Shown here one piece after another: positions 1-20,000 of a stretch of DNA of 20,000 nt. Source of the DNA: Cirrosporium novae-zelandiae (Eukaryota); contig JAPETS010000057.1 in assembly GCA_026023565.1 (NCBI GenBank), forward strand, positions 123,658 through 143,657. Direction: 5' to 3'. The position numbers and the translations under genes are program-made. The notes beneath the pieces were generated by a model, which was given only the letters and a program-made list of their open reading frames with translations, was not told the origin of the DNA and made no database searches. Within the stretch, counting starts at the first letter, position 1. Each line of letters starts with the position of its first letter.

Positions 1-143
1 ATATAGGTCCAGAAATAGAAATTTTCTTCCTACCTCCCAATGTTGTAATAGGTATTTGTAAGTTCGACAATTAAACAGAATACCCATTCCCATTTCTATC
101 TTTCTTCCCTTACCTTTCACCATCATAGTCATCATCATCATCG

Positions 144-199
144 TCTTCTTCTTCTTCTTCTTCTTCTTCTTCTTCTTCTTCTTCTTCTTCTTCTTCTTC
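144..199. repeat. (TTC)n microsatellite, ~18-19 units, preceded by a short (ATC)n run
   Basis: Pure tcttcttc... tract seen directly. Confidence 0.97.
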
Positions 200-577
200 G
201 TTAAGAAGTCCAATTCAATTCGATTCAATTATATTTTAGCAGCAAAGATTTAAGTTTTCTTTTATATAATATTTGTTCCATTATCCATTATCTATCAATC
301 AATCATTCAAAAAACTTACTGCCAATGGTCATTCATCTCTCCCCTCTCTCTCCCCTCTCTCTCTCTATATATATTTCCTCACACCTCTCCCCTTCCACTA
401 GCACCTTTCCCACCATGAAAAAAAAACCCCTAATAGAAAAAAGTTCGTTTTGAAGTGTAGGCGGTAAGGAAGCACAGTTATTTTTTTAAGGGATAGATAG
501 ATACGGATCCAAAGAAGAAAGTAATGGTGGTTTCTTTCTTTCTTTCTTTTTTTTCTATGGTGGCTCTAGTTAGTTGT

Positions 578-613
578 AGGTTTTTTTTAGAAGAGAGGTT
601 TTTTTTAGAAGAG
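578..613. repeat. 18-bp tandem direct repeat x2 (AGGTTTTTTTTAGAAGAG) in low-complexity intergenic DNA
   Basis: Identical copies at 578-595 and 596-613, followed by a degenerate partial copy. Confidence 0.85.
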
Positions 614-1276
614 GGGTTTTTTTGACTAGGTAATGAATTCCCACTCTCTCTTTTATAATCCCCCCCCCTTACCCTCTCGTGAATTTTTAATCTTGTCCCC
701 CCCTCCCTACCCCCGGGTTATTTTTATTAGAGCTAGAACTGATTTATAAATGATATGATGCTTCATTGATTGATTAAAGAACAAACCGTACAGTAGAAGA
801 TAAAAGCATGAACAAAAGAGAGGGTTAAACTATTTGTTATTACGTCCCTAGACAAGGTGGATCTATACAACTTGGAATTGTGTGCGTTCTCGGGGGGGGG
901 TTGCTTTGTCCCTAATGTCATTGCTCCGCTATACCCTATACCTAACTACTTTGATCTGAATTCCACAATTCGCAATTGATTTCTCTGGAAAAAAAAAAAC
1001 GCGAACAGCAAGAAAAAACAAGAAAAAAAACCATCCTGCATATCCCTCATAAACAAAAGAAAGAAAGAGATATCATTATCCTTTTCTCAGGCTATACTTT
1101 TCCCACCATGACAAAAATCCCAATAATTTCAGTATAACCATGGATCCTTTTTTCCTTCCTTGCCAACACTCAAAAAGAAAAAGAAGAAAAGAAAATTCGA
1201 ATATAAAACTGACTGGCTTGAGGGTATCATATCATTCCTTAACGTCCCCCGAAATCCACTAACATATTGTGTTTCC

Positions 1277-2293
1277 TTAGTTATCTTCCTGCAAGTCTGA
1301 TTCCTTAATGCGCTTGTTCGGCTCAGTATCCCCCTCATCCACCTCATGCTCGCGTTTATTCGTAGCAGCAGGAGGAGACCCAGAGCTATCGGCATCCGTC
1401 TTTTTTGCTTGCCCAGGATAGACAATGGCAGCAGCAGCAGGCCCATCCACCACTCCCAGTGCTTCCAAATCGAAATACCAGAACCGATCCTTAATATCCT
1501 TCCTAGTTTCCTCCTTGAGTTCCTCTTTGTTGGCGGGTAGAACGTATTTGATATCCCAGTCGTCTGGAAACTCGATGTCCTGGTGCATGATGCAGAAGGT
1601 TTCGTCAATCTCTGCAAGATCGGGCCAGTAGTCGCCGTAGGTTTCGCAGATCTTCTCGTCCGAGTCCTCGTCTGTGAGGAGTTTTTTGCCCCATAGCATC
1701 ACGGATATGCCTTTCTCCCTTAGTGCTTCGATGATGGGTGCGAGGGCGATGAGGTCGGGGGATAGGGTATGAGTGTGCTTCTTGAGGCAGTCCATCCTGC
1801 CGACATAACCTTCATCCCACTCGCATTCGCACGTGATCCAATCGTCGGCCAGCCAGTCGTCAACTTCCATCGAGAGCGTTGGAACAAACATGATCTCGAG
1901 TTCCTTCAGGTTTGGCCATTCAAGCAGCTGGCGTAAGTGCTCCGGAGTATACCACTCATCGAATGCCGCTGTTACGCCAAGGCGTTTTATGTAGCGTATT
2001 GCCCAGACTTTTACGGAGTTTTCTGGCTCCCGGTGCATGTTCCAGCCCTCGAGGAAAAACCTGTTGAGGGCGAAGAACCGTTGAATCATTTCTTCGTCGA
2101 GCTGTGGATGTCCGAGATTAATGGCCGTTGAGGGATATGCTCCTGGAACAGCGTTGATAGTGCCGAGAGGGTTACGTCTGTATGAGAAATGTCCATACTC
2201 GTCGATTTTAATATCATCGACATCGAATACTAGGAGGTCGTAGATCTTGTCACGAATCTCACGTGGGAGATCAAGGAATGATGTAGGAGACAT
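1277..2293 (-). CDS. Intronless F-box-like protein (338 aa) with acidic C-terminal part and putative bipartite NLS
   Basis: First ATG of the long ORF is at 2293 and gives MSPTSFLDLPREIRDKIYDLLV, matching the fungal F-box-like N-terminal motif (FLxLPxEIRxxIY). It has an LRR-like segment (LLEWPNLKELEI) and C-terminal KR-x12-KRIK. The ORF-track extension to 2431 starts at a non-ATG codon and overlaps the upstream repeat array. Confidence 0.8.
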   Translation of the reverse strand: MSPTSFLDLPREIRDKIYDLLVFDVDDIKIDEYGHFSYRRNPLGTINAVPGAYPSTAINLGHPQLDEEMIQRFFALNRFFLEGWNMHREPENSVKVWAIRYIKRLGVTAAFDEWYTPEHLRQLLEWPNLKELEIMFVPTLSMEVDDWLADDWITCECEWDEGYVGRMDCLKKHTHTLSPDLIALAPIIEALREKGISVMLWGKKLLTDEDSDEKICETYGDYWPDLAEIDETFCIMHQDIEFPDDWDIKYVLPANKEELKEETRKDIKDRFWYFDLEALGVVDGPAAAAIVYPGQAKKTDADSSGSPPAATNKREHEVDEGDTEPNKRIKESDLQEDN

Positions 2294-2344
2294 ATTGAAC
2301 GTTTTGAAAGGGCTAGTGAGGTATTTGAACGCTGTAGGATATCG

Positions 2345-3125
2345 TTTTTGGTATTTTTGGTCAATGCGTGTGAGATGAATAATCAGATGTGTGACACAAA
2401 CTGTAAGTAAAAGGTGAGCTATAGAAAGCACTGTTTTGTGGTAGTTTTTGAAACAACTGCTTTATTGGTGTCTTTATTTCTATCTCTAGACAAAGCGTAT
2501 AGGTTAGGTAGGTAACCGTGATCCTAGCTGATAAACAGGAGTTTTGTGCTTTGGTGTAAGTTGTAAGAGAAGATGAACTGTGGATAGCACTGTGTTGTGA
2601 TAGTTTTTTTTCAAATCTGGTTTATCAGTTTTTGTTATCGTGTTCTCGTGTGGTCGTGTAGTAGTGATGTTGTGTGGTCATGTGGTAGTGGTGTCGTGTG
2701 GTCGTGTGGTCTTGGTGTTGTGTTGTCGTTTTCAATTAGTGCGTGTCATTGGATGACTAGATGCTGATTCCAGTGAATAAATAGTGATACGGTTAATGCA
2801 GGTTGTAGTGAGACAAAGATCTATGAAAAACCACTGTTCTATGGTAGTTTTGTGAGCTTATCTTATTAGTTCTTATTGTCGTTTTGATTAGTGCGTGTAA
2901 ACTGGATGGCTAGACACTGATTCCGGTACAAGTAGTGACACGTTAAATGAAAGCGGTAATAGGGAGAAGAACTATGAAAATATGGTTCTGTGGTAGTTCT
3001 CGTGGGTCTGATTTATCAATCCTTGCTATCGTTTGATCAATGAGTGTATGCTAGATGACCAGATGGTGATTGCGGAATAGGAAAGTAAATAATGAAAAGC
3101 ACTGTTCTGTGATGGATCTTGAAGT
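2345..3125. repeat. Degenerate tandem array of about five ~120-160-bp units
   Basis: An anchor resembling CTATGAAAAGCACTGTTCTGTGGTAGTT recurs near 2419, 2578, 2821, 2972 and 3092. A second block resembling GTCGTTTTxATTAGTGCGTGT..TGGATGxCTAGA..CTGATTCC recurs near 2725, 2878 and 3027, with a partial copy near 2355. Confidence 0.8.
2646..2729. repeat. 24-bp (3x8-bp) GT-rich minisatellite, ~3.5 copies, nested in one unit of the larger array
   Basis: TCGTGTGGTCGTGTAGTAGTGATG (2646), TTGTGTGGTCATGTGGTAGTGGTG (2670), TCGTGTGGTCGTGTGGTCTTGGTG (2694), then partial TTGTGTTGTCGT. Confidence 0.85.
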
Positions 3126-4027
3126 TAATGATTGATCCTTGATCACTAGTATTGGGAGAAGAAGGCTGTCTAACAAAAAGAAAGAGTGCAGAAAATTTTT
3201 CAGTAAGAACTCCTAAGCTCCATCGGAGGGGTAGACATGTCTACCCATATCAATCCAGGTATCTTGCCGAGAAACCATTACATTATATTTTTATATTGAT
3301 AGAAAAAACAGAGACTGCCTTCGAGAGAGCAGCGTAGATAAAGAACATGCATATTTATATATTTTTTAATAGGTCTCTAAACACTTTAACTAGCAATTTC
3401 ACGGGAGTCACAGACCGGTGAGCTGCCTAAGTAAAGTGATGATACTATATGCATTATGAGAAGATATGTATATTCATGGGCGCATAGAGAATTAATTATT
3501 CAGGTCGTTAACCAGAGGGCGTCTTTAATGGTAGTACAAGTTGACAGACGTTGGCGAGTTGACGTTTGATATAAATCCAAATGCCAAGGCGCTAACTACT
3601 TCGGATTTAAATTCACGTCCAAACAATATCCACATGCCGATAGAATATTTTCTACTTCTACAGACAAAAGTCATAATAGTGAATACTAGGAATTAGGGTA
3701 GAGTTGTTGTACCCATACCCCATCACGTGCCCATCATAACGGTACTCCAAGAAGAAACAAACAGACCAGTCCTAGAAATGCAGACCCTTACATCATAATG
3801 ATCAAGTCTAATGATCTCATCCAGTCTGATCGATCAATGAAGCCAATATACAAAGCTACCAGAGATGCCCCCAAAGATGTATATATCAAGGGTAGATTTC
3901 TTCTTCAAATCTACAATCCACTATCCAATTTCATAATTTCACACTTGCAAATAATCAATTGAAAAAAAAATAACACTATTTTATAATCGCACTCATACCC
4001 CCTACAACTACAACTACACCAACCATA

Positions 4028-4622
4028 ATGTCTGGATACGAAGACCGAGATCCTCTAGACATTGCCAGGCAGGCAGAGCGAGAGCTTAACTCACACGGAG
4101 CTAAGCATGCACATAATATCAGCGACTCCTGTACGTCATCATCTCCCATCTCCCATTCCATTCCATTCCAGCCAGCTGAGGGCCCGAGGGTGAGTCGCAT
4201 GTTTGAATGTGCACTCGCTTGATTCTCCAATGTTGTGACTGCACATTCAAACATGCGACTCACCCTCGGTCCAAAACTTATAAACTTGGCTCAAATAAAA
4301 AAGCAATCGAATCCGGAATCGACGAGGGCGTGAACAAAAAATTCCCAGGCAGTACTACAAAATATGGTTCAGCTGCCTCAGGGGCAGGTGATAATCGGGA
4401 GATCCCTGTTGAGGAGGGCGGTGATATCCTCCCTAATAGTGAACGGTAAATATTTATTGTCTATGGGAATTTTTTACGTGTTGAGAGGTTAATATATATA
4501 TATTGGATAGAGCAACTAAAGCAAGAGATTTTGAGGGGCCGGGGGGCCCAGAGACGAAAACACCGTTGTATACGCAGGCAACCCCTGGGAACGACGATGT
4601 AAGGGGTAAATTAATTCGTTAG
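4028..4622 (+). CDS. Small hydrophilic Gly-rich fungal protein of unknown function (118 aa, 3 exons)
   Basis: Exons 4028-4130, 4304-4445, 4511-4622; introns GTACGT..AAG and GTAAAT..TAG. The joined frame is open: MSGYEDRDPLDIARQAERELNSH...SDSSIESGIDEGVNKKFPGSTTKYGSAASGAGDNREIPVEEGGDILPNSERATKARDFEGPGGPE...PGNDDVRGKLIR*. I recall the YGSAASGAGDNREIP and KARDFEGPGGPE motifs from a conserved Pezizomycotina hypothetical family. Confidence 0.8.
4181..4272. repeat. Inverted repeat (fold-back): 30-bp perfect arms 4184-4213 and 4240-4269, extendable to 38 bp with 3 mismatches, inside intron 1
   Basis: CCGAGGGTGAGTCGCATGTTTGAATGTGCA is the exact reverse complement of TGCACATTCAAACATGCGACTCACCCTCGG; the spacer is 26 nt. 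Confidence 0.97.
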
Positions 4623-4961
4623 GGCACTGAGGCCATTAGGCCGAGCGGCGGACCTCCTGGGCAATACGAGAACCAGAATAGAGGTATATTAGCAGTTAGT
4701 TGGACTTATGATTAGTATATGGAGGAATGATTTGGTTGCGAGTGAACGAAAGAAGTTTGTATATTATGAACTACTGTAATATCATTTGAAGCTGGATGCT
4801 ACTCATGCTAAGACTACTTTCGAAAGTACCTAGGTAGGTAGGTAGGTAATGAAAGCTAGCCTCTTATCGTTTATTCTACGAGGAAAGTATACTCATCGAC
4901 TTCTATGTTAGCAAGAAGACTGAGGCAAATATACATAGCCTCACATGTTGGTACTTCTACA

Positions 4962-5024
<63 letters not shown>
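4962..5024. repeat. (TAC)21 microsatellite
   Basis: Pure 63-nt TAC tract between two convergent genes. Confidence 0.97.
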
Positions 5025-5026
<2 letters not shown>

Positions 5027-5286
5027 CAAACCCCTTAGATACAATATCGAAAGAGAATTGTATTTCATTGCATTAGATTACTTGAACATCCCCTTCTAGC
5101 TATTGACAATGATTACTTCATTTCTGCAGTTTCTCTAAACATGAAAGTAACGTGCACATAGCCCTCTGCTATGATACTTTTGCGCCTCATGTAGTCATGT
5201 CCATGCCTGTTTCTTGGCCGCATCCAAGTCTCCACCAGATACGTCGAAATATTGATGAACTATTCGCTAGTTGACATAATTGAGGT

Positions 5287-6068
5287 TCAATTATAGAACC
5301 AAAGCTCAGCAGTAAATGAAACAGAGACATTCTTCAGCTCATCGTAACAACTAGCTGGAATCACACCTCCAACAGTCTCAACAACGTAAATTTCTTTAAA
5401 GCCAACAGAGCCTCGACGGGCCGTCCATTTTGCCCAGTCAATGTTCTTACTGTCAGGAGCCTCGATGGTCGCATTGAGCTCACCGATGAAACAGCCCTCA
5501 GGACCAAGTTCGAAGCGAGGGATGTAGTTATTAATATATTCGAGGTAGCCGATTTCGGTCAGAGTGTTGTTGTAGAGGTCTCCATAGGGGAACTCGTAGA
5601 GATAGCCTGGAAGTTCGTGGAATTGACTTTCAGTAAGGTGGGCGATGCTCACATTGTAGATGGTGGCATTCACTCCGAGGAAGATTGGTGAGATACCACC
5701 ATTCACCGAGATACATTCGTAGTTATAGTAACCGGCTTCGAGACCAAGGAGCTGAAGGGCCAAGCCGCTGCTAAGAGCGGGGAGAGTCTGGACACCTAAG
5801 CATGGTCAGCAGATTAAAATAGGAATAAGTAGGCTTAAGAGATTTTGTGAGATGTGAAATAACTTCAAGAAGACTGTAAAAAGACGAGGGAGCAGGAAGA
5901 ACAATGCCACGTACCATCACCCAGAGGCAGGCTATAGTGATCCAAGGAATATTCACGCTTCAGATGGATTGTGCTTTCCAGCACAGTACGAGATTCAACG
6001 GTACTCAGGATAGAGCCAAAGAGAAAGATGAAAGAAAAAAGTTTCAGGAGGAATTGTACGAAAGACAT
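5287..6068 (-). CDS. Secreted DUF3455-like protein (220 aa, 2 exons)
   Basis: Exons 6068-5915 and 5795-5287; intron GTACGT..GCTGAC..TAG. Hydrophobic signal peptide MSFVQFLLKLFSFIFLFGSILSTVES. Motifs LPALSSGLALQLLGLEAGYYNYEC, APDSKNIDWAKW, EIYVVETVGGVIPASC and VSFTAELWFY resemble DUF3455 (G.G.QNY.C / I.WL.L / VYRV.T.GG.PP..C / Y.A.Y.FY). Confidence 0.8.
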
Positions 6069-6670
6069 AGCTTAATCTTTAGTGGATGTATGAAATGTAT
6101 GGCAATGAATGAAGATGCTGATGTTACCAGCTTAACTATTGTACGAGAACAAATGATTGAGGATGGTGAGACGTAAGAAAGAGGAAAATATGAGATAATG
6201 GATAAAGCTGGGATGTAGATGCGAATTTTATAAGTAGGTTGGTCAAATATGTTACAAACGCGCTAATCGATACCTCAAGAACATGTACACGTTTGGATAA
6301 AATATTCCAACACAGTCAAATCTGGATAAAATGCCATTTCCCTTTGGGGGATTTCAAATAAAAGAAATGAGTTTAATATAAGAAGAGTGGTCTCAAAGCC
6401 TGGTTCACTCAAGGGTGTATCATTAAACATACTACTTTAGAAACTACTGACTTGTACAATGCAAGATATTCGCATACACAATCTGTCATTTATCGACGTC
6501 ATTAAAGGTATAGAAATGCTGGAGAGGAAAGTCAACGAAAGCTAGGTTCGTGGCTTACCTATTGAGTTCAGTGATGAAGGTTCGAGATGTAATTTCCAGT
6601 GTGGGCTTTGACATTCGATGCACGCTGGATAGGACGAGATATTATCTCGAGGATATTTCAGGGAAGTAAA

Positions 6671-7716
6671 TCAATCAGTCTCCTGTCCATCATCAGAGCC
6701 TAGGAGGTCGCTAAGATCCTGCCTTGCCTTTGCTCTTCGAGCTCGTCTTTCATTATCCGACCCATTCTGGTCTGATTGATTCCGGCGACCAAGAACCTTT
6801 GTTTCTACTCCATGGGATTCATTCCACTCCATTGCAGCCTTGGAATCCTCCAAAAGCTCTCGCTTTTCTTTGATGACAAGTGCCTTTGCGGTTGATAGTC
6901 TTCCTGTCATTCCCAGATCCGATAACACCTCTTTAAGATGTTTAATCTTCTTTTTGGAGTCTGGGAATGGTGCTAGCTCCTTGCCCCATTGCTTTCTCAC
7001 CCCACATTTCACGATAAATGATTGTAGTCGCTTGATTTCTGCTTCGTCCGGCGATAAATTGGCATCCTTTCCTTTTGCGACTGTCCTTCTCTTTGCTTTT
7101 GAAGGTTTTGAAGATCCTCTACTCTTTCTTTTTTTAGGGGCCTCATCAAGAACCTCGGACATTTCGCTCTCTGATCCATCATCTTTCGTAGAAGACCTTT
7201 CATGCGATGGTTTGGCCTTCTCGTCAAGTACTTCAGACATCTCACTCTCCGGCTGGTCTGCATTTTTGTTATCCTTTTCGGTGCTACTATCCTGTAGGTC
7301 ATCTTTCAAGTCATCTGATTCTTTTGGTTTAACCCTTTTTTTGGATTTCTTTGCTGGTTTTGGTTCCGGCTCGTCGATAGGCGACGGACACCTTTTCTTC
7401 GTATTCACGACTTCGGCCTGGTGTTCCTCATGCTTCTAGAATAGCCATTAGATTAGGTATGAGGGTAGGATGTTGGGAATCCAAGGAGGCTCACTTGAAA
7501 TTCCTCTGTAATAATTTGTTTGCTCTCCGCTTTGAACTTTGTTTTAAAGTACCCATCTGGTAGTCCTAGTCTCTTTTCCGTAGCAGTTCGGACGGATTTT
7601 ACACTTGCGCTCTCGGATCGGCCAGTTTCGAATAGTGTATCAACAGTATTTTGTAAAGCTACTTCGTGCTCTACGGGCAAAGATTGTTTTTCGGAAGGTG
7701 GTTCGGAGTCGGACAT
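6671..7716 (-). CDS. HIRA-interacting protein 3 (HIRIP3)-like nuclear protein, putative histone chaperone (328 aa, 2 exons)
   Basis: Exons 7716-7495 and 7435-6671; intron GTGAGC..CTAAT..TAG. DEK-C-like N-terminus (SVKSVRTATEKRLGLPDGYFK), K/E/S/D-rich linker, and conserved C-terminus EIKRLQSFIVKCGVRKQWGKEL...LGMTGRLSTAKALVIKEKREL. Confidence 0.8.
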
Positions 7717-7834
7717 GATGTTATAGCTAGCTCGCTTGTACGGAGGTGCGATGAGAGTCAAGGGACCTGCGTATAAGCTGATAGACGGTTATCGATAGTC
7801 AAAGTATATAAAAGACGATAAAAAAGGCCCTTTG

Positions 7835-7860
7835 ACGCGTAGTTCTTAATTTGGACGCGT
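7835..7860. promoter_or_regulatory. Two MCB (MluI cell-cycle box, ACGCGT) elements in the divergent HIRIP3-like/ERV1 promoter
   Basis: ACGCGT at 7835-7840 and 7855-7860, about 120-145 nt upstream of the HIRIP3-like ATG. Confidence 0.55.
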
Positions 7861-8066
7861 GATTCTTGCTTGGTTGGATTTGCGCAACCCCTCAATTGAA
7901 AATAGTCGCGGGGAACACGCTCTTTGCCCGCATAGAATATAGTCGGAGTTTACCGGCGCAAATTCCGGATGCGATTTCTATGCCGGATCTATGCCGGATT
8001 TCATTGATTTCTCAGCAGTACCTTGCAGTACCTCTATAATGAAGACAACTGACTCTTTTACTCAAA

Positions 8067-8743
8067 ATGGCTGAGATATTGACTGAACAGATTGATGCTC
8101 TGAGGGAAAAGCAGCGGAAAATGGAGGCCCCCTCAGAAGCTTCAACCAAGGATCAAGATACAACTCCCAAGCAATTACCAAAAGGTGTTGTTCTTGGTAA
8201 AGATGGCAAACCGTGAGATACTTTTACTGCTTTAAGTTTGGAGTAAAACTGAACATTTAATATAGATGTCGTTCATGCACATCAGTTGCAAGTTGGTTAG
8301 CTATGGCCAAAAAGAACCCGTCCGCCCAAAGTCCAAATTCTTCAACTCCAAGCACTCCCAATAGTACCTCCACATCCCTCTCCACATCTCTACCCAGGGA
8401 TTGCCCCCCTGATGTCGAACAGCTGGGAAGAGGCTCCTGGCGACTCTTACATTCCATAGCAGCTACATATCCAGAAAAAGCGACACACACTCAGCAGAAC
8501 GAGATGCGGCAGTTCCTGCTATATTTCTCCAAGTTCTATCCATGCTGGACCTGCGGGGAAGGCTTCAACTCTTGGATGACAAAAAAAGGACACGAACCAA
8601 GAGTAGAAGGTAGGGATACGCTAGGTCAGTGGATGTGTGAGGCACATAATGTGGTTAATAGAAGACTGGGAAAACCGGAGTTTGATTGTAGCAAGGTGGA
8701 TGAAAGATGGAGAACTGGTTGGAAAGATGGGAGATGTGATTGA
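8067..8743 (+). CDS. ERV1: Mitochondrial FAD-linked sulfhydryl oxidase Erv1 (207 aa, 2 exons)
   Basis: Exons 8067-8212 and 8266-8743. Splicing yields LGKDGKPCRSC (N-terminal shuttle disulfide), DCPPDVEQLGRGSWRLLHS, redox motif YPCWTC, WMCEAHNVVNRRLGKPEFDC, and C-terminal WRTGWKDGRCD. Confidence 0.97.
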
Positions 8744-9129
8744 ATTCCCCGCCTACTGGTATACTAGTTGCGGAAGTGTATAAGAGATAGATGATTATTG
8801 GCGTTAAGGCATACCGAATGTAGATAGCGAACACTCCCCTCACGGAATAGACTATTGAGGTCTTGATTGTAAGTTGCTGTGCTAATCGCTGGCAACAAAT
8901 ATAAAACAAGAACGGTTGACAATCATTTTACCCTTGCCATGCCTCTTTTCTTCCTCAACCACACAGGGAATTGTCTTAGAACATTCCCCAAAAGTCACGC
9001 CCTCCAACTTCCTACTTGACACAAGAATCAGGAAATGCATTAGATAGAAAACTATCATGCTTTAAAAATCGCCGATAGGTCTTTTGGTATCATTTACTCA
9101 TGTAACAAGGACCTGTAATCTCACTACCC

Positions 9130-12100
9130 TCATAATCCACCAACAAATAGCCTGTATCCGCTAGCCGGAGCACCGATTTCACACACATCACAGACCTTGC
9201 ATACCGTGCCCTTGAATTCAGGAACATACCTTGAACCATCAAAAGGACAAGTCACACTTGGAGCATTACCGTAAATAGGCTTATAAGAGGCAGCACAGAC
9301 ATCAAATTCTGCAAAGTGGTCGAACTCAATATCAATCTTATCGTGGGGATTCCGTTCACACTGGTTTTTGATCTTACGAGCCTGGACAGTTTCGTTAGTT
9401 TAGTCACCAATCAAAAAGATATTTGTATCGTACCTGGTCTAAAAGTTTTTGGGATCCGCCGTTAGCTAACATCCGATTCGCAAAGTTCAAAGCGGATGAG
9501 TAATTTTTATTTGTCAGAGACTGCTTCATCGCAGCCATGAGAGCTAGTTGCCGATGAGCTACTTCGAGCTTTGGTATCGTGAACAGTGCGGATAACTCCA
9601 AATTCCTCTTCAAGTTCTCCTCAGAGCCAGTCCCGAGAGACCGACGGTGGAGCTCTATTGACATTGCAATAGTATATTCAGTTGCTTTTGATATTATCCT
9701 CATAGCCTCATCAGCGTCTGCCTGAGAAGAAACAGCATTCACGAGCAAGCAATGCAGGATTCGCTTGAATATTTTGACTCCATCCTCGAGCTTGTTGGTT
9801 CTCATGGCCGTATAACCTTCCTGCAGATCTTTTTGTGCAATAGACTCTAGGTTTCGAGGAATCATAGGCAGAATCTTACGAGTATCTGTCTCATCGACGG
9901 TTCTTCTCACATAGTTGACAAGAGGCGGTAAACCCACGTTTGCAGGTAAGTAGGTTTTGGAGGCTTCATAGATTTCCATGAACCGAGGTTTGAGAGGCTC
10001 AAAGTTGACTGCCCCAACTTGTCGGTTGAGGAGCTGCATTGCGGTTTCAAATGATCCAGCAGCAACATGGTCCGCCGCAACTGGCGAATTGCGTGCCCAC
10101 AATTCGGCCTCACTGGTGCCGGTGCCGGCCTCAGAACTCTCAACGTTAACAAAATCACTGTCGGCTTCCACGGTGATATCATCTCCCATGTCCCAGCCAA
10201 TAACTTCCTCATCGTCCTCCTGGCCTAGGGTATCAGCCGCTAAGGCTGTATCTTCGAAGGTATCATCGCCATCAAACCCATTTACAGCAGAAGGAATTTC
10301 TTCGTCTCCTCCAACTTCACCCAATAGTGCCTTTTCAAAGAAGGAATGGGAAGCTGTCTTTACAGGCCAGTTAACCTTGAATGTTGATACAATGGCTCTT
10401 GGCTTGCCGGCTGGAGTACCAAGAGGAGGAAGGTTGATCTGGTCTTCGCTAAGACCAGTGGCTTCCAGAATTGAGGCACATTCTTCAGTCATATTGTTGG
10501 CCTTTGCGGCCATATAAGCCAAAGGATCTTTGTAGATCAGATCAGTATATGTCAAAATAATAAGCGAGCAGGAAATTACTCACAAAGGTCAACATCCTTG
10601 AACATCTGTATCCTACCCTCCACGTCGCCCCTATAAAGAGCATTTTGGAACTGGGACGTAAAATCGCCTCGATGTTCTGCAATTTTCGCCATTCGAGAAA
10701 GCTTCTCATCATCACCAGTAGTGAGATAAAGGAACGATAGCTTATCGAAATTGTGCAATTTTTGATAAGTCATCTCTACGATCTGGTGATTTCCATGGGC
10801 AAGCGCTTCAGTACCAAGGCGCATCCACAATTTCGGTCGGTCAAGTTGCTTCGCCATCTCCACGGCGACGTCCAGGTTCCCGCATTCAATAGCAAGCTCA
10901 AATCTAGTTTGAGGATCCTGTACGAATTGCAAGGCAATTTCAGGATAGCCTTTCTTCTGCAAATAGGAGATTATGCTTTGGCCAACCAGACTAGATGTCT
11001 TAATAATTTGCAGCATTTCGTCGTAACTCCTCTTGACCAATGCTAACTTGAATCGATATTCGGTGGGATCAATAGTAAGAATCTTGGGCTTCGCAGCCCT
11101 GTCAAGACAGTAGACATGCTTTCCTTTGACTCTAACCAAGTACATTGTTTGATCAAGGGTCCTAACAATTCCATTATCGCCATTGAGCAGTGTATATTTC
11201 ACATGGTTTAGTGTGGAATAGAGCAGGACACCCGAATCATCCCAAGAGGCGCTTTTGATTCTAATGGTCTCATGGAGAGTGCTAACCTGGGCTAGAGCCT
11301 TTGTGACTATCGTTACGTTGTGCTTGCTCAGAAGTGCAGCATACTGGCCGTCTCCGGACCAGACCACGTACTTAACCCCGGTGACGCTAAGCTCTGCAAG
11401 CTGCTTCTTTTGTTGAATATCATAAAGATAGACGGTAGTTGGAGTAATTAGAAGCAGGCAGCCGGTCCCACCAAAGTATGCGTCAACTGTTCCCACTGGC
11501 GGTTTAATGGTCTTGGTAGTGGAGTTTGAAAGATCTTTAATATCAATTTGCTGGGTTGATTGATTGAAGACCGCAAATCGGTTCCTGGCCACAAAAACTG
11601 CCGAATTTCCTTGCCCGCGCTTGATATCCGTTGGCTCAACGGCACCGGATGCATCTCGCGGAAGGTGCATGAGCTCATACACGCCGCTGTCTGTCGGAGA
11701 TGTCACAAGTATCGCTCGTTCCGCAGGATTGTAAGACAAAGTCCGTGGAGGTACCCAAGGATTTCCAAGGTTCTTCAGAGACAGCATAGGGGGCGACTCG
11801 ATGTTTCGTTGGAAATCGTATGACTTGACATGCTTATCCTTGGTAATGTAAAACAACTGTTGTTGATGAACTGCAGAGGCAGGTCTTTCTCGTTCAAGTT
11901 TGAAGACCATAACGCCATTGTCGTGGCCAGCTGCGAAAAGGTTAATTTCAGGATGGGCGGCGATAACCCAAAAACGATCATTCTCGCGTTTGAAAGATTG
12001 AACAGATGTGCGTTTATTGAGATCCCAGACACGAATAGTCTTGTCTTCCCCAACAGATAATATAAGGTCTTGATGAGGGTGGAATAGGCAGGCAGAAGCG

Positions 12101-13086
12101 TTTTGGAAGTGGCCGCGACATGTGTCAACCTCCCAAGCCTTGGTTTCTATAACGTGTTAAGAAGTTTTCAAACCATAAGCTGGGAGACATACCACTCATC
12201 CTCCAAAGCTTAACGAGCCTGTCATCGCCAGCGGATATAATCAGCGGCAATGTTGGATGGAAGGACACCCAGTTAACGCCCCTATCGTGACCCTCTAAGA
12301 CAAACTTCACCACGGCGTCCGTATTTCCAAACATATCTGCCTGGTTGGCATTGGATCTGGCCATTTGATCCTCGAATGTCATAGACGTCGGCGCAGAGTG
12401 TTTTTTTCTTAAGCCTGAAATATCCCATACCCTGACTGACTGATCCAAGGACGCAGAAACTACCAGGTCTTCTTTGGGGTGAAACTGAGCGCACATAACG
12501 TAGTGATTGTGTCCGGTCATCGTACATACTAATTTAATATTAGCAGCAATCCGGAGCTAAAGCAATTAGAGGCCACTCACTCAACGATCTATTTTGCCAA
12601 TTCCATATTCTTATGGTCTGGTCATCTGAACTAGAAAGGATCCATGGAAGCTCATGGTGGAAGAAAACGGTTCGCACGTAGTCTAAATGACCATTCAACG
12701 TGAACAGACATCGTCTGGTTTGGTACGACCAGACTTTGATCTTGTAATCGTCTCCCCCGGAAACGAACAAGGGTTGTGTTTTATGAAAATCGATTCCTCG
12801 TACAGGTCCATCATGCTCCTCGAACCGATCGATAAGGGTCCCCATACGGTAATCCCATAACTGAATTGTAGAAGAATGAAGCGAGACAAGAATCCATGGC
12901 CTGCATAAGATTAGCACAATGTTAAAAGCAAAATCGCAATTCGGTGAGAGGACCTTTTGGGGTGAAAGGCAATGCCCTTGGCTCTTGAAGATTTTGACTC
13001 GAACTAGAAATTATATGTCAGTGTTGTGTAAACCTCTATAGCTTAGATAAACACACCTTTGTTAACATGGTTGGAGAGGACTGCAT
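9130..13086 (-). CDS. COP1: Coatomer subunit alpha (alpha-COP; COP1/RET1/SEC33), 1214 aa, 7 exons
   Basis: Exons 13086-13057, 13003-12954, 12900-12581, 12528-12193, 12146-10584, 10527-9434 and 9381-9130 join in one frame (3645 nt). N-terminus [37 protein letters not shown]40 repeats ([20 protein letters not shown]), [22 protein letters not shown], and Cys-rich C-terminus [17 protein letters not shown]. Confidence 0.98.
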
Positions 13087-13752
13087 GTTGGGCAGATGTT
13101 AAAGCAGGGCTGCGGCCGCAGCTCCTCAAAACAAGTGAAATGAACAACCACGAAAACTATGTGTAGATAGTTGCAGGCTTTCATTCAAGCTCCCAGATCA
13201 TTGAAACATGTCAGTAGGTCCGCAACCCAAGATCTAAGCCAGCTGAGGTTGGTAAATCTGGAGGTTGAGACTCTTTTCCAGAACCGCCAATGGTTTGCTG
13301 TCCAGAAAGGGTTCGCTTAACAAGGGCGGACTTGACTCCGACTCCGTGGCCTCTTCTCTCCCGCCGTCTCCACATCCACCAATCCACCCTTCGTTCAATT
13401 TTGGAGGATAGCAGACAAAAAATACCGGCTACTGCTCCAGGTCCCCATCATTGAGCAGCAAGCTGGACACTTTAATTAACTACAAAAATATCGGATGATG
13501 TTGCCAGTATTCTATTTTCCCCCTTAGGATGGTGGAAGACCCGATTACCTTCCATTCTTGCTTATTAACAGTCAGACCCGGGTATGGGTGACATACCAAA
13601 TAGACATGATTTCCTTCCTGGTCATATATCAACCCCGATTTCAATTGCACCTCTCAGGCAGCTCGAAGTAACTTGAAATTTTGGCTAGTGGTTTCGAGAA
13701 TATTTAACCCGGACATTGAATATATATATTTCGACACAGGATATATTTCAGG

Positions 13753-14499
13753 ATGTATAGGTCACGGAAAAATGAGAGCGCCCAGCGGAAGCAACAGACA
13801 AGGAATTTGTGGACTCGCCCAACTATGCCTAGTCCACCTAGTTCCAGGAGCAGTACATCAACGCCTAGCGTTCCATCGCAATGCCAAGACGATGACGATG
13901 ATAATGAGCAAGAGTCTACCGAGTATCCGGAACTGGAATTACCCCGCGACGAATTACAAATAGAGGATCTTTCAGATGGAGACATGATTGATGATACAAA
14001 CATCGAGATTCTCAAACCAGACCAATATGAAGAGCCCAGTTCTGACCAGGATGAGACAGGAAGCCAGCTCCCAAGCCGTTCTTCCTCTACAAGCAGCAAC
14101 TCAAGCCGAAATATAATTACAGCTCTTCAGTCAATGAATTGCAGCCCAGATGACCGTTCCCCTGTACTGAAACCTTGCCTTTCCAAACGGAGGGAAACGA
14201 TATCAAACCTCGCGCCTTCTAAACGCTCTTACAGTGAGAGTTTTGATTATAGCGATGATAGCGCAGAAGGCTATACCCGCGCTTCAGTTTATCCTATAAG
14301 AGGAAGACGAAGAATTCGGAGACGCATTGATGGTACCGTACGGTCTTCACCGTTTACGTCGGATGGCGGTACACCCTCAAGGTTGTCTGGAATCAACACT
14401 TCCAGGTCTGCGTCAATTGTCTCGGGCCATATTACACAGGATGGCTCTCCAGCGCCACAGGATTTCTCCTTGGGGCATGAATCCATGGATGTTGATTGA
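13753..14499 (+). CDS. Uncharacterised Ser/Arg/acidic, probably disordered protein (248 aa, single exon), divergent from COP1
   Basis: Long ATG-initiated ORF with acidic motif IEDLSDGDMIDDTNIEILKPDQYEEPSSD, basic cluster RGRRRIRRR (NLS-like), many SP/TP sites and C-terminal ESMDVD. The start codon is uncertain. Confidence 0.7.
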   Translation: MYRSRKNESAQRKQQTRNLWTRPTMPSPPSSRSSTSTPSVPSQCQDDDDDNEQESTEYPELELPRDELQIEDLSDGDMIDDTNIEILKPDQYEEPSSDQDETGSQLPSRSSSTSSNSSRNIITALQSMNCSPDDRSPVLKPCLSKRRETISNLAPSKRSYSESFDYSDDSAEGYTRASVYPIRGRRRIRRRIDGTVRSSPFTSDGGTPSRLSGINTSRSASIVSGHITQDGSPAPQDFSLGHESMDVD

Positions 14500-15464
14500 A
14501 TAAGTACCATGAATTCCTGTCTTCCAATATTTCACCCTATTCTACTATAAATTATATATTTTTAGCCTGTATGTACAATACCCTCCCCTCTTAGATAATT
14601 AACAAAATCCCATTCCTTGCTAAAGCTAAAAAGGTTTGACTTCAAGGTGCTATCATCCTAAAAGTGCAGGTTATACTTTGAAGGCATCTTCATATGCCAT
14701 GTACAAACGCAACTTCTAGCTGGATATTTAAAGAGCCTTCTCCGATCATGCAACTGGAAAATATATTGTTGAAGATATCGACATAGAATCTATGTGTAGA
14801 AACACATTGGATCATGGGCGAGTTATTTCGTCAGGCGATGTCCTCCCGGACGCATTCTTAATGTTCAGCCATGTAGGAAGGCCAAACTATCCTACCCGTT
14901 CAAGATCTGTTCAATTATGCTAGTGAATGCCAAGGCCAAACTATGAATTTTCTATCAAATCTATTTGGCGTGAAGGGTTCCCTGTCGAGCACCTTCAAGG
15001 TCACCAAGTGTACGTAGCTATCAATTTTTTACTCAAGGAGCAAAAGCTGTGTGAATATGTTATTTTACATGAGTGTGTCTGGATGATTGATACTGGAAGA
15101 AATATCAATGGTTTTCATGAGGAAACCAACATCACGGAAACGTCCATCCTATTCCATTGACATGATACATAAGCTTCAAGTTATAACTCGTTAATTACAT
15201 TGAATCATCGCCGAGAGAAATCAGATATCGACGTTTATGCGATTGTCCTTCGTTTCTGGCGCGACTGACCACTTACGATCCTATGACGTAGTTTATCTGG
15301 GGTAAGCTTTCCCAGTTTGGCGCGTACTCTCGCGTGTTTTCTGCAGAACTATGTCACACTATTACTCCTCTTCTGATCTTCATCCTACATCCAGCTACTT
15401 TCCTAGCTTCAGACGACTTCTAACTGATTAGCACATTGAAAATTACACCAATTGATCTGACACG

Positions 15465-17129
15465 ATGGTGGAAACTCGACGCTCCGCTCGCCAAGCTGCC
15501 GCTGGAAATGGTGCTAGGAGCCCCCCCAAGGCGCAAACGTCGGCTTCTAGTTCCAAGAGGAAGTCTACAGCTTCTACTAATTCGCCGAAAAAACAGCAGA
15601 AGACCATCGAGGAGACGCTGACTAAAGACAATACCAATTTAGAAGAGAATGTTAAGCTAAAGATTGACGATTCTCAACCCGCAAACACTACTGGTAAGGC
15701 CAGTCAAAAGGAGCCAGTCAAAGATTCCAAGGAAGAAACAGGCCATGCAAATAACGGAGTTACATCAGAGGATGTTGAAATGACCAAAGGTGATGTTGAG
15801 CCAGAAAAGGAAAGCAATCAACAATCCGTAAACCAAGCCGAGGTCTCGGCAGATGATGGTACCACGGCCCTCCAGAACGAGGGCGAAACCAATGAATATT
15901 CCATGAATGGTAACCAGATGAAGGGCTCTTCCACGATGGATAAAGCTAAAGAAGTTGAACCTCTAGAGACTAAATCTACCGCTGGAAAAGAAGAGGAAGG
16001 TTCCAACAAACGTTCCAAGAAAGCTATGGCGGAAACTAAAAAGCCTAAGGAGGGGGCTGTGATAGCTTCGGGTCGAGAAGAAGTAGTCCCCTCCAACATA
16101 CTTGAAAAGGGCATAATATACTTCTTCTTTCGTGGTCGGGTTGGTATTGACGAACCTCAAGAGGTATCCGACATTGCACGCAGTTATATTGTGCTAAGAC
16201 CTCTCCCTCATGGCGCCAAACTAGGTGACGGTCCAATTAGTGACACGGGAAATAATCGATTCATCGCTTTACCTAAGAAGGTCCTTCCACTCAGCCATCG
16301 CGATAGGTTTATGCTATTCGTGGAAAAAGCCAAAACCTCCCTTCAAGAGATCAAAGAGAACCATTTGGCAGGGTCGGACTATGAAACCAAGACTGCTGGA
16401 ACCAGACACACCCCTCCCGCAACTCCTATTGCTGAGGGAATTTATGCAATCACAACTACTGGAAGGGGGTCCCACCTCGCATATATCTTAACGGTTCCAT
16501 CGAATGGGCTTGGTGAGGTGCAGAAAGATATGGGACTTCGGGAGCGTGGAAGCTTCGTAACGAGTGTCAAAAATCCACAATATCCTGGCCCAACAAATGC
16601 GGCTCTTCCTCAAGGACCAGACTATCCCAAGGAGTAAGTACTAGTACTATCATATCGTTGACGGCATGCTTATAGAGTACTCCCAGGCTCCTCGACGAGT
16701 TTAAGAGTCTACGCTGGATACCACTTCAACCAAAGTTCCTAGACTACCCGAATACACAATTTCTAATAATTGGAGAAGGGTTAGAGGATATCAGCAAAAC
16801 TACAGAACCACAACCAAAAGACAAGAAACACGATAAGGAAACTCCTTTAGAGGAGATGGAGAAACTAGAGGACGAGGATCAAATCCGGGTTGAACATTTG
16901 AAAGGTTCGTATATACACCCATCTAAGCTACCCTTTTAGTAAGCCTGAACGCCGGGGAAATTAGGATACTAAGTAGCCCAACCCATTGTTTTAATTTCAC
17001 TCTTACCACAGTTCGCTATCCGTTATCTTCGCGTTCCAACTACTAATTCTGCTTGTAGGTGACGATTCTGTATTCGATGACCTGAGTCTCAGTTCCAAGG
17101 AATACCCAAAAGTGCCTACTACCTGGTAA
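15465..17129 (+). CDS. Conserved fungal protein of unknown function (485 aa, 3 exons); disordered charged N-terminal half plus conserved C-terminal domain
   Basis: Exons 15465-16633, 16687-16904, 17059-17129; introns GTAAGT..CAG and GTTCGT..ACTAAT..TAG; frame is open. Conserved-looking block ILEKGIIYFFFRGRVGIDEP...RSYIVLRPLP...LPKKVLP...IAEGIYAI...SHLAYILTVP...SVKNP...FKSLRWIPLQPKFLDYPNTQFLIIGE. I recall this family is often labelled 'BTB domain transcription factor', but no BTB motif is visible. Confidence 0.88.
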
Positions 17130-17419
17130 GCCCACTTGTTAGAGGTCTAGAATTTGTAGGTTAGGTATGGTCAACAGGGACAAAAAAGGTCATTGCGCAG
17201 GGAGTCGTGTATTTTGAATAGGATTTTATCCAGAATCCTTGGCGAGTATTGGATTTTTTAACCTCGTTATATGCTCAAGGCGAGGATATTTCCTGTTAAT
17301 AAAATAAAAATTTAAATTAAAAAGGCCTGAATCGCATCATGTGTTGACCTCCTTTGTGGTATTTCCTTTGAAAATATTTGAACCCCAAATCATTCATTAG
17401 ATATCCATCAGTCATTATC

Positions 17420-17509
17420 CAGCTTCACTATTCAACTTTACAATCAACTTCACATTCAGCTTCACTATTCCACTTTATTAATCAACTTTACTGTCCAGTT
17501 TTACTATTC
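17420..17509. repeat. Degenerate 12-13-bp minisatellite with 37-39-bp higher-order period, upstream of the BTB gene
   Basis: CAGCTTCACTATT CAACTTTACAAT CAACTTCACATT | CAGCTTCACTATT CCACTTTATTAAT CAACTTTACTGTC | CAGTTTTACTATT; higher-order units start at 17420, 17457 and 17496. Confidence 0.75.
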
Positions 17510-17589
17510 TTCATTATTCTACTACTTCTCCTGAGTTAAAACTCACCCCTTCTCCAGGGTTAGGTCAGATTAGATCCATCATCCACCCC

Positions 17590-18816
17590 ATGTCACATAT
17601 GTCACCCAGTACAATGTTTCCAGTTCCCTCAAATTCGAACCAGACTATTACTCTTGAAACCACACCGATGACCATCAGCATAGCAGAAAGACCTAAAGAT
17701 GAGTCCAATACGAGCATCCTCACGAAACATTATAAGAAATTAGCCGAGTGGAGTCAAAAGGGTATTATCACCCAACGAGCTGCGTAAGTGAATCTTCGCT
17801 TTTTTTTCTCTCCTCCCCTCTCTCGAAAAGAAAACCTAACCTTTACACTAACAATCACGCATCAATCAGCCTGCTAGAATCCGGTGAATACTCAGACATG
17901 ATAATATCCTGCGGCGACCACATCTGGAACGCCCACAAGAATATTATTTGTCTAGTTTCAAGAGTTTTGAGGATAGCTCTTAGTGACTCGTTCAAGGTCA
18001 GTCAGTCAGTCATTTAGTTATCTAGTCAGCTACCCGCTCCATTAGCATCTCCTTTATGTCGATCAGATCCCTAAAGGCACATGTATATATAGCATATCAA
18101 CACTAACACCCCCACCACAGGAAGGCCAAGAACAAAACTACAACTTCAAGGGAACCGACCCCCGCACAATCCAAGCAGTCCTCCACTACATATACACAGG
18201 CGACTACAGCGACACCCTCCAAGACTACCAACCCGGTGGCAAATTCTCCCTAGACAAATTCACCAACAACACCCCCACCTCCACCCCTACCTCCTTCCCC
18301 CCCCTCTTCTTCGCCAACCTCCACCTCTACACCTTCGCCCACATCTACGAAATCCCCACCCTCCTCCCCCTCGCCCTCTCAAAATTTGCCCGCCAAACCA
18401 ACAACCTCTGGACCGATTCCCTCGCCTTCCCAGCCCTCTTAGAAGCCATATCCCAACAAGCCGACGAGGGCTACGACGTCAGCCCTTTACTTAGTATTGC
18501 ACACCTTGTCTGCGCTAAACATCCGGATGTGCTGTTAGGGAAGGAGGAGATGAGGGGGTGGTTGGATGCGAATGGGGAGTTTGGACGGGGGGTGCTGGAG
18601 GAGACGATTATGTTGGGGAAGTTTGGGGGTGGGAAAGTTGCGTTGCGGTTTTGTAGAAAGTGTTCTCGGAAGAGGGTTGTGGCGGGGGGAAGTGGGGGTG
18701 GGGATCGCTGTGGGGTATGTGGGGGGCAGACTACTTTAGGGGAGAGTATGGAGGGGGATGGGGATGGGGATGGGGATGGGGATGGGCGGAAGGTTGGAAA
18801 GCAAGGGGAAAGATAG
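17590..18816 (+). CDS. BTB/POZ domain protein (338 aa, 3 exons) with C-terminal CxxC..CxxC and (GD)n tail
   Basis: Exons 17590-17783, 17870-17996, 18121-18816; introns GTAAGT..ACTAAC..CAG and GTCAGT..ACTAAC..CAG. Fungal BTB signature LLESGEYSDMIISCGDHIWNAHKNIIC...LSDSFKEG...DPRTIQAVLHYIYTGDY, then LHLYTFAHIYEIPTLLPLALSKF. Which ATG in exon 1 is the true start is uncertain. Confidence 0.88.
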
Positions 18817-19436
18817 GGGGGGAAGAGTAGAGGATGGGGGAGGAGGGGGTGGCGGAAGGGTAGGTGGAGGGGGGGTTGATATCAATTGGATTGAGTTGGA
18901 TCGGGGGGTTCTTTTACACTTTACTACGTACCTACGCATAGTACATGCTTAGGCTGTGTATATGATAATACTAAGTATCTAAATCCCGTTTACGATTACG
19001 ATTACCGATTATCAACCTAATATCTGCTTTCCTTAACACTACTATTTTACATAAGTACCTAGATATGTAGTAGGTAAGTACCCAACTAGAGGAGATGTCC
19101 AGGGGAGGGAGAGGTTGGGGAAGGAGGGGAAGAGAAGTTAGGAGGGAGAGTCCCTCACCCATGATCATAACGATAATCATAATTATATAGATCTATATAA
19201 AAAACCAATAAACCGTCTAGCCCAATAAAATCAAAAATCCAACAATGAGACTATGCTTTTTCTTTTCTTTTTTTTTCCCACATATCCTTAGGTTTCAATT
19301 CACCTAACTATTACCACATAACTAGGTTATATATATATATATATCCCTATATTTCCATATCCCTTTTTTGGGGGGGGGGGGCTTGGTTAGGGTATAGATG
19401 TATAGAGGTATAGATGTAAGGAGGTGTGAGGTGAGG

Positions 19437-19564
19437 GTGTAAGAGTGTAAGAGTGTAAGAGTGTAAGAGTGTAAGAGTGTAAGAGTGTAAGAGTGTAAGA
19501 GTGTAAGAGTGTAAGAGTGTAAGAGTGTAAGAGTGTAAGAGTGTAAGAGTGTAAGAGTGTAAGA
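19437..19564. repeat. Perfect octanucleotide tandem repeat (GTGTAAGA)16
   Basis: 128-nt uninterrupted tract. Confidence 0.97.
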
Positions 19565-19784
19565 GATACTTAATTAATTACTATAGTATAGTTTACCTAG
19601 GTACCTAGTTATACAAAAAAAGCCCTTCTCCCGCGATACCCCCCTCAATCGAAAACCAGCAAACTGCAATATATAGATATTTTGCGTGTTGTTTTTTTTT
19701 CACTCTCACAAAGTCTCTGTCCATCCCGTCCATCCCATCCCAAAAACCATATAAACTCGAATAACTCCAGATTTTTTTCCCTTA

Positions 19785-19816
19785 TTGGGTTAGGTTGGGT
19801 TAGGTTGGGTTGGGTT
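19785..19816. repeat. Short pentamer tract (TTGGG/TTAGG)6, telomere-like and G-quadruplex-prone
   Basis: TTGGG TTAGG TTGGG TTAGG TTGGG TTGGG TT; contains four GGG runs. Confidence 0.75.
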
Positions 19817-20000
19817 CATACCAGATGAATCCTACCCACCTACCTCCATCCCCGTATGCCCAGTGTACCACGTATGTATTTCATTGGTTGGTTGATTGAA
19901 TATCCCCCGACCAACTTGCCTGTCCTGTCCTGCCCTGGTGGAGTAAAGATCCGTCCCCCCCCCCCCCCTCCCTAACCCCCCATATCTGTTAACACAAGCT

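Follow-up and report, generated by a model that had tools for sequence, protein, structure and literature searches.

Several kinds of short, hairpin-forming or structured sequence have been described in fungal genomes and introns. Fungal MITEs include Guest of Neurospora, mimp of Fusarium and the EFT families of Epichloe, and low-copy families with fewer than 10 full copies have been accepted as MITEs in small fungal genomes (PMC3227409). The introner-like elements (ILEs) of Dothideomycetes are complete introns that are longer and more structured than ordinary introns, with copy numbers that can reach the hundreds (PMC3609843). The sister (stw)introns of Hypoxylaceae carry terminal inverted repeats of 45-55 nt, have no flanking duplications and are integrated seamlessly at new exonic positions (PMC8469720), and the introners of ascomycetes have been described as outliers that lack the signatures of target-site duplications and terminal inverted repeats (PMC9860276). 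In yeast, base-pairing within introns of the RPS17B type shortens the distance between the 5' splice site and the branch point (PMC2536676).

Here we analysed a 20-kb stretch of DNA (20,000 nt; hereafter the window, whose positions are used throughout) from Cirrosporium novae-zelandiae, in which a preliminary description had noted a long perfect hairpin inside the first intron of a small protein gene. Cirrosporium is assigned to the class Xylobotryomycetes (PMC6712537), and the papers listed for the genus include none on repeats or introns, judged by title. The intron contains a hairpin, multiple copies of the hairpin-forming segment are present, and orthologous genes carry hairpin-free introns at the same, ancestral position.

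The host gene and the fold-back in its first intron

The host is a small three-exon gene on the plus strand, with a spliced CDS of 357 nt that encodes 118 amino acids. Exon 1 (4028-4130), taken from the ORF list and the CDS check, begins with ATG at 4028 and comprises 34 codons plus one base. It is followed by intron 1 (4131-4303; 173 nt, phase 1, GTACGT...AAAAAG), which is supported by the CDS check and by the borders of an annotated protein, and by exon 2 (4304-4445), placed by the CDS check and the match to that protein. Intron 2 (4446-4510; 65 nt, GTAAAT...ATAG) separates exon 2 from exon 3 (4511-4622), which in the CDS check is coding to 4619 and closes with a TAG stop at 4620-4622. The product of exons 1 and 2 is identical to the annotated 82-residue 'MAG: hypothetical protein M1834_007967 [Cirrosporium novae-zelandiae]'; exon 1 corresponds to its first 34 residues, and its model uses the same intron 1 borders, with GTACGT at 4131 and AAG ending at 4303. 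The annotated 82-residue model misses intron 2, ending at a TAA within the GTAAAT donor and thus lacking exon 3. Orthologues go on with TKARDFEG.GGPE...DDVR.N.R, and the window encodes this stretch at 4511-4619. On this comparison the true product of the gene is likely the 118-residue protein, which would correct the public gene model. The protein family is widespread in Pezizomycotina (122 hits, at up to 100% for M1834_007967 itself), and no Pfam family matched either the exon pieces or five full-length members.

Two further features of the region were recorded alongside the gene model. The TAG at 4620-4622 occupies the position of a Gln codon (CAG or CAA) in most orthologues, and the frame past it, to 4715, reads GTEAIRPSG..., resembling the orthologue tails RQGGETxRPxG. 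A stop at the same codon together with a conserved in-frame tail was also seen in L001 (TAA), L048 (TAG) and L050 (TAA) among the 21 distinct sequences listed, a pattern that may be due to repeated recent truncations or to readthrough of the stop codon. A long trinucleotide microsatellite follows the gene closely on its downstream side, at about 4940-5040, and its translation gives runs of some 20 Leu, Tyr or Thr residues, depending on which of the three plus-strand frames is read. Pfam matches farther along the window identify a DUF3455 protein (5287-5805, minus strand), an Erv1/Alr sulfhydryl oxidase (8261-8743, plus strand) and the coatomer alpha subunit (9404-13010, minus strand), the last in several ORF pieces split by short introns.

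Repeat search and folding placed the fold-back of intron 1, a palindromic repeat copy, at 4181-4272, with a left arm at 4181-4216, a loop at 4217-4236 and a right arm at 4237-4272. The arms are 36 nt each, spaced by 20 nt and 94% complementary (2/36 positions differ), and they include an uninterrupted stem of 30/30 bp formed by 4184-4213 and 4240-4269. The whole element begins 50 nt past the true donor and ends 31 nt ahead of the acceptor. Intron 1 (173 nt) had a minimum free energy of -72.9 kcal/mol, compared with -34.3 +/- 3.5 kcal/mol for 200 dinucleotide shuffles (z = -10.97), none of which was as stable (0/200), and 4184-4269 by itself reached -63.5 kcal/mol. Five inverted pairs of at least 20 nt within 400 nt were found in the 20-kb window, and only 4181-4272 exceeded 24 nt and 83% complementarity. 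The 92-nt fold-back with 30 perfect base pairs reported in the preliminary description is thereby confirmed.

The left arm contains the consensus-like cryptic donor GTGAGT (4190-4195, plus strand), and the right arm contains its reverse complement ACTCAC (4258-4263, plus strand), which reads GTGAGT on the minus strand. As originally proposed, the two pair with each other within the stem, and in the pre-mRNA ensemble, calculated over 4028-4445, both had a P(unpaired) of 0.000. The other splice signals stayed largely open over this stretch, with a mean P(unpaired) of 0.54 at the true donor and of 0.90 in the acceptor region. Joining the cryptic donor to the regular acceptor (4189/4304) leads to a stop at codon 64 (TGA, 4331-4333), so the predicted frameshift to a nearby TGA holds. 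The motif RCTRAY, described earlier as lacking near the AAG acceptor, is absent throughout intron 1. There are two matches to CTNAY. One, CTCAC at 4259, lies within the stem and places its A 41 nt ahead of the acceptor. The other, CTTAT at 4277-4281 (plus strand), is the only one outside the stem; its A is 23 nt ahead of the acceptor, and its mean P(unpaired) is 0.70. On these grounds CTTAT would be the likeliest branch site of intron 1. AG dinucleotides in the intron are confined to 4170, 4174, 4179, 4187, 4193 and 4302.

The borders of this copy were inspected at 4177, 4181 and 4184 on the left and at 4269 and 4272 on the right. None of these plausible borders is flanked by a target-site duplication, in line with the initial reading of the sequence. 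When translated, the element (41 amino acids, minus strand) had words in common with a single candidate and resembled no protein at E <= 10 among longer proteins.

Dispersed copies and hairpin-free orthologous introns

Within the 20-kb window the element has no further copy. A 26-mer search with as many as 3 mismatches allowed recovered the two arms alone. With blastn-short, the element had no match above 13 nt elsewhere in the window and none at E <= 1 among 80 orthologous loci, and a 22-nt arm pattern gave 0 matches in metagenome contigs. We therefore turn to copies outside the window, which were sought in one DNA run of Logan contigs (36 million letters) that carries 0.92 of the sampled words of the locus. 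Contigs were aligned to 3800-4800 at a likeness of at least 80%, and 18 records were placed. Two other runs of the same study, from other organisms, gave no match to the locus.

The locus itself is represented by two records, 3800-4211 and 4240-4800, both with 0 differences and both breaking inside the palindrome. In these contigs each arm runs without a break into its own flank, the left arm into the upstream sequence and the right arm into the downstream sequence, again with 0 differences. The loop of this copy lacks independent confirmation, as no listed contig spans 4212-4239. At least seven other contigs carry a segment of about 86 nt corresponding to 4184-4269, the perfect 30-bp stem with its apical part, at 5-19% difference and between unlike flanks; the count rests on the contigs of a single run, perhaps the source of the window's assembly. 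In the six other contigs that are listed (8300, 11994, 478, 2430, 27175 and 9647 nt), the match is confined to 4177-4269 and gives way to unlike sequence. Their matching spans are 50-91 nt, with 4/55, 9/91, 10/87, 4/77 (plus a 9-nt deletion), 15/78 and 8/50 letters differing, respectively. Three contigs extend the alignment to the left, to 4177 or 4179.

At position 4234, in the asymmetric loop, seven contigs have C and the window has T, which indicates at least seven other copies with the same loop in the same orientation. Summed word depth was 2881-3405 in three bins over 4174-4275 compared with 332-355 elsewhere, although contig depth is not equivalent to copy number. The contigs with other copies have word depths of 297-368, like those of the locus contigs, which suggests that they come from the same genome. 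These results support a dispersed family and agree with the proposal of a mobile-type fold-back, for which multiple copies had been expected; a single copy in the genome would instead have pointed to a neutral local inverted duplication.

Three observations on the copies stand apart from this count. Two of the other copies have a common flank beyond 4264 (agreement 0.85), which may mark a sub-family whose right end differs, or else a segmental duplication. The idea of a stronger conservation of the arms than of the loop was dropped, since the listed differences lie more than about 31 nt from the ends of the aligned pieces and thus cover only 4210-4239. An ACTAAC behind 4269, considered as a sign of another intronic copy, was also discarded, as it belongs to a consensus of three contigs with an agreement of 0.53 and is not a real sequence.

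The age of the host intron was assessed by scanning metagenome contigs with a 30-sequence alignment of the protein family. This yielded 80 orthologous loci, of which 75 contained exons 1 and 2 and 59 were distinct; their introns are automatic models made by script, without RNA support. Of the 59 distinct loci, 52 received an intron model at the homologous site, which was in phase 1 in 51 cases and in phase 2 in one (L067). Modelled lengths ranged from 48 to 226 nt with a median of 76.5 nt, and 21/52 were at least 100 nt long. As many as 9/52 were at least 173 nt, so the description of the Cirrosporium intron as oversized does not hold against its orthologues. The longest perfect stem in any orthologous intron was 7 bp, compared with 30 bp in the window, and no part of the element was found in the 80 orthologous loci.

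The remaining seven of the 59 loci were labelled 'continuous ORF'. For at least L014, L025 and L028 it cannot be relied on, as their sequences show GTATGT or GTACGT donors together with CTAAC-type branch sites, and only L003, L005 and L010 clearly lack intron 1. Three distinct metagenome sequences (L003/L004, L005 and L010) read straight through the intron 1 site, which could reflect intron loss or contigs derived from transcripts.

Taken together, the comparison indicates that the position and phase of intron 1 are ancestral and would be older than the divergence of these Pezizomycotina, and that the hairpin is, on the loci compared, specific to the lineage of the window. Given hairpin-free orthologous introns at the same site and phase, the fold-back is best read as a lineage-specific insertion into an old intron. 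An ancestral intron also means that the fold-back did not create intron 1. The proposal of an intron-generating element consequently finds no support at this locus, where intron site and phase are common to hairpin-free orthologues.

Origin and possible roles of the fold-back

We consider it rather likely that the fold-back is one copy of a short, non-coding, palindromic dispersed repeat that resides as a tolerated passenger in an ancestral intron. The repeat is about 86-93 nt long, non-coding and almost wholly composed of inverted repeat. It looks like a MITE-like or fold-back-type element rather than one to be filed as a MITE proper, and we prefer the label 'MITE-like' because this copy has no target-site duplication. 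The repeat would have been inserted in mid-intron by transposition or a similar process, lengthening an intron of about 81-87 nt to the present 173 nt. In the pre-mRNA the arms are predicted to pair, which would bury GTGAGT in the 30-bp stem and leave it unable to compete with the true GTACGT donor. The folded-out insert would at the same time keep the distance from the true donor to the branch site and acceptor near that of the uninterrupted intron. Masking of the donor and shortening of this distance may be the reasons why the insert is tolerated, and its neutrality is likewise presumed. Under the folding model, intron 1 is predicted to be spliced as modelled, with the cryptic donor silent.

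Two points do not sit easily with a MITE-like passenger. A cut-and-paste DNA transposon should leave a target-site duplication, although one could have decayed, the arms themselves differing at 2/36 positions. The passenger reading also leaves unexplained the consensus donor hexamer on both strands, which could be due to chance or part of the biology of the family.

A rival possibility is that the family is of introner type, like ILEs or the Hypoxylaceae sister introns, and would have spread by RNA or break repair, creating new introns elsewhere, with one copy landing here in an existing intron. The short, very stable hairpin, its near-complete symmetry and the absence of a target-site duplication are traits also described for those systems (PMC8469720, PMC3609843), and the outlying ascomycete introners without target-site duplication or terminal inverted repeat signatures (PMC9860276) point the same way. 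GTGAGT lies 6 nt inside the common segment on both strands and could thus offer a 5' splice site in either orientation. However, 4184-4269 has no AG after GTGAGT and no RCTRAY and so cannot be a complete intron, which is a second argument against the intron-generating interpretation. The sequence common to the copies begins 6-13 nt upstream of the GT, whereas the repeat unit of an ILE is the intron itself. The host intron is ancestral with the element internal to it, the further contigs number about seven as opposed to the hundreds of copies given for ILEs (PMC3609843), and the sole intron-like flank among the copies, the ACTAAC already set aside, comes from the weak three-contig consensus. 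We therefore consider an introner-type origin unlikely. A more specific version, in which a symmetrical family with the donor GTGAGT on both strands borrows a downstream AG, and in which the present copy made a nested landing whose stem silences that donor, is to our judgement distinctly unlikely. If an introner-type reading were true, the family would belong to an almost unsampled class of Ascomycota, the Xylobotryomycetes.

Nested, stwintron-like models were considered for intron 1 through candidate micro-exons ending at 4189. The micro-exon 4172-4189 is in frame and holds a TGA, and 4176-4189 shifts the frame. The third, 4181-4189, is in frame and would change S to WPEA, but it needs a 50-nt intron that ends in GAG and has no branch motif, and the resulting insert occurs in no orthologue. 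Judged from the sequence, nested models do not work at this intron, because the micro-exons hold a stop, shift the frame, or need a branchless GAG acceptor and residues seen in no orthologue.

Another interpretation holds that the hairpin is an intron-hosted precursor of milRNA or siRNA. Once intron 1 had been spliced out, the 30-bp stem would be processed by Dicer into small RNAs directed against the repeat family or other targets. The perfect 30-bp stem with its 20-nt apical region has a fitting size and shape, and transposon-derived hairpins become miRNA genes in plants. Rfam detected a generic resemblance to miRNA precursors on both strands (8 matches, 20-32 bits, E 0.0006-0.4). All 8 matches nevertheless fall far under the gathering scores of 53-100 bits, any long hairpin would give such matches, and on these sub-threshold scores the hairpin belongs to no RNA family described in Rfam. 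Since the orthologues have no hairpin, such a role would have to be young and lineage-specific, and we regard it as improbable.

The proposal that the stem acts as a regulated switch fares worse. Melting of the stem would expose GTGAGT for use with the 4303 acceptor, and the premature stop at codon 64 would bring about NMD-type down-regulation; the cryptic GTGAGT is no poorer a match to the fungal consensus than the true GTACGT. The stability of the isolated stem (-63.5 kcal/mol) and a P(unpaired) of 0.000 make an equilibrium switch unlikely, however, and full pairing argues for masking instead. Neither arm has an alternative pairing partner in the intron fold, the structure is absent from all orthologues examined, and the same sequence is present at other, unrelated places. 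A regulatory switch thus appears very improbable.

Least credible is an origin of the inverted repeat as a local inverted duplication or an artefact of assembly, unrelated to anything elsewhere, which could appeal to the unbridged 4212-4239 and to the possibility that the sole run with the locus was the assembly source, but which is at odds with the continuity of each arm with its own flank at 0 differences in that run's contigs, with the same segment, asymmetric loop included, in at least seven other contigs, and with flanking exons that form one conserved gene in the expected order.

With the passenger reading as the preferred one, the hairpin would belong to a palindromic repeat family of low copy number in a fungal lineage that has been little sampled, as a fairly ordinary element and not a new splicing device. 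It would provide a natural example of a short fungal intron that withstands being doubled in length, plausibly owing to a self-folding insert that hides its own strong donor.

Comparison with known elements

Like fungal MITEs (PMC3227409), the Cirrosporium repeat combines a short, non-coding sequence with inverted-repeat termini, several diverged copies of homogeneous size and a genic location. Unlike them, it shows no target-site duplication, and its 36-nt arms and 20-nt loop make up nearly all of the element, leaving no distinct interior.

The resemblance to the ILEs of Dothideomycetes (PMC3609843) lies in size, unusually stable predicted structure, repeated copies and intronic position. Although the intron shares the stable structure and greater length of ILEs, the latter must be read with the 9/52 orthologous introns that are equally long or longer and have no hairpin. 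In contrast to ILEs, which have a donor, branch point and acceptor at newly gained positions, the repeat has neither an acceptor nor a canonical branch point, is not a complete-intron unit and marks no new intron position; it is internal to an ancestral intron and found in about seven further contigs.

The yeast introns (PMC2536676) are alike in mechanism only, in that an internal stem folds out bases and the splice signals are kept near. There the pairing is conserved and functional in long introns, whereas here it appears to be a by-product of insertion with a presumed effect.

With the Hypoxylaceae sister (stw)introns and the type-2 cropped sister introns (PMC8469720), compared by description, the repeat shares near-complete symmetry, a hairpin RNA and the absence of short flanking tandem duplications, and a low to moderate copy number within one lineage. 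In the Hypoxylaceae elements, repeats of 45-55 nt form the two ends of the intron and bear its splice signals, whereas the 36-nt arms described here lie 50 and 31 nt inside the intron borders, the splice sites of the host intron lie beyond the element, and a nested [D1,2] donor is lacking. The family merits screening, as the elements that spread introns in other ascomycetes are likewise symmetrical repeats that lack target-site duplications.
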